A stretch of 64,000 bases of DNA from Sulfolobales archaeon (GTDB lineage: Archaea; Thermoproteota; Thermoprotei_A; Sulfolobales; NBVN01), in NCBI GenBank assembly GCA_038841535.1, contig JAWBTQ010000002.1, forward strand, positions 64,001 to 128,000. The letters are read 5' to 3'. The translations under genes and the position numbers were made by a program. A model generated the notes under the pieces. That model was not told where the DNA came from and ran no database searches. It saw only the letters and a program-made list of their open reading frames with translations. Positions 1-64,000 of the stretch are shown piece after piece (the first letter of the stretch is position 1; each line of letters opens with the position of its first letter).

Positions 1-93
1 ATTATGTGCAACCACTAGTAAGCAGCGTTGTTAGAATAGACCTGCGGTATTCTGTTCAGGAAACGACTCTACTTGCTTAATACAGCTTACGCT

Positions 94-912
94 TTAGCTG
101 GGCGTGGAGCAATGTATTCGTTGGAGGAATTCTCTCAAGATATCTGAGCACAGCTTCTCTATTGATAGTATAAAGTACGAGTTCTCGGAGTAGTCAAAGA
201 CAGAGGCACCCGTTCTCTCCGCGGCTGACACCTTTGGGTCGAACGGTATTACGACTCGAATATCGAGACCGGACTCTCCCGCTAGTCTAGAGAACTCCTC
301 AGCTTCTCTGTAGTCGATTACCTTGTTTAAAATACCCCAAATTTTCTTTACCCCCAGCTCTCTAGCGTAGCTAGCTATCTTTATCGCTACATCTAGGGAC
401 TTCCGAGTTGGCTCTACTACCACTAAAAGTAAGTTAACGCTTCTGACCGTAGCTCTACTGAAGGGCTCTAGTCCAGCTTCAGTGTCTACCACAACTACCT
501 CATCCCTCTCTAGTACCACGTGGTCGAGGAGCGCTCTAATAAGAGCATTCTGCGGGCACATACACCCAGCACCAGCGCTTGGAGCTCCCACGGTTAGTAG
601 CCTTACTCCATCTGGCCCCATAATCGAGTGCTTTTCCGGGATGTCATCGACTCTGGGGTTAAGGGAGAACATGGCTCCCCACCCCCCCGGTCTAGCCCCG
701 GTCTTCTCTTCGACTAGAGCTTCATTCATCGACACGGGCGTCGGGAGCTTCTCAGCCCTTATGCCGAGAGTCACGTGAAGGTTTGGATTTGAGTCAGCGT
801 CTATAGCCAAGACCTTGAACCCCTTCCTAGCCAGAAGCCTAGCCAGTGTGCCAGCCACTAAAGTCTTGCCTACTCCCCCCTTTCCGGAGACAGCTATCTT
901 TAGTCCCGTCAC
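94..912 (-). CDS. cooC: CO dehydrogenase nickel-insertion ATPase (CooC/AcsF family)
   Basis: Deviant Walker A GKGGVGKT, DADSNPNL, Ni-binding GCMCP and DTEAGLE motifs. Confidence 0.9.
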   Translation of the reverse strand: MTGLKIAVSGKGGVGKTLVAGTLARLLARKGFKVLAIDADSNPNLHVTLGIRAEKLPTPVSMNEALVEEKTGARPGGWGAMFSLNPRVDDIPEKHSIMGPDGVRLLTVGAPSAGAGCMCPQNALIRALLDHVVLERDEVVVVDTEAGLEPFSRATVRSVNLLLVVVEPTRKSLDVAIKIASYARELGVKKIWGILNKVIDYREAEEFSRLAGESGLDIRVVIPFDPKVSAAERTGASVFDYSENSYFILSIEKLCSDILREFLQRIHCSTPS

Positions 913-983
913 GAAAGCCTGGCCCAGCGTATACCAGTCTCTGTATATATAAATTCGGAGGTAGTTACGATAGGGTGGAACAT

Positions 984-1169
984 ATGTGTGAGTTCAAAGT
1001 TTTCCTAGATGGCGAGTTAGTCTTTGAAGACGTTATATATGCTCGCATTGAAGGAGAAAGACTTATTCTTAAGAACGTGCTGGGAGTGAGCAAGGTTCTA
1101 GAGGGTTGTGCGATAGTAGAAGTTAACGTAGCTCAGGAGAGGCTCACCCTCTCGAGGTTAAAGAGCTAG
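984..1169 (+). CDS. cooT: CooT family nickel-binding protein, 61 aa (true start ATG 984 inside ORF 846..1169)
   Basis: N-terminal MCE with Cys2, ED(V)...G...I.EV pattern, GGGTGG RBS upstream, divergent from cooC. Confidence 0.8.
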   Translation: MCEFKVFLDGELVFEDVIYARIEGERLILKNVLGVSKVLEGCAIVEVNVAQERLTLSRLKS

Positions 1170-1287
1170 CTCAAGTACCTCTGAGGCGTATCCTTGCGGT
1201 CTCCTGCTAGGACTGATATGTAATAAAAACACAAACATTTTAAACTTTGTTGAGTGAGTCGAGTTGGTGGATTAACTGAGTCATGTA

Positions 1288-1764
1288 GTGCTCAACTTTC
1301 TCTATAGATTGAAGATGATGTCTGCTGGACGCTTTAGAGTCCGGGGATTATTCCAAAAGTTCTTGGAGCTAGCAGTTAAATTTCCAGATTACTTCAGCAG
1401 GTTCTCGGAGAGATTTATTAACGATCTTCTTGGCGGTGCTAGCGCTATATCAGCGCTTAGTGAGGACATAGAGAGCAAGGTTGTTACTGGCATTCTTGAC
1501 GGTGTTCACGTAGTCCCAGTACTTAGTGAAGAGATAGAGAGTGAGGTCTTGTCTGCTCTCACTGGTTCTGAGGGAGGGCTCGTTCAGAGAATAGTCAGGT
1601 ACTCTTCGAGGACTGAAAATACGTTCACTACCAGAGCTCTATTTATCTCAATGTCTCTACAGAGGCTCCAGAGATCTCTGGAGAGGTCGCTGCTCACTTC
1701 AGCGCTGCTCTCCGGGGTAGCAACCACGCTAGCTTTACTGTTTCTCGCACTCCGCTCTATCTAG
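1288..1764 (+). CDS. Membrane-anchored protein; probably the C-terminal remnant of a NuoL/HyfB-like hydrogenase membrane subunit
   Basis: Long amphipathic helix with a 22-aa internal repeat, single C-terminal TM helix, ends 10 nt before the hydrogenase large subunit. Confidence 0.4.
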   Translation: MLNFLYRLKMMSAGRFRVRGLFQKFLELAVKFPDYFSRFSERFINDLLGGASAISALSEDIESKVVTGILDGVHVVPVLSEEIESEVLSALTGSEGGLVQRIVRYSSRTENTFTTRALFISMSLQRLQRSLERSLLTSALLSGVATTLALLFLALRSI

Positions 1765-1774
1765 GTGCATTCTT

Positions 1775-3421
1775 TTGGCTAGAGCCTCCGGTCATTTTGA
1801 GAGCTTGATCAGCGAGGTAGCTAAGCTGGGTGGAGTACTAGAGCAAGTATCTCATGGTGCTGCCTACTTTAGGGTGAGTCGAGCTAACCTGAAGCATATG
1901 GCTAAGGCTCTGTACAGTGTCGGGGCTTACTTTAAGACTTGTGTGGGGTCTGACGAGACCCTGGTTTCTGGAGGTATGGCTCTATACTACATCTTCGGTT
2001 TCGACGAAGCGGGACTTGACGTAGTTTTGAGAGCTGAGGCCCCCGTAGCAAACCCTGTCTTCCCATCGATATCCGCAGAAGTTCCCGCAGCTGAATGGTG
2101 CGAGCTCGAAGCGGGAGATATGCTTGGAGTGCGGTTTGAGAGTAAGGAGATGCGGAGGCTAGTACTGCCGGAGGACTGGCCTGCGGGAGTGTACCCGCTT
2201 AGAAAGACCTTTAAGTACAGTAGTAGACCTGCTCCTACAGCTAGACGAGAGCTCCAAGAGGTAGGAGGCCTCCCGATGGGTCCCTATCATCCAGTTCTCC
2301 ATGAGCCAGAGTACTTCGAGATATACGGTGAAGGCGAGATCGTTACCGACGTCGTCTACAGGGGTTTCCACGTCCACAGAGGTATCGAGAAGTTGGCTGA
2401 ATCTGAGCGCATGGTCTATGACGACGTGCTCTTCCTAGCTGAGAGGATATGCGGGATATGTGGCTTCGTGCACTCTTGTTGCTACGCTCTAGCGATCGAG
2501 AAGGCAGCAGACGTAGAAGTTCCTGAGAGAGCAGAGTTCATAAGGTCTCTACTCCTGGAAATCGAGAGGATACATAGTCACGTCCTCTGGCTCGGTGTAG
2601 CTGCCCACATACTGGGGTACGACGCTGGGTTCATGCATGCTTGGAGGATTAGAGAGCCGGTAATGGTTGCGGCAGAGCGTCTCACGGGGTCAAGAAAGAC
2701 TTATGGTATTAACGCGATCGGCGGGCTGAGGAGAGACGTAGATAGAGATAAGTTAGAGAAAGCAGTAAGAGACCTAAAGAGGGTTAGGAGGATGTTCTCG
2801 GAGTTTGCCGGAGTCCTCCTCAGTGTCCCGCAAGTTAGGAAGAGAGCCTCAGGTACAGGGATCTTGTTGAAGAGTATTGCGAGAGAGCTGAGCGTGGTGG
2901 GTCCTGTTGCCAGGGCGTCCGGCCTCTATAGAGATGTAAGGAAGGATTACCCGTACTTTGCTTACAAGCACGCTTCGTTTAGAGTTCCGCTCTACACCGA
3001 GGGGGACAACCTCTCCAGGCTCATGGTTAGAGTTGACGAGGTGCTCGAGAGTATCGACATAGTCGAGCAGTTAGTAGATAGACTTCCCCAGGGTAGTGTG
3101 AGAACTGATAGAGTTGAGATACCTATTCTGAGAAAGGCTGTAGCCTCCGTGGAGGCCCCGAGGGGTGAAGACGTACACTTCATAATTACCGGTTCCAGTA
3201 GACCATATAGGTGGAGGGTTAGAGCACCCACGTACCAAAACCTACCAGCTCTCAGGGCTATGCTCAAAGGTGCTCCCCTAGCAGACGCTCCGCTGACTAT
3301 AGCAAGCATAGACCCGTGCTTTTCGTGCACAGACAGAGTGATCTACTGCGATAGGCAGAGTGGGTTCTGTAAACCCCTGAGGTCGGACTTGCTAAATAAC
3401 TCTGGGGGTAGTGTAGCTTGA
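1775..3421 (+). CDS. hycE: Group 4 [NiFe]-hydrogenase large subunit, NuoC+NuoD fusion (HycE/HyfG type)
   Basis: L1 ERICGIC, L2 DPCFSCTDR with C-terminal extension, N-terminal NuoC-like domain (LVLPEDWP...PLRK), GPYHP, EAPRGE. Confidence 0.92.
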   Translation: MARASGHFESLISEVAKLGGVLEQVSHGAAYFRVSRANLKHMAKALYSVGAYFKTCVGSDETLVSGGMALYYIFGFDEAGLDVVLRAEAPVANPVFPSISAEVPAAEWCELEAGDMLGVRFESKEMRRLVLPEDWPAGVYPLRKTFKYSSRPAPTARRELQEVGGLPMGPYHPVLHEPEYFEIYGEGEIVTDVVYRGFHVHRGIEKLAESERMVYDDVLFLAERICGICGFVHSCCYALAIEKAADVEVPERAEFIRSLLLEIERIHSHVLWLGVAAHILGYDAGFMHAWRIREPVMVAAERLTGSRKTYGINAIGGLRRDVDRDKLEKAVRDLKRVRRMFSEFAGVLLSVPQVRKRASGTGILLKSIARELSVVGPVARASGLYRDVRKDYPYFAYKHASFRVPLYTEGDNLSRLMVRVDEVLESIDIVEQLVDRLPQGSVRTDRVEIPILRKAVASVEAPRGEDVHFIITGSSRPYRWRVRAPTYQNLPALRAMLKGAPLADAPLTIASIDPCFSCTDRVIYCDRQSGFCKPLRSDLLNNSGGSVA

Positions 3422-3921
3422 GCTACTTGAAGCTCCTGAAGTTAGCTCTCGAGACTGGCAGAGTGACAAGGAGGTACCCGGCCGAGGCACCAATGGTGAC
3501 AGAGAGCTTTCGCGGGTCTATAGAGATAGACCCAGAGAGGTGCTGGGGGTGTGGGGCATGCGCACTAGCCTGCCCACCCAATGCCATTAGGGTAGAGGTC
3601 GAAGACGATAATGTACGCCTTTACTACTTCCTCGGGAGGTGTATTTTCTGCGGTAAGTGCTCGGAAGTATGCCCCAAGAGGGCTATAACAATAACCAATA
3701 AGTTCGAGCATGCAGCGCTGAGAGTCGAAGACCTTGAGACCGTCATAGTAATTGATGTGGTTAAGTGCAAGGTCTGTGGTAGACCATTCGGGTCTTTAAG
3801 AGAGCTCAGAGCAGTATCAGAGGTCGCATACCTAGTTAAAAAGAGGATGGATCTATGTCCGGAGTGTAGAAGTCTCACCTTCGGGAGCGCTTTAGCGAGT
3901 GCTCGCGGTAGAAGAGCCTAG
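3418..3921 (+). CDS. hycF: Hydrogenase 2x[4Fe-4S] subunit (HycF/NuoI-like)
   Basis: CWGCGACALACP and CIFCGKCSEVCP, plus C-terminal CKVC/CPEC; 4-nt overlap with the large subunit. Confidence 0.88.
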   Translation: MSYLKLLKLALETGRVTRRYPAEAPMVTESFRGSIEIDPERCWGCGACALACPPNAIRVEVEDDNVRLYYFLGRCIFCGKCSEVCPKRAITITNKFEHAALRVEDLETVIVIDVVKCKVCGRPFGSLRELRAVSEVAYLVKKRMDLCPECRSLTFGSALASARGRRA

Positions 3922-4061
3922 GACAGCCCGTAATGCTATCCTCACACCTACGCTCTAGTGCAAACCCTTATAGCAGTTACAGGCTCTGTGGTCGGATGTC
4001 ATGTCTTTTTCACAAAAAACACTACTTACATAGAGGTTTAGATCGTGATGCGGTGAATGCT

Positions 4062-5444
4062 TTAAGACCTCCAACCGCTTCCGCTCTTGAGAGCTGTCTT
4101 CATTATCAGCAGAGCTGTATATAGGGTTAGGTTTGTCACTGTGTCTAAGGTTATGTACTCGTTAGGTGCGTGAGCCCTCCCGCCGTGGCCCGGTCCCGTG
4201 GAGATCATTGGTAGCTTCAGTACTCTAGTGAAGAGGTAGGAAGGCGCCGAGCCCGGCATCATGGGGATCAAGTAGGGCTTTAACCCCATCATTGAGTACG
4301 TCTCGACGGCTGTTCTGACTGCGGGGTGTCTGGGGTCAGTCTTACTCCACGTGTATGAGTCATGCACTCTGACTTCGACTAAGTCCTTGAGCTTGAGTTT
4401 CTCCAGGACTTCGTTTAAGTAAGAGATAGCATCCTCAGGCTCTATGTTTGGGACGAGTCTGAAGTCTAACCTCATGACGGCCTCCGCCGGCGTTATGGTC
4501 TTCGTACCGGGACCCACGTAGCCCGAGGCAAAGCCGTCTATGTTGACAGAGGGCCTGAAGAACACCCTGATGTACCAGTCCCTACCGGTTAGCAAAGTCC
4601 TGTAGACCCCGTACTCCTCCACGACTCTATTCAATGGGCAGGCCTCCATGATGTCCCCTAAGTACTTTAGGTCCTCCTCAGTAGGGGTCACTGCCTTAGA
4701 CTCTAGCCACCCGAGCTTGGGGCCAGCTAGAGGGTCTAAGAGCTCGAGGGCGACTCTAGCTAGTACTGCTACCGGATTCACTAGCCCGGAGCCAAGGCTA
4801 CTGTGCGCATCGTAGCGGCTTGTCCTAACTCTGAGTTCTACGAAGACTATCCCCTTATTTCCTAGCTCTATTGTCGGCTTCCCGGGAACATCTTCCGATG
4901 GGTAAGCGAAGTAGACAAAGTCAGAGCCTACTAACTCACCACCTTTGTCCTCAATGAACTTAGGCATCGAGAGGCTACCTATCTCCTCCTCACCCTCTAG
5001 TACAAAGACTACTTCAACCGGTATGTCGCCGGCTGCCTCCTTAACGGCCTCTACGCCGAGTAGAGAGCACATAAGTCCGGCCTTCGTGTTATAGGCTCCT
5101 CTACCCACTATCTTGCCTTCGGCAATGGTAGCCTCGAACGGTGGGTAGTCCCATTCACTGAGCGGGTCCGGGGGCTGGACATCGTACATGTTATAGATTA
5201 CGACCTTGCTTAACCCCCTGGAGCGTACTCTCCCGTACACTATCGGGTGCCCTCCGTAGCTCAGCAGCACTGCTTCACTACCTAGCTTTTCCCTTATCCA
5301 GTCTCTCAAGAATTCAGCAGTCTCCTGTATGCCCTCGCCAGTACCGGATATGCTGGGCATTCTGATGAGCCTTCGGACTTCTTCGACTAAGTAGTCTTTG
5401 CGGTTAGACACGTAGTTCTTGAGCTTAATGAGCAACTCCTCCAA
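4062..5444 (-). CDS. M20/M25/M40 family metallopeptidase (ArgE/DapE-like dipeptidase); likely start TTG ~5444
   Basis: YNMYDVQPP, GRGA, EGEEEIGS, AHAPNE motifs; last gene of the peptide ABC operon. Confidence 0.85.
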   Translation of the reverse strand: MEELLIKLKNYVSNRKDYLVEEVRRLIRMPSISGTGEGIQETAEFLRDWIREKLGSEAVLLSYGGHPIVYGRVRSRGLSKVVIYNMYDVQPPDPLSEWDYPPFEATIAEGKIVGRGAYNTKAGLMCSLLGVEAVKEAAGDIPVEVVFVLEGEEEIGSLSMPKFIEDKGGELVGSDFVYFAYPSEDVPGKPTIELGNKGIVFVELRVRTSRYDAHSSLGSGLVNPVAVLARVALELLDPLAGPKLGWLESKAVTPTEEDLKYLGDIMEACPLNRVVEEYGVYRTLLTGRDWYIRVFFRPSVNIDGFASGYVGPGTKTITPAEAVMRLDFRLVPNIEPEDAISYLNEVLEKLKLKDLVEVRVHDSYTWSKTDPRHPAVRTAVETYSMMGLKPYLIPMMPGSAPSYLFTRVLKLPMISTGPGHGGRAHAPNEYITLDTVTNLTLYTALLIMKTALKSGSGWRS

Positions 5445-5494
5445 GCTATAACCCACGAATATACCTAGGAGAGGGTTAAATACCCGTTCTCCCC

Positions 5495-6340
5495 CTAGTA
5501 CTTTCTTAGTCTCGGGTTTACTATCTCGTCTAGTGCGTAGCTTATGAACGTAACCGAAAGTACTGCTAGAACTATTCCGAGACCCGGAGGTACTACGTAC
5601 CACCAGTATCCAGCTGACATAGCTCCTATTCTGAAGGCAAACCTAAGTATCCCTCCCCAAGACGGTATCCTCGGATCTCCGAGTCCTAAGAAGCTGAGTG
5701 CTGCCTCAGCAATTATAGCATTAGAGATTTGCAGGATCATGTTCGCCACCACTAAGGGGGTCGTAGCGGGAGCGATGTGCTTAAACAGTATCCTTAGCGA
5801 GCTAGCTCCACACGCTCTGGCAGCCTCAACATGCGGGTACTCCTTTACTGAGAGAGTCTGAGACCTGACTACTCTCGCCACCGGAGGCCAAGAGAGGACG
5901 GATATTACGAAAATTACGTTAGAGATCCCTGAACCCAGAACAGCTGCGAAAATTATCATGAGGACTAGAGTAGGTATGGCGAGGAGGGCGTCAACAACTC
6001 TCATGAGTACAACGTCAAGGGGGCCGCCGAAGTAGCCTCCAACCAACCCGACTAAAGCCCCAAGCAGTGTAGAGAGAAACGCCGCCACGAAGCCAATAAA
6101 GAGAGACATCCTAGCTCCACTGAGGAAGAGAGTGAGGAGATCTCGACCTATTTCGTCACAGCCGAATGGGTGAGTAAGAGACGGCTGCTCGAACGGTTTG
6201 CACACACCGTACTGCCAGATCCCATAGGGGGAGAGGAGGGGGCCGACAACTGCGACTACTACGAGGCCCGCTAACAGGAGAGTACCGAGCCTCCCGTAAG
6301 AGTTCCTCAAGAACAGCCTCATGGTTCCCCAAGAACTCAC
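5495..6340 (-). CDS. oppC: Oligopeptide/dipeptide ABC permease (OppC/DppC)
   Basis: HPFGCDEIGRD, EAA loop (VEAARACGAS), EAALSFLGLG, NPRLR end. Confidence 0.92.
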   Translation of the reverse strand: MSSWGTMRLFLRNSYGRLGTLLLAGLVVVAVVGPLLSPYGIWQYGVCKPFEQPSLTHPFGCDEIGRDLLTLFLSGARMSLFIGFVAAFLSTLLGALVGLVGGYFGGPLDVVLMRVVDALLAIPTLVLMIIFAAVLGSGISNVIFVISVLSWPPVARVVRSQTLSVKEYPHVEAARACGASSLRILFKHIAPATTPLVVANMILQISNAIIAEAALSFLGLGDPRIPSWGGILRFAFRIGAMSAGYWWYVVPPGLGIVLAVLSVTFISYALDEIVNPRLRKY

Positions 6341-7323
6341 TTGAGCCTCACCCTGGGGTCTAGATAAGCGTAGAGTAAGTCAATTACGTAGTTCGTGACC
6401 AAGAAGGCCGCGAGTACGAGTATGAAGAACCCCTGTAGAAGCGGGTAGTCTCTAGTTGAGACAGCCTCGTACATTAGTCTACCGAGTCCCTCCCAAGAGA
6501 ACACGGTCTCAGTCATCACAGCGCCTGTGAGTACTCCAGCTAACTGCAGACCTACTATAGTTGCGAAAGGTGGGAGTGCCGCTCTGAACACGTGTCTCCT
6601 TATCACAGCGTCTTCGCTTAATCCCTTGGCCCTAGCTACGTAGACGAAGTCTTCCTGAATGAGCGACAGCATGGAGTTCCTCACTATTAGGAAGTTATAG
6701 CCTATCTGAATGAGAGTTAGGACTGCGAACGGTAAAGTCATGTGCCATGCGTAGTCAAGTACTAGGTCTAACAAACCTTCATGTACTCTCGTAGCAGTTA
6801 TGGTTCCACCAACCGGGAACAAGCGTAAATTCACTGAAAGGAGCATTATGAAAATCATACCGAGCCAGAATGTCGGTATTGAGTATGTCACTAAAGAAAA
6901 AGCAGTTAGAGAAGAGTCTAACTTAGAGCCGTACCTCCTGGCTGAGGCAAGCGCTAGTAGGAGTCCTACAGCTATTGCCGCAGCAGTAGATGAGCCTACG
7001 AGGACTAGGGTATTGGCCATTCTTCTCCCAAACATTATCTCGGTTACTGGCCTCCCGTAGTAAAGCGAATAGCCGAGCTCACCAGTGAATACGTTAACTA
7101 TGTAGACGAAGAACTGCTCGTAGAGGGGTCTATCCAGTCCAAGCCTCTGCTTGAGGAGCTCCCTAGTCTGTGGGTGTATTCTCGGGCTTTCAAGTAGGAA
7201 TGCCGTGGGGTCCCCCGGCATGGCCCTAAAGAGGAAGAAAGCTATGCTTATCAAAATAAAAAAGGATACTAGGGTTTGGAATGCTCTCGCGGCAGCATAT
7301 CTTGGCAGACCCACGTCAGCCAC
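6337..7323 (-). CDS. oppB: Oligopeptide/dipeptide ABC permease (OppB/DppB)
   Basis: MPGDP, GLDRP, ARAKGL, ETVFSWEGLG, DPRVR. Confidence 0.92.
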   Translation of the reverse strand: MADVGLPRYAAARAFQTLVSFFILISIAFFLFRAMPGDPTAFLLESPRIHPQTRELLKQRLGLDRPLYEQFFVYIVNVFTGELGYSLYYGRPVTEIMFGRRMANTLVLVGSSTAAAIAVGLLLALASARRYGSKLDSSLTAFSLVTYSIPTFWLGMIFIMLLSVNLRLFPVGGTITATRVHEGLLDLVLDYAWHMTLPFAVLTLIQIGYNFLIVRNSMLSLIQEDFVYVARAKGLSEDAVIRRHVFRAALPPFATIVGLQLAGVLTGAVMTETVFSWEGLGRLMYEAVSTRDYPLLQGFFILVLAAFLVTNYVIDLLYAYLDPRVRLK

Positions 7324-7348
7324 CTAGGTCTTACTACGCACTCACCGC

Positions 7349-9319
7349 TTACCGCATTCTCCTACCCAGGAAAAACATTAGTGCCCCTATCACAACAACG
7401 GCTAATACAGTAGCGACCACTAGCTCTGGTGGTGTGTAAGGCACCTCCACCCTAGTGGTGTAGGTCACCCCCACGGGTGCGGTTAACGTGATGGAGACTG
7501 TCTGGATCACTGTTACAGTGGTTGGTAGAGTAGGTGTCGTTATTATGGGTGGTAGTAGCTCAGTATAGGGTAGCTCTGGTGCGAGCTTCCTGAAGTTTCC
7601 ATTGATTAAAGTCCAGAAGTTTAGTGCTCCACCTGGCATGTCTACTACACCGGATAATTCTTTTCTGTATACTTGTATCCAGTACCTAACGTATATGGGC
7701 AGTATCGGCAGCTCCTCTGCTAGTATGAGTTGTAGGCGCTTGTAGAGGTCCGCTCTAGCTCCCTCGTCGGGTTCTGCTTCAGCTTTCCTCAGCATATCCT
7801 CGAACTCCTTGTTAATGAAGCCCCACGGGTTGTTCCCGCCAGGTACAGCTTGCTCCTCTACGTAAAAGGATGAGTAGTACCATGGCATGAAGTTCGCATC
7901 GTTCTCTATTATGTACAATTGGAACTTAAGCTGGTTGTAGACGTAGTCAATCATCGTGTCAAAATCTAGGGGCACGTTTTTAGCTCTAACACCTATCTTA
8001 CCTAAGTTCTCGACCAGCAGATCTCCGATTCTCACCCTAACCGGGTCGTATTCCGGTGTGTATATAGTGACCTCGAACTTCTCGCCGGTGGGAGACTCTC
8101 TCCAACCGTCCTTATCGACATCCTTGAACCCTGCCTCATCGAGGAGCTTAGACGCCATAGTGAGGTCAAAGTCGTATCTAGGGACCTCTAAGTTTACCCA
8201 GAACGTGAAACCCGGGTGGACGAACGTGTGTACTTTCTCGGCGAAGCCTAGCATTAGCGTGTTGATTATGAAGCTCTTGTCTAAAGCGTGGGCGATGGCC
8301 TTCCTAAAGTTCTTGATCCCCGTGATCGAGTCTCTCAAGTTGAATCCTATGAACCCTACGTAGACATCCGGGCTCCTTGGGACAACGAGGTTTGGATCTC
8401 GCATAGCCTCGTCCAGAACGGCGTACGGAGCAGTCCACATCATTATATGAGCATCTCCTTTCTTTACAGCTAGGTACTGTGCTTCGTCTGTTGCGTAAAC
8501 CTTGAATATGAGTCTCACAGCCCTCGGAAAGCCCGTCTTGAAGTACTGCGGATGTTTCACTAGATCTAGGAGCTCACCCTCGACCCATCTAGCCAGCATG
8601 TAGGGTCCGGACCCTATCCTAAGGTGACCGTATTTACTCACGAAGTCCTTCGTTTTTGATGAGATCTCTTTTGGTTCTACAGACTCTATCCTCCTCAATA
8701 CTTTTTCTATGTCTGATGAACTGAGTGGGTTAAAGAATGTTGGGTCGTCGAATATGTCGGCTACGTGTGCCCATATGTGCTTAGGCAGTATTATCATGTA
8801 CCCAAAGGTTCTAAGTATCCATGCGTTAAACCTTGACAGATACACTCTGACGGTATATCTATCTAGTACCTCAACCCTCTCAATAAATTCTACCGACGGG
8901 TACCATGATGGAGGCTGATGCTTCTTATAGAACTCTATGGTAAAGGCCAGGTCTTCGGACGTAATCGGGTTACCATCATGCCAATAAGCAGTCTCAACAA
9001 GCCTGAAGGTCCAGACTAAGCCTTCAGCACTGCGCTCATAGTATGAACAGAGCCACGGATGTGGGTCTAGATCTGGTCCTTCTCGAAAGAGTCTATCGTA
9101 GGTAACCAAGTTGAGCCACCAGTCATACCACGTCTCCTCCCTGAGTGGGTTAGGGTTCTTAATGTACTTCATCGAAGCCACTATGAGTGTTTCTTCTACT
9201 TGCCCTAGTAACGCAGCTGGTATCGCAGATACCACAACTATTAGTAGTAGAAGGGAGAGTGCTGTCATTTTATTGAACAACCTACCGATATCCGTTGTAA
9301 ACACCAGAAAATATTGCAT
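7349..9319 (-). CDS. oppA: Peptide ABC substrate-binding protein (family 5) with Thr-rich linker and C-terminal TM anchor
   Basis: Signal peptide, WHDGNPITSED, GSGPY, TTPTLPTTVT linker, TM helix ending in RRMR (archaeal architecture). Confidence 0.9.
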   Translation of the reverse strand: MQYFLVFTTDIGRLFNKMTALSLLLLIVVVSAIPAALLGQVEETLIVASMKYIKNPNPLREETWYDWWLNLVTYDRLFREGPDLDPHPWLCSYYERSAEGLVWTFRLVETAYWHDGNPITSEDLAFTIEFYKKHQPPSWYPSVEFIERVEVLDRYTVRVYLSRFNAWILRTFGYMIILPKHIWAHVADIFDDPTFFNPLSSSDIEKVLRRIESVEPKEISSKTKDFVSKYGHLRIGSGPYMLARWVEGELLDLVKHPQYFKTGFPRAVRLIFKVYATDEAQYLAVKKGDAHIMMWTAPYAVLDEAMRDPNLVVPRSPDVYVGFIGFNLRDSITGIKNFRKAIAHALDKSFIINTLMLGFAEKVHTFVHPGFTFWVNLEVPRYDFDLTMASKLLDEAGFKDVDKDGWRESPTGEKFEVTIYTPEYDPVRVRIGDLLVENLGKIGVRAKNVPLDFDTMIDYVYNQLKFQLYIIENDANFMPWYYSSFYVEEQAVPGGNNPWGFINKEFEDMLRKAEAEPDEGARADLYKRLQLILAEELPILPIYVRYWIQVYRKELSGVVDMPGGALNFWTLINGNFRKLAPELPYTELLPPIITTPTLPTTVTVIQTVSITLTAPVGVTYTTRVEVPYTPPELVVATVLAVVVIGALMFFLGRRMR

Positions 9320-9532
9320 TTAAAATCTTTTAAACCTTGAAATTACAAGCAGTTTCATCAAAGCTGACTAATAAGCTTGCACGAATAAATATAGGATACT
9401 AGTTGATGACAGATCTATGAGCGCTGTCGCGATCCACCGTACTGCACTATGAGGAAAGCTCTGCGTACGAGAGTGTGAAGTTAGTTGTTTGTGCTTAAAG
9501 GTACCGAAGTACAAGAACAATAGGCATGAAGC

Positions 9533-10429
9533 ATGAGCTCATCTTGGGTTTTAAAGAAGAGAGCTGCTTACTTAGAGGGTTTCATATCTACGTTGGTTAA
9601 CTTAGCCTTATTTTTAGTTAAGTACTTCGTTGGTATTGTGTTCAACTCTGTAGCTATTGTTGCGGATGCTTTTCACACTCTATCCGACTCTCTAACTTCT
9701 ATCGTTCTCGTAGCTGGGTATAGAGTTGCCGATAAGCCTGCCGATAGAGAGCACCCGTTCGGACATGGTAGAGCTGAAACCGTAGGAGGACTTATCATAG
9801 GTGTATTACTCAGCGTTGTTGCGTACAGTTTTACGGTATCTAGCTACGAGAAGCTCTTGACTGCAGTCCCCCTCGAGTACTCAGACATACTTATAGTAGT
9901 GCTAATCGCTTCGACGATCTTTAAGGCCGCCCTAGGCCTTTGGGCTTATAGACTCGGTGGGAAACACGAGAGTCAGCCGATAGTGGCAGATGCCTGGCAT
10001 CATGCTAGTGATGCTATAGCTACCGCCCTACTGGCAGTAGCCATATATGTCGGCAAAGACTACTGGTGGCTAGATGCTGTACTAGGAATAGCTGTTTCAG
10101 CACTTATTTTCATAACAGCAGCTAAAATAGTCTATGAGAGCTCGTCAGAGCTGCTCGGGAGGTCTCCTAGCAGAATAGAGTTAGACAGACTCGTAGAAGC
10201 TGTGCGAGAAGCCTATCCCGCGGTAAAGCGGGTTCACCATATACACTTCCACAAATACGGAAACCATATAGAAGTAACACTACATATAGAGCTACCCGGT
10301 GGGACACCACTCCGGGAAGCTCATGAAGTAGCAACTAAGATCGAGAATGCTGTGAGGAGTAAGTTAGGATATGAAACAACGGTACACGTAGAGCCGGGAG
10401 GAGAGCTCGTAAAAGACCATGTTGACTAG
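9533..10429 (+). CDS. Cation diffusion facilitator (FieF-like)
   Basis: HTLSD and HHASD metal sites, HPFGHGRAE, C-terminal HVEP. Confidence 0.9.
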   Translation: MSSSWVLKKRAAYLEGFISTLVNLALFLVKYFVGIVFNSVAIVADAFHTLSDSLTSIVLVAGYRVADKPADREHPFGHGRAETVGGLIIGVLLSVVAYSFTVSSYEKLLTAVPLEYSDILIVVLIASTIFKAALGLWAYRLGGKHESQPIVADAWHHASDAIATALLAVAIYVGKDYWWLDAVLGIAVSALIFITAAKIVYESSSELLGRSPSRIELDRLVEAVREAYPAVKRVHHIHFHKYGNHIEVTLHIELPGGTPLREAHEVATKIENAVRSKLGYETTVHVEPGGELVKDHVD

Positions 10430-10589
10430 TCGAATTCTCAGAGCGATATACCGAGTCTCTTGCCTACCTAGACCCTAAAATTTAGAGTAGGTCAAATCGG
10501 GTAAGTAAGACCCGCATTAAACTGGTTCTTTAACACGTGCTTATCCCAAGATTTAATTATCTGCTTTAAATGTTCTTGAGGGGGTTTAC

Positions 10590-11530
10590 GTGTCCCTCTA
10601 TGTGCGCTGGGTGTAGTCGAAGGAAGTTGAGCTAAGCTATAGGTTTCTGAGTAGGAGTTCTTTGAAAGCCGTAGTTCTTGTTCATGGAAACCTCTCTTCT
10701 TCCGCTATATGGGAGGACGTTATGAGAGCTGTTAAGGAGGACTTTGATGTACTCGCACCAGATCTAAGGGGTTTTGGTAATAGTGGGAGGGCTCCTGTCG
10801 ACGCTACGAGAGGTCTTAGGGATTTCTCAGAGGACTTGCTTGAGCTCCTCTCTATACTCGGCTATAAAGGCTACGTTATGGTTGAGCACAGTATGGGAGG
10901 TGGCGTAGTCCTTCAAGCCCTACTTGATGCTCCTAGTAGTGTTAGAATCAAGAAGGTAGTACTCGTGGACCCTATCTCTCCATACGGATATGGGGGGACT
11001 AAGGACGAATTCGGAACACCATGTCATAGTGACTATGCCGGCTCTGGTGCTGGGCTAGTTCTGAGGTATAACCCCGATTCCGTTAACTTGCTGAAAGCTA
11101 AGTACACGGGAGTAGACCACCCTTCAGCTCCAGAAAATGCCATTAAGTCTCTATTTGCTGACGATTTCGTCATCAGTGAACAACTTCAAAAGAAGCTTCT
11201 AGACATGCCGTTTAGTGTAGAAGTAAGTGTAGATAATTACCCTGGAGATTATGTGGAGAGCCCGAACTGGCCTTATGTGGCACCCGGCACTAGAGGAGTT
11301 CTCAACGCTATGTCCCCGAAGCATATGAACATCTACAAAGTGGTTAACGCTCCATTAAAGCCCCCCGTTCTCTTGGTTCACGGCAGCAAGAATATAATTA
11401 TCTCAGATATGTCACTACTAGACCTAGATGTCCTAGGAACGATGGGCTTCGTCCCGGGGTATCCCGGTCGAAATGTATTCCCATCCCAACCTATGGTTAG
11501 CAGATTAAGGTGTTTCTAGAACCAGAGTAG
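10590..11530 (+). pseudogene. Decayed alpha/beta hydrolase
   Basis: RBS-preceded GTG at 10590 is in frame but interrupted by TAG at 10614-10616; nucleophile elbow is EHSMGG rather than GHSMGG; frame ends at 11519 before any catalytic His; HGNLSS and APDLRGFG retained. Confidence 0.7.
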
Positions 11531-11845
11531 CTAGTGACATGCTCATTCCGTCTTAGTCAATACTGTGTCCACTAACTTTCGAGCTCTGCCAATACTTGTG
11601 ACTCCCAGCGAGTGCCTTATCCACTCTCTTTATACTGAAGGCGATGTTGTTGGATTAGACCTAGTTTCCGATCCAAACGCCGCGATGGGGGTAAACTCAG
11701 ATAACAATACTGCACACGCTTGACCAACCACTAATAGGAGCCAGCTCGCAGAGCAGACTTGCTAGTTTGTGACTATAGTACTTAAATTCGTTAAAACTTT
11801 TTAAGCTCTCGTCCAATGAGTATAAAGGGACCACGGTGACCTGTT

Positions 11846-12979
11846 ATGGTTAAAGAAAAAGTTCCCTTTCTAAGGCGTATGGCTTATGCTGCTACTACTG
11901 CCGTAATTCTTCAGAGTGTTTGGATAGGCGGTGGTTTCGGGTCTGGAAGAGAGATAGTCGAGTTCATAGCTAAATACGGTTCTTTTGCGTGGGCATCCAT
12001 TGTGGTATCGGCTGTAGCACTAGCGTTAGCACTCATCCCCTCCCTAGAGATAGCCAGAGTATTCAAGGCATATGACTACATGACATGGTCAAAGCAGTTC
12101 TTGTGGAGGTTTTGGTGGGTGTTCGACATATCCTTCATAGTTCTCGCATGGATCGTCATAGCTGTTGTTGGCGCTGCCGCCGGCTATATGCTCTCAGACA
12201 TCGCGGGCATACCGTTTGCTGTATCGGCCACGATTGTAATAGTCGTAGTAGGAATACTCCACTTCTTCGGTAGGAAGGTTATTGAAGCATACTGGATCGT
12301 AGGAACCATCGGGCTTTATGTCATGTACTTTATAATTTGGAGCTACGTTCTAATGGCTGTTGGAGTCAAAGCCTTCGAGAACCTGAGGGCGGGACTCTAC
12401 ATGGGGACGTTCTCAGAGGCTATCGTTGACGGGTTTAGGTATACCCTTTACAACCTGTGCGTAGTAATGCCTGCTCTAGAGTCCGTCGATAGGTATAAGG
12501 GGAGAGCAGAAAGCCTTATAGCCACGCTACTAGCAGTTTTACTGGTCTACGGTGCCGCTACGGCGATATGGATATGCTTTATGGCTTACTACCCAGGGGT
12601 CGTAGGTATGACTGTGCCATGGTACGACATCCTTAAGAGTATGGGAGCGTACTGGGCACTAGGGATATACGTATTCTGGATATTCTATACATTGGTTGAA
12701 ACAGCTTTGGGTATGGTATATGCTATTGTGAGAAGGGTCGACGCCCAGCTGCGGCTTCGCGGAAAGGCGTTGGGAAGAGTCGGAGAAGCCGTGTTGTCAG
12801 TTATCATATTGGTGGTGTCTATAGTAACAGCTCAAGCAGGTCTGGTAGCACTTGTAGCAGCCGGTTATGGCACGATGGCGTGGGTCTTCTTCGGTGTATA
12901 CTTCCTTCCCATGATAGCCATAGGCTTGCCGAGACTGATAAACCCAAGTTGGAAGAGGGAGTTCTGGGCTAAAGCTTAG
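11846..12979 (+). CDS. YkvI-like membrane protein, putative amino-acid transporter
   Basis: IGGGFGSGREIVEF motif, about 10 TM segments. Confidence 0.75.
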   Translation: MVKEKVPFLRRMAYAATTAVILQSVWIGGGFGSGREIVEFIAKYGSFAWASIVVSAVALALALIPSLEIARVFKAYDYMTWSKQFLWRFWWVFDISFIVLAWIVIAVVGAAAGYMLSDIAGIPFAVSATIVIVVVGILHFFGRKVIEAYWIVGTIGLYVMYFIIWSYVLMAVGVKAFENLRAGLYMGTFSEAIVDGFRYTLYNLCVVMPALESVDRYKGRAESLIATLLAVLLVYGAATAIWICFMAYYPGVVGMTVPWYDILKSMGAYWALGIYVFWIFYTLVETALGMVYAIVRRVDAQLRLRGKALGRVGEAVLSVIILVVSIVTAQAGLVALVAAGYGTMAWVFFGVYFLPMIAIGLPRLINPSWKREFWAKA

Positions 12980-13966
12980 CGGAGATTTATAGCGACTCGC
13001 TAAAAATATAACCGTACTAACCTTTTTCTGAGTACACTCACATGGATGATTCATTCCGCTTTTAAGTAGCTTAGGCCAACGTGTTTAACAAGAGAATTCT
13101 GTTGAGTAAGTAGACCACTAAGGTCTCGTTAAATAGTCTTAGGAAATTGAGGAAAGTGCTTCAGACCCGCGCTCGTAACACGAGCATCTTGAGGTTACGA
13201 GAATTGGAGCTGGAAAACCTCGAGAAAGTAGTTGAGAGTTATAGATGCCCTCACACGCGGGGAGGTTGCGGCCGCGGCGCTAAAGGACTTTGAAAGGGTA
13301 GGAGCTGAGTTTCTAGGGAGTGTACCCATAATAACCGCCCCCGATCTCTATACGAGATCCTCTCTACTTACGTGAACGCCTGCGGAGACGCTATAGCGGC
13401 AACGTATGTGGTAAGAGTCTGTGGTTACAGGGTTAGTAGCGCGGAGAGTAGACTACTAGAGCTTGTAGCTGTTTCTTTTCTCTAGGTTTCTGTAGGTCTC
13501 TCTACGGCTCTTGGAGCTCTTGGTGTAACCAGGTATACACAAACGTTAGCGAGTACCCTGCGTCTATAAACTGTAGTCGGTGACCCCTAGCTCCCGAGCT
13601 CTCTCCCCACGGTCTATCGTAGGTCTCGTGGGGAAACCGTGATGGATCACTTGGGAGAAAACTAAAAACCTTGGGATGGGAAACAGTGTCTATCCCCAAA
13701 TCCGTACATGCTTTAATCCCGGTTATACCTCGTTTTTGCCGAATCCATTCCTACTTCCTTCTATGTGCGGATTCATGCGCTAGTGTCTGTTTTGAGATAA
13801 TGCTTCAGGAGGAGGTCTCATGGTTCCGGCGGCATTAGCTAGTTCGGTGTTATACATCGTACTATGCGGAGTAGCTCGTATCGGTATGGGGTCAATAGAG
13901 GTGGGGTCTGCCGCAGGCTATTTAGGAAAATTTTTGAGCGAGGAACTACGTTTACGGGGGCGCAAG

Positions 13967-14818
13967 GTGATAGTCGGCAAGCTGGGGCGTCTAGAGCTCG
14001 GAGATGGCCGACCAGTGCGGATAGCTGGCGTCATAAACGTCTCTCCGGAATCCTTCTATAAGGGGTCCGTAGTGCGACCGGAGGAAGCTGGTGGTGTGGC
14101 AGTTAGAATGGTCGAAGAGGGAGCTGAATTAGTGGACATAGGTGGGAGGTCGACTGCTCCGTATTTGAGGACTGACATACCCTTAGAGGAGGAGGTCAAG
14201 AGGGTTAGGGAGGCTGTCAAATCCGTCAAGGACGCTGTCAACGTCACGGTGTCTGTGGACACTTTTCGGGCTAGGGTCGCAGAGGAAGCCCTCAGATTGG
14301 GTGCTGAGGTAGTAAATGACGTAACTGGTCTGAGGGATGACGAGGGGATGATCAGAGTTCTAAAGGAGTACCGGCCTTCACTGATTGTGTGTGCTAGGGA
14401 GGTTAAACCAGGAGTAGGTAGACCTATAGACAGAGTTGTTAGAGCTCTAGCTGAGACTCTCGAGTTGTTGCGTAGAATAGACTACGATATAGAGAAAGTC
14501 GTAGTAGACCCCTGTATCGGGTTCTTTAGGTATCCTGACATTCCCTGGTATGTCTGGGACCTTAGCGTGATAGCTAGCTTAAGAGAAATGAGAACTCTAG
14601 GTAGACCTATAGCGATCGGGGTCTCTAGGAAATCGTTTATCGGAGTGCTCACAGGGCGCGATAAGCCCGAGGAGCGACTCTACGGCAGTTTAGCGCTAAC
14701 AGCAATCGCTGTACTAAACGGTGCCAATATGGTCAGAACGCACGACGTACTTCCAACCAAGGACGCCGTTAGAGCCATAGAAGGTTACGTGAGGTACGCA
14801 GGCCAGCAACTAACATAG
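13967..14818 (+). CDS. folP: Dihydropteroate synthase (likely start GTG 13967)
   Basis: GVINVSPESF, DIGGRSTAP, SVDT, NDVTG, DPCIGF, GVSRKSF, RTHDV. Confidence 0.92.
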   Translation: MIVGKLGRLELGDGRPVRIAGVINVSPESFYKGSVVRPEEAGGVAVRMVEEGAELVDIGGRSTAPYLRTDIPLEEEVKRVREAVKSVKDAVNVTVSVDTFRARVAEEALRLGAEVVNDVTGLRDDEGMIRVLKEYRPSLIVCAREVKPGVGRPIDRVVRALAETLELLRRIDYDIEKVVVDPCIGFFRYPDIPWYVWDLSVIASLREMRTLGRPIAIGVSRKSFIGVLTGRDKPEERLYGSLALTAIAVLNGANMVRTHDVLPTKDAVRAIEGYVRYAGQQLT

Positions 14819-14852
14819 TCGTCAGTCAATCCATGTTTACGCATTAATTACG

Positions 14853-15647
14853 CTAAGACGATACTCTAAGGTCTCTTTCGATTATTTCAGCAACTCTCTT
14901 ACCTGAGAGTAGCATGGAGCTAAATATCGGGCCCATTCTCGGGAGTCCGTATAGTGCGGCAACAGACATCCCAGACACGTATAGCCCGGGTAGCACTCTA
15001 CCAGTGTTTTCTACTACCAAGCTCTCGGACTTCTCTGAATAAGCTGCTTTCTCACCTGCTAGCACTAGGTTCACACCGGGGACTTTTTTCGATACCACTC
15101 GTAGTACTTCTGCATCATGACCTGTAGCATCAACTACCGCCCTACTTCTAACGAATAGGGGGTCAACGTGTAGTCCTGACAGGACTGCGGCACTCCATTG
15201 AAGCACCACACCCTCGACTCTAATAGGACTCTCTCTATAGATTACGTCCTCAACGTGAAGTCCGTGAATTATCTTAGCACCCGCATCGATAGCGCCCACA
15301 GCTAGTTTTGCCATAAGCTCTGAAGCGTCTAAGATGTAGAGGTTCTCTTCATCGTCTCTCGAGTACTTGACCTTAAACTCATCTAGTATCTGGGTAACTC
15401 TATCGTCAACAACTATCTTGTGTAAGAGCATGCCTCCTCCTCCTATTCCTCCACCAAAACTAAGCCTTCGCTCGAAGATGACCACTTTAAATCCTCTTTC
15501 AGCTAAGTACTTAGCTGCCGTCATACCTGAAGGACCCGCACCGACTACTGCGACATCAACTTTAGCTAGGTCTAGCCAATCTCGAGCTGTATTTCTCCAG
15601 ATCGCCCTAGAGATCCTCTCCTCAAGGCTCCTCATAGCCGTCACCAA
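14853..15647 (-). CDS. thi4: Sulfide-dependent ADP-thiazole synthase (non-Cys Thi4)
   Basis: [19 protein letters not shown] (His at the yeast Cys205 position), DATGHD, PRMGPIF. Confidence 0.92.
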
Positions 15648-15822
15648 GGAATATGTGCTCTTGTGTAAATAAGCAGATAAGCTCGGTAGGGAGCAATCTG
15701 AAGAATTGTGTAATAATAGAGAAGCTTTTTAACCATAGAATACCTTAAGACACCAAAAGCACTGCGTAAACGAGGAAAAACCTGGGTAAAGCTTTAACTT
15801 TCCGCTAGAGTTACTTAGTGTT

Positions 15823-16935
15823 TTACTCCATTAACTCCCAAGCTCTCGTAAGCGGTCTTAAACCATCTTCGGCAACTATGAAAGTGTCTTCAAGCTTCAA
15901 GGTTCCATACCCCCGCATTACGAGCGGTGAATGAACTAGAGCTAGCACCATCCCTCTTCTCGGTTCAGCGGCTCTGTGAGCTGGGACTATAGTAGTTATC
16001 GGGTACTCCTCCACCTGAAGCCCGACTCCATGTAGGTATCCGACGAGTCTCTTATCGAGAAGCCCGTACTTCGTGTAGACAGTGTCTAAGTGGCTGATCA
16101 CTTGAGTAAACTTAGTCCCAGGTTTTGTGAGATCTTTAGCTACCTCGTAGACTTCTCGCACGCATTTGAGTGCGTTATCGACTTCCTCTGTCTTAGAACC
16201 AATGAAAGTCGAAGCTGAAGTATTTGCGTAATACCCATTGAAGTCCGAGCCAACGACAACTGTTACAAAGGTATTCTTTCTTACTCTAACTTCTCTAGAA
16301 GGTTCTGAGTGGACCCTGGGGTGAGGACCCGCGTTTACGTATACGTGCGGTTCCTCTGAGCCAAGCTTGTACGCTAGGTAATATGCTTCAGCAGCTATGT
16401 CTGTTTCAGAAACTCCCTCACTAACAGATGAAATAGCTTTCTCGAGTACTCTACTAGAGATGTCACTAGCTCTCGATATAGCGTCCAGCTCGAAAGATTC
16501 TTTAATAGCTCTCATCTCTCCGAGAATCCGACTGATGTCCACTACCTCAACACTTCTGTTAGCCCTCTTGAACATCTCGTAGAACAGTACGTACGAGTCT
16601 CTCTCGACGCCGAACACCATACCAACTCTTTTAGACCCGAGAGAACGCACTAGAGCGCTGACTTTTCCCATAAGGTCACCCCCCTCTACGTATGTTACGA
16701 CCTCCAATTTCTTTAGCTTAACCCTCTCTAGAAAGCCGTCTTCTTCACCTTTTGCTATTAACGCTATTGGAGAACCTTCTGCTGGCACCAGTAGTGACGG
16801 TCTCAACCACTTAGCACCTACTAAGTACTTGAAGTCCGATTGCGTTCTGATGATAGCGCACTCAATACCGTTCTCAACGAGACTTTTTTGAAGCTTTCTT
16901 ACTCTCTCTTCGAAGACTTCCTGCGGCATTAGCAT
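15823..16935 (-). CDS. M24 (pita-bread fold) peptidase/creatinase-like protein; likely start ~16935
   Basis: Creatinase N-domain, RAIKE, GPHPRVH, HGVGL, KLEDT; several metal ligands substituted. Confidence 0.8.
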   Translation of the reverse strand: MLMPQEVFEERVRKLQKSLVENGIECAIIRTQSDFKYLVGAKWLRPSLLVPAEGSPIALIAKGEEDGFLERVKLKKLEVVTYVEGGDLMGKVSALVRSLGSKRVGMVFGVERDSYVLFYEMFKRANRSVEVVDISRILGEMRAIKESFELDAISRASDISSRVLEKAISSVSEGVSETDIAAEAYYLAYKLGSEEPHVYVNAGPHPRVHSEPSREVRVRKNTFVTVVVGSDFNGYYANTSASTFIGSKTEEVDNALKCVREVYEVAKDLTKPGTKFTQVISHLDTVYTKYGLLDKRLVGYLHGVGLQVEEYPITTIVPAHRAAEPRRGMVLALVHSPLVMRGYGTLKLEDTFIVAEDGLRPLTRAWELME

Positions 16936-16945
16936 TTTTCCATCC

Positions 16946-17338
16946 CTACTGTTGCTTACTGAAAACTCTAACACATATCTGGCACACCATCGGATTGAAG
17001 CGCCTATCTAATTTCTCGTGAAAACTGCATAAAGCCTTCGCCGATAAGAGCTTCACGACTGCCTTGACTATTTCTTCCTCTATCTTATGTTCAGAGGCTT
17101 CTCCAGACTCCACTAAGTACGCTATTTTGTCTACGGCATTTCTAACCACGGGGTGGTGTCCTACCTCCAGTAGCTTACCTCTTTCTCCTTTTGCGTATCT
17201 ACTCACTAGGGACTTAGATATCCCTAAAGCTCTAGATACCTCAACCTTAGAAAACCCTTTACGCAGAAGCTCAAGTACTGCCTCCCTCCTAATTGATGGA
17301 ACTACGTATCTAAAGGCTATTTCAAATACCGTGCTCAT
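16946..17338 (-). CDS. HTH transcriptional regulator with C-terminal CxxH/CxxC site (COG2522-like)
   Basis: VVPSIRR, HTH (SKVEVSRALGISKSLVSRY..GERG), LCSFH...CQIC. Confidence 0.75.
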   Translation of the reverse strand: MSTVFEIAFRYVVPSIRREAVLELLRKGFSKVEVSRALGISKSLVSRYAKGERGKLLEVGHHPVVRNAVDKIAYLVESGEASEHKIEEEIVKAVVKLLSAKALCSFHEKLDRRFNPMVCQICVRVFSKQQ

Positions 17339-17339
17339 T

Positions 17340-18668
17340 TTAGAGTACCACTACCTTTTCCTTTATTTCCTCTGCCTTATTTATTACTTCAGTTAGGTCC
17401 TCAACTACCTCAGCAGTACCTATGATCTCTCCAGCATCGTTCTTTATCGGTACTATAATGACCCTCAGTATTCTGTCACCACTCTTCGTCCAGAACTCCC
17501 TGTAAGGGGCTTCACCTCTCTTAAGACTGTCTATGACCTTTCTAACGGTTAACTCAAGTCTAGGCGGGTGGCAGAACTCAACTCTCCTTCCGATGATAGT
17601 CCTTGCTCTGTCGAACCCTCGAGACAGCATGCTTTCGCTGTAGAACTTGACTCTATCGTCTCTATTAGCAAACGTTATCTCAATCGGTAGAGCCCTAAAA
17701 AGCCCCCTCAGCTCTTCTGTGTCTAGAAAACCTGTACCTAGGTCTAGGTCTCCACCTCTTCTGATTTCGTAGTTATCCGGCTCTACTCCCCTAGAAATAG
17801 CCATAAACTTAAACTCCGGAGGCAGTTTCTCTATTTGCTCTTCTGACACGGTGGTCGCAAACTCGTACGGCATTACGGGTTTCTCTGCAGGATTCCATAC
17901 TCTGCTATCTATTTGGACTAACCACGGAAACTTCCCCGCTTCTTCAGCTATAGCTACCCATTCACCCTCGCTCAATAGCGTTAATGCCGCAGGGTAGAGT
18001 ATTTTGTTTTCTCTAAACACCAGTTCCGAAATCTCTCGAGCTAGCTCCTGAGCTCTCCTAGCTAAGTCTTTTACAGTGCCTTCAACGTTCTGCTCATTTA
18101 ATAATGAATCTACGACTTCCTCAAGCTCTCTGAGCTTAACGACCACCTGATCTTCTCTACCCCACAGAACTCTTGGAACAGCTACGATACCCCTCCTCTC
18201 TAGATATGGAAACAGTAGCATCTGTATTTTTCTGTAATGGTATTTAACTTTTCTTAATTCTCTAAGTACTGCGGCAAGCTCACTTAAGTACTTGACAGCC
18301 TCACCTCTCTCCACACTGCCCGATAAGACCATCGAGAGCATCTCTAGTATCTCACTCTTCTTGAGTAAGAGCTCGTTTTCCTTAATCAAGAAGTAAACGA
18401 GGTGTCCGATTGGCACGTTTCCTAACTCTCGGGTCTGTAGGAACTCCCTGAAGAGTTCTACATGCAGATCGCACAACTTGAGTATATCGGTTATCGGGAT
18501 CCCCTCCTTCACTAGTTCTTGCTCTATTAGAGGTATCTCGAAGGGCGATACTGTTTCTAGCACCTGTTTAAACCTCTCCTTAAGTTCGTCGACTCCAACT
18601 CCTCTGTGAAGGTCCTTCAGTATCGTCTTTACGAGCTCCAGCTTTTTGACATGATCTTGAGTTGACAC
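17340..18668 (-). CDS. DUF438 / hemerythrin-like / PAS domain protein
   Basis: EIPLIEQEL, LCDLH, HY.K..LLFP, ENKILYP, C-terminal PAS with IIGRRVEFCHPP. Confidence 0.85.
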   Translation of the reverse strand: MSTQDHVKKLELVKTILKDLHRGVGVDELKERFKQVLETVSPFEIPLIEQELVKEGIPITDILKLCDLHVELFREFLQTRELGNVPIGHLVYFLIKENELLLKKSEILEMLSMVLSGSVERGEAVKYLSELAAVLRELRKVKYHYRKIQMLLFPYLERRGIVAVPRVLWGREDQVVVKLRELEEVVDSLLNEQNVEGTVKDLARRAQELAREISELVFRENKILYPAALTLLSEGEWVAIAEEAGKFPWLVQIDSRVWNPAEKPVMPYEFATTVSEEQIEKLPPEFKFMAISRGVEPDNYEIRRGGDLDLGTGFLDTEELRGLFRALPIEITFANRDDRVKFYSESMLSRGFDRARTIIGRRVEFCHPPRLELTVRKVIDSLKRGEAPYREFWTKSGDRILRVIIVPIKNDAGEIIGTAEVVEDLTEVINKAEEIKEKVVVL

Positions 18669-18767
18669 GTGTCACACCATTATAAAATCGCAAGAAAGGT
18701 TTATAAGCTTTTCCGTAGCTTGAGAATGTGCTAGTTTAATTTTTAATTCGTTTCGCTATCTCTTCAC

Positions 18768-20543
18768 TTGGATGAAGAATTGGCGAGTTTGAGTGGTAGG
18801 AGAGTGTATACAGCCCTGTGGTTGTGGCACTATATGTCTAAGAAGGCTTCGCTATTTCTACTACTTATTTCTCTAGTTTTAATTTCTGGATACGCTGGAA
18901 GCCTGCCACCAGTCTTTGTCAGATATGCTATAGACAGAGGTGCCGCATCTGGGTCTTTAAGCGACGTTATTACTTACGCAGCTCTACTTGTCGCGGCAAC
19001 AGCCGCTGGAGGATTCATTAACTTCTTAGTTAGGTACGCCTCAGCTAGGTATGCTCAAGAAATAACTCACACGATTAGATTAGAGGCGTTTGAGTCTGTT
19101 TTACGAAAGTACCTCGGATTCTTTGATAGAGCCTCTGTTGGACAGCTAATCTCTAGGATAACTAATGACAGTGAAAGAGTAGCTAACTTTTTATCAGATA
19201 GGCTTAGGATGATCATTTACGCTACAAGCCTTCTCGCATTCTCGGCGTACAATATGTTCAGCTTACACCTAATTCTTACCGCTGTCGCAGTATCTTCGAT
19301 GGTTTTAGTAGTGATCGTTTACGCGCGCTACTCTATGGTCATAAGACCTCTCTATGACTCGATAAGACAGCAGCTAGGTGTGATTGCCTCGGTGGCAACC
19401 AACAATTTAGTCGGTATAAAGACTGTAAAAGGGCTTAACATAGTTGATAGCGAGCTGGAAAGATTTGATGAAGAGAATATCAAGTTTGCCGAACTCAACA
19501 TAAAGGCCGCAAAGGTTAGAGCGATATACGGTAACTCAACTATCCTTATATTCGGTATCGCCACTGCCCTAGTGATACTCTACGGTGCGTATGCTATTGA
19601 GGGAGGAGTGCTCACGGTAGGAGGGCTCGCCATGTTTTTGACCTACATAGCTACACTATCAAGACCACTAAATATGTTGGGCTTCTCGATTACTGATATC
19701 CAGAGAGCTTTCGCATCTGCTAGAAGGCTTTTCGAGCTCATAGAGTCTGAAGACGTGGTCCAAGAGAGACCTGACGCGTTGACCCTAAACAAGGTAGAGG
19801 GCTCTCTAGAGTTCGTTAATGCGTCGTTTACGTACCCCTCAGGTAAAAAAGCCCTCAAGAACGTCAACCTGAGAGTAAGACCTGGAGAAGTGCTTCTCGT
19901 ACTAGGACCCCCGGGCTCCGGAAAGTCAACCTTAATGAAGCTGGTTATGAGGTTCTACGACCCAGATGAGGGTGCTATACTGCTAGACGGCGTTGACGTA
20001 AGGAACCTAAAGCTCTCCACAATAAGAAATAATGTTGGGTACGTTCCGCAGGAGCCATTCATATTTAACGGCACAATATATGATAACGTCGTATTAGGGA
20101 ACCCTAGTGCGACATTCGAAGATGTAGTTAGAGCGACAGAAGTCGCTAAGATACGTAAATTCATAGAGAGCCTTCCCAGAGGGTTTAACATGATCGTTGG
20201 TGAGAGAGGTATAGACCTATCCGGTGGTCAGAGGCAGAGAATAGCTATAGCGAGAGCTCTAGTGAGAAACCCAAAGATTCTCCTACTAGACGACCCAGTT
20301 GCCAACCTCGATGCCGAGACAGAGAAAGCTCTTGTCGAGGACCTTAAGGAAATCCTGAAGAATAGGACGGCTATAATAGTTACTCAAAGGCTTTCTCTAG
20401 TACCTCTCGCAGATAGGATCGTAGTTATGAATGACGGGGAGATAGTGGAGGAGGGAACGCACGAGGAGCTTATGAGGAAAAGAGGGATGTACTACAGGAT
20501 GTACATATCTATGATGGGTGAAAGCAATGAGTCAGCAAACTAG
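18768..20543 (+). CDS. ABC exporter half-transporter, degenerate-site subunit of a heterodimer
   Basis: TMD+NBD; GPPGSGKS, LSGGQ, Walker B LLLDD (E to D), switch Q in place of H. Confidence 0.9.
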   Translation: MDEELASLSGRRVYTALWLWHYMSKKASLFLLLISLVLISGYAGSLPPVFVRYAIDRGAASGSLSDVITYAALLVAATAAGGFINFLVRYASARYAQEITHTIRLEAFESVLRKYLGFFDRASVGQLISRITNDSERVANFLSDRLRMIIYATSLLAFSAYNMFSLHLILTAVAVSSMVLVVIVYARYSMVIRPLYDSIRQQLGVIASVATNNLVGIKTVKGLNIVDSELERFDEENIKFAELNIKAAKVRAIYGNSTILIFGIATALVILYGAYAIEGGVLTVGGLAMFLTYIATLSRPLNMLGFSITDIQRAFASARRLFELIESEDVVQERPDALTLNKVEGSLEFVNASFTYPSGKKALKNVNLRVRPGEVLLVLGPPGSGKSTLMKLVMRFYDPDEGAILLDGVDVRNLKLSTIRNNVGYVPQEPFIFNGTIYDNVVLGNPSATFEDVVRATEVAKIRKFIESLPRGFNMIVGERGIDLSGGQRQRIAIARALVRNPKILLLDDPVANLDAETEKALVEDLKEILKNRTAIIVTQRLSLVPLADRIVVMNDGEIVEEGTHEELMRKRGMYYRMYISMMGESNESAN

Positions 20544-22290
20544 TGAACTTAAGTCAAGGACGGTATCAATACGTGAAATAGTCGAGCTGGTTCTAGCAAG
20601 CAAGAGAGATGTAGTAGTTGTTGCTATAGCGATAGTATCAAGCAGTATAGCTCTACTCGTTTCTCCTTACCTACTGGGTCTTGTAATCGATGAGAGTATA
20701 GCGAAGGGAAGGCTAGACTTACTCCCGCAGCTAGTGTCCCTCCTAGTTGTTACAGTGCTTGTGCAGTGGGCTGCTATGGTAGTTAGAACGATTAAAATCG
20801 AAACTATAGGTCAGAGGGTTCTTAGAGACCTTCGCCGATCTCTATTTAGAAAATATATTGGGGCAACACTGGACTTTCACAAAGAAAACCAATTAGGGGA
20901 CTTAGTGTCTAGAGTGGTCAATGATACGTCAGTAGTTAACGAAGCGATCGTCACTGGATTACTGAACGTCCTAGGGGATATAGTGTCGATGACGGGCTCT
21001 TTAGTGGTCATGGTATACTTAAGTCCTCAGCTAACTCTCGTATCTTTAACAACGGTTCCCTTAATGGTGTTTATAGCTAAGAGGCTCGGAGTTAGATTAA
21101 GGAGAACCTGGCGAGAAGTAAGAGAAAGAGTATCTAAGATGACTACAGTAGTTGAAGAAAACATTTCCGGTATCGAGGTAATAAAGTCTTTTGGACTGGA
21201 AGAGAGTGCTCTCACGAGGTTTGATAGAGTTTCCCGAGAAGTTTACAGGTTTTCGATTAGGGCTTCAGTATTGGCGGGACTGTTCTTCCCACTCATGAAC
21301 GTCTCGTCATCTCTCTCACTAGCTATAGTTATAGCGTATGGAGGTTACTTGTGCCTGACTGGCATGCTCACTGTTGGGCTACTAGTGGCCTTTACGCAGT
21401 ACGTAAGTAGGCTGATGGCTCCAATTAATGAGCTCGTATTCGTTTATGATGCCCTTCAGTCAGCTCTCGCTTCTCTAGACCGAATATTTGAGGTTCTTAG
21501 AACTGAGAAGGTGGAAGTTGATGAAGGGCTAGAGCTTGAGAATGTGAGAGGTGATGTAATGTTTGACCACGTATGGTTCGAGTACGAGCCGGGTGTCCCG
21601 GTACTAAAGGATGTGACATTCAACATTAAGCCTGGCGAGATCGTTGCTGTAGTAGGGCACACGGGTGCTGGTAAGACGACTATGGCTAACCTCTTGGTGA
21701 AGTTCTACGAACCGTCTGGGGGTAAAATAAAGATTGATGGAATCGACATCAAGAAGGTCAAGCGGAGTAGTCTCAGGAAGTTTGTCAGCTACATACCTCA
21801 AGAGACCTATCTATTTACGGGTACAGTTATAGAGAACATCAAGGTTGTAAAGCCTAGCGCAACTGACGAGGAGGTCGTGGAAGTCTGTGAGAAGCTAGGT
21901 ATACATAAATTTATCGAGAGACTTCCCAACGGGTACTACACCGATGTCGGTGAAATAGGTAAGAGGCTGTCCCTAGGGGAGAAGCAGCTAATAGCTATAG
22001 CTAGGGCTATGCTGAAAGACTCCAAGATCGTGATATTCGATGAGGCTCTCTCAAGCGTTGACGCTGAAACTGAGAACATCATCAAGAGCGCACTCCGCGA
22101 GTTGCTTAGAGGTAGGACGGGAATTGTGATAGCTCATAGGTTGTCTATAGCTAGAGACTGTGATAGAATACTAGTTCTATCCGACGGTCGGGTAGTCGAG
22201 TATGGTACATTCGAGGAGCTAATGGGGAAGCACGGGATGTTTTATGATATGTATAGGTCTCAGATCGAAGAAAGCGCGAGTATTCAATGA
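20518..22290 (+). CDS. ABC exporter half-transporter, consensus-site partner
   Basis: GHTGAGKT, degenerate signature LSLGE, FDEA, IAHR; TM287/288-type pairing. Confidence 0.9.
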   Translation: MKAMSQQTSELKSRTVSIREIVELVLASKRDVVVVAIAIVSSSIALLVSPYLLGLVIDESIAKGRLDLLPQLVSLLVVTVLVQWAAMVVRTIKIETIGQRVLRDLRRSLFRKYIGATLDFHKENQLGDLVSRVVNDTSVVNEAIVTGLLNVLGDIVSMTGSLVVMVYLSPQLTLVSLTTVPLMVFIAKRLGVRLRRTWREVRERVSKMTTVVEENISGIEVIKSFGLEESALTRFDRVSREVYRFSIRASVLAGLFFPLMNVSSSLSLAIVIAYGGYLCLTGMLTVGLLVAFTQYVSRLMAPINELVFVYDALQSALASLDRIFEVLRTEKVEVDEGLELENVRGDVMFDHVWFEYEPGVPVLKDVTFNIKPGEIVAVVGHTGAGKTTMANLLVKFYEPSGGKIKIDGIDIKKVKRSSLRKFVSYIPQETYLFTGTVIENIKVVKPSATDEEVVEVCEKLGIHKFIERLPNGYYTDVGEIGKRLSLGEKQLIAIARAMLKDSKIVIFDEALSSVDAETENIIKSALRELLRGRTGIVIAHRLSIARDCDRILVLSDGRVVEYGTFEELMGKHGMFYDMYRSQIEESASIQ

Positions 22291-22337
22291 CTGCTCTTAA
22301 TCCCACTTATTGCCAAGCTAATAGTGCTTCACTATAT

Positions 22338-23756
22338 TTACGTAAGGGATAGCTTTAGTAGGAAGTCCGATATCTCGTCAAGACACGATCTCAGCTCTTT
22401 CTCGCCTATCGTGTATGGGGACCTAATCCTCCTAGATATAGTAAACTCGACCGAGAGTGGTCCAGCAGTATCCTTCGGGTTGATCGTTACTATTATGTCT
22501 GCTATAGAACTCATAACGCTTGAGAACTCGCTCGTTCCTGTCTCAATAACTATCCCAATAAGCTTACGGCTCTTTAAATGTAGAAGCAGGTTGATCAGTA
22601 TATCTTTGTACTCCCTCAACCGCAGATCTCCAGGGGTGACGTCACCTATCGGATTCCCCAAGAACAGCATGACCATCGGCTTGTAGTGGTCGGCTAGTAC
22701 TATAGCCTTTTGGTAGAGGTCTTCCGGCAGGTAAGCTGCTGGATTGTAGGCCTCTATTTTAATAAACTCACCAAGCACGCTCTCAAGCTTCGAAGGCTTG
22801 ATCTCGATCCTAAACATATCTTTCATCATTTCTGAGAGCTGATACCAAATGTATGCTGGCGAGCTCTCGTAGCTTACGATCAAGAGTTTCCCCTTATTAT
22901 GAAGCGCACTAAGTAGTGCGTATGCTAGAACGTAGTAGTGAAAGTGAAGTCCTGGACTCTTAACGTAAACCAGCTCACCTCTATATAAGGGACCTATCCT
23001 CCTGTCTATAGTTCTGCACCCCATGGTCTCGAGAGGTCTCTCTAGGGCAGGTGCCGGTATTTCGCTGAGAGCTGGTGGAGTAAATACTTTGAATCCGAAA
23101 CCTTCTGTAATTGTGAATACCACCTTAGCTACAGACACGGGGGCACCCCTTGCCTTACGGACTTCGAGCTCGCGAAGTAAAAGCCGCCTCACTACCGAGT
23201 GTCTAAGGACTATGATTACGTCAGAAACAAACTCTATATCACCTAGCTCTATTCTCTCTTCTGATAGGGGTATTTCCGCTATGAGAACCACTACTCCACT
23301 AATTAATCTAGATAACCCAGTGAAATAGTTCTGAAGGACCGCTCTAGCTTTGATCTCGGAGCCCAGAGACTTTAGGATAGGAGTTACGGAGTCTACGATT
23401 ATTACGTTAGGGCTGAATTCTTCTATACTCTTATTTAGTACTTCAATAATGACGCTGCTTACAGTATTCTCGGATGCTGTGAGAGGGAGATGTAGAAACT
23501 TTAAGTACCCTTTTCTCTCGGCACTCTCTAGGTCAAGCCCTAAGCTCTTCATGTTTTTAAAGAGTTTTTCTCTATCTTCCTGGACTGATGTATACAGGCA
23601 CTTATACCCTTTTAACGCGTTATGGTAACAAATGGTAGACGCCAGAGTGGTCTTACCGGAACCAGGGTGACCAGCAACTACAACCAGGGTCCCACTGCTT
23701 AAAGCACCTCTTAGAAGGGAGTCGAGACCGTCGACACCAAAAGTGTAATTATTCAA
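22338..23756 (-). CDS. KaiC/RAD55-like ATPase with degenerate second RecA domain (likely start TTG 23756)
   Basis: FGVDGLD, GHPGSGKT, IVDS, KARG; second domain lacks Walker A; TATA about 31 nt upstream. Confidence 0.85.
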   Translation of the reverse strand: MNNYTFGVDGLDSLLRGALSSGTLVVVAGHPGSGKTTLASTICYHNALKGYKCLYTSVQEDREKLFKNMKSLGLDLESAERKGYLKFLHLPLTASENTVSSVIIEVLNKSIEEFSPNVIIVDSVTPILKSLGSEIKARAVLQNYFTGLSRLISGVVVLIAEIPLSEERIELGDIEFVSDVIIVLRHSVVRRLLLRELEVRKARGAPVSVAKVVFTITEGFGFKVFTPPALSEIPAPALERPLETMGCRTIDRRIGPLYRGELVYVKSPGLHFHYYVLAYALLSALHNKGKLLIVSYESSPAYIWYQLSEMMKDMFRIEIKPSKLESVLGEFIKIEAYNPAAYLPEDLYQKAIVLADHYKPMVMLFLGNPIGDVTPGDLRLREYKDILINLLLHLKSRKLIGIVIETGTSEFSSVMSSIADIIVTINPKDTAGPLSVEFTISRRIRSPYTIGEKELRSCLDEISDFLLKLSLT

Positions 23757-23810
23757 ACCTTTACCCAAGAATAATATGGGCAAAGGGTATATAAAGCATG
23801 TTTGTATATT

Positions 23811-23841
23811 TTGACCTTTTTCTTGCCTTAAGGACGAGCTA
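23811..23841 (-). mobile_element. Possible decayed IS200/IS605 right-end relic
   Basis: Minus strand TAGCTCGTCCTTAAGGCAAGAAAAAGGTCAA resembles the recalled archaeal tnpB 3' end AAGCCCCGYCCTTTAGGGCGGGGAGGAGGTCA, differing mostly by transitions. Confidence 0.35.
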
Positions 23842-24279
23842 TTAGGCATCGATCTCTCCAATATAGACTGCGACCATCATAACATAACCGATGTATTATC
23901 TGGGCCCAAGCTCTTAGCCTTTCCATGCTACTTCTCCCTACCCCAATTAATATCTCTCCCGATAGTTAAGAGAGCCTGATACAAGCTTGATTAGTTCTTC
24001 CTCTAGATCTAGCTCGTTGCATGCTTCTGGATAGTTCAGAGGAAGCCTAGCTTCTTCAATACTACTCGAGGGCATAAGCTCCTTGGTGAGTACTACGGAC
24101 TCGGCAACTCGTTACGCAACTAGAAAAAATGGGCAGTATTGGACATAGTTACGTTCACAGTCTGGTTTCATTATCATGTCGTTTCCCCAAGCTCTTTAAA
24201 AGCGAATAGAGACCAGCTGAAGATAAGATGCTGAAAACGCTATTTATAGTCACGAGACTCGTTAAGCTAGTCCCACGTT

Positions 24280-25521
24280 TTACATCATGAATGTAGATAT
24301 AAGATCCGCAAAGCTTTCTCTCCTACGTGTAAGCCTTACCACACCATCGTACACCAATACTTCAGCAGGTCTAGGCCTCATGTTATAGTTCATACTCATG
24401 CTGTAGGTATACGCTCCAGCATTCAAAAATGCCAGCACGTCTCCCTCCTCTAATGGGGGTAGATCTCTTGCCCTAGCTATTATGTCTCCAGCCATGCAGA
24501 GATTGCCGACTACGTCGACTTCGACTTTGTGCTGAGTACTCGCCTTAGATACGGCCACCACTTCGTAGTACGTGTCCATCATTACTGACCTAACGAGATG
24601 GTTAATGCTGGTATCTACTATAGCGAACGCTTTTCTCAAGCCACCGAACTCTACGACTTTGATTTCTACTACCCTAGTTAATAAAATACCTGCATTACCG
24701 ACAATGAACCTTCCAGGCTCGACTCTCAGCTTGACCTCGCCAGCCCTCTTAGAGTAACCCTCCACTAGTTCTGAAACCATGCGTCCAAACGCGACGTAGT
24801 CGAACTCAGTTTCTCCAAGCTTGTATGGAACCCCCATCCCACCACCTACGTCAATAAACTCTAGGTCGCGGAGGTTTACTGCAATATCTAAAAGCAGTTT
24901 TATTACTTTGAGGTACGGCTCTACAGCGAAGACTCCGGACCCTATATGTGTGTGAAGACCTACAATCCTAAGTCTATGCTCTTTAGCTATCTCTAAAGCT
25001 TTACTCAATGAATCTAAGTTTATGCCGAACTTGGTGAGACCTCCCGTAGTAGTGAACTCGTGATATCCGCAACCAAAACCAGGGTTTATCCTTATCGATA
25101 CCTCTGTCTCCGGGAACAGCCTGCCGTACTTTCTCAACTGGGATATGGAATCTATATTTACTAGAACACCTAGCTCTCCGCGAACATACTTCATTTCTTC
25201 ATCGGTAACACCACTTCCAGTAAACATGATCTTCTCTTTTTGGAAACCAAGCATGAGGCCCAGCATTACTTCCCACGGTGATGAAGAATCCAGTCCAGCC
25301 CCGAGGTCTCTGAGGGTAGTCAGTATTCCGGGGTTATTGTTTGCTTTGCAAGAATAAAGTACCTCAACGTTTTTATAGGTAAAGCTTTTAGCGATTTTAT
25401 TAAAGTTATCTATAACAACTCCTTTGTCGTATGCGTAAAGGGGGGTCCCGAATTTTTCCGCTAGATCGATAGCTCTCATACCTCCGATGTAGAGATGCGG
25501 GCCTCTTACTTCTATCACCAT
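24280..25521 (-). CDS. Fold-type III PLP decarboxylase, LysA (diaminopimelate decarboxylase)-like
   Basis: YSCKAN (PLP Lys), RINP, HIGS, GGG, EPGR, GNLC, GAY, RPRPAEV. Confidence 0.8.
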   Translation of the reverse strand: MVIEVRGPHLYIGGMRAIDLAEKFGTPLYAYDKGVVIDNFNKIAKSFTYKNVEVLYSCKANNNPGILTTLRDLGAGLDSSSPWEVMLGLMLGFQKEKIMFTGSGVTDEEMKYVRGELGVLVNIDSISQLRKYGRLFPETEVSIRINPGFGCGYHEFTTTGGLTKFGINLDSLSKALEIAKEHRLRIVGLHTHIGSGVFAVEPYLKVIKLLLDIAVNLRDLEFIDVGGGMGVPYKLGETEFDYVAFGRMVSELVEGYSKRAGEVKLRVEPGRFIVGNAGILLTRVVEIKVVEFGGLRKAFAIVDTSINHLVRSVMMDTYYEVVAVSKASTQHKVEVDVVGNLCMAGDIIARARDLPPLEEGDVLAFLNAGAYTYSMSMNYNMRPRPAEVLVYDGVVRLTRRRESFADLISTFMM

Positions 25522-25724
25522 ACCTCATCACTTAGTCTGTAGCAGAAAACCTAATAGGAGTGCTTAATACGTAAACACTCTAACCACACCTTAGAACCTC
25601 TATCCTAGTAATTCGAATAAATCGTTTGCCATATTTTAAGGTAGTCTATAAGATAGAGCCTGCTTGGCGCAGTAGTGTACTGAGCTAATCGAGTTCAGAC
25701 TCACCAGTGAAGGAAAGCAGTTAC

Positions 25725-26633
25725 TCAGCTTTCAACGCACATCAACGCTTTTTTCACAGCCTTAACGGCACTTGAGGCGAAGACGTACATTACCGGTTCA
25801 ATTCCTATACCACCTGTATCAGCTATGGCATCAGGAGCTTTATCTAGAATCTCCATTGCCTTCTCGAGCTCACTAAAAAGCTCTCGCTCAGAAGTGTGGG
25901 GACCAACTTTAACTACACTATACCCCTTAGTGACAAGTCTTTGAATACACTCATTATTGTACTTAATAACTATGACAGACTTTATGCTGGGGAACCTCTT
26001 CATTACGTTTAGCAGTACGCTGGCCGTGTGTCTACTACCTCCTCTAGTTGGATCACCTGCTGCTACAACTTTGTTATACACCCGGACTATCCTACCCGCA
26101 AATCCGACAACATCTCTAAAATCAACTGCTTCTGGTGGGGCTGAGGCAATGTTCATTCCCACCTCTGGGACAAGCTCGTGGCCTCTGGGATGAAGACTTA
26201 AGACCTCATAAGCAGTCTTAACTTCCTCGACGTAGGGATCCGCAATTTCTTCAAAAAGCACGCGGCACACACCGCAATCCAGAGGTATAGTGGGAGTAGT
26301 CTTCCTATGGATACAGCACATGAGACCTCTTTTCAATATCGAGTTAATGTAGTTACCTAATAGCTTTAGATACTCAAGGTAGTTACCATTAACTAGCTTC
26401 TCTACTAAAGCGTCAGTAATTCTGACAACATCATCTACGTCTAGACCTAACTCCCGGAGGTCTTCTAAGAGTTTAGGTATGGGAACGCTTAAATACCTAC
26501 TTACCATAGGTTGTGAAATACCCAACAATCTGGAGATCCTCATCTGACTCAGACCTTTATCGCTCAGTTTATGAGATAAGATCCCCCTAAACACCGGAAT
26601 AACTAGCTCACTAACTAGCTCGTACGGCAGCAA
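25725..26633 (-). CDS. HTH-ThiN fusion, ThiR-like regulator (likely start TTG 26633)
   Basis: N-terminal HTH (LSQ.RISRLLGISQPMVSRYL), CCIH..CGVC, ThiN domain (PEVGMN, GRI, GGSRHTA, DTGGIGIEP); GGGGAG RBS. Confidence 0.8.
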   Translation of the reverse strand: MLPYELVSELVIPVFRGILSHKLSDKGLSQMRISRLLGISQPMVSRYLSVPIPKLLEDLRELGLDVDDVVRITDALVEKLVNGNYLEYLKLLGNYINSILKRGLMCCIHRKTTPTIPLDCGVCRVLFEEIADPYVEEVKTAYEVLSLHPRGHELVPEVGMNIASAPPEAVDFRDVVGFAGRIVRVYNKVVAAGDPTRGGSRHTASVLLNVMKRFPSIKSVIVIKYNNECIQRLVTKGYSVVKVGPHTSERELFSELEKAMEILDKAPDAIADTGGIGIEPVMYVFASSAVKAVKKALMCVES

Positions 26634-26841
26634 ACTCCCCCCGAAAACCGCTTCTACACCGAAAGAAAAAAAGACAAAGAGATCGACCAAAACACTTTGT
26701 CCGTATCTTCAATAGCACAGTAAGACAGCATTATTTAGCCTGATGTGGTTACAGTGCCAGTTTCTTTGAGTTAGGTGGCTTCCTAGGCAACTTTGCGTAA
26801 GGCTTTGTTATATAGCAGTACTTCTTTTTCCCTAGCTACTA

Positions 26842-28506
26842 GTGGTAGTGGGTGTTGGCGTGAGGGAGTTGCGTAAGGTGGTCGATCCCTATGAAGCACT
26901 AAGTACTATTAAGGACGGTTCTATCGTAGCGATTTCCGGGTTCAACATGATCGCTACTCCGGCTTACCTACTGCTTAAGCTATATGAGCTATACGAGCAG
27001 ACAGGGCACCCAAGGAACCTCTTCATTATAGCTGAAACCTGTCCTGGCACTCCGGGTAGAGGACTCGACGCTATAGGGAGAAAGATGATCGAAAACATGG
27101 ATTATGCCTTTTTACGTGGAGTTTTAATTCCGTACTATGGATGGGTTCCAAGCATCTCAAAGCTAGTTGAGGAAAACTTAATTGAAGGATATAACTGGCC
27201 GATCGGTGTAGTTTCCCACTGGTTCAGAGAAGTAGCTGCCGGGAGACCTGGTCTAATCACTAAGGTCGGGCTTAACACTATGTTTGACCCAAGATTAGAG
27301 GGAGGGTTTCTCAACGAGCTCGCAGCTAAGAAGCGCACATGTAGGGTTGACGTAGTCACGATAGCAGATGAGGAGATGCTACTATACTCTTGCCCGAAGC
27401 CTACAGTAGCTCTAATTCGTGCTACAACAGCTGATGAAGAAGGAAACCTATCGATGGAACACGAGAGTGCTGTTCTTAACGTATTAAGTATAGCCCAAGC
27501 AGCAAGGTCTTCACCAGATAGAGGGATCGTTATTGCTCAAGTGAAGAGGCTTGCTAAGTTGAGGTCCATAAAACCTAGAGAGGTCCACGTTCCTGGGCCT
27601 TTAGTAAACTACGTAGTCACATCTCCAGAGCTCTTGGAGTACCACGGGCAGACGTACTCAGTTTTGTACGACCCAGCACTCTCTGGGGAACTTATGCCCC
27701 CAGAGGAAGCAACGAGAGCTTCCATGCTCCCACTGAGCGTCAGAAAGATTATCGCTAGAAGGGTTGCCATTGAGCTGGTAACACTCGTAATAGAGGTAGG
27801 TAGACCTATCCTTGTAAACCTAGGGATAGGGATTCCTGCCGAAGTAGCGTCGGTCCTTGCCGAGGAAGGTATTGGAGACTTCGTCTTTACAACAGTCGAA
27901 TCGGGCCCGTTCGGCGGCATAGCATTAACAGGACCGGACTTTGGAGCGTCAAGAGGGTTCTTTGCTTTAGTACCTATGGCGGACATGTTCTCTCTATACG
28001 AAGGAGGGATAATCGATGCAGCCTCCTTAGGGTTCTTACAGGTAGATCCTCAAGGAAACGTGAACCCGGCTTTCCTCCCAGGTAGAATGCCGGGAGCTGG
28101 CGGATTTCCAGTCATAGCCTTTGGAGCACCAAACCTATTATTTGCTGGAGAGTTTACTGCGGGTAGCAGGCAAGTGAAAACCTCGAGCGGTGGTCTCGAG
28201 ATAATCGATGATGGTGACGTAATTAAGTTTGTAAAGAGAGTGTACAAAGTAGTCTACAGCGGTTCTCATGGAGTACTTAGAGGGCAGAACGTGCTATATA
28301 TAACCGAGAGAGCCGTCTTTAGGCTTACCGAGGGCGGTCTAGAGCTAGTTGAAGTAGCACCAGGGATAGATATAGATAAGCACATTCTCTCTAAAATGGA
28401 GTTCAAACCTAAAATCAGCAGGAACGTTAGGGAGATGAATAAGGAGTTATTCTATGAAAAGCCTATCGGACTTCGAAATATAATCCTTTCGTTACTAAAG
28501 AGGTAG
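26842..28506 (+). CDS. Acyl-CoA:acetate/propionate CoA-transferase (YdiF/Pct fused family I)
   Basis: GRPGLITKVGL.T..DPR, NLGIGIP, catalytic TVESG, GNVN, YITERAVF, EVAPG. Confidence 0.9.
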   Translation: MVVGVGVRELRKVVDPYEALSTIKDGSIVAISGFNMIATPAYLLLKLYELYEQTGHPRNLFIIAETCPGTPGRGLDAIGRKMIENMDYAFLRGVLIPYYGWVPSISKLVEENLIEGYNWPIGVVSHWFREVAAGRPGLITKVGLNTMFDPRLEGGFLNELAAKKRTCRVDVVTIADEEMLLYSCPKPTVALIRATTADEEGNLSMEHESAVLNVLSIAQAARSSPDRGIVIAQVKRLAKLRSIKPREVHVPGPLVNYVVTSPELLEYHGQTYSVLYDPALSGELMPPEEATRASMLPLSVRKIIARRVAIELVTLVIEVGRPILVNLGIGIPAEVASVLAEEGIGDFVFTTVESGPFGGIALTGPDFGASRGFFALVPMADMFSLYEGGIIDAASLGFLQVDPQGNVNPAFLPGRMPGAGGFPVIAFGAPNLLFAGEFTAGSRQVKTSSGGLEIIDDGDVIKFVKRVYKVVYSGSHGVLRGQNVLYITERAVFRLTEGGLELVEVAPGIDIDKHILSKMEFKPKISRNVREMNKELFYEKPIGLRNIILSLLKR

Positions 28507-28513
28507 AAGCGAC

Positions 28514-28753
28514 CTAACCCCCCATAACGAGAGGCAAGAGTAGGACACGTGCTCCCGCTTGAACGCATTCCTCCATAGAGAGGATTCTGCCTTCCGCCGC
28601 TATTACGTAGTGGTCACGCGGGATTCCAGTTTCTTCAAGGACCTTAAGGAGGTCGCGGACGCTAATTAACGGAGAGTTCGTCTTCACCTTAAGCAACCTT
28701 CCATCAGGGTATACTAACACCTCTAGTTCGTAACTATCCTCTCCGTTAGTCAT
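28514..28753 (-). CDS. MoaD/ThiS/SAMP ubiquitin-like sulfur carrier
   Basis: 79 aa, ends LLPLVMGG, coupled to the AOR stop codon. Confidence 0.75.
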   Translation of the reverse strand: MTNGEDSYELEVLVYPDGRLLKVKTNSPLISVRDLLKVLEETGIPRDHYVIAAEGRILSMEECVQAGARVLLLPLVMGG

Positions 28754-30600
28754 TATAATCCCACATCTAGTCCCAACTCCCTCAGCTTAGCGGGATCCGG
28801 ATAGCCGCTTTCCACATCAAGTTTTCTATATTTATAGAAAAGCTTAACCATGTCCTCTATGGGGCATACCGAGCCCCTGACCGGTCCCTCGTTGAGCGGC
28901 TCTCTTGAGAACCTACTAGGCAATATATCCTCAAGTACCTTAAGCCCCAGGTTTAAGTTGAGTAATCTCTCCAGATACCATATTCTCTCCCCTAACCTTA
29001 TTACTTCATCCTTATTGGCGCTGTACCCAGTTATGGTGAAGTAGACCTTAGCCACATGGTCGAAGTCTATAACACCAAACACCGGGAACTTGCACATACC
29101 CACAGAGTCTAAGAAGTTACAGAGGTTCTGTGTTATTACAACCGACTTAACCTTATCTTCAAGGCCCTTCGGGGGCTCTCCTATGCCGTACTCAGGTAGT
29201 AGTGCTACACCTCTCTCTAAAAGAAACGTCATGCCCTGTAGGTGGCTTGCCCCGATATTGGACGTAGCATAAACTAGTCCTATAGTGTGGTACCTCCTTG
29301 GGTGGTGAGCTGGTACTTCGAGACCCTTGACATGTGGTGCGAAGTCGCATGTATCTGGGTGTATATTCTTGCAGGCTCTAGCCACACCGTCGGCTAGAAT
29401 ATTGCCTATACCTTCTCTGTAAGCAATCATGTTAACTAACTTTAGCGCAGACTCTACATCACCCCACTTTAGTTCAAAACCTGCATCGTATTTCTTTATG
29501 TACCCTCTTTCATAGCACTCCATAGCCCAACCTATTACGGCACCAGTGGATATAGTGTCGAGACCTAGTTCATCGCAAGCTCTATTGATAGTTATGAGAG
29601 CACTCGGGTCGTTGATTAGTATGTTTGTTCCCAATAATGCTAAAGTCTCAAACTCGGGATGCTTAAACCAAGCATTATCCAAGTAAACCTCCCTGTGGCA
29701 TTGAATGATGCAGGGAACTTCTGTACCACAGGGCTTTCCTCTAGACTTATAGATCTGCTGCATTACTTGGCCAGTTATTTTAATTCTAGCAGGGTCCTGG
29801 TCTTCGAAGACCCCCTTAGACCAATTCTTTATAGGGACGTTACCGTCTAGAACGTAGGTAACTAAACCTCCAGCAGTGCCGTAAGACTTAAGGGCGCTAG
29901 CTCTCGGGGACTTAAGGCAGGCCTCTCCATGCTTCCTGATAAGTTCTGATAGAGATTTCCTATCTGTGACTGAAATAGTGGACTCACCGTATACTGCTAT
30001 AGCCTTCACCTTCTTAGAGCCCATGACCGCTCCTACCCCTGTCCGCCCCGCAACTCTGTACTCGTTGGAGATTACGCAAGCGAACCTACAAAGGTTCTCA
30101 CCAGCCGGCCCGATGGCTGCTATCTTTAGGTTCTTAACTCCGACCTCTTCTTCTATAGATTTAAAGGTTTCAGAAGTCTTCTTTCCCCAAAGGTGGTCGG
30201 CGGGTCTGATCTCAACTGTTCCGTTAACTATCGAGATGTAGACTGGTGAAGCAGATAACCCACGTAGCACTATACCGTCATAACCAGACTTCTTGATCAT
30301 AGTGCCAAAAGAACCTGCCATCATGCTTTTCCCTAAGTAACCGGAGAGAGGAGAAATGGTTACAAAAGCCGTTTTAGACCCAGATAGGTAGGTTCCAACG
30401 AACGGTCCAGCGACTATAATTAGGGGGTTCTCACTTCCTAGCGGGTCTATCCTACCCTTTTGCTTAACATCTTCGTACAAGAGTCTGACGGCATAGCCCA
30501 TCATCGAGTACAGCCTTACCCAGTCTTCTCTAAGTGACTGTATGCTGTAAGTCTGCCTAGTTAAGTCTATTTCTAAGATTTTGCCGGCGAATCCGCCCAT
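28753..30600 (-). CDS. Tungsten aldehyde:ferredoxin oxidoreductase family protein (divergent); likely start ATG 30600
   Basis: SPLSG, IGPAGENL, GRTGVGAVMGSKKVKA, PEFET, DELGLDTIS, DSVGMCKF. Confidence 0.88.
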   Translation of the reverse strand: MGGFAGKILEIDLTRQTYSIQSLREDWVRLYSMMGYAVRLLYEDVKQKGRIDPLGSENPLIIVAGPFVGTYLSGSKTAFVTISPLSGYLGKSMMAGSFGTMIKKSGYDGIVLRGLSASPVYISIVNGTVEIRPADHLWGKKTSETFKSIEEEVGVKNLKIAAIGPAGENLCRFACVISNEYRVAGRTGVGAVMGSKKVKAIAVYGESTISVTDRKSLSELIRKHGEACLKSPRASALKSYGTAGGLVTYVLDGNVPIKNWSKGVFEDQDPARIKITGQVMQQIYKSRGKPCGTEVPCIIQCHREVYLDNAWFKHPEFETLALLGTNILINDPSALITINRACDELGLDTISTGAVIGWAMECYERGYIKKYDAGFELKWGDVESALKLVNMIAYREGIGNILADGVARACKNIHPDTCDFAPHVKGLEVPAHHPRRYHTIGLVYATSNIGASHLQGMTFLLERGVALLPEYGIGEPPKGLEDKVKSVVITQNLCNFLDSVGMCKFPVFGVIDFDHVAKVYFTITGYSANKDEVIRLGERIWYLERLLNLNLGLKVLEDILPSRFSREPLNEGPVRGSVCPIEDMVKLFYKYRKLDVESGYPDPAKLRELGLDVGL

Positions 30601-30755
30601 ACTCAACACTCCCAGAAACAACTAAAAACTAAAATAATAGCTTGAGCACGACGAACCTTCATCAGTAAATTTCAGACCTCTTCTTTTGCGTTTCTCATGT
30701 ATGCAGGATAGAGTGCTTTGATTCATGAAAAAGTACTTATATCTGTCTAACGTGG

Positions 30756-31769
30756 TTAAGTCCTCGTCTTCAGCCTCTCAATTAGCTTAGGTACGACAAC
30801 GAAGAGGTCGCCCACGATTCCGTAGTCAGCTATCCTAAATATCGGTGCTTCTGGGTCCTTATTGATGGCGATCACTATTTTCGAGTCCTTCATTCCGACA
30901 ACGTGCTGAACAGCACCAGAGATCCCAATAGCTACGTAAACATCCGGTTTGACTGTCTGACCCGTTAGGCCGACTTGGTGGTCGTACGGTATCCAGCCAG
31001 AATCTACTGCTGCCCTAGATGCTCCAACCTCACCGTTAAGTACTTTAGCTAGCTCTCTTAAGAGCTCGAAGCCTCTAGCACCGCAGCCTCTGCCTCCAGA
31101 TACTATCACTCTAGCAGACTTGAGGTCCACCTTTCTTTTCTCTCTCTTGACTTCGAGTACTTCAACTAAGCTTTGCTCGCTTTCCGGTATATTCACGTTC
31201 CACTCAACAACTTTTCCAGTTCTAGACTCGTTCCTTGGAGGGACTGGAAACAAGCCTGGGCGAACTGTTGCCATTTGAGGTCTACGCTGAGGTGTCACTA
31301 TGGCGGCCATGATTTCGCCGCCGAACGTAGGTCTTATTTGGTATAAGATCTTCTCGTATTTTCTACCTGTTCCAGGGTCTACCCAGTCACCTATATCTAC
31401 ATCAGTGCAGTCAGCAGTAATCCCGGTTCTAAGTCTCGCGGCAACTCTAGGAGCTAGCTCGCGACCAATTACGGTAGCTGAGAACAACACGATTTCGGGT
31501 TCCACTTTCTTGATTACTTCTACTATGGCACTAGTATACGGTAGCAGCTTATAAGAGTCAAGTCTCGGGTCGTCAACTATGTGTACTTCGTCAGCACCCC
31601 TGTATATCAGCTCTTCAGCGACATCTCTAATCTTGTGACCTACTAGTATCGCACCGATATTAAGTCCTGCCTTATTAGCGAGGTCTCCAGCTTTACCTAG
31701 AAGCTCGAGGGAGTGGTCCGCCGGCAGTCCCTCCAGGGTCTCTACGTAGACAAGTATCTTTTTCGACAT
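30756..31769 (-). CDS. etfA: Electron transfer flavoprotein alpha subunit
   Basis: GITADC, RPTFGG, QMATVRP, SGGRG, GASR, QVGLTG, GISGAVQH. Confidence 0.95.
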   Translation of the reverse strand: MSKKILVYVETLEGLPADHSLELLGKAGDLANKAGLNIGAILVGHKIRDVAEELIYRGADEVHIVDDPRLDSYKLLPYTSAIVEVIKKVEPEIVLFSATVIGRELAPRVAARLRTGITADCTDVDIGDWVDPGTGRKYEKILYQIRPTFGGEIMAAIVTPQRRPQMATVRPGLFPVPPRNESRTGKVVEWNVNIPESEQSLVEVLEVKREKRKVDLKSARVIVSGGRGCGARGFELLRELAKVLNGEVGASRAAVDSGWIPYDHQVGLTGQTVKPDVYVAIGISGAVQHVVGMKDSKIVIAINKDPEAPIFRIADYGIVGDLFVVVPKLIERLKTRT

Positions 31770-31774
31770 TTCTG

Positions 31775-32599
31775 CTACACCCCTAGCGAGACTCCATCTT
31801 TCTTTAGCTCGCTTATGAGCTTCTCAATAGCGACATCGACATCTGAATCGGTGAATATTTTACCTCTCCTCCTGATCTCGATCCTCCACATTCTTACTAC
31901 TCTAGTAGGAGATCCTACCAAACCAACTAAGGACGGGTCTAGACCGACCGCATCAGCGTTCCACACGTCTATATGCTTTCGCCTAGCGGCTAGTACTTCC
32001 CTCAGTGATGGAATCCTGGGCTGATAGCTGGTGCCAGCAACACTCAAGACCGCAGGGAGCTTTACCTTCATAACAGAGTATCCTCCTTCAATCAGTCTCT
32101 TGACCACAGCATAACCATCGTGAATCTCCAAAATTCTGTCGACATATGATACAGTAGGTATACCGAGCCATTCACCTACTTCAGGTCCTATGTGCCCTGT
32201 GTTGCTGTCTGAGGACTCGATTCCGCAGAGAACAAGGTCTACTATTCCCAGCTCCTGCTCAATCTTCTTAACAGCTAATGAGAGAGCGTATGAAGTAGCT
32301 AGAGTGTCAGACCCTGCTAACCGAGGGTCACTGAGAAGAACTACTTCGTCAACACCCATCGCTAGCACTTCTCTGAGAGCGTCTACTGCGTGCGGGGGCG
32401 CCATGGCTACACCCACTACTTTACCACCGAGTTTCTCCTTGAGCTGAATAGATGCTTCAACAGCGTACTTATCGTAGGGGTTCACTACGAGCTTTACAGC
32501 CGACCTATCTATCGTTCCGTCTGGTCTGAATCTTACTACTGCTTTTGGATCTACGACTGGCTTAACCAACACGACTATGTTTACTGGAATAGCACTCAC
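31775..32599 (-). CDS. etfB: Electron transfer flavoprotein beta subunit
   Basis: NPYDKYAVE, AGSDTLATS, PRIPS, GLVGSPTRV. Confidence 0.95.
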   Translation of the reverse strand: MSAIPVNIVVLVKPVVDPKAVVRFRPDGTIDRSAVKLVVNPYDKYAVEASIQLKEKLGGKVVGVAMAPPHAVDALREVLAMGVDEVVLLSDPRLAGSDTLATSYALSLAVKKIEQELGIVDLVLCGIESSDSNTGHIGPEVGEWLGIPTVSYVDRILEIHDGYAVVKRLIEGGYSVMKVKLPAVLSVAGTSYQPRIPSLREVLAARRKHIDVWNADAVGLDPSLVGLVGSPTRVVRMWRIEIRRRGKIFTDSDVDVAIEKLISELKKDGVSLGV

Positions 32600-32634
32600 C
32601 CGTAGTACTAGTAGCTTTGAGCTGTTATACTCAA

Positions 32635-33855
32635 CTACCTTCTTCTAGCTATGTATTCTTTCCCTAGTACTTCGCGAGCAACTATAAGCCTCATGATATC
32701 GAGAGAACCTTCAGCCCAGTCGTAGCTCTTAACAGCTTTGAGAGCTAGTGCCACTGGGTTCTCTTCAGTGTAGCCGTACGCACCATACCATCTGAGAGCG
32801 TCGTCTATAGCTGCCTTAGCGGCCTGCACAGCGAAGAGCTTTGCTGAAGCAGCTATCTTAGTGACCTCGAACCTACCGATTCTACCTTCCTGCTCCATCT
32901 TTAGAGCCCACAGGGCCTTATACGCTAGAGCGTGAGCTGCCTCAAGTCTAGCCCAGTTGTCGGCTAACTGGAACTGTATGCCCTGGAACGTGGCCACAGG
33001 CTCTCCAAACGCCCTCCTCTGTTTAGCGTATTCAGCCGCAAGCTCTATAGCTCTCTTACCTCCTACAGCACATGCTAAAGCAATATAGGCTCTCGCATGG
33101 TCGAATCCCTCCATAGCTATGTAGAAGCCTCTGCCCTCATCTCCTATTCTATAGGTTTCGGGTACTCTAACGTTGTTGAGTACGAAGCTACCGAACGACC
33201 AACCCTTCCTCCCGAACTCTTTCTCTAACCTAATCGTAATGTTAGGGTCAGTTAGCGGTACGAAGAACAAGCTCATACCTTTATGCTGCTTAGTCTTATC
33301 TGTATAAGCCAGTGTAACATGTCCACCACCTAGCTCAAACCAAGCATCCTTCTCTCTAGCTTCTCTAACTCCGGAAATGTACGCTTTCTCACCTGAGATT
33401 ACATACCCGTCTCCATTCTTCTTAGCTGTAGTAGTTATTCCCACAAGGTCTGAGCCAGCCCCAGGTTCTGTAGTAGCTATACCGACCCAGAGGTCGCCTC
33501 TAGCAGCTTTCCGTATAACGTCCTCCCTGAAATCATCGCTGCCGTACTTATACGCGACATAACCCCACGATGTGTGAACCAAATAAGCCACAGCTAGTGA
33601 AAACGTTATGTCAGCTCTAACTATCTCCTCTAGAACTATACCTGCTGTAACCGGGTCTAGCCCCAGGCCATCGTATTTCTCAGAAAAGAGAATTCCGAAT
33701 AAACCAAGTCTTGCCATCTCCCTAGTGATTTCTATAGGTATTTCCTGCTTTTCCTCAAACTCCACAACCTTCGGAGCAATATACTTTTCCGCAAATTCTC
33801 GTACTGTCGACCTTATGTCCTCCTGCTCTTTAGTAAACTCAAAATCTAGCGGCAA
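32635..33855 (-). CDS. Acyl-CoA dehydrogenase
   Basis: TEPGAGSD, GEKAYIS, RRAFG, FQGIQFQLAD, GAYGY, EGS. Confidence 0.93.
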   Translation of the reverse strand: MPLDFEFTKEQEDIRSTVREFAEKYIAPKVVEFEEKQEIPIEITREMARLGLFGILFSEKYDGLGLDPVTAGIVLEEIVRADITFSLAVAYLVHTSWGYVAYKYGSDDFREDVIRKAARGDLWVGIATTEPGAGSDLVGITTTAKKNGDGYVISGEKAYISGVREAREKDAWFELGGGHVTLAYTDKTKQHKGMSLFFVPLTDPNITIRLEKEFGRKGWSFGSFVLNNVRVPETYRIGDEGRGFYIAMEGFDHARAYIALACAVGGKRAIELAAEYAKQRRAFGEPVATFQGIQFQLADNWARLEAAHALAYKALWALKMEQEGRIGRFEVTKIAASAKLFAVQAAKAAIDDALRWYGAYGYTEENPVALALKAVKSYDWAEGSLDIMRLIVAREVLGKEYIARRR

Positions 33856-34044
33856 CTACTACACCATTACAGAATTATCGAGTTCAATATAAGCTAGAGT
33901 ATTACTTATCTCTCTTCGCTATGAAGCACCAGATTGCCCCCGAGTTCCCAGTGATAACCACTCCTGCTTCAAAAGCCCACGCACGTGCGCTAACCCAGCT
34001 GTTTCTAAAAAGAAGAATTGATGAAGGGAAGTCTACTGGGGAAG

Positions 34045-34812
34045 TTAGCTTTGCCACTTAGGCTTCCTCTTCTCTAAGAAAGCCGACACACCTTCCCTAG
34101 CTTCCTCAGATGATACAGCCACGTAGAACATCGACCTCTCGAGTTCTAGGCCGGGTGCTAGGATAGCCCTTACGGACCTATTGATTACTAACTTGGCTAT
34201 AGAGAGGGCTACCGGGCTCTTCTGGCAGAGCTTTGTTGCGAGAGCTATAGCTTCATCCATTAGTCTCTCCGGTTGAACAACTTTATGTACTATTCCCAGC
34301 TTTAAGGCCTCCTCTGCTGAAAATACCTCACCGAGCATGACGATCTCTCTCGCTTTAGCTAGACCAGCTATAGCGGCTAGTTTCTGAGTAGCACCCCACC
34401 CAGGCGTAATTCCGAGATTAATCTCCGTAGACCCGAATGCCGCGTTCGAGGACGCAACTACGAAGTCGCAGGAGAGAGCAAGCTCGAATCCACCTCCTAA
34501 AGCATAGCCGTTAACAGCTGCTATAACAGGCTTAGACATGTTCTCGATGAACTCGAAGACCTCTCTACCTAGCTCAATAAACCTTCCGATGTCTGCAGAA
34601 CCTCTAGTAAACTCTGTGATGTCTGCACCAGCACAAAAACTCTTACCAGTTCCCGTAATAACCACCGCCCTAACCTCTGGATCCCTCTCTGCTTCCTCTA
34701 ATGCCTTTCGCAGATCTGCCAGAACCTCCCGATTTAGCGCGTTAAGCTTTTCAGGCCTGCTTAGGGATATGATGGCTACCCTTTCCCTCTTCTCGTAAGC
34801 TACGTACTTCAT
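34045..34812 (-). CDS. Enoyl-CoA hydratase (crotonase); likely start ATG 34812
   Basis: RPEKLNAL, FCAGADI, AAVNGYALGGGFEL, EINLGITPGWG, AFLEKRKP. Confidence 0.92.
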   Translation of the reverse strand: MKYVAYEKRERVAIISLSRPEKLNALNREVLADLRKALEEAERDPEVRAVVITGTGKSFCAGADITEFTRGSADIGRFIELGREVFEFIENMSKPVIAAVNGYALGGGFELALSCDFVVASSNAAFGSTEINLGITPGWGATQKLAAIAGLAKAREIVMLGEVFSAEEALKLGIVHKVVQPERLMDEAIALATKLCQKSPVALSIAKLVINRSVRAILAPGLELERSMFYVAVSSEEAREGVSAFLEKRKPKWQS

Positions 34813-34828
34813 CTCCGTACCGATCACC

Positions 34829-35695
34829 CTACCTATAGGTATGGAACCCCCTGCCCGACTTTCTCCCAAGGTACCCCGCAGCGACAAGCTTCCTTAATAG
34901 AGGGGGTGGGTGGTAAGCTTGGCTTCCAGTTTCTCTATATAGTATCTCTGCAATCCCTAAGAGGACGTCGAGACCTATGAAGTCTGCTAGCTCTAGTGGC
35001 CCCATCGGCCAGTTATAGCCTAACTTCATAGCTTGATCGATATCAATAGCAGTTGCGACACCACTCTCGTATAGCCTTATGGCCTCGAGAATAGGTAGCA
35101 CACCGATTCTATTAGCTATAAAGCCCGGTGAGTCTTTACACACTACAGGGACCTTACCAAGTTTCTCAGCTAGGGACTTCACTGTCTCAACCGTTTCGTT
35201 AGATGTGAGAACCCCTCTCACAACCTCAACTAGCTTCATAACCTGCGGAGGGTTGAAGAAGTGCATACCCACTACTCTATCCGGTCTCCTAGTTACTGCT
35301 GCGAGAACCGTTACGCTGAGAGTCGAGGTATTGCTAGCCAGGATTGCGTTAGGTGGAGCAGCATCATCTACTTCCTTAAAGACTTTCCTCTTAACATCAA
35401 GGTCCTCGAAAACGGCCTCAATAACTAAGTCAGAGTCTCTTACAGCCTCTTGAATGCTTGTCGTACTGCTAATCCTAGACAAAGCTTCGCGTGCCTGCTC
35501 CTCTGTTAGCTTACCTCTCTCGATGGCTTTCTTTAAGCCGAACGGTCCCTCCCATACGAGGTTTAACCCCCTCTTTAGCGCTTCCTCAGAGACATCTACA
35601 GCTACAACTGTAAAGCCTGCCTGAGCAAAGACTTGAGCAATACCTGAACCCATAGTGCCGAACCCGACAATAGCTACCTTACGAATTTCTACCAA
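34829..35695 (-). CDS. hbd: 3-hydroxyacyl(butyryl)-CoA dehydrogenase
   Basis: GFGTMGSG, EAVFE, SNTS, GMHFFNP, PGFIANR, GPLELAD, GRKSGRGF. Confidence 0.92.
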   Translation of the reverse strand: MVEIRKVAIVGFGTMGSGIAQVFAQAGFTVVAVDVSEEALKRGLNLVWEGPFGLKKAIERGKLTEEQAREALSRISSTTSIQEAVRDSDLVIEAVFEDLDVKRKVFKEVDDAAPPNAILASNTSTLSVTVLAAVTRRPDRVVGMHFFNPPQVMKLVEVVRGVLTSNETVETVKSLAEKLGKVPVVCKDSPGFIANRIGVLPILEAIRLYESGVATAIDIDQAMKLGYNWPMGPLELADFIGLDVLLGIAEILYRETGSQAYHPPPLLRKLVAAGYLGRKSGRGFHTYR

Positions 35696-35864
35696 GGCTT
35701 AAACCCACTACAGGAATTAGCAGAAAAATTATATCTATTCTCAGTCTCGGGTTAGGTGGGACCGCAAGACAGATTGTGGAGGCTTTAGTTGCTCTAGTGA
35801 GCAATGGTTTGAGACTCGCTCCTTAGTTTGCGTACTATAGCGTCACAGAGTGAGTACACCAGCT

Positions 35865-36581
35865 CTATATGACCATGCCTGTCAGGAGTCCGGCTACGAA
35901 CCCGAGTGTAGCGTACTCGTCGTGTTCATGTCCGAAGATTTCGGGAGCTACCTCGTGTACTACTACGTACAGCATGGCGCTAGCAGATAGAGCTAGGAGT
36001 ACTGGGAGAGTAACTGCTGTATCGACAAGCCCTATGAGAGAAGCTATTGCGGAGAAGAACTCTGATACTGCGCTAAGCACTCCAGCGAGGAAGCCTAGCG
36101 AGGCCTTCCTCGACGAGGCTACGACGGATAGAGACACTATTAGACCCTCAGGAACGTCCTGTACTGCTATTGCTATAGCAGTAGCTAGGCCCGCCTCCGG
36201 GCTGTGTATAGATGTGGCGCCAACTGCTAGACCTTCTGGGATATTGTGTATTGCTATAGCTAGGGCGACAAGAACCAGGTTCCGGTTCTCCTTCTTGCGA
36301 ACGACCCAAGTATGTGGGATGAAGACGTCTATGGACTTAATTAAGATAAAACCGAGCGTAAACCCCAGTAGCGAAAGCCGTAGCCCCCCAATTTCAATCG
36401 ACGGGATGAGGAGCTCTACAAACGCTACGTAGACCATGAGACCGGAGCCGAATCCTAGGGCAACATCAATGAACCTCTCGTCCAGACTTACGCGAAGAAA
36501 AACGAGGACAGAACCAAAAACAGTTGCTATGGTTGGTATGAGGCCGTAGACTACAACCCTCAGCACTAAGTCCTCAATCAC
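35865..36581 (-). CDS. ZIP family metal transporter (ZupT/GufA)
   Basis: HNIPEG and QDVPEG TM4/TM5 motifs. Confidence 0.88.
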   Translation of the reverse strand: MIEDLVLRVVVYGLIPTIATVFGSVLVFLRVSLDERFIDVALGFGSGLMVYVAFVELLIPSIEIGGLRLSLLGFTLGFILIKSIDVFIPHTWVVRKKENRNLVLVALAIAIHNIPEGLAVGATSIHSPEAGLATAIAIAVQDVPEGLIVSLSVVASSRKASLGFLAGVLSAVSEFFSAIASLIGLVDTAVTLPVLLALSASAMLYVVVHEVAPEIFGHEHDEYATLGFVAGLLTGMVI

Positions 36582-36660
36582 TTGCTACAACACCCCGCTT
36601 TACTGAGTGCTTACTGCGTTAGCAGGCTATCTCGAACTGGAGTGCCAGCTATTTCGCACC

Positions 36661-37194
36661 CTAACTCTTGCTTAAGAGCCGGCTTCCATACTTGTTTATG
36701 TGGACTATATCCTCAACCGGCTTTCTAGGTCTCGGCTTAGGGCTTTCGTCTGGCCAGCCTATGGCAACTATGGCTATAGGAATCTTGTGTTTGGGGGCTC
36801 TCACTATTTCTTGAACTATAGGTTTCTCCCTTTCTCCTACGCCTAGCCACACAGTCCCCAACCCGAGCGCGTGCGCTGCCAGCATTAGGTATGTTACAGC
36901 GTTAGCGCAGTCCAACATGTAGAACGTGGGCGAGGCGGTTTCATCGCAGAGAACAACTATACCTGCTGGTGCGTCGTGAAGTGCCTGCCTCCAGGGGTAG
37001 ATGGATGCTAGGTCGTGCTTTGTCTTTAGGTCTACTACTATAACGAACTCCCATGGCTGACTATTTCTCGCACTGGGAGCGAATCTAGCGGCATCGATAA
37101 CTTTAATCAGCTGGTCTAGTGTCACAGGATCCTTTCTGTATTTCCTAATACTCCTTCGAGTAGTCAGGAACTTAAGGTAGTCTTCTAAACTCAC
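36661..37194 (-). CDS. Nitroreductase family flavoprotein
   Basis: RRSIRKY, APSARNSQPW, GLGTVW. Confidence 0.9.
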   Translation of the reverse strand: MSLEDYLKFLTTRRSIRKYRKDPVTLDQLIKVIDAARFAPSARNSQPWEFVIVVDLKTKHDLASIYPWRQALHDAPAGIVVLCDETASPTFYMLDCANAVTYLMLAAHALGLGTVWLGVGEREKPIVQEIVRAPKHKIPIAIVAIGWPDESPKPRPRKPVEDIVHINKYGSRLLSKS

Positions 37195-37422
37195 GCTATC
37201 ACCCGAGAACGACGCGCTTATTGCATTATATTCTTTCTACTTTTAGCTACGTATCGTAGAGACCTTACTGGTCAAGCTCTAGCTAACTATGATATGCTGG
37301 TAGAGATTAGAGCCGTCAGTGAACTCAGTCCCGAACAAACCATCTCCTCTTGTAGATAGAGATGAGACCCGGTCCATAGGAATCTTTAATACCTGTTTTC
37401 ATATATTACATGGGTTATTGAG

Positions 37423-37686
37423 TTGAGAGTTAAGATAAGGGTTTACATGGACCTAGCAGATAAGGTCGGGTGGAGGGAAAGCGATGTACCAGTTAATGGC
37501 GAAACTTCCACCCTTAGAGAAATTCTTGAGAAAATCCAAGAACTTAGAGGCTTACTTGACGAGGGATTTACGGAGAGGTTCATCGTTTTAGTAAACGGAG
37601 TAAACTCGAGGCTATCTGGAGGCTTACTCACTAGAGTTAAGGACGGTGATGTCATAGACGTTTTTCCTCCAGCAGGAGGAGGCTAG
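37423..37686 (+). CDS. MoaD/SAMP ubiquitin-like sulfur carrier
   Basis: VLVNG, DGDVIDVFPPAGGG C-terminus. Confidence 0.88.
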   Translation: MRVKIRVYMDLADKVGWRESDVPVNGETSTLREILEKIQELRGLLDEGFTERFIVLVNGVNSRLSGGLLTRVKDGDVIDVFPPAGGG

Positions 37687-38083
37687 AAGACGCATTACGA
37701 CCCGATCTCGCAGCCATTCAGGTCTCAGAACTTTGAGTATTTTAACCTGTAGGCCGATTACGTTGTTATTAAGATAGCTAAAGCTAGTTTAAGAGTTCCG
37801 GCTATAACAGGTCGACTGAGTTAATTTCGTCTCTCCACATAAAACCGCCTCTGTTTCGAGTTCGTACTACCTTGAAGACGTTAAGGGGTACTTCAAGTAT
37901 TTCACATAGCGATTATCCCTCAGGAAGAACTCCAGCGGGTTCTTTGATGTAGACGTCGACTCTCGTGAGTAAGCGGTTGAAACCTTTACAGATTTTTCCC
38001 AAAATAAGTAACAACATCAATCGATATAGGTCGGTATGATATATGGGGTCGGCTCTTTGAACCCGATCGTGCTCAGGCAGTTC

Positions 38084-39181
38084 TTAAAGGGGGCAGAACG
38101 TTAACCCGTGGTAGAATGGGCAGTGCGCACACGTTGGGACGTTGCCTAGGCAGTCCCCATCGTTACTCCTAGTTAGAGCGCAGTAGCCTGCTAGTATGCA
38201 CGTAAAGCACGATGGCATTTCATTAAAGGATAGTTTGTAGTAGAGCTTGGAGTATTCGTTTCTCCAGATATCCACTAGGAGCTCTTCGGTTGCGCTACCT
38301 AGCACGATTTCGTTTATAGATCTCTCAACACCTAATAGCCTAGTCCTCCATGTGCGCGAGTAGTAGAGGCATGGAGTAACCGAACCATCTACTCGAATGT
38401 AGAGAGCTTTGTTTTGAGCAAACGGACACGATCTATATGATCCGAGGGGAAGCTGGGGTACTGAAATCCTCAGTCCCATCTCTGGATACTCTCTCTTTGC
38501 TTTCTCTATGGACTCCTCAAACTTCTTAACGCAGCAAGTATCACCTAAGCAGTCAAGTCCATGCTCTCCCTCTAGTGGTACGTAGTAGCTATACATTACC
38601 TCGTTAACTCCCAGTTCTCTAGCTAGCTTGAGTAGGTCTCCCGCCTCATGAGAGTTTAGCTTCGTAATAGTGAAAATAACCTTTATGGTCGGTCTCGTAA
38701 CTAACTCAAGCCTCTTTAGCTCTACGACTTTCCTCAAGCTTTCGACTACCTCCGGTAGAACACCTCCAACGCGAACTCTGCCGTAGAGCTCGAGAGTAGC
38801 CGCATCGATACTGACCACTATCTCGTCAACGTTCTCGGCTACAACTCTATAGAGCTTAGATAACCTGTACCCGTTAGTATTCAGCACTATCTGAAGTCCC
38901 CGGCTTTTGAGAGACATTAGCACTTGCTCGAAGTGCGGATGGGTCGTAGGCTCACCCCAGCCAGTCAGAGTGACCTTCTCGATGCCTGACTGAACTAGGT
39001 TCTCTAAGATCTTGGAGAACTTACCCATATCCATATAGGTTTCAGTGAAGTTTCTCGCACTCCACCTAAAGCAGTGAACACACCTAAACTCACACAGTGT
39101 AGATATCTCCATAACGATTTCTCTAGGGCGTGCTTCACTTTTCAGCTCTATGACCCAGTTAGTAGTCTCGAACTTACCCAT
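38084..39181 (-). CDS. Radical SAM/SPASM protein, tungsten-cofactor oxidoreductase maturase-like
   Basis: CEFRCVHC, GWGEP, CPF, PC, Cys-rich tail CFTC..C..DC..PTCAHC...CP; divergent from aor. Confidence 0.85.
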   Translation of the reverse strand: MGKFETTNWVIELKSEARPREIVMEISTLCEFRCVHCFRWSARNFTETYMDMGKFSKILENLVQSGIEKVTLTGWGEPTTHPHFEQVLMSLKSRGLQIVLNTNGYRLSKLYRVVAENVDEIVVSIDAATLELYGRVRVGGVLPEVVESLRKVVELKRLELVTRPTIKVIFTITKLNSHEAGDLLKLARELGVNEVMYSYYVPLEGEHGLDCLGDTCCVKKFEESIEKAKREYPEMGLRISVPQLPLGSYRSCPFAQNKALYIRVDGSVTPCLYYSRTWRTRLLGVERSINEIVLGSATEELLVDIWRNEYSKLYYKLSFNEMPSCFTCILAGYCALTRSNDGDCLGNVPTCAHCPFYHGLTFCPL

Positions 39182-39209
39182 CTTCGCTTACCTAGCTAAT
39201 CCTGAAACA

Positions 39210-39223
39210 GAAAAAGTTTAAAA
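39210..39223 (+). promoter_or_regulatory. BRE/TATA promoter of aor (near-leaderless transcript)
   Basis: GAAAAAG-TTTAAAA, with the TATA starting about 28 nt upstream of ATG 39245. Confidence 0.6.
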
Positions 39224-39244
39224 CTGCTAATATAGTTTATAGAT

Positions 39245-41152
39245 ATGGTGGAATCTTTGCCAATCGGAGGTTATATGGGTAAAGTTCTCAGAGTAGACTT
39301 GACAAACCAGAGAGTTATCGACGAGCCACTCCCTCCCGAAGACATCCTGAGGAAGTGGATAGGCGGTAGAGGTCTAGGGGCTTACTACATACTCAAGGAG
39401 GTTGATCCTAAGGTCGACCCACTTAGTCCAGCAAACAAGGCCATCGTAGCTACCGGACCTCTCACGGGTATAGTGGGGATACCTTCGTCTGGTAGATGGT
39501 GCTCCGTAACGAAGTCTCCACTTAACAACACTCTACACGATTCCCAGAGTGGTGGGAAGTTCGGTCCTGAGCTAAAGTTTGCCGGCTACGACGCAATAAT
39601 AATTGAGGGTGCGTCTGAGAGGCCTGTGTACCTCTGGATCCATGACGGAAAAGCCGAGCTTAGGGACGCTAAGCACCTTTGGGGTAGAGATACTCACGAC
39701 ACTACCGACATCATACAGGAAGAACTAGCTCCTGTAGTAGGTAAAGACGAGGCTGCGAGAATCAAGGTGGCCTGCATCGGACCTGCGGGCGAGAGACTTG
39801 TTAGGATAGCCTGTATAATCAACGACAAGAGTAGGGCCGCCGGTCGAGGAGGACATGGCGCCGTATGGGGTAGCAAGAAGCTTAAGGCTATAGCAGTAAG
39901 AGGACATATGAAGCCCCCCATAGCTAATGAGGCTAAGTTTAGAGAAGTTGTCGTAAAGTCTATGGACCTCATAAAAAGGTCGGCGATTACTAGTGAGGCT
40001 TTACCGAAGTACGGTACGGCTGTTCTAGTCAACATAATAAACGCTCACGGGATCTACCCAACTAGGAACTTCCAGACCGGTGTGTTCCCGACGGCAGATA
40101 AGACTAGTGGTGAAACTATTGCTAGAGAAATAATGGACTGGGAGAAGCAGAGGGAAGAGGTTTGCTGGGGTTGTCCGATTGCGTGCGCTAGATACACTAA
40201 GATAACTAAGCCACCATTCACAGGAGAGGGGGGAGGACCGGAGTACGAGACGGTTTGGGCTCTCGGTGCTCAAACCGGTACAGACGATCTAGCAGCTATA
40301 TCTAAGGCAAACTATCTGTGCAATGAGCTAGGACTAGACACTATATCTATGGGTCACGTAATAGGGACGTTCATGGAGCTTGTTGAAAAAGGGAAGATTC
40401 CTCCAGAGAAGCTACGCGGTCTAAGAGCAACATGGGGTAGCGGAGAGGCCTTAATCGAGCTAACGTGGAGAACCGCTTACCGTAGCGGCATTGGAGACGA
40501 CATAGCCGAGGGGGCTCTCAGGCTAGCCCAGAAGTACGGAGCACCCGAGTTAGCTATGGTCGTTAGAGGCCAGGAGCTACCAGCGTATGATCCGAGAGGT
40601 GCGCAAGGCCACGGGCTAGCGTACGCTACGAGTAACAGGGGTGGCTGTCACCTCAGGGCCTACATGATCTCTCCTGAGATCTTAGGAGTTCCACAGTTAC
40701 TCGATAGGTTCGAGACTAAAGGTAAGGCAGGGTGGGTTAAGCACTTCCAGGACGTATTCGCAACTATAGATAGCTTAATTGTCTGCAAGTTCGTTACGTT
40801 CGCCTATTGGTCGGACGTCATGGCCGAGCAGCTATCAGCGGTAACAGGGTGGGACATAGCCAAGGAGGAGTTCGAGAAAATAGGTGAGAGAATATACAAC
40901 GCGGAGAGAGCCTTCAACGTGTTGTCCTTTGAAGATGGAGAGCAGTACGATACACTACCCAAGAGGCTACTAGAGGAGCCCATGCCTGAGGGACCGGCTA
41001 AAGGGCATGTAGTTAGATTGAGCGAAATGCTCCCGGAGTACTACAGCTTGAGAGGTTGGGTAAGGGGTAGACCGACAAGAGCGAAGCTGGAGGAGCTAGA
41101 CCTGAAGTGGTTAGCGGATAAGCTATCTGAAGCTAAATTACTCCTAGAGTAA
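39245..41152 (+). CDS. aor: Tungsten aldehyde:ferredoxin oxidoreductase (canonical AOR)
   Basis: CWGCPIAC, GPEYET, LGLDTIS, PAYDPRG, NRGGCH, CKF. Confidence 0.95.
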   Translation: MVESLPIGGYMGKVLRVDLTNQRVIDEPLPPEDILRKWIGGRGLGAYYILKEVDPKVDPLSPANKAIVATGPLTGIVGIPSSGRWCSVTKSPLNNTLHDSQSGGKFGPELKFAGYDAIIIEGASERPVYLWIHDGKAELRDAKHLWGRDTHDTTDIIQEELAPVVGKDEAARIKVACIGPAGERLVRIACIINDKSRAAGRGGHGAVWGSKKLKAIAVRGHMKPPIANEAKFREVVVKSMDLIKRSAITSEALPKYGTAVLVNIINAHGIYPTRNFQTGVFPTADKTSGETIAREIMDWEKQREEVCWGCPIACARYTKITKPPFTGEGGGPEYETVWALGAQTGTDDLAAISKANYLCNELGLDTISMGHVIGTFMELVEKGKIPPEKLRGLRATWGSGEALIELTWRTAYRSGIGDDIAEGALRLAQKYGAPELAMVVRGQELPAYDPRGAQGHGLAYATSNRGGCHLRAYMISPEILGVPQLLDRFETKGKAGWVKHFQDVFATIDSLIVCKFVTFAYWSDVMAEQLSAVTGWDIAKEEFEKIGERIYNAERAFNVLSFEDGEQYDTLPKRLLEEPMPEGPAKGHVVRLSEMLPEYYSLRGWVRGRPTRAKLEELDLKWLADKLSEAKLLLE

Positions 41153-41302
41153 ACATTAGCTTAAACTTTTTTTACAGCTCCACACGATTCTTAACTGAGG
41201 ACCATATTCGTTCTGTTGCGGATCTTCGCGACGACTACGTACTTTAGCCTAGGGAAAGTCTCGCGTGGATGAGCGCATTAAGCCGTTTAATCCTCAAGAA
41301 CA

Positions 41303-41398
41303 AGCCTCGCTCATTACGAGCAAGCTGATTATAATGGTATGACCCCACTAGCTCCCACCCTTCATTCTCCCTCACTTAGAGGGTGTCTGGAGGGTTCC
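41303..41398 (-). ncRNA. Candidate structured small RNA
   Basis: TTTAAAA TATA at 41426-41420 about 30 nt upstream; two hairpins; G-U pairs in the second hairpin favour the minus strand. Confidence 0.35.
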
Positions 41399-41736
41399 AT
41401 AACCATATGTTCTACAGACTTTTAAACCTCTACTTATATACCTTACCTACATCAAGCCGGTAAGGCGATAATACAGTTCAAAAAGTGTTTCCTTGGATTA
41501 CCCCCCAAATTAGCTCAGAAGTCGTTTTTAAACTACGAAGACTGGAAGAATGGTGAGTTCCACTAGAGATTGATTGTTGGCACCTCGAAGAGCGTTTAAT
41601 TCTTGGCTAAGGATAGAAAAGACGCAACTGCAGAAAATGATGGGCTCGATCTCCAAGGCAGTACGGTATGGGCTCGGCCTCTTCTTATTGGAAGTCAAGT
41701 TCTTAAAAAGCTTTAAGGTTAAGAAGCTCTAAAAGT

Positions 41737-43278
41737 ATGGCGAAGGTCTTGAAGCCCATTGGTGTAGTTGCTAGTGGATCAAAGTCGTTTTACGCCCCCG
41801 TATTGGTGTATAAGGACGCTGAGAGGTTTCTTCGTGAGGAGTCTCTTGCGTTTATTAGAGATAGAGTAACGGGTAAGCAGTACCTCGGTTTAATAAGGTG
41901 GTTATCTAAAATAGACCCCCTCTTGCCTGCGACCCAGAGGTCCGGAGTAGTGGATAACCCTAGACTTGCGGAAATAGCTACGAACATTCCATTCGAGACC
42001 TCATACGTCAGGATCATCGGGGAAATAAGTAGCGGAAGGCTTGAGCCTCCGGTAGACCCACCAACTCCAAGGAGCGAGGTGTTGCTTGTCGAGTCCCCCG
42101 AGGACCTCGCGCTCGAAGTTGGTGAGGGACTGACAATAGGGGAGCACAAGTACTCGGGGGTCAAGATACCCCTGAACCCCAGGTACCTGCCCTATCACAT
42201 TGGGGTAGTTGGGGCAACCGGGACCGGCAAGTCGAGGCTTGTGAAGGCCCTCATAGACGAGGTGCTAGCCAAGACGGATTGGAGAGTGATAGTGTTCGAC
42301 CACTCCGGGGTAGACTACGTATCTTACTACCCTCACAACGTAGTAGACGCATCCCTAGTAATGCCCGACCCCATAACCCTCGGCGAGCTAATATCAGAGA
42401 GGTCCATGCTTGAGAGACAGGAAGAGTACATACTGGCAACAGTGTATGCTTACATAGCTTCTTTCAAGAGAACTTCTGCTACAGCAACAACCCACGGCCC
42501 TCAAAGGGTCGATAAAGCTCTTAGCTCATCTGGAACCTCGTTCGCCTGTAGCATGAGATTTACCGAGGGCTTAGACTTCACAAATGCCGAGAAGCTTATG
42601 ACCGAGATAACGTGGGACATACACTTGTTCCGTAAGTGCGTCGAGAGGGTAGGCAAAGAGTTTGAAGCCAAGGACCCAACCGTAGCTAAGATGAGTTTAC
42701 TCGTAGGGACCTACTCCAAGGAGCTGATAGAGTCTCTTAACGAAAAGAAGCTCACGGCCCGTGACGCAGTCGATCGAGCTCTAAGGGAGAGGTTGGTCGT
42801 TATTGACTTGAGTAGCGTCGAGATAGTCGTGAGGAGATATATAGTGAAATCCGTTTTAGACGAGCTGTGGAAACTCGTAGACGAGCGCGGAGAGAGGCCC
42901 AGGACGCTGGTGATAGTAGACGAAGCACACAACTACGCCTGCATGGGGTGTGGAGCCTCTTTACGTTCGATTGAGAGAACCGCGAGAGAGGGGAGGAAAT
43001 GGGAGATCGGGTTGGTGCTGGCTAGCCAGAGGACAATCGACTTCTCGACTGACATCAGAAACAACATAAACACGTTCTACTTCAGCAGGCTACAGACCCC
43101 CGGAGACTTCGAGAATCTTCGGGGAGTCTTAGACTTAGGGGGCTTGGGTCCGGAGTCCCTGTCAGTTCTCGGAATACGAGAGTTCTTCTTCGCCGGCCTC
43201 GGGAATCCTCTAAGATTTCCAATACTCATTCGGGTGAGGGAAGTTGGGGAGCCAACTCTGGGGGGAAGAGCAGCCTAA
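41737..43278 (+). CDS. herA: HerA/FtsK-family ATPase with N-terminal HAS barrel
   Basis: PPTPRSEV, HIGVVGATGTGKS, VIDLS, VDEAHNY, REGRK, ASQR. Confidence 0.9.
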   Translation: MAKVLKPIGVVASGSKSFYAPVLVYKDAERFLREESLAFIRDRVTGKQYLGLIRWLSKIDPLLPATQRSGVVDNPRLAEIATNIPFETSYVRIIGEISSGRLEPPVDPPTPRSEVLLVESPEDLALEVGEGLTIGEHKYSGVKIPLNPRYLPYHIGVVGATGTGKSRLVKALIDEVLAKTDWRVIVFDHSGVDYVSYYPHNVVDASLVMPDPITLGELISERSMLERQEEYILATVYAYIASFKRTSATATTHGPQRVDKALSSSGTSFACSMRFTEGLDFTNAEKLMTEITWDIHLFRKCVERVGKEFEAKDPTVAKMSLLVGTYSKELIESLNEKKLTARDAVDRALRERLVVIDLSSVEIVVRRYIVKSVLDELWKLVDERGERPRTLVIVDEAHNYACMGCGASLRSIERTAREGRKWEIGLVLASQRTIDFSTDIRNNINTFYFSRLQTPGDFENLRGVLDLGGLGPESLSVLGIREFFFAGLGNPLRFPILIRVREVGEPTLGGRAA

Positions 43279-44410
43279 AACGGAGGGAGCCGTTGGTATA
43301 GCCCCCGAGCTACTAGGGGAAGCTCTTGACTCCGTAGTTATTAAGATAGATAGAGTCGCCTCAATAGCTGGGATAGCATCTAGAGCTAGAGAGAGATTGG
43401 TCTCGAGCGGTGCCATAAGGAGAGCCACCTACATTGGAGATAAGTGCTTCTTAAGCATAGACTCGAGCTATACTTCTCCCCCTCTAGAGCTTGTCGGGGG
43501 ATATCTCGGCCTCATCTTCGTAGTCAGCGTCCTCTACGGCAAGGAGTGTCGCTCTGCCTTATCGGAGTTTGAGGTCGTGGCTCACGCAACGTACGATCCG
43601 ACTAGGGATTTAACTAGGGTCGAAGCCAGAAGACTCGAGAGGGAGAAAGCCATAGAGGCCCTAAGGAGGAAGTCTAGAGGGGAAGTCTACTTCGACATCA
43701 TCATACTCGACGGTGAGGTTCTACCCAGACTGTCGCCAAGGCTCCTCGCTGGAGCTGGCGTAGAATCAGAGAAAGCTAGAGAGCTAGTGAGACTAACTGA
43801 CACCATGGTCCTTCTGGCCGAAAAAACTAAAACTCCGGTCGTGGGAGTACTCAAAAGGAGCTACTCCAAGGATGCACTAGCAGTGCTCGGGTACTTCCTA
43901 GACGTCGACTTAAGCGATAGAGCCTTCATGACGTACGTTTTAGAGCCCGGGGAATTCGCTGTCATAGGGGACTATAGGTCCATAGCATCTGCTTACCAGA
44001 GTCTAGTTGACGACTACGGAGATGCTTACCCTAGAGAGGTTTCGCCTGCTAGGTACAGGCTCGCTTGGCTAAAGCAGATGCTTAGGTATTCAAACATAGC
44101 CGATAGGATGAAAATGGCGTTCTACAGACCCCATTCAGGGATCAGCACTACTGCAGTCAAGATAGAGTACGACTCGGTAGACCTAAGTGACGAGGAGCTA
44201 GTCTCATCAGTAACGTCTGTGAGCGAGGCGACGGGCTTCCCGGCGCCAGTGGATTACGCCGATACCTTATCGCAGATACCGAGTGACGTTAGGTTTACAT
44301 TGTACCAGCTAGTGCTACAGAAGATAAGTGAAGCTAATCCGGACGTAGCGCAGAAGTTATTTACGCTGGTAAACCCGCAGAAACTCGCCTCGATAGGGTT
44401 GAGGACGTAG
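43244..44410 (+). CDS. nurA: NurA family nuclease
   Basis: SIDSS, LE, ILDG, GVLKR, SD, GFPAPVDYAD; overlaps herA. Confidence 0.85.
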   Translation: MGSQLWGEEQPKTEGAVGIAPELLGEALDSVVIKIDRVASIAGIASRARERLVSSGAIRRATYIGDKCFLSIDSSYTSPPLELVGGYLGLIFVVSVLYGKECRSALSEFEVVAHATYDPTRDLTRVEARRLEREKAIEALRRKSRGEVYFDIIILDGEVLPRLSPRLLAGAGVESEKARELVRLTDTMVLLAEKTKTPVVGVLKRSYSKDALAVLGYFLDVDLSDRAFMTYVLEPGEFAVIGDYRSIASAYQSLVDDYGDAYPREVSPARYRLAWLKQMLRYSNIADRMKMAFYRPHSGISTTAVKIEYDSVDLSDEELVSSVTSVSEATGFPAPVDYADTLSQIPSDVRFTLYQLVLQKISEANPDVAQKLFTLVNPQKLASIGLRT

Positions 44411-44491
44411 CGGACCCATGAGACGCACCAGAGGCTCGCCTAGGTTGTCAGCTATATAATCTCTACTAAACTACGTACTCGGCTGGCGACT

Positions 44492-44830
44492 ATGTCGAGA
44501 GGAGGAAGCATTCCCCTCGGAACCTTGGTAGGCTTCATAGTGCTTCTGATGTTTGGTTGGGTGCCCATCTTGGGGCCTCTCGTGGCCGGCTTTGCGGCTG
44601 GACTCATAGCCAGGGGAGCATTACGGGGCTTTGCGGCCGGGTTCCTAGCCGGTATTCTCGGGGCAGTACTCGTCGGACTATCACTGAGTCTACTTGGAGC
44701 GCTACTATGGGGACTGATGGGGGCGTTAATCGGGTGGATAATAGGGTTTGGAGGAGTACTGTTGCTGTCCATTAGTATAGCCATACTCACTGCGCTAGGG
44801 GGTCTAATAGGCGGCGCTCTTAGGAGCTAG
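44492..44830 (+). CDS. Small Gly-rich membrane protein (DUF5518-like)
   Basis: PILGPLVAGFAAG, several TM helices, LGGLIGG end. Confidence 0.65.
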   Translation: MSRGGSIPLGTLVGFIVLLMFGWVPILGPLVAGFAAGLIARGALRGFAAGFLAGILGAVLVGLSLSLLGALLWGLMGALIGWIIGFGGVLLLSISIAILTALGGLIGGALRS

Positions 44831-45040
44831 CGACAGCGCGAAGCGTCCTAGGTGGTGTACAAACTCGTCTATATAGTGCTCATTCCGACCTATATTTCAC
44901 GTCTCCGGACCTTCACGAACTTAGAGCACGTAGAATACATAGGTTCATGGCCTTGATTAGCGATATGCGGAGAGAGAAACCCTCAGGTACTCATTAGAGC
45001 GGACTCGTCGAGGGACTGAAGCAACCCCGCTCGGGAGTCG

Positions 45041-46168
45041 TCAGCACACCCTATAATACCTAACCTTTCGCCTTCCCTTGGACTTAAACTCGCTGCACAC
45101 TTTACCCATCTCCTCCATCGACTCTAGGACCTTATAGATTCCGCGAAGGGAATAAGCGGGAAAAACCTTCCATACTTCGTACGCCGTAGCCTCCCCACTT
45201 CTCTCTAGTACGCGAATTATCTCTTTACGCACATCTTTATCTGCCTTCCTGCTAGCCGAAAGAGGTCTAAAGCCCATAGTTACGACTGCTATGGAGTTCC
45301 CCATGTTTTCGGCTACAGTGTAGGCAGATGCGGATAGAGACTTCGTTTTGACTCCACTTTTCCAGAGCCTCACCAAGGAGTTAAACGCTTCATCCCTACT
45401 TATCTCGACGAGCTTGATCGACCTAGCGAACTCGGGTAGAATGAGGTTCTTCACTCCTTTAATCGAGGTAGCCACTACTTCGTAGGATGCGTTTACACCC
45501 ACATCCTCTAGGTCTCTAAAGCCCTTCCAGATCGAGTAAGCTAGCAATCCTGTCCTCGCTGGAACAACTACTCTATCTACTCTAAGCCTCCTCTCATATA
45601 TCTCGAGAGCGATAGTTTTCAGCCCCTCCACAGTGAGAGGGGTTGCGTAGCCTAATAGGGAGGCCTTCCCATTCTCGCCGAAGACCAGCTTCACATTCCC
45701 GGTTCGCAACAGTATGTCTACATCTAAGTAGTCAAGCGATAAAGGATCCTCCACGACTACTTCGACAGAGGAGACTCCGTTAAGGTAGTAAGCGAGGGAG
45801 TAGGTGAAGTCTTCCTCGAACTTCGTTCTAATGGTTACGAATCCCTTTGAGAGTACGTAGCTCGCTATGACGGAGGAAGCTCTATCAGAGTAAGTGCCTG
45901 TGGGATTGTAACGCTCGTTTTTGACTAGCACTCCTCCAACAGTGTTTACTGGAGTCAACCCCTCTCCCTTCGAGATAACCTTCTCTAATTTAGGTAGCAC
46001 AGACCTGTATCTCCAAATGCCCGGCCCTGCTCTTTCCACTCTAAACACTCCATACGGGTACTTGAAGACCGTAAGCCACCCACAACTCGGGCAGGTAAAG
46101 ACCTCTTCGCTGTACGCTCTTCCACACTTTCCGCAGACCAGCAATTCCTGAGCTACTGCCGTACTCAA
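45041..46168 (-). CDS. Threonine-synthase-fold pseudoenzyme with N-terminal Zn ribbon and C-terminal winged HTH
   Basis: CGKC..CPSC, IWRY, GEGLTP, NPTGTYSDR (catalytic K to S), EGLKT, wHTH TAYEVWK..SLRGIYKVL..GRRKVRYY. Confidence 0.8.
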   Translation of the reverse strand: MSTAVAQELLVCGKCGRAYSEEVFTCPSCGWLTVFKYPYGVFRVERAGPGIWRYRSVLPKLEKVISKGEGLTPVNTVGGVLVKNERYNPTGTYSDRASSVIASYVLSKGFVTIRTKFEEDFTYSLAYYLNGVSSVEVVVEDPLSLDYLDVDILLRTGNVKLVFGENGKASLLGYATPLTVEGLKTIALEIYERRLRVDRVVVPARTGLLAYSIWKGFRDLEDVGVNASYEVVATSIKGVKNLILPEFARSIKLVEISRDEAFNSLVRLWKSGVKTKSLSASAYTVAENMGNSIAVVTMGFRPLSASRKADKDVRKEIIRVLERSGEATAYEVWKVFPAYSLRGIYKVLESMEEMGKVCSEFKSKGRRKVRYYRVC

Positions 46169-46179
46169 GGCTAGGACCG

Positions 46180-46788
46180 CTACTTCCTCACTAACGAGAC
46201 CATGTACTCGTACAGTCTTGTGTCTCCTGAGATCTCTGGATGGAACGTTACAGCGAGAACATTATTCTGGATAGCCACCGTACCCACTTTACCGATATCT
46301 GGGTGGTCGAGATAGCCCACTATCCTCGCATCACCCCAGGCTTCAACTATCGCAGGCGCTCTTATGAAGACCGCCCTCACAGTGCCTATTCCATCGACGA
46401 AGACCTCCGTTTCAAAAGACTCTCTTTGTCGGCCGAAGGCATTTCTTCGTATAGCTATATTCATCAACTCGAGGAGAGGTTGCCCTGTCTCGCCAACCAC
46501 TCTATCTACTACTTTCTTAGCTAGGAGTACTGCCCCAGCGCAAGTCCCCATTACAGGCTTTCCTTCTCTCGCTAGGTCTGCGATAGCTACGTCCATTCCC
46601 GTGACTCTCATTAAACTACCTATGGCGGTAGACTCGCCCCCGGGTATGATCAGAGTATCTATACCTACTAAGTCTCTAGGTGACTTAACCGGTACAGCCC
46701 TAACCCCGCTGAGCTCGGAAAGCAACTGCAGGTGCTCTAGGAAGTCTCCCTGGAGGCTCAGCACTCCGACTACTACCAAGTTACTCAC
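46180..46788 (-). CDS. pdxT: PLP synthase glutaminase subunit
   Basis: [35 protein letters not shown]. Confidence 0.97.
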
Positions 46789-47794
46789 CCCTCACTTGCA
46801 TGAGCTCCTCCGGCTTCAGCCTCCTCACGTCCATCCCCGTCATTGAGGACCTCTCGGAAACCATTTTCTGAGCTTCGGCAACGATCTCCGGGTCGTCGTA
46901 ATAGGTAGTAGCCAGTACTATAGCTCTAGCCCTAGCCTCCGGGTCTGAGCTCTTGAAGATCCCAGAGCCCACGAAGACCCCATCGGCCCCCAACCACATC
47001 ATGAGCGCAGCATCTGCCGGTGTAGCGATGCCTCCAGCAGCAAAGTTTACGACGGGCAGTCTACCGAGTCTCGCAGTAAGTAGAACTAGTTCATAGGGAG
47101 TCTTGTTCTCCTTCGCGTATACCCAAAGAGCCTCGATGTCTCTCGATGTGTAGTATCCTTTCAGTGTTGCGATATCTCTATTAACGAGCTTCATGTGCTT
47201 TACTGCCTCCGCAACGTTACCCGTACCGGGCTCTCCCTTCGTTCTTATCATAGACGCTCCCTCAAATATTCTCCTCAGTGCTTCCGGGAGGTTTCTTGCT
47301 CCGTTCACGAACGGCACTCTAAACTCCCACTTGTTAATGTGGGCTCTCTCGTCTACTGGAGTGAGGACCTCGCTCTCATCTATGAGGTCTACACCTACCT
47401 CTTCGAGCAGCCTTGCCTCCTCGGTGTGCCCTATTCTGCACTTAGCAGATACGGGTATTGTAATAACATCCGTAACTCTCTGAATGACGTCCAACCCAGC
47501 CGTTCGGGCAACACCTCCAGATACCCTGACGTCGTAGGGGAGCTTATCGAGGACCATGACACCCACAGCACCAGCGTCTTCAGCTATTTCAGCCTGCTTC
47601 TCGCTAGTGACATCCATTATTACTCCTCCCTTAAGCATTGACACGAAGCCTAGCTTAACCAGAGTACCCCCTAACTTAATAAGCGGGAGCGAACCACCCT
47701 CCGCAGAAGACCTATCCCTAAGTTCCAGTAGTTGGTATATCAAGTCGCGAAGCTTCTCGATAAATACGTAAGAGTCAGTGAGCTTCACTTGCAC
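46781..47794 (-). CDS. pdxS: PLP synthase lyase subunit
   Basis: [49 protein letters not shown]. Confidence 0.97.
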
Positions 47795-47823
47795 ACCGCC
47801 AGTATAGCTTTCGGCCTCCCTGA

Positions 47824-47846
47824 AATAACTGTTATTGAACGTTCAA
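47824..47846. promoter_or_regulatory. Overlapping inverted repeats upstream of pdxS (candidate operator)
   Basis: Perfect palindrome TTGAACGTTCAA (47835-47846) and AATAAC-T-GTTATT (47824-47836), 30-52 nt upstream of the pdxS start. Confidence 0.55.
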
Positions 47847-47996
47847 CAGGTTTCCCAAAAATTCGAAACTTCGGTAATCTAAGGGGTAGGTAGGCGAAGG
47901 TCAAAAAGTGAAGCAATGTCCAAGCCGGCTTGTTTTAAGTACTTGTGACAGGATCTACTGGGGATAGCAATATCTGCTGCTCTACTAGTACTACTT

Positions 47997-48863
47997 GTGC
48001 TTGTAATCCTGTCAGTACTAGCATTAGCTCTCAGAGAGATTCGCCGCTCGAGACTTGCTAAGGCTGTTGTTGCTGTTAAAAAAATGCTGGTTACTGGTGA
48101 GGAGGGAGTCTCCTTTTCTAGACCTCTGAACGCTGAGCTCGGCAGGCTAACGATTGTTGGGATAGTTGGCAGGAAAGGTTACAGAGCCCTCGCAGAGTTC
48201 ACACCTTCATCTAAACTCCTGCTCGGCAGTATTCGCTACCGTGACCTATGCTCAGGGGGTTACCTACTCGCCGTAGACAGTGTAGGTAACGGCTACTTGA
48301 ACACGCCAGCCGTCAGGATTTTGATAAAACCATTCGAAAACGTTCTTGTCGCATGTTTAGACCCGTCGGAAGTCCATACAGTAGCGAAGTCCATTGAAAT
48401 AGTTGAGGAGAATTCGACAGCAAAAAGCGTTATTCACGTCTCCGGCGGTAGGTACTCAGCTAGAGTCTCATGGGAATCTTTCGTGCTGCCCTCCTGGAGG
48501 CTAGTCTACGAGCCGATGAGAGGGTCCTACAGAATCGTGAAAGAACCCGGGGTTGGAGTAAGAGTAAGGAGCGTGCGCGTAGAAGTCTGTGCTAAGTCTT
48601 TAAGCTACTTCACTCCCGAGATCTGCGCTACCATTACTAGGCTGGCAAAAGTGGATAGTGAAGCCTCCGGCACACTAGAAGGACTAATAGGTAGGAGGCT
48701 CGTGGTTGTGCACATGGCTTACGTAAACCTCCTCGACCTAGCTAGAGAGCTCGGGATAGCTAGATACCCACACATATCTGGGTACTCTAGCGGCTATATT
48801 AAAGCTAAGTTAACTATGGAGGTACCGATGGCTAAGAACATAGTAAGGGAAGAACCGGTCTAG
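47997..48863 (+). CDS. Hypothetical protein with N-terminal membrane anchor
   Basis: Hydrophobic N-terminus followed by a basic stretch and a beta-rich domain; no family recognised. Confidence 0.6.
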   Translation: MLVILSVLALALREIRRSRLAKAVVAVKKMLVTGEEGVSFSRPLNAELGRLTIVGIVGRKGYRALAEFTPSSKLLLGSIRYRDLCSGGYLLAVDSVGNGYLNTPAVRILIKPFENVLVACLDPSEVHTVAKSIEIVEENSTAKSVIHVSGGRYSARVSWESFVLPSWRLVYEPMRGSYRIVKEPGVGVRVRSVRVEVCAKSLSYFTPEICATITRLAKVDSEASGTLEGLIGRRLVVVHMAYVNLLDLARELGIARYPHISGYSSGYIKAKLTMEVPMAKNIVREEPV

Positions 48864-48938
48864 ATAGCTTACTTATCCGTCACTACGTTTACCCATGTTC
48901 TGAAATTGGTATATTTACTATGGCTAAAAAGAATACCT

Positions 48939-50177
48939 TCATTTAACTAGGTTCTCAGCTACTTTAGGAAGTGAGACCTTTCGCAGCATTCGCGATACTA
49001 CCGGAAGGAAGACTGTTGCTGTAGTAGTCAGTAAAGCAGAGCCTGCCACTGTCGCGAGGTAGGTCTTAGTGGTGTCCCTGGTTAGTCCACCTAATGCCGG
49101 GCCGACTATGGATGATACCATTACAACCGAGATCTGCATACCTATGAGCCTCCCAACCCTCCTGTTACCGAAGAGAGCTGGGACGATGCTCATGTGTGCT
49201 ACTGGCTCGCCTCCGAACGCAAATAGTCTTATGAGTAGAGCGAGTACAGCTGGCCACGCATAAGCGTGGGGCAGTAGACTGACAGCATAAGATGATGCGG
49301 CTTGAGTAGCGTATAGAGCTAATATGGTCTTCAAAATACCTACTCTAGTAGCTAGTAGCCCCCAGAAGAACCCGCCCGCAGTTTGTAGAATGCCCGAAAC
49401 TCCCATTACCGCAGGAGTGTATACTGCCAAGGCTTCCTCACTGGGCAAGCCGGAGGATTCGTAGATCTCTGAGATTATCGGGGCGAGGTAGCTTATCAAC
49501 ATAGTCGATGAGGTAGCTACTAAGAAGATCGGCACTAGCATAGTTAAATACGCTCTGCGGCTCGCATGGTCAGTATATGACTCTCTAGATCTCTGCTTAG
49601 GCGGGACCATGCCTCTGTATAGTGCTGCGCAGACCATAGTCACCGAGCTAGTGACAAGCGACGCAGTAAAGAAAGTGTAGAACGGGCCTGTCCTTGTCAG
49701 AAGGTACGTGATTATGGGAGACCAGAGAGTGAGCGCCATATATGACCCGCTCTGGACTACAGCTAGAGCTAGCTGAGGTCTAGACGGTAGAGAGCTTATG
49801 ACCGCAGGGTTTACCGACGTAGAGACGGCTGAGAAAACAAGTCCATAGGCTACTGCCGAAGCGTACCAGTACCACATGGCCTCGCTCCACGGTTTTGACC
49901 TCATGGGTAGTACCAATATCCCTGAGGTGAGTTGCGATAGTGCACCAATAGCTAGGAGGATTGAGGGACCTCTTGCATCGTAGAGCGCTCCAAACGCCGA
50001 GGAGGTGAATATTCCTACACCGCTCGATATTATTATGAATGCTGCTACCTGCGTCACGCTGTCGACTCCGTAGAGACTCATCAAGTGCTGGTAAAACATA
50101 GAGATACTGCTCCTCCAGCCTACAGCGAGTAGGGCCAGAATACCCGCTACCACGTAGCTATAGCTTCTCTTGACCAC
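48939..50177 (-). CDS. MFS transporter (OFA/monocarboxylate-like)
   Basis: About 12 TM segments, GALYDARGP motif A, ALFG...G. Confidence 0.8.
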   Translation of the reverse strand: MVKRSYSYVVAGILALLAVGWRSSISMFYQHLMSLYGVDSVTQVAAFIIISSGVGIFTSSAFGALYDARGPSILLAIGALSQLTSGILVLPMRSKPWSEAMWYWYASAVAYGLVFSAVSTSVNPAVISSLPSRPQLALAVVQSGSYMALTLWSPIITYLLTRTGPFYTFFTASLVTSSVTMVCAALYRGMVPPKQRSRESYTDHASRRAYLTMLVPIFLVATSSTMLISYLAPIISEIYESSGLPSEEALAVYTPAVMGVSGILQTAGGFFWGLLATRVGILKTILALYATQAASSYAVSLLPHAYAWPAVLALLIRLFAFGGEPVAHMSIVPALFGNRRVGRLIGMQISVVMVSSIVGPALGGLTRDTTKTYLATVAGSALLTTTATVFLPVVSRMLRKVSLPKVAENLVK

Positions 50178-50178
50178 G

Positions 50179-50207
50179 GCTTACGACCTTAGTAGAGGTC
50201 GTTAAGC
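50179..50207. promoter_or_regulatory. Inverted repeat between putative TATA and MFS start codon
   Basis: GCTTACGACCT-N6-AGGTCGTTAAGC directly upstream of GTG 50177. Confidence 0.45.
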
Positions 50208-50334
50208 AGAAATAAGCTCCTGCACTCATCAAGCAGGAAAGCTCTCTAACCTTAGCAAGGGAGATATAGTTCACGCAAGAGCTAGTGGAAGATCATGCGC
50301 ACTCCCAGTCTTTCTTAAAGTCTAACACGCCGCA

Positions 50335-50645
50335 GTACTTGACGGGGCACTTACCTAATGCGCTGTTTAACTGGAGTTTCTAGGGACAAATGTTCAGGGC
50401 GGGTCACGCTTAGTAAGCGCTACTCTCTATTATGCTGGATATTAATATCCGGTGTTGTAGCTAAGAAGAAGCTAGAGAAACTTGGACATAAGTCCGGTGC
50501 TTGGTTGAGGGAGTGTTCGCAGATTTTGGAGAGAATGTTGTGGCAGCACTCAGTGAGGGGCTTGTGGAGAACTCGAAGAATGCGCGATAAGGCAGACATA
50601 GTCGTTCATATATTCTACAGCTACTATCTACTTCTAGACCTTTCA
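50335..50645 (+). pseudogene. Possible decayed IS5/IS4-like DDE transposase fragment
   Basis: Frame-shifted pieces VLDGA, KKLEKLGHK..W, VEGVFADFGENVVA and HIFYSYYLL resemble the C-terminal half of archaeal DDE_Tnp_1 transposases. Confidence 0.35.
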
Positions 50646-50725
50646 GTACGTAGGGTAGGTTATGAGGAGTTCAAATAAGTAGAATACTTAACTTCTACTC
50701 TACAGCATCAAGTTGGTGACCTAGT

Positions 50726-51349
50726 TTGGAGGTTTTGAGGGGAGTACACCTAGTTAGGGGAGAGGTATCAAACATATATGTAATAGAAACAAGCTCAGGG
50801 AACATCCTAGTTGACGCAGGAACCCCGAACGACCCTGAAAGGATTCTCTTATATCTTAGATCTTCCGGGCTTAAGGTAGAGTTCATTTTCGTAACTCACG
50901 CCCACTGGGACCATGTCGGAGGACTCAAAGCAGTGAAGGAAGTTACGGGTGCGAGTGTTGTAGCCCACGTAGATGAGGCTCCCTATATACGCGGAGAGAG
51001 TTCTACAAGACGCAGATTCGAGCCAGTTAACGTAGATATCTTAGTGAAAGATGGAGACAGCATTTTAGGGCTTACAGTCATTCATACTCCTGGACACACT
51101 CCTGGTAGTTCATGCCTCTTCGACAGTGGGAGGAGGACCATCTTCGTGGGGGATCTAGTTTACGAGGAGGGTGGAGAAGTTCGTGAGATGCTCCACCAGT
51201 ATTCTCGCGATCCTTACATGAACAGGGAGTCTATAGCTAAGCTAATTGCATACGACTTTGACCACTTGCTGCCAAGCCACGGGAACCCAGTGCTGGGAAA
51301 GGGTAGGGAGATGCTGAAACTTCTTGTCGAGAGCTTTCACCCGATGTAG
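50726..51349 (+). CDS. MBL-fold metallo-hydrolase
   Basis: THAHWDHVGG, TPGHTPGS, GD, PSHG. Confidence 0.9.
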   Translation: MEVLRGVHLVRGEVSNIYVIETSSGNILVDAGTPNDPERILLYLRSSGLKVEFIFVTHAHWDHVGGLKAVKEVTGASVVAHVDEAPYIRGESSTRRRFEPVNVDILVKDGDSILGLTVIHTPGHTPGSSCLFDSGRRTIFVGDLVYEEGGEVREMLHQYSRDPYMNRESIAKLIAYDFDHLLPSHGNPVLGKGREMLKLLVESFHPM

Positions 51350-51418
51350 GGGCAATATAGATGCTGATCTCTCTGTTAAGCAAACTTCATTCACTCATAG
51401 CCTCTAGTATCCAATACC

Positions 51419-51443
51419 TTACCTATGGGTAACCTATTTATAA
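51419..51443 (+). promoter_or_regulatory. Inverted repeat adjacent to the TATA box of rubrerythrin
   Basis: TTACC-TATG-GGTAA (51419-51432) followed by TATTTATAA (51435-51443). Confidence 0.45.
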
Positions 51444-51476
51444 TGTTTCTTCTAGAGTAGTAGTTGGTGGTTTTAC

Positions 51477-52031
51477 GTGGTTAGACCTATGACTAAAGAT
51501 GCTTTACTAACTGCTTTCGGAGGAGAGTCTATGGCTCACACAAGGTACTTAATTTTTGCTGATGTAGCGAGGAAAGAAGGCTTTAGCAATGTTGCGAGAC
51601 TTTTTGAAGCTGTAGCTTACGCTGAGTTAGTTCATGCCAGTAACCACTATAGGGCTCTTAGAGAGTACAATGAGGATGCCAAGGTGGCTGCCGGGACTCC
51701 CATAGGACCTGGAAACACCAGTAAGAACCTGGAGCTGGGGATCACGGGTGAGGATTACGAGGTTAGTGAGATGTACCCGGTATTTCTAGAGATAGCTAAA
51801 CACCAGGGAGAAAAAGAAGCCGAGAGGAGCTTCTACTATGCGTACATGGCGGAACAAATCCACGCGAGGTTATATAGGGAAGCGAAGAGCTATGTAGACC
51901 AAAAACGAGATTGGCCTCTAGAGGGTAAAGTATGGATATGTCCGGTCTGCGGGCATACTCACGTCGGGGTCGACCCCCCAGAGAAGTGCCCAGTCTGCGG
52001 TATACCTAAGAACCTCTATAAGGGTTTCTAA
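51477..52031 (+). CDS. rbr: Rubrerythrin
   Basis: AFGGES, ELVHA, GEDYE, EQIH diiron motifs; C-terminal CPVCG..CPVCG rubredoxin domain. Confidence 0.95.
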   Translation: MVRPMTKDALLTAFGGESMAHTRYLIFADVARKEGFSNVARLFEAVAYAELVHASNHYRALREYNEDAKVAAGTPIGPGNTSKNLELGITGEDYEVSEMYPVFLEIAKHQGEKEAERSFYYAYMAEQIHARLYREAKSYVDQKRDWPLEGKVWICPVCGHTHVGVDPPEKCPVCGIPKNLYKGF

Positions 52032-52033
52032 AC

Positions 52034-53227
52034 CTAGGTCAAGTTTTTAACTAAGTAGTTATATGCTAGAAGAGCGTGGAGTGCCGTTCCCTTCCAAAGG
52101 GCTTCTTCATCAACGTCGAACCTGGGGTGGTGGTGAGGATATACTATGCCCTTACTTTCGCTTCGAGTTCCCAAGATTACGAACGCTCCCGGAACCTTCT
52201 GGAGGTAGAACGAGAAGTCCTCAGACCCCATACTCATAGGTGCTTCGGAAGTCGGCCCCAGCTTGCTGGCAACCTTCATGACGAAATCGGCTAGCTCGGA
52301 CGTGTTTATTACTGGCGGGTAAGGAATCCCAGTAACCTCGACTTTGCCCTCACACTCCCAAGCTGCCGCATAGTGCCTTACTATTGCCTCAATTCTAGAT
52401 AGCACCCTGTCTCTCACAGACATGTCGAAAGCTCTGAGTGTGCCGTAGATCTCGACGGAGTCAGGTATTACGTTACTAGCCTTACTTGCCTCGATTCTAG
52501 GCGTTGAGACGACGATAGGTGTGAGAGGGTCTACGTTTCTGGCCACTACCTTCTGGATAGCGTTGTATATGTCTGCAGCTGGCACCGTGGGGTCCTTGGT
52601 TAACTCAGGGTGGGCAGCATGACCTCCTAAACCCTTGATCTTTATTACGAATGACGTAGAAGATGCGTTCATAGATCCCTTTCTTGTAGCTATCACACCA
52701 GACGGAAGCTCTGACCACACGTGAATACCGAAAACGGCGTTTACGTCATCAAAAAAGCCCTCTTCTACGATTTTCTTCGCTCCAGCACCTCCTTCTTCAG
52801 CGGGTTGAAATACTAGCTTAACTGTTCCCCTTAACTTACTTTTAATAGAGGATAGAACTCTAGCTGCTCCTAGAAGCATGGCTACGTGAGCATCATGACC
52901 ACAAGCATGCATTTTCCCCGGAATCCTTGATTTATACGGAACATCGTTTTCCTCCTGTATTGGGAGAGCGTCCATATCGGCTCTTAGTGCGAGAGTCCTC
53001 CCTTCACTAACCCTTAGTATACCAATAACTCCCGTACCAGCGGTACGGGCGACTTGAAACCCTAAACGCACTAACTCTTCCTCAACTAGCTTCGATGTCC
53101 TGTACTCCTCATACCTTAGCTCGGGATACGAGTGGATATCGCGTCGAACTTTAATGATGTAGTCGCTCATAAGCTTAGAGGCATTAATAATCTCTTCCTC
53201 TACGGGATCTAAGCTCATTTTTATCAC
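52034..53227 (-). CDS. M20D amidohydrolase/carboxypeptidase
   Basis: HSYPEL, RADMDALP, MHACGHD, FQPAEE, SEDF, HHHPRF. Confidence 0.93.
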   Translation of the reverse strand: MIKMSLDPVEEEIINASKLMSDYIIKVRRDIHSYPELRYEEYRTSKLVEEELVRLGFQVARTAGTGVIGILRVSEGRTLALRADMDALPIQEENDVPYKSRIPGKMHACGHDAHVAMLLGAARVLSSIKSKLRGTVKLVFQPAEEGGAGAKKIVEEGFFDDVNAVFGIHVWSELPSGVIATRKGSMNASSTSFVIKIKGLGGHAAHPELTKDPTVPAADIYNAIQKVVARNVDPLTPIVVSTPRIEASKASNVIPDSVEIYGTLRAFDMSVRDRVLSRIEAIVRHYAAAWECEGKVEVTGIPYPPVINTSELADFVMKVASKLGPTSEAPMSMGSEDFSFYLQKVPGAFVILGTRSESKGIVYPHHHPRFDVDEEALWKGTALHALLAYNYLVKNLT

Positions 53228-53376
53228 AAGTACATTTCAACTAATCAGGTAAAAACCTTCGAACTGTTTTGATGATACTAGAAATAGCTAAGAAATCCTC
53301 TGTTCTGTTTGGATTTCCAAACCTGTGAGGAGTTAAGGTTTAATAACTTTGTTTTACTAATAGTAACGGTGATAAA

Positions 53377-53820
53377 ATGTCTTTAAACCTTATAAAGTAC
53401 GCTAAGGAAGTCGAGGAGAGAGCTTTAGACTCTTACCTTCACAATACGAGGGTTCTGAGGCTTAGTGGGATAGACTTAAAAGACCTCGAGGACGTGGTTA
53501 AGAAGGTGTCGATCGAGACATGGATCCACAAAGAGATTGTAACTGGGATGCTGAAGGCGTATCAGGAAGCTCTAGATAGAGTGGTTGAAGTCATGCGGGA
53601 TGTTGAAAGTATTACACCTACCGCTATCGAGAGAGCAGTTCTCGTGAAAATCCTGAAAGAACATCTACAGATAGAGACCGACATGATCGAAACATATAAG
53701 AAGCTTGCTAATGAACTCAAGTACCCAGTCCTTAAAGCTATTGCCGAGGCTTTAGCAAGAAACGAAGAAGAGCACCACAAAATGATTAGCGACCTAATCA
53801 GAAAGTACGAAGAAACGTAA
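53377..53820 (+). CDS. Ferritin-like diiron four-helix protein
   Basis: E...ETWIH and E...EEEHH motifs. Confidence 0.7.
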   Translation: MSLNLIKYAKEVEERALDSYLHNTRVLRLSGIDLKDLEDVVKKVSIETWIHKEIVTGMLKAYQEALDRVVEVMRDVESITPTAIERAVLVKILKEHLQIETDMIETYKKLANELKYPVLKAIAEALARNEEEHHKMISDLIRKYEET

Positions 53821-53898
53821 AAACATGTGAGTAGCAATTAACTCGCCACATTACTCTTATATTTACCTACATCGATAGTTTTTACTTGGAGATAAGCC

Positions 53899-54093
53899 TT
53901 GAAGTGCCCCTTCTGTGGCTATGATGGTCAGCCCGAAGTAGCTAAAGAGTGGAAATTCAGGTTCTATACGGTTCAAAGGGTTAAGTGCCCTAGGTGTGGT
54001 GGGATATTTAATCACTACGCTGGAACAACACCAGCGGGGAGGTTCTCAGAGTTTATAATTAGAGTTAAACCAAGGCCAAAGAGTGGAAGATAG
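53899..54093 (+). CDS. Small basic zinc-ribbon protein (two CPxCG)
   Basis: CPFCG and CPRCG, basic tail, GGAG RBS and own TATA-like box. Confidence 0.7.
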   Translation: MKCPFCGYDGQPEVAKEWKFRFYTVQRVKCPRCGGIFNHYAGTTPAGRFSEFIIRVKPRPKSGR

Positions 54094-54144
54094 GTCTATT
54101 GCTCCAGCCTCATCACTTTATCAACCCTAATTTTGTTTTAGCAG

Positions 54145-54180
54145 CAAGCCCTTACTCTTTTAGTGTAGTGAAGAGGTCAA
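54145..54180 (+). mobile_element. Possible decayed IS200/IS605 right-end relic
   Basis: CAAGCCCTTACTCTTTTAGTGTAGTGAAGAGGTCAA resembles the recalled archaeal tnpB 3' end consensus. Confidence 0.4.
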
Positions 54181-54218
54181 ATTTATATAGTTATGTTGGC
54201 TATTAAGGCGGTGGAACG

Positions 54219-55202
54219 TTGAGAATAGGTGTTTACGGTTTTGGAGCCATTGGGAGGTTAGCTTCTAGGCTGATCCTAGAGCGCGGGCATGAGCTCGTAG
54301 GGGCTGTAGATATCGATGAGAAAATTGTTGGTAAAGACGTCGGTGAGCTTCTGGGCGTAGGTAGTTTAGGAGTCGAGGTGACTAAAGACGTTAGTGAGCT
54401 TGCCGATGCCGACGTAGTGATACATGCTACTGGGTCCTACCTTGATAGAGTCTTCGACCAGATAGCCTCCTTAGTAAAGATAGGTGTTCACGTAGTCTCT
54501 ACGTGTGAAACTCTCTCCTATCCCTACTATAGATACCCAGTTCTTGCCTTAAGGTTAGATGAACTGGCTAGAGCTTTCGGGTCTGTAGTAATTGGGACGG
54601 GCATAAACCCAGGTTACTTACTTGACACTTTAGTAGCGGTCCTAGCGGCTTCGGTTCCGTCAGTCAAGAGAGTGAAGGCTGTGAGAAGTCTAGACGCAGC
54701 TAAGAGAAGAGAGCCGTTTAGAAAGAAGATAGGTATCGGTGACGACCCAAGAGTTGTTGAAGAAAGGATAGCTAGAGGTGAGATCACAGGGCATGTAGGG
54801 TACGCTGAGTCGGTATACCTCATAGCACTAGCTGGGGACCTTAACCTCACGAAGGTGGTCGAGTGGCAGGGTAGTGTACCGGCTGAAGCAGATATCGAGT
54901 CATCAGGGATTAAAGTAGAGAAAGGCAAGAACAAGGGGATCGTAGGGTATGGTGCCGGTTTTGTGGGCGAGCGGGAAGTAGTTAAAGTCGTTTTTGAGGC
55001 TTACGTTGGCGCCCCAGAGCACGAAGAAATTGAGGTTGAGGGTCATGAGTACTCAGTTAAGTGGAGGAGTACTGGAACACCTGGGGACTTAGGTACAGTA
55101 ACTGTAGCTTTAAACGTAGCTGAGAGAGTCCCGTATATGTTGCCCGGGCTTAGGCTAATGACTGACATGCTACCATTTAAGATCAGGTTTGTTAAGGGGT
55201 AA
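54219..55202 (+). CDS. 2,4-diaminopentanoate dehydrogenase (Ord)/DapB-like NAD(P) oxidoreductase
   Basis: GFGAIG Rossmann, HATGS, STCE, GTGINPG, KKIG.G, GHVGYAES, GD.GT. Confidence 0.8.
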   Translation: MRIGVYGFGAIGRLASRLILERGHELVGAVDIDEKIVGKDVGELLGVGSLGVEVTKDVSELADADVVIHATGSYLDRVFDQIASLVKIGVHVVSTCETLSYPYYRYPVLALRLDELARAFGSVVIGTGINPGYLLDTLVAVLAASVPSVKRVKAVRSLDAAKRREPFRKKIGIGDDPRVVEERIARGEITGHVGYAESVYLIALAGDLNLTKVVEWQGSVPAEADIESSGIKVEKGKNKGIVGYGAGFVGEREVVKVVFEAYVGAPEHEEIEVEGHEYSVKWRSTGTPGDLGTVTVALNVAERVPYMLPGLRLMTDMLPFKIRFVKG

Positions 55203-55208
55203 TCTCAG

Positions 55209-56573
55209 GTGGACTACTCAACCTTAGAGAGCAGGCTGAGTAGCCTAATAAGTGAGCTCGAGAGCGAGTACCTCAAGAGAACACCGAAGAGTAAAGAGCT
55301 CTTTGAAAAGTCAAAGAAGCTTACTCCCGGTGGGGTAACCTACTCGATTAGATACTTCAGACCACACCCTGTTTACGTTTCGAGAGCTGAGGGAACTAGG
55401 GTTTGGGACGTCGACGGTAATGAGTACGTAGACTACTGGATGGGTCACGGAACCCACATCCTGGGTCACGCACCAAAGTTCGTTCTCGATGCTGTAGTAG
55501 AAGCTATGAGGTCGGGAACTCACTTAGGCTACGAGAACCCCTACGCTGTGGAGTACTCTGAGCTACTAACGAAGGTCGTGCCTGGCCTAGATATGGTTAG
55601 GTTCGCTAACAGTGGAACTGAAGCCAATATGTACACGCTCAGGCTTGCTAGAGCGTTTACAAAGAGAAAGTACGTAGTTAAAGTCGAGGGTGGTTGGCAC
55701 GGTGGATACGATGCATTACATACAGCTGTTTCTCCCCCGTTCACTGGTCCTGAATCAGCTGGACTCCCCGATGAGTACTTAAGGTATACTCTATCTGCTC
55801 CATATAATGACTCAGAAGCAGTTGAGGAGCTATTGAGGAAGCACTCTGTTGGGGCTGTTATAGTTGAGCCTGTACTCGGGGCTGGTGGTTGCATAGCTCC
55901 TGTAGGTAATTACCTCAAGGAGCTTAGGGAGCTTACATACAGGTACGGTTCTCTACTAGTATTTGATGAAGTGATTACGGGGTTTAGGCTCGCACTAGGA
56001 GGAGGTCAGGAGTACTTTGGTGTTAAAGCAGACCTAGTGGTCATGGGAAAAGTTGTTGGTGGAGGCTTTTCGGGCGCAGGTGCCTTTGGTGGGAGAGCAG
56101 AAATCATGGAGTTACTGGATCACTTGAAGATTCATGATCCAAGGTCTAGAGCCTTCCACGGAGGGACGTTTGTCGGTAACCCAGTCAATATGGTAGCTGG
56201 GTATACCTTGGTTAAGTACCTAGCTGAGAACAAGTCGCTTTATGAGGTTGCAAACAGAATGTGGGAAGAGTTTAGGAAGTACGTGGATAAAGTCTGTGAA
56301 GAATACGGAAGAATATGCTGGTCGACTGGTGCTGGAACCATGACCGGTATACACTTCACTAAGTTGAGGCCGCGAAACACTAGGGAGGTTTACGAGCTAA
56401 GGTGGAGTAAGCAGATTGAGTACGCTTACCACCTCTACTCGAGATTAAGTGGTGTACTCTACATAAGCGAGAAACTAATACATCTTCTGCCGTCACTAGC
56501 TCACTCGAGAAAAGAAGTTGAGCTATTTACAGATGTCTTTAGAAGCTTTTTAGCTAGAGTTCTCAAGGCCTGA
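55209..56573 (+). CDS. Class III PLP aminotransferase (HemL/GSAM-like)
   Basis: WDVDGNEYVD, SGTEAN, GWHG, FDEVITGFR, MGKVVGGG, HGGTF.GNP. Confidence 0.88.
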   Translation: MDYSTLESRLSSLISELESEYLKRTPKSKELFEKSKKLTPGGVTYSIRYFRPHPVYVSRAEGTRVWDVDGNEYVDYWMGHGTHILGHAPKFVLDAVVEAMRSGTHLGYENPYAVEYSELLTKVVPGLDMVRFANSGTEANMYTLRLARAFTKRKYVVKVEGGWHGGYDALHTAVSPPFTGPESAGLPDEYLRYTLSAPYNDSEAVEELLRKHSVGAVIVEPVLGAGGCIAPVGNYLKELRELTYRYGSLLVFDEVITGFRLALGGGQEYFGVKADLVVMGKVVGGGFSGAGAFGGRAEIMELLDHLKIHDPRSRAFHGGTFVGNPVNMVAGYTLVKYLAENKSLYEVANRMWEEFRKYVDKVCEEYGRICWSTGAGTMTGIHFTKLRPRNTREVYELRWSKQIEYAYHLYSRLSGVLYISEKLIHLLPSLAHSRKEVELFTDVFRSFLARVLKA

Positions 56574-56585
56574 TTCAGTTCTGCT

Positions 56586-57593
56586 TTAAGGAGCTTTCTC
56601 CTCAAACTCTACGTATCCTTGGTGAGTGCTAATGCTAACCGTTATCCTGAGCTCAACTCTACCTCTCCATACCTCACTTACGGCTTTAAACACCTCTTTA
56701 GTGATGTCTTTCGAGACGGTTCTATAGGACGTGGGTACGAGCTGCACTACCCTATTAAGGGGGATAACTACGCCTATGCTTAGCTTCAGACGGTCCTTCT
56801 TAAGCTTGTAGTCTAGGTTCTCCACGACGAAACCGAACCTCTCTGACGTTTTCAGTATAGCAGCTAGAACCCTCCATAATGCGGGGTCATCGGATTCTAA
56901 GTAGGTTCGGTAAGTTTCCATTACCCTTCCACTAACGTGTTCTTTAACTCTAGACTCCAACTCTACCCTCCTAAAGTACAGGTTTCTCTCGACTAGATCT
57001 TTTATTACTGATAGCGCTACATGTAGAGGGTAGCGCAGATTCCCAACCCACTCGACCACTAACTTGATGTCTTCTTCTCTCTGTTCTATATGTAAAGAAG
57101 ATAGTGTGAGACCTTGAGCTCTAAGCTCACTTAGAAGTCGTACTTGAACATCAAAAACTTCCTCTATCGAAACTCGTGGGGGTAATGGCTTGGGTGGAGC
57201 GGCTTTATGCTCCTTGATTCTTCTCACGACGTCAGAGTATTTTGCCTCAAAATCCTGTTCTGATAGCTCGTACACTATCACTTCACCTCCGGAAGTCCCG
57301 GCAGCTTCAACTATCTTGTCCAAGGCCTCACCTCCTGTAAGGTCTTCACCGATCGACTTAAAGTAGGCAGCTATGAATAGACCGCGAAGTATTACTATAC
57401 TCCCCTCAGCCTCTCTAACACGTACTCTAGCAAAACATAGCTTCTCAGCACAGACACTCATCAAGACCTTTGCTAAATCTTCTCCCGCGCTTATACTCTT
57501 GACTAGCACTATCGAACCTTTTAGTAATGCTTCTAGCCGTAAAGACATCTCATCGATAGTATCGCTAGCAAATCTCAATACGTCTTTCTCCAA
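56586..57593 (-). CDS. Hypothetical multidomain protein
   Basis: 335-aa ORF with Pro-rich linker (APPKPLPPR); family not recognised. Confidence 0.6.
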   Translation of the reverse strand: MEKDVLRFASDTIDEMSLRLEALLKGSIVLVKSISAGEDLAKVLMSVCAEKLCFARVRVREAEGSIVILRGLFIAAYFKSIGEDLTGGEALDKIVEAAGTSGGEVIVYELSEQDFEAKYSDVVRRIKEHKAAPPKPLPPRVSIEEVFDVQVRLLSELRAQGLTLSSLHIEQREEDIKLVVEWVGNLRYPLHVALSVIKDLVERNLYFRRVELESRVKEHVSGRVMETYRTYLESDDPALWRVLAAILKTSERFGFVVENLDYKLKKDRLKLSIGVVIPLNRVVQLVPTSYRTVSKDITKEVFKAVSEVWRGRVELRITVSISTHQGYVEFEEKAP

Positions 57594-57689
57594 CTTTACA
57601 CCACAAACAGTCGAGTTTAGTAACTAATTAATTGATATATGACCCGTATAATTTCTTAATTTACTACGCAATAACCTATTGGTGAGCAA

Positions 57690-57986
57690 ATGGTGACTCA
57701 CGAGTTTCTCAAGGTTAAGAGGCTTGAACACGGTGTTTTAGGACTAGAGGTAGCTCTACCTAACTCTCCACCACTAATACTCCTCGCGGGTAGGAAGGCC
57801 TTCATAATGTGCGGATACCTTAATATAGAGCTAGCAGAAAAGCTAGGTGTCCCGTGCGTTCGCGTAACGGGAGTAAAAAGCGTTGAGGACTTGCTAGAGA
57901 AAGAAGTTCAAGAAGTAACAACTAAAGCCAGGGACATGAGTATCTCCCCTGGACTTAGAGTAAGGGACATACTAGATAAGCTCTAG
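57690..57986 (+). CDS. YunC/DUF1805 family protein
   Basis: FIMCGYLN, RVTGVKSVEDLL, EVT. Confidence 0.85.
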   Translation: MVTHEFLKVKRLEHGVLGLEVALPNSPPLILLAGRKAFIMCGYLNIELAEKLGVPCVRVTGVKSVEDLLEKEVQEVTTKARDMSISPGLRVRDILDKL

Positions 57987-58051
57987 CCGTAATGAGAGCG
58001 TCTCCTAGTTCTCCCCTCATATTATAAACATTTTTGATTAGAAAGCGGAAA

Positions 58052-58153
58052 CGGGATCTTTAGCTCTCTGCTGTGTTAACGATCCGAAGCCTATGACCTT
58101 CAGCCTCTCGAGGTTCGGCTGAAGCAGTGCAGAGCTAAAAGTCCCGCCCTTTT
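58052..58153 (+). ncRNA. Candidate ~100-nt structured RNA with paired ends and K-turn-like motif
   Basis: TTATAAA at 58022-58028; 16-bp terminal stem 58052-58067/58131-58146; pyrimidine/T tract after the stem. Confidence 0.5.
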
Positions 58154-58212
58154 CTCCAACTTTCATTGGTATCTAGAAACTGCCTATAGTGTCATTGGTG
58201 GCTTTGGGTTAA

Positions 58213-58806
58213 CTATTTCGGTACTTCGTGGTGTTTTCTGCACCTGGCTTCGTAGCTCTCTCGACCGCCGATCAGTACCCTGGGGCTATCGTAGGGAGCT
58301 GGTCTTCCATCTAGTAACCTCTGGGTTCTAGTTGCGGGTCTTCCACACTTTTTTCCGTCTTTACCCGTGTGTGTACAGACAGCTCTCAGGACTCTAATGT
58401 CGTCTGCGTGCGGTAGGATCTCTTTGACTACCTCCCACGGCTCTCCTCTGAAGTCAAGGTTCAGAGCTGCTACTATGACTAGCCTATCGCTACTTAAGTC
58501 CAGCAGGAACTTTACGAGCTCTTTTGAGTATTCGAAGAACTGGAACTCGTCTATCCCGATGACGTCGTGCTCTAGTAAGATGTCTCGTACTCTGTAGAAG
58601 CCAGCGATGTCGGACTCTACGACTAGTGCATCCATCTCGAGACCGTCGTGGCTGACGACCTTGCTACTCGAATACCTAGTGTCTGTGGAGGGCTTGACTA
58701 GTACTACTCTATACCCGGCGATAGCATATTTTCTCAGAACTCTGAGTAGCTCAGTAGTCTTACCGGAGAACATAGGACCCACGATTATGCGCAACCCACC
58801 TACCAT
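58213..58806 (-). CDS. tdk: Thymidine kinase
   Basis: GPMFSGKT, DTRY, SHDG, IDEFQF, LNLDFRG, IGGRESYEARCR. Confidence 0.95.
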   Translation of the reverse strand: MVGGLRIIVGPMFSGKTTELLRVLRKYAIAGYRVVLVKPSTDTRYSSSKVVSHDGLEMDALVVESDIAGFYRVRDILLEHDVIGIDEFQFFEYSKELVKFLLDLSSDRLVIVAALNLDFRGEPWEVVKEILPHADDIRVLRAVCTHTGKDGKKCGRPATRTQRLLDGRPAPYDSPRVLIGGRESYEARCRKHHEVPK

Positions 58807-59023
58807 ATGCTCCCTATTTCTAGCTAACTGAGGATACTTCTTAAAACAGCTCTAGTTCTAGGCTTGGGTAGATCGTATAGTAGGTTTCCCATGTCGCAGC
58901 TCACGGAGAATCTCTAGTGATGTATAGGTACCCTATCTCCTCGAACTTAAAATAGTTTCTGATCTCTAGGTTACGTAATCTTCCCTTTATTAGCAGCCTG
59001 GTTTTCGCGATTACGGACGTGGC

Positions 59024-61183
59024 ATGGCGCACACGCATTCTCGGACTAGGGTTTACCCCCTAGGTTTATGGTATGGAGTCGGCAAAGTTACACCAGTCTT
59101 CGATGCGTCTAAAATCCGCGATGACCTGAGGAAGGTCAAGGATCTGGGTGTAGGCTTTGTTAGACTTTGGGTAAACTGGAGAGATATCGAGCCGAGACCG
59201 AGTGCGTACGCATTTGGAGAGTTGAAGGAGGCTATGGACGAGGCCGAGGAGATCGGGCTTTCCGTAGTAATCCAAGTCTACTTAGAGTTTGGACCAGATT
59301 GGCTTCCGAAACTCTACCCCGATGCCGTTTTTATTTCTGAGTCCGACCTAAAGCTGTATCACCAAGGTAGCCCAGGAGTTTGCCTAGACCACCCCTCTGT
59401 GAGAAGGCATGCTGAGAGGTTTCTTGTGGAGCTAGCTGGGTTCGCAAAGAAGTACAGCAGCCTATATGCTTGGGACGTATGGAGCGAACCACAGATAGTC
59501 CAATGGGTGTTCAGGCTTGGGTTTCCTAAGTCAGTCTACTGCTACTGTGAGCACAGCGTGAAGAGGTTTAGGGAATGGCTTAAGGAGGTCTACGTAAGTA
59601 TCGACGCGCTAAACGCGGCATGGCATAGGTCCTTCAATTCGTTTGAGGAGGTTCAGCCACCTAGGTTTGTAGTCCTTCACTATGCTAAGGAGAACATTGA
59701 CTGGGTAGAGTTTAACGTCTGGAAGCTCAAGGAGGATCTGCGTTGGAGGGTCGAGACTATCAAGAAAGTCGACCGGGAGCATCTCGTAGCAAGTCACGCA
59801 GCTACGTCGTCAGTTCTATTGAACCCCCTATTTGGGCACCCAGACGACTGGGAAATGTCTAAAGTCGTAGACGTTTGGGGTACGTCTCTATACCCTAAGC
59901 ACGCTCACAGAGTCCCTGATCCAGCTGTAGATAGCTTCATTCTAACCTCAGTAAGGTCTTCTGCTGACGCATGGGGAAAGAGCTTTTGGATAGGGGAACT
60001 CCAGGGAGGCCAAGGAGTTGGGGGCCTAAAGATAGCGGACGTAGTACACCCAGAAGACATTAACGTATGGTTCTGGCAGTCCGTAGCCCACGGCTCTAAG
60101 GGAGCCTTCGTATACCACTCCTATCCAATGATGTGGGGTTACGAGTCTTCGGGATACGGTCTACTAGACCCCGCTGGCAATTTAACGAATAGAGCAAGGG
60201 CTTTAGCGTCTATATCAAACATAGTGAGAGAGTACGGAGACATGCTTGCAGAAGCTAGACCTTTGAAAGCTAAGTGCGCACTATTATATAATAAGCACTC
60301 GTACAGACTGCTGTGGGTTCTTCAGGAGGAGTCGGCAGCAGCATTCTCTAGGTCTCTCCTGGGTGTGTACAGAGTTCTATACAAGCATAACGTTCCTGTA
60401 GATGTGGTCTCCATAGAGCAGTTCATGAACGACCCGAGTAGCTATGTGCTACTGATGGCTCCCTTCTCGATAGCTGTTTCCAAAGAATTCTCTGGTGCTC
60501 TAGAGAGGTTTGTATCGAGCGGAGGTGTGCTTTTGGCGGATGCTAGATTTGGGTGGTTCAAGGAGGACGGCTGGATAGACGGAGAGATACCGTGCTACAA
60601 CCTCTCAAGAGTTCTCGGTGCAAGAGAGAAGTCCTGCAGAAGCTTAACTGAGTCGAAGGCTGTTATGAGGGTCGTGAACGAGGTAGTCCCAGGGCTCAAG
60701 TGTGGCGACATCGTGGGGATGTGGCACTATGCTGAAACCATGGAGTTATTAAGTGAGAACACTATCCCTGTAGCTGAAGTAGGTAGTGCAGAAACAGCTC
60801 TAACGATTAACAATTACGATAGGGGTTTCGCACTGTGGGTTGGCACATCCATAGGGTTAGCCTATGAGAACATGCGTGACCTAGGCATAGAGAAGCTTAT
60901 TAAGGGAGTTGTGGAGCTTGCTGGAATACGTCCACCCGCAATAGTGGATCCAGTAGGTGCTCTCGAAGTTAGAGTTCTTACTGTGGGAGGAGGAGGCGAG
61001 AGACTAGTGGTAATGATAAACCAAGGCTTAGAGGAGGTGAGAGCGAAAATAGCTTTCCCGGAGGACAAGTGGTTAGAGAAAATAAGAGACATAATAACGG
61101 GCAAGTCCTACGTGGTTAGAGGAGGTGAGCTCGAGCTGTCTGTGCCCCCTAGAGGTGTAATCGTTGGGTACTCAAGGCAGTAG
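59024..61183 (+). CDS. Clan GH-A glycoside hydrolase, GH42 (beta-galactosidase)-like, with trimerisation domain
   Basis: WRDIEP, WDVWSEP (acid/base), YCYC, FREWLK..Y.SIDALNAAW, GELQGG (nucleophile), FVSSGG. Confidence 0.85.
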   Translation: MAHTHSRTRVYPLGLWYGVGKVTPVFDASKIRDDLRKVKDLGVGFVRLWVNWRDIEPRPSAYAFGELKEAMDEAEEIGLSVVIQVYLEFGPDWLPKLYPDAVFISESDLKLYHQGSPGVCLDHPSVRRHAERFLVELAGFAKKYSSLYAWDVWSEPQIVQWVFRLGFPKSVYCYCEHSVKRFREWLKEVYVSIDALNAAWHRSFNSFEEVQPPRFVVLHYAKENIDWVEFNVWKLKEDLRWRVETIKKVDREHLVASHAATSSVLLNPLFGHPDDWEMSKVVDVWGTSLYPKHAHRVPDPAVDSFILTSVRSSADAWGKSFWIGELQGGQGVGGLKIADVVHPEDINVWFWQSVAHGSKGAFVYHSYPMMWGYESSGYGLLDPAGNLTNRARALASISNIVREYGDMLAEARPLKAKCALLYNKHSYRLLWVLQEESAAAFSRSLLGVYRVLYKHNVPVDVVSIEQFMNDPSSYVLLMAPFSIAVSKEFSGALERFVSSGGVLLADARFGWFKEDGWIDGEIPCYNLSRVLGAREKSCRSLTESKAVMRVVNEVVPGLKCGDIVGMWHYAETMELLSENTIPVAEVGSAETALTINNYDRGFALWVGTSIGLAYENMRDLGIEKLIKGVVELAGIRPPAIVDPVGALEVRVLTVGGGGERLVVMINQGLEEVRAKIAFPEDKWLEKIRDIITGKSYVVRGGELELSVPPRGVIVGYSRQ

Positions 61184-61970
61184 TGGAGCGAAAATCCGCG
61201 ACTTGCCCCAGGAGTGGTACGAAAGAGTGCTCGGACTGCTCGACTACATCGCTAAAACCCAGCGCAAAAATATTGAGAAAGCAGCCGAAATCGTCGCAGA
61301 CTCTATATTCAAGGGACATGTGTGTTTTCTGTTTGGGTCAGGTCATGCTGCTATACCAGTGATGGAGATTTTTCCTAGATATGGGTCGATGGTTGGGTTC
61401 GTGCCCATAGTAGACCTCCCTCTAATATCCTTCCTTAGGCTAGTGGGGGATATGGGCTATCCGCAGTTTGATTGCATAGAGAACTCGCCTGAGTATGGGC
61501 GCAGAATAGTTGAGAACTACGAGATTCACAGAGACGACTGCGCCATTGTCTTCTCTCATTCTGGTACTACGCCCGTCACCTTAGAGGTAGCACTACAGAT
61601 TAAGAGCAGGGGTTCTAAAGTGATTGGGATAACCTCGGTAGCTCATTCGTTGAGGGCTAGACCACGACATCCGTCTGGATTAAAGCTATTCGAGGTTGCT
61701 GATGTGGTTATAGATACAGGAGTACCACCGGGAGATGTTTCCATAGAGGTATTTAGCGGGGGAAAGCCTATCAAAGTAGGACCTCTCTCCACAATAGCGT
61801 TCGTGTTCGTAGCTAATTTTGTGCTCTTAAGCACCTATGAGCAATTGCTCAAAGCCGGTTACGACCCTATAACGCTGCCAGTTAGAGGTTTCGACTCAGA
61901 TGCCGACATCCTCATGAGGAAAGCCCTCAGTAAGTACAGAGAGCTATACTCTAAACACATCTCTAAGTAG
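61164..61970 (+). CDS. SIS-domain sugar-phosphate isomerase-like protein
   Basis: FGSGHA, SHSG, GITS, RHPSG.KL.EVAD.VID...GD, GP.ST. Confidence 0.85.
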   Translation: MGTQGSSGAKIRDLPQEWYERVLGLLDYIAKTQRKNIEKAAEIVADSIFKGHVCFLFGSGHAAIPVMEIFPRYGSMVGFVPIVDLPLISFLRLVGDMGYPQFDCIENSPEYGRRIVENYEIHRDDCAIVFSHSGTTPVTLEVALQIKSRGSKVIGITSVAHSLRARPRHPSGLKLFEVADVVIDTGVPPGDVSIEVFSGGKPIKVGPLSTIAFVFVANFVLLSTYEQLLKAGYDPITLPVRGFDSDADILMRKALSKYRELYSKHISK

Positions 61971-61978
61971 GGGATGGA

Positions 61979-62935
61979 ATGGTGTTGCGCAACGTCGTAT
62001 TGTCAATAGACGTTGGTGGAACTAAGATTGCGTACGCGTTTATCGACTCCGGAGGAGGAGTTCATGATTACGGTATCGTAAAAACTAGGAGAGCTGGGGG
62101 AAGGCAGGTTATCAACCAGCTCAGAGAGATCGTTAGATCCTGTCGCTACAAGAAGGTTGTTGGCGTGGGGGTGAGCGTGCCAGGCATAGTTAGAAACGGA
62201 TCGGTTACCTGGGCACCTAACATTAGGGAATGGAGGGACGTCCATTTAGCCGATCTGATAAGCAGGGATATCCCCGAGGGAGGCCTAATAGAGGTCGTAG
62301 ACGATAGGACGGCTAGCGCTCTGGGTGAGATGTGGCAGGGGGCGGCAAAGAGTCTATCAAATTTCATAGTGCTAGTCATAGGGACGGGAGTCGGTGCCGG
62401 CGTAGTTATTGACGGTAGGCCTGTCCATGGCTCAGCTGGTGTTTCGGGAGCTGTAGGTTGGTGGTTACTATCGCGAAGTCTTCCACATCGGAGTACCCGG
62501 AGAGGTTTTCTCGAAGAAGAGATAGGGGGATTAGCTCTCGATAGAATCGCCAGAAGGTACTCTTCATCAAGAACCTCAACAGGCTCTCCACTTCGCGAGC
62601 TATGCGAATTCGTCGATTCGACTTGCTTGTTTAGAGCTTACGACCTTGGGCACGATCTCGCAAAAAACACCCTAGAAAGGAAAGCAGTATTACTCGGGAT
62701 CCTCATAGCTAACTTACTGAGCCTGCTTAACCCCGAGGCCGTTATACTAAGTGGTAGCGTCGGAGTTGAGCTAGGTAAAAGGTTTATGCCGCTCATCAGG
62801 AGAGTAGTTGAGGCAGTAGCGCAACCGTACGCCACCAAGAGCTACCGCTTAGAGGTATCAAGCCTAGGTCACTTGTCCTGCTTATACGGCTCTGCCTACT
62901 TCGTATTGAAAAGAATGGGGAGCATAGGTAAGTAA
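61979..62935 (+). CDS. ROK family sugar kinase
   Basis: IDVGGTKI, VPG, DD, GE...GAA, IGTGVGAG; no HTH; Zn-binding CxCGxxGC absent. Confidence 0.88.
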   Translation: MVLRNVVLSIDVGGTKIAYAFIDSGGGVHDYGIVKTRRAGGRQVINQLREIVRSCRYKKVVGVGVSVPGIVRNGSVTWAPNIREWRDVHLADLISRDIPEGGLIEVVDDRTASALGEMWQGAAKSLSNFIVLVIGTGVGAGVVIDGRPVHGSAGVSGAVGWWLLSRSLPHRSTRRGFLEEEIGGLALDRIARRYSSSRTSTGSPLRELCEFVDSTCLFRAYDLGHDLAKNTLERKAVLLGILIANLLSLLNPEAVILSGSVGVELGKRFMPLIRRVVEAVAQPYATKSYRLEVSSLGHLSCLYGSAYFVLKRMGSIGK

Positions 62936-62978
62936 TAAGACCACTTTTTTGTTCTGTTAGTTTCTAACTCGTGAGACT

Positions 62979-64000
62979 ATGCTGCTTGGAGTAGTTGAGG
63001 GGTTCTATGGGCCCGCCTGGGACTGGGTTGAGAGGATTAACATTATGGAGTTTCTGAGTAGGGTAGGTCTCAATGCCTACATATACGCACCTAAGTGGGA
63101 TCCTCGTCATAGGGATTGGTGGAGGATTCCATACGAACCTGTCTTTGCTGATAGACTAAGCATGCTATTAGACTCGGCTTCTAGGTACGGAATCAGAGTT
63201 GTTTTCGCCCTAAGCCCGGGCTTAGACATGGACTACTCGTCAGAGCACGATGTTAGATTGCTAGTAAAGAAGTTCTCTTGGGTTATGGAGCTGGGGGTTG
63301 AAGATTTAGCCGTGTTTTTAGACGATATCCCGCCGGTTCTTAGAGGAAAAGGGTTCAAGACTCTAGCAGAAGCTCAGTCTTCCTTAGTGAACAAGTTGCT
63401 TAGGGAGCTGAGACCTAAGTCGCTGGTGTTCTGCCCTACCTATTACCACAGTCTGCGGGAGGACTACATGAGAGAGATAGGCGATCTCGTTGATCCCGAG
63501 GTATACATAGTTTGGACTGGTATGTGGGTAGCCTCACACAAAATAGACGTAGGGGACTTAGAATCCGTGGCCAAGCTCTTAAAGAGAAAGCCGTTCATAT
63601 GGGATAACTACCCAGTTAACGACTACTTCACCGTTTACGGAATTACGAGGCTACACCTAGGGCCCCTAAAGAACAGACCTAAAGAGTTCACCAAATATAT
63701 CTCCGGCTACGCATCTAACCCCATGAATCAGTATGAAGCATCTAAGATACCTCTATACACTATCGCAGAAGCCTTACTAAGTACGTCATACGACCCCGAA
63801 AAGAGTTTATCGGACGCTATAGACAGCATACTCAATAAGAACTCTAGGTACTGGTTTAAGAGGTTTGTGGAGTTTAACCGAGCTAACTTTATGGACTTAA
63901 CGGAACGTACTATAACTAGAGAAAATGCTGACGAGGTGATCGAGCTAGTCAGAGAACTTCGTGAATCTATAGGAAACAAGAAGTTGGTTAGAGAAGTTGA
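62979..64000 (+). CDS. GH84 beta-N-acetylglucosaminidase / O-GlcNAcase, truncated by window end (absent from ORF track)
   Basis: Manual translation: GVVEGFYGPAW, YIYAPKWDPRHR, ALSPG, FLDDIP (catalytic DD), FCPTYY, WTG, IWDNYPVND, NPMNQ; no stop before 64000. Confidence 0.92.
   Translation, partial: MLLGVVEGFYGPAWDWVERINIMEFLSRVGLNAYIYAPKWDPRHRDWWRIPYEPVFADRLSMLLDSASRYGIRVVFALSPGLDMDYSSEHDVRLLVKKFSWVMELGVEDLAVFLDDIPPVLRGKGFKTLAEAQSSLVNKLLRELRPKSLVFCPTYYHSLREDYMREIGDLVDPEVYIVWTGMWVASHKIDVGDLESVAKLLKRKPFIWDNYPVNDYFTVYGITRLHLGPLKNRPKEFTKYISGYASNPMNQYEASKIPLYTIAEALLSTSYDPEKSLSDAIDSILNKNSRYWFKRFVEFNRANFMDLTERTITRENADEVIELVRELRESIGNKKLVREV

Follow-up and report, generated by a model that had tools for sequence, protein, structure and literature searches.

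A candidate vitamin B6-responsive regulator in Thermoproteota archaea: a lysine-less threonine-synthase fold joined to a winged helix in the pdxST operon

What role does a protein with the fold of threonine synthase, stripped of the catalytic lysine and carrying a winged helix, play in an operon for vitamin B6 synthesis? The question is raised by a locus in the window (the whole 64,000-nucleotide stretch of Sulfolobales archaeon DNA that was analysed), in which three genes follow one another on the minus strand: pdxS for the lyase subunit of PLP synthase (46781-47794; NF003215, 456.9 bits against a cut-off of 395), pdxT for the glutaminase subunit (46180-46788; TIGR03800, 170.3 bits against a cut-off of 105.55), and a gene here called X (45041-46168), which encodes 375 amino acids comprising a zinc ribbon, a Lys-less threonine-synthase-fold domain, and a C-terminal winged helix. 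The first two genes overlap by 8 nt and pdxT is separated from X by 11 nt; the tight pdxS-pdxT-X unit of the preliminary description, with X in third place, therefore stands, and both PLP synthase subunits score above their curated cut-offs. The real start of pdxS is likely GTG at 47788 rather than the start of the open reading frame at 47794, because the alignment of relatives begins at residue 3 and a Shine-Dalgarno-like GGTG (47794-47797, minus strand) lies 6-9 nt ahead of it; a 'ggg.g' column block is kept at the GGTG position across 33 aligned upstream regions. PdxS proteins from X-bearing genomes form a separate, high-scoring subgroup and share a conserved N-terminal extension. Four RNA runs were matched to the locus: the raw-read runs gave 0, 0, and 1 read, the contig run gave eight short pieces of 93-99% likeness, and the promoter is covered by none of the pieces matched.

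The features of X that follow all lie on the minus strand. Its fold-type II (PALP) domain spans residues 66-286 (45311-45973; PF00291, E = 9.5e-14, 51.8 bits), and its N-terminal CxxC...CxxC zinc ribbon (C12, C15, C26, and C29; 46082-46135) is recognised by family conservation, with C12, C26, and C29 invariant and C15 kept in at least 90% of the family alignment. Among solved structures, threonine synthases (ThrC) come closest in fold. Foldseek matches of the X model are headed by ThrC throughout (2zsj_A, E = 5.3e-14, TMq 0.59), and a profile search of the PDB matches ThrC alone (6cgq, E = 5.6e-12); profile and fold searches were needed, as a single-sequence search of the PDB reached only E = 0.02-0.1. 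The best NCBIfam match of X is the PRK05638 threonine synthase model (105 bits against a cut-off of 421), TIGR00260 is matched at 25.4 bits against a cut-off of 167.1, and X lies above no curated ThrC cut-off among the NCBIfam models scored.

Aligned to solved ThrC, the translation of X keeps the landmarks GEGLTP (residues 68-73) and EGLKT (181-185), and NPTGTYSDR (88-96) is aligned with ThrC NPTGSFKDR. The preliminary description had reported these landmarks together with three losses, and the alignments to ThrC bear out all of them. Ser94 (codon 45887-45889) stands where ThrC has its Schiff-base Lys; FEEDF (117-121; 45806-45820) replaces the S-x-G-N substrate loop, its EEDF falling opposite ThrC STGN; and PARTG (203-207; 45548-45562) replaces the Gly-rich phosphate loop, with ARTGL opposite ThrC GNAGN. 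Judged by its sequence, the sensor domain of X is unable to form the PLP internal aldimine. Position 94 is Ala in 48, Ser in 24, Val in four, and Leu in two of 81 family members, with single occurrences of Thr, Ile, and Gly; Lys is found in none, and the surrounding N88, P89, Y93, D95, and R96 are invariant, so that the exchange is not a decay specific to this genome. The rebuilt loops are kept as well: D120 occurs in 75/81 members and F121 in 76/81, P203 and G207 occur in all 81, T206 in 72, and Glu at 205 in 44. The phosphate loop is degenerate, and the acidic E119, D120, and Glu205 may disfavour a phosphorylated ligand; the effector could thus be a vitamer lacking the phosphate, or some other compound. 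T297, kept in 80 of the 81 members, matches by eye the Thr of the TG-x-G motif in Lys-bearing ThrC-like sequences, a residue that we take to touch the pyridine ring.

The previously claimed winged helix-turn-helix (wHTH) at the C-terminus (residues 303-375; 45044-45262) is found consistently by AlphaFold, by structure matches, and by weak Pfam matches. In the AlphaFold model of X (pLDDT 89.1), residues 303-374 form a helix-helix-helix-strand-strand arrangement; modelled by itself, the domain reaches a pLDDT of 84.4 and resembles the winged helices of PadR, LmrR, TFE-alpha, and PerR (TM 0.64-0.78; TMq 0.64 for 4ejo_A and 0.66-0.78 for the LmrR entries). Sub-threshold Pfam matches among 44 wHTH domains of the family are to TrmB (24), PadR (23, all at E < 0.1, the best at 1.6e-4), and FUR (18), and X itself scores 13.8 bits on PadR PF03551 (E = 0.059; gathering score 27 bits). 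Searched against 1.84 billion representatives, the winged-helix profile returns 54 matches at E ≤ 0.001, the top ones being family members. The recognition helix in the AlphaFold model, LRGIYKVLESMEE (residues 341-353; 45110-45148), contains L341 and Y345, both invariant in the family, and K346 (codon 45131-45133), which co-varies with the operator centre described below.

The X family is represented by 95 clusters matching at E ≤ 1.4e-53. Within the class, X is present in 87 of 351 genomes at E ≤ 1e-40 (counted by hand), with intact reading frames in 87 genomes from seven families and 35 invariant columns in the family alignment. The linkage to pdxST is also retained: 34 of the 46 X loci fetched adjoin pdxST, 30 in the order pdxS-pdxT-X and four as X-pdxS(-pdxT), and the other 12 are without pdxST in the fetched flanks. 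The window genome additionally has a Lys-bearing ThrC-like gene (L003:1339-2418) reading NPTGSFKDR, which rules out X as the sole ThrC of this genome.

Two overlapping inverted repeats had been described just upstream of pdxS, and both are real in the window, but only the first is conserved as a repeat. This candidate operator, TTGAACGTTCAA, is a perfect 12-bp palindrome (47835-47846) that occurs as a single copy in the 1,564,232-bp genome, even when one mismatch is allowed, against about 0.12 exact copies expected by chance. A survey upstream of pdxS, as the preliminary description had proposed, finds the palindrome at up to two mismatches in 33/33 X-linked loci (13 of them exact) and in all five genomes with X unlinked, but in none of the 35 X-lacking genomes surveyed; its spacing to the start codon is constant within 10 nt in 32 of the 33 regions. 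The second repeat, AATAAC-A-GTTATT (47824-47836, minus strand), overlaps TTGAACGTTCAA and is palindromic solely in the four closest relatives (L036-L039). Elsewhere its position is an A/T-rich TATA-like box, and the consensus that follows the palindrome in the aligned upstream regions is yAA-nnn-TTAa. The second repeat likely covers a BRE (CAATAAC) and a TATA-like box (TTATTT, 47823-47828) with a presumed promoter role, and was rejected as a general second operator given that its repeat form is confined to those four relatives.

Across genomes, the exact palindrome occurs in 35 of 87 X-bearing and 11 of 264 X-lacking genomes, and a reversed control pattern is present in 17 of the 351. Such co-occurrence counts overstate independence, given the kinship among the genomes and the possible joint inheritance of palindrome, pdxS, pdxT, and X as one cassette. 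The 36 exact sites in X-bearing genomes comprise 23 before pdxS, eight before transporter genes, one before X, and four elsewhere, and 4/36 are without a B6 theme; nine of the 11 exact sites in X-lacking genomes lie inside open reading frames. Several X-bearing genomes lack a PdxS match (the PdxS family is absent from 5/5 genomes tested, which are 98-99% complete), and in these the palindrome is found before importer genes: G119 and G174 carry exact copies before PF07155 ECF S-components, G061 and G065 carry them before an APC permease, and in G042, G045, and G052 the palindrome stands before a gene pair for an ABC binding protein and permease. Where pdxS lies elsewhere in the genome, in G241, a PF07155 ECF S-component directly adjoins X, and in both G241 and G173 the palindrome itself is the direct neighbour of X. 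X occurs without any palindrome, at up to one mismatch, in two complete g17 genomes (G041 and G044). In G060 and G176, one-mismatch sites precede genes for an MFS carrier, a radical-SAM protein, and an APC permease; their numbers are not above the reversed control (5 vs. 9 and 5 vs. 5), and such sites were counted only if exact in sister genomes, which retains the APC permease (G061 and G065) alone. Riboflavin transporters belong to PF07155. PdxU and PdxU2/HmpT likewise fall into this family, and P5PA into PF13531; these proteins are given as the only characterised prokaryotic B6 transporters in the cited part of a pathway survey (PMC9997740).

The operator centre changes together with X. An operator centre of AGCT or AGTT accompanies all five X proteins in which residue 346 is Thr, Ala, or Ser, and ACGT accompanies 33 of 34 in which it is Lys or Arg, a co-variation that could stem from just one evolutionary event. 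Both types are found within genus g14 and again within genus g21, and the operator thus goes with the subtype of X rather than with the host. In the aligned upstream regions of L025 and L026, the operator site reads GTGAACGTTCAA.

A second group of proteins shows a related architecture. PRK05638-type proteins (NF004170) of Thermoprotei, 433-460 amino acids long, combine a PadR wHTH with Arg at the Schiff-base position (NPTGSFRDR), where the X family has Ala or Ser; one of them (L126:2053-3354) is a true member, at 447 bits on the PRK05638 model. They share with X the zinc ribbon, the ThrC fold, the C-terminal winged helix, and the absence of the Schiff-base Lys, and both adjoin the same ECF S-component family: PRK05638-type genes lie 51-69 nt upstream of ECF S-components that are 39-54% identical to those behind the X palindrome. 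Unlike X, they keep an A-[ST]-D-G-N loop, score far higher on PALP (228.7 bits for P0096 vs. 51.8 for X), and have another inverted repeat, TTAAAG-N-CTTTAA, in front of the ECF gene. Thus, the fusion design that was first noticed in X is present there but is not unique to its family. An unrooted tree of 34 rows (16 of the 95 X clusters, seven PRK05638-type, and 11 Lys-bearing ThrC; P0098, which is partial, P0099, P0104, and P0107-P0109 were omitted) places X and the PRK05638-type proteins on one side and Lys-bearing ThrC across the branch with support of 100/100, and a single winged-helix fusion event for both groups is possible. The curated NCBI model PRK05638 probably names regulators threonine synthase, a misnaming that would distort amino acid pathway reconstructions.

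In our assessment (probability roughly 0.75), X is a previously undescribed archaeal one-component, B6-responsive transcription factor, composed of a Lys-less ThrC sensor and a wHTH and acting at TTGAACGTTCAA. That X is a DNA-binding regulator is suggested by the occurrence of the palindrome with X and not without it, by its move to transporter promoters, and by the co-variation of its centre with residue 346; these genomic patterns also support the earlier proposal of a convergent, enzyme-derived one-component regulator. The linkage to pdxST, the family-wide substitutions, and the C-terminal winged helix each run against a refuting condition that the preliminary description had named. We infer its direct binding to DNA, dimeric state, ligand, and sign of regulation. 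The threonine-synthase-fold domain without an internal aldimine would be the sensor and the C-terminal winged helix the output, and a dimer of X probably binds TTGAACGTTCAA, which abuts the promoter of pdxS-pdxT-X at its BRE/TATA region; transcription of the PLP synthesis genes and of X itself would thereby depend on how much of a B6 vitamer the cell contains. The ligand would most likely be PLP, bound non-covalently. In relatives without PLP synthase, the same regulator-operator pair would control importer genes, and those importers are thereby predicted to be B6 transporters. X could act either as a ligand-bound repressor that blocks TFB/TBP or as an apo-activator like bacterial PdxR, modes that appear about equally plausible; the operator seems to lie just upstream of the presumed BRE and barely to overlap it, which leans slightly towards activation, although this geometry is a guess. 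A homodimer prediction of X with PLP scored 0.10 against a mark of 0.42 and was weighed neither way.

The same data can be set against other accounts of X. As the factor at the palindrome, X might instead respond to an amino-acid-type metabolite or a PLP-amino-acid adduct; its ThrC ancestry would suggest O-phosphohomoserine, threonine, or serine, and B6 supply would then be tied to amino acid status. Such an effector is favoured by the rebuilding of both the Gly-rich phosphate loop and the S-x-G-N loop, and by the presence of 'amino acid permease' and ABC solute-binding families among the regulated importers. We nevertheless consider it unlikely, in view of a regulon centred on pdxST and PdxU-family ECF components, of its reduction to an importer or two where PdxS is lacking, which is the pattern expected of a vitamin, and of the near-invariance of T297.

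It is more doubtful still that X serves as a PLP carrier, a PLP store, or an accessory of PLP synthase, with the winged helix mediating protein contacts and another regulator (such as the HTH-ThiN protein of the window) reading the palindrome. The apparent co-transcription of X with pdxST and the N-terminal extension of PdxS in X-bearing genomes fit an accessory protein, but the palindrome stays with X also in genomes that lack pdxS or carry it apart from X, and lies directly beside X in two genomes, its centre shifts along with the recognition-helix residue of X, and the winged-helix profile matches almost nothing outside the X family. The weak family-model score of X might suggest a functionless, decaying threonine-synthase paralogue, yet this reading is already refuted by the family-wide conservation (the intact frames and invariant columns noted above), as well as by the separate Lys-bearing ThrC-like gene in the same genome, and has a negligible probability.

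The preferred reading of X as a B6-responsive regulator has parallels among known systems. PdxR/MocR regulators of Bacteria are likewise one-component proteins that join a PLP-enzyme-like domain to a winged helix. In MocR proteins, the wHTH is N-terminal and of GntR type, the partner domain is aminotransferase-like (fold type I), and the PLP lysine is retained, whereas in X the wHTH is PadR-like and C-terminal, the partner domain is of fold type II (ThrC), a zinc ribbon is present at the N-terminus, and the Schiff-base Lys is missing; the Pfam search finds no GntR match in X, the wHTH of which is PadR-, TrmB-, or Fur-like. Relative to the PadR-family winged helices that it resembles in fold (4ejo and LmrR 3f8b), the wHTH of X is C-terminal in location and, in the model, without the PadR C-terminal dimerisation helix. 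ThiR (ThiN domain) is an archaeal enzyme-derived vitamin regulator in which a domain from the enzymology of the vitamin is joined to an HTH and governs the genes by which that vitamin is made and taken up, and RbkR (riboflavin kinase plus HTH) resembles X in the same respect of design; their folds are unrelated to that of X, which is derived from a vitamin-using enzyme and not, as in ThiR and RbkR, from vitamin-making enzymes. With ThrC (PDB 2zsj, 6cgq, and 1v7c), X has in common the fold (Foldseek E = 5e-14, TM about 0.6) and the motifs GEGxTP, NPTG..DR, and EG.KT, but not the Schiff-base Lys, the S-x-G-N loop, or the Gly-rich phosphate loop, and a winged helix is added. Genome comparison supports a PdxR-like role in which X would control pdxST and B6 uptake genes via a repeat operator. 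Bacterial PdxR regulons include pdxST, pdxK, and pdxU, and MocR regulators are stated to be 'not present in Archaea', both according to the cited part of PMC5320631.

The full-text literature searched describes neither the X family nor the PRK05638-type family, and no archaeal B6 regulator was found in it; the 2023 survey of B6 pathways has, in the part cited, PdxR and PdxR2 as the only named regulators and treats B6 transporters as an open puzzle (PMC9997740). Whether X and its PRK05638-type sisters together are Thermoproteota-wide, ThrC-derived, Lys-less B6 sensors, an archaeal counterpart of PdxR, we regard as evenly balanced. With X as a B6 regulator, Archaea would have arrived at a convergent solution to B6 sensing from a different PLP-enzyme fold type, with the catalytic lysine removed. 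If X and the PRK05638-type proteins do form one such class, their operators would point to the B6 importers of Archaea that have long been sought, for which the candidates are the PdxU-like ECF component, the ABC binding-protein system, the APC permease, and possibly MFS carriers, and would reveal B6-auxotrophic archaea in hot springs. The 12-bp operator would offer a practical handle by which regulons, B6 auxotrophy, and candidate importers may be predicted in uncultured thermophiles.

The pdxS-pdxT-X unit lies on the minus strand of the window. pdxS (46781–47794) passes NF003215 (456.9 bits; cut-off 395), and pdxT (46180–46788), which overlaps pdxS by 8 nt, passes TIGR03800 (170.3 bits; cut-off 105.55). 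Gene X (45041–46168, minus strand) starts 11 nt past pdxT and has a weak Pfam match to PALP (E 9.5e-14); its top NCBIfam model is PRK05638 "threonine synthase", at 105 bits (cut-off 421). The likely start of pdxS is the GTG at 47788, because the alignment of relatives begins at residue 3 and a GGTG lies 6–9 nt upstream. Plus-strand ORFs of 76–160 aa lie antisense to X, pdxT and pdxS (45921–46151, and several over pdxS and pdxT), and are probably non-coding shadows of the opposite genes.

Gene X had been described from the window as a catalytically dead threonine-synthase fold, and this description holds. In alignment with solved threonine synthases, Ser94 (codon 45887–45889) falls on the Schiff-base Lys of NPTGSFKDR, and two loops are rebuilt: EEDF aligns with the S-T-G-N loop and ARTGL with the GNAGN phosphate loop. 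The AlphaFold model, with 60 relatives as input, is confident (pLDDT 89.1), and the solved structures that match it best are threonine synthases without exception (2zsj_A, E 5.3e-14, TMq 0.59). A separate ThrC-like gene in the same genome (L003:1339-2418; 248.8 bits on PRK06450, under the cut-off of 301) retains NPTGSFKDR, so X is not the sole gene with this fold in its genome. A sequence search recovered 95 clusters of X at E ≤1.4e-53, from Sulfolobales in the wide sense, Acidilobaceae, Ignisphaera, Pyrodictiaceae, Fervidicoccaceae, the cultured Hyperthermus butylicus (cluster P0067) and Conexivisphaera; orthologues occur in 87 of 351 genomes of the class, in 7 families (E ≤1e-40; counted by hand). 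The loss of lysine is family-wide: position 94 is occupied by A (48), S (24), V (4), L (2), T, I or G (1 each) and by K in 0 of the 81 full-length members, in all of which N88, P89, Y93, D95 and R96 are invariant; T297 is present in 80. Because Lys never occurs at position 94, its neighbors are invariant and the gene persists across 87 genomes in 7 families, we reject simple decay; the conservation argues for selection on a pocket that would operate without aldimine chemistry.

The C-terminal winged helix is likewise upheld by predicted structure. In the AlphaFold model residues 303–375 fold into three helices plus a beta hairpin, and the domain modelled alone with 44 relatives (pLDDT 84.4) resembles the winged helices of TFE-alpha, PadR, LmrR, PerR and TA0346 (TM 0.64–0.78). 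A Pfam scan of 44 family domains gave matches to TrmB (24), PadR (23) and FUR (18), every one under the cut-off, and a profile of the domain retrieved just 54 proteins at E ≤0.001 from 1.84 billion representatives, the strong ones being the X family. The wing hairpin (45044–45097) has two conserved cysteines, C358 in 66 of 81 and C375, at the C-terminus, in 68 of 81 members; both are missing from a divergent X subgroup with an AGCT operator, and the pair might be a stabilizing disulfide or a redox switch.

Linkage of X to pdxST was found at 34 of the 46 X loci fetched, arranged as pdxS-pdxT-X in 30 and as X-pdxS(-pdxT) in 4; at the other 12, pdxST was not found within the fetched flanks. By hand count, PdxS (E ≤1e-40) is present in 58 of the 87 X-bearing genomes, and 109 PdxS-bearing genomes are without X. 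PdxS of X-bearing genomes has a conserved N-terminal extension of ~40 aa (about residues 1–40 of the product of 46781–47794): alignments start at residue 1–4 in the 48 best matches, every one from an X-bearing genome, and at residue 6–42 in PdxS of other genomes (about 1e-120 to 1e-141). The extension could mean that the cassette is inherited together, or that PdxS and X are functionally linked. At one locus (L168; G156:C77:7700-10700), the match to pdxS upstream of X is broken into three segments that lie in different frames, suggesting either a frameshift in the gene or a faulty assembly.

The candidate operator upstream of pdxS, TTGAACGTTCAA (47835–47846), is present as a single copy in the 1.56-Mb genome even when 1 mismatch is allowed, with ~0.12 exact copies expected by chance. 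Across the 33 X-linked pdxS upstream regions, the window included, its best match has no mismatch in 13, one in 13 and two in 7; the regions yield the consensus TaTTGAACGTTCAAyAAnnnTTAa, and 32 of the 33 keep the distance from palindrome to start codon constant to within 10 nt. The palindrome still precedes pdxS in five genomes that carry X away from pdxS (0, 1, 2, 1 and 0 mismatches). In contrast, every one of 35 pdxS-bearing genomes without X has a best match of 3–5 mismatches in the 400–650 nt upstream searched; hence, the palindrome pointed out in the preliminary description is conserved with X (33/33 linked regions, ≤2 mismatches) and missing without it (0/35). An exact copy of the 12-mer is present in 35 of 87 X-bearing vs. 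11 of 264 X-lacking genomes (9 of those 11 sites falling within ORFs); for a reversed control pattern the figure is 17 of 351 genomes.

A divergent X subgroup (33–34% identity; G027, G030, G031, G074, and G077) has T, A or S at the position of K346 in the recognition helix (341–353), and its pdxS promoters have TTGAAGCTTCAA, TTGAAGCTTCAG or TTGTAGTTTCAG at the operator position. Among 39 regulator–operator pairs, all five proteins with a residue other than K/R at 346 are paired with an AGCT or AGTT center, and 33 of 34 with K/R are paired with ACGT, the remaining one with ATGT. Both types occur within genus g14, and likewise within g21, linking the operator with X instead of the host; the co-variation may nevertheless reflect one evolutionary event.

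Exact sites in X-bearing genomes number 36, of which 23 precede pdxS (including that of G156), 8 precede transporter genes and one precedes X itself (G173). The other four (G032, the second site of G180, G193, and G265; L147:1970-3154 for G193, and L136, L146, L148) do not fit a B6 theme, and may be chance sites or extra regulon members; the G193 palindrome lies ~45 nt ahead of the start of an M20 peptidase. The candidate B6 importers behind exact palindromes comprise PF07155 ECF S-components in G119, G174 and G241 (L142:2050-2772; L145:1208-1957; L027:684-1433), a divergent ABC binding-protein/permease pair in three g17 genomes (L137:2001-3443, 278-1945), and an APC-family permease in two g19 genomes (L140:2056-3426), a third genome having one mismatch. 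In G241 the S-component directly follows X, accompanied by an ABC ATPase, and pdxS lies elsewhere; in the other candidate-importer genomes PdxS was not found, including G119 (confirmed by family search) and G174, and no PdxS-family match was found in five transporter-site lineages with genomes 98–99% complete. PdxU and PdxU2/HmpT belong to PF07155, and P5PA to PF13531; one account calls these the only characterized prokaryotic B6 transporters (PMC9997740). Bacterial PdxR regulons contain pdxST, pdxK and pdxU, according to another (PMC5320631). Movement of the operator from synthesis genes to importers upon loss of synthesis would be the expected look of a B6 regulon.

The proposal that X regulates pdxST is therefore supported by an operator found upstream of pdxS only with X, its apparent shift to importers and the co-variation of its center with residue 346. 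On these comparative grounds, X very probably reads the palindrome and controls pdxST. That its signal is a B6 vitamer is reasonably likely: the regulon, together with the pocket residues that are kept, points to PLP or another vitamer as the probable ligand, although the rebuilt phosphate loop makes this assignment less certain. For the combined reading, with X controlling pdxST through the palindrome in response to a B6 vitamer, we estimate a probability of roughly 0.75. The candidate operator ends ~46 nt ahead of the likely pdxS start, and is followed by an A-rich CAAyAA, a TTAa/TTATTT box and GGTG near −8. Should the T/A box serve as a TATA element, then at the usual BRE and TATA positions of archaeal promoters transcription would start ~10 nt before the start codon, and the palindrome would abut the BRE with an overlap of ~2 bases. 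Ligand-bound X might hinder TFB/TBP; alternatively, apo-X might recruit TFB/TBP in the manner of bacterial PdxR, which activates pdxST until PLP accumulates. As part of the pdxS-pdxT-X operon, X would also be autoregulated.

The PRK05638 type (NCBIfam NF004170) comprises proteins of 433–460 aa in other genomes (L126:2053-3354; L127:1800-3182; L129:1896-3206; L132:1527-2885; L134:1971-3329) with NPTGSFRDR, where the Schiff-base Lys has become Arg, and a PadR winged helix at the C-terminus (PF03551 in clusters P0096 and P0098, E 3e-9 to 1e-10); L126:2053-3354 scores 447 bits on PRK05638 (cut-off 421). At all five loci a gene of 241–265 aa follows within 51–69 nt, and the stretch separating the pair contains the inverted repeat TTAAAG-N-CTTTAA; this second gene encodes a PF07155 ECF component in 4/4 tested, with 39–54% identity to those behind the X palindrome. 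The name "threonine synthase" is probably wrong for this model, and the PRK05638 type is probably a sister regulator family. In the text portions returned by a full-text literature search, neither X nor the PRK05638 type was found described as a regulator. Assignment of X to ThrC, MocR or PRK05638 was rejected, since X lacks a defining feature of each. X forms a monophyletic group (100/100) in an unrooted tree, where another branch (100/100) separates X and the PRK05638 type from Lys-bearing ThrC. As both are fused and Lys-less, the winged-helix fusion and lysine loss are probably older than X, which would be the more derived branch: a predicted enzyme-derived, vitamin-sensing one-component regulator.
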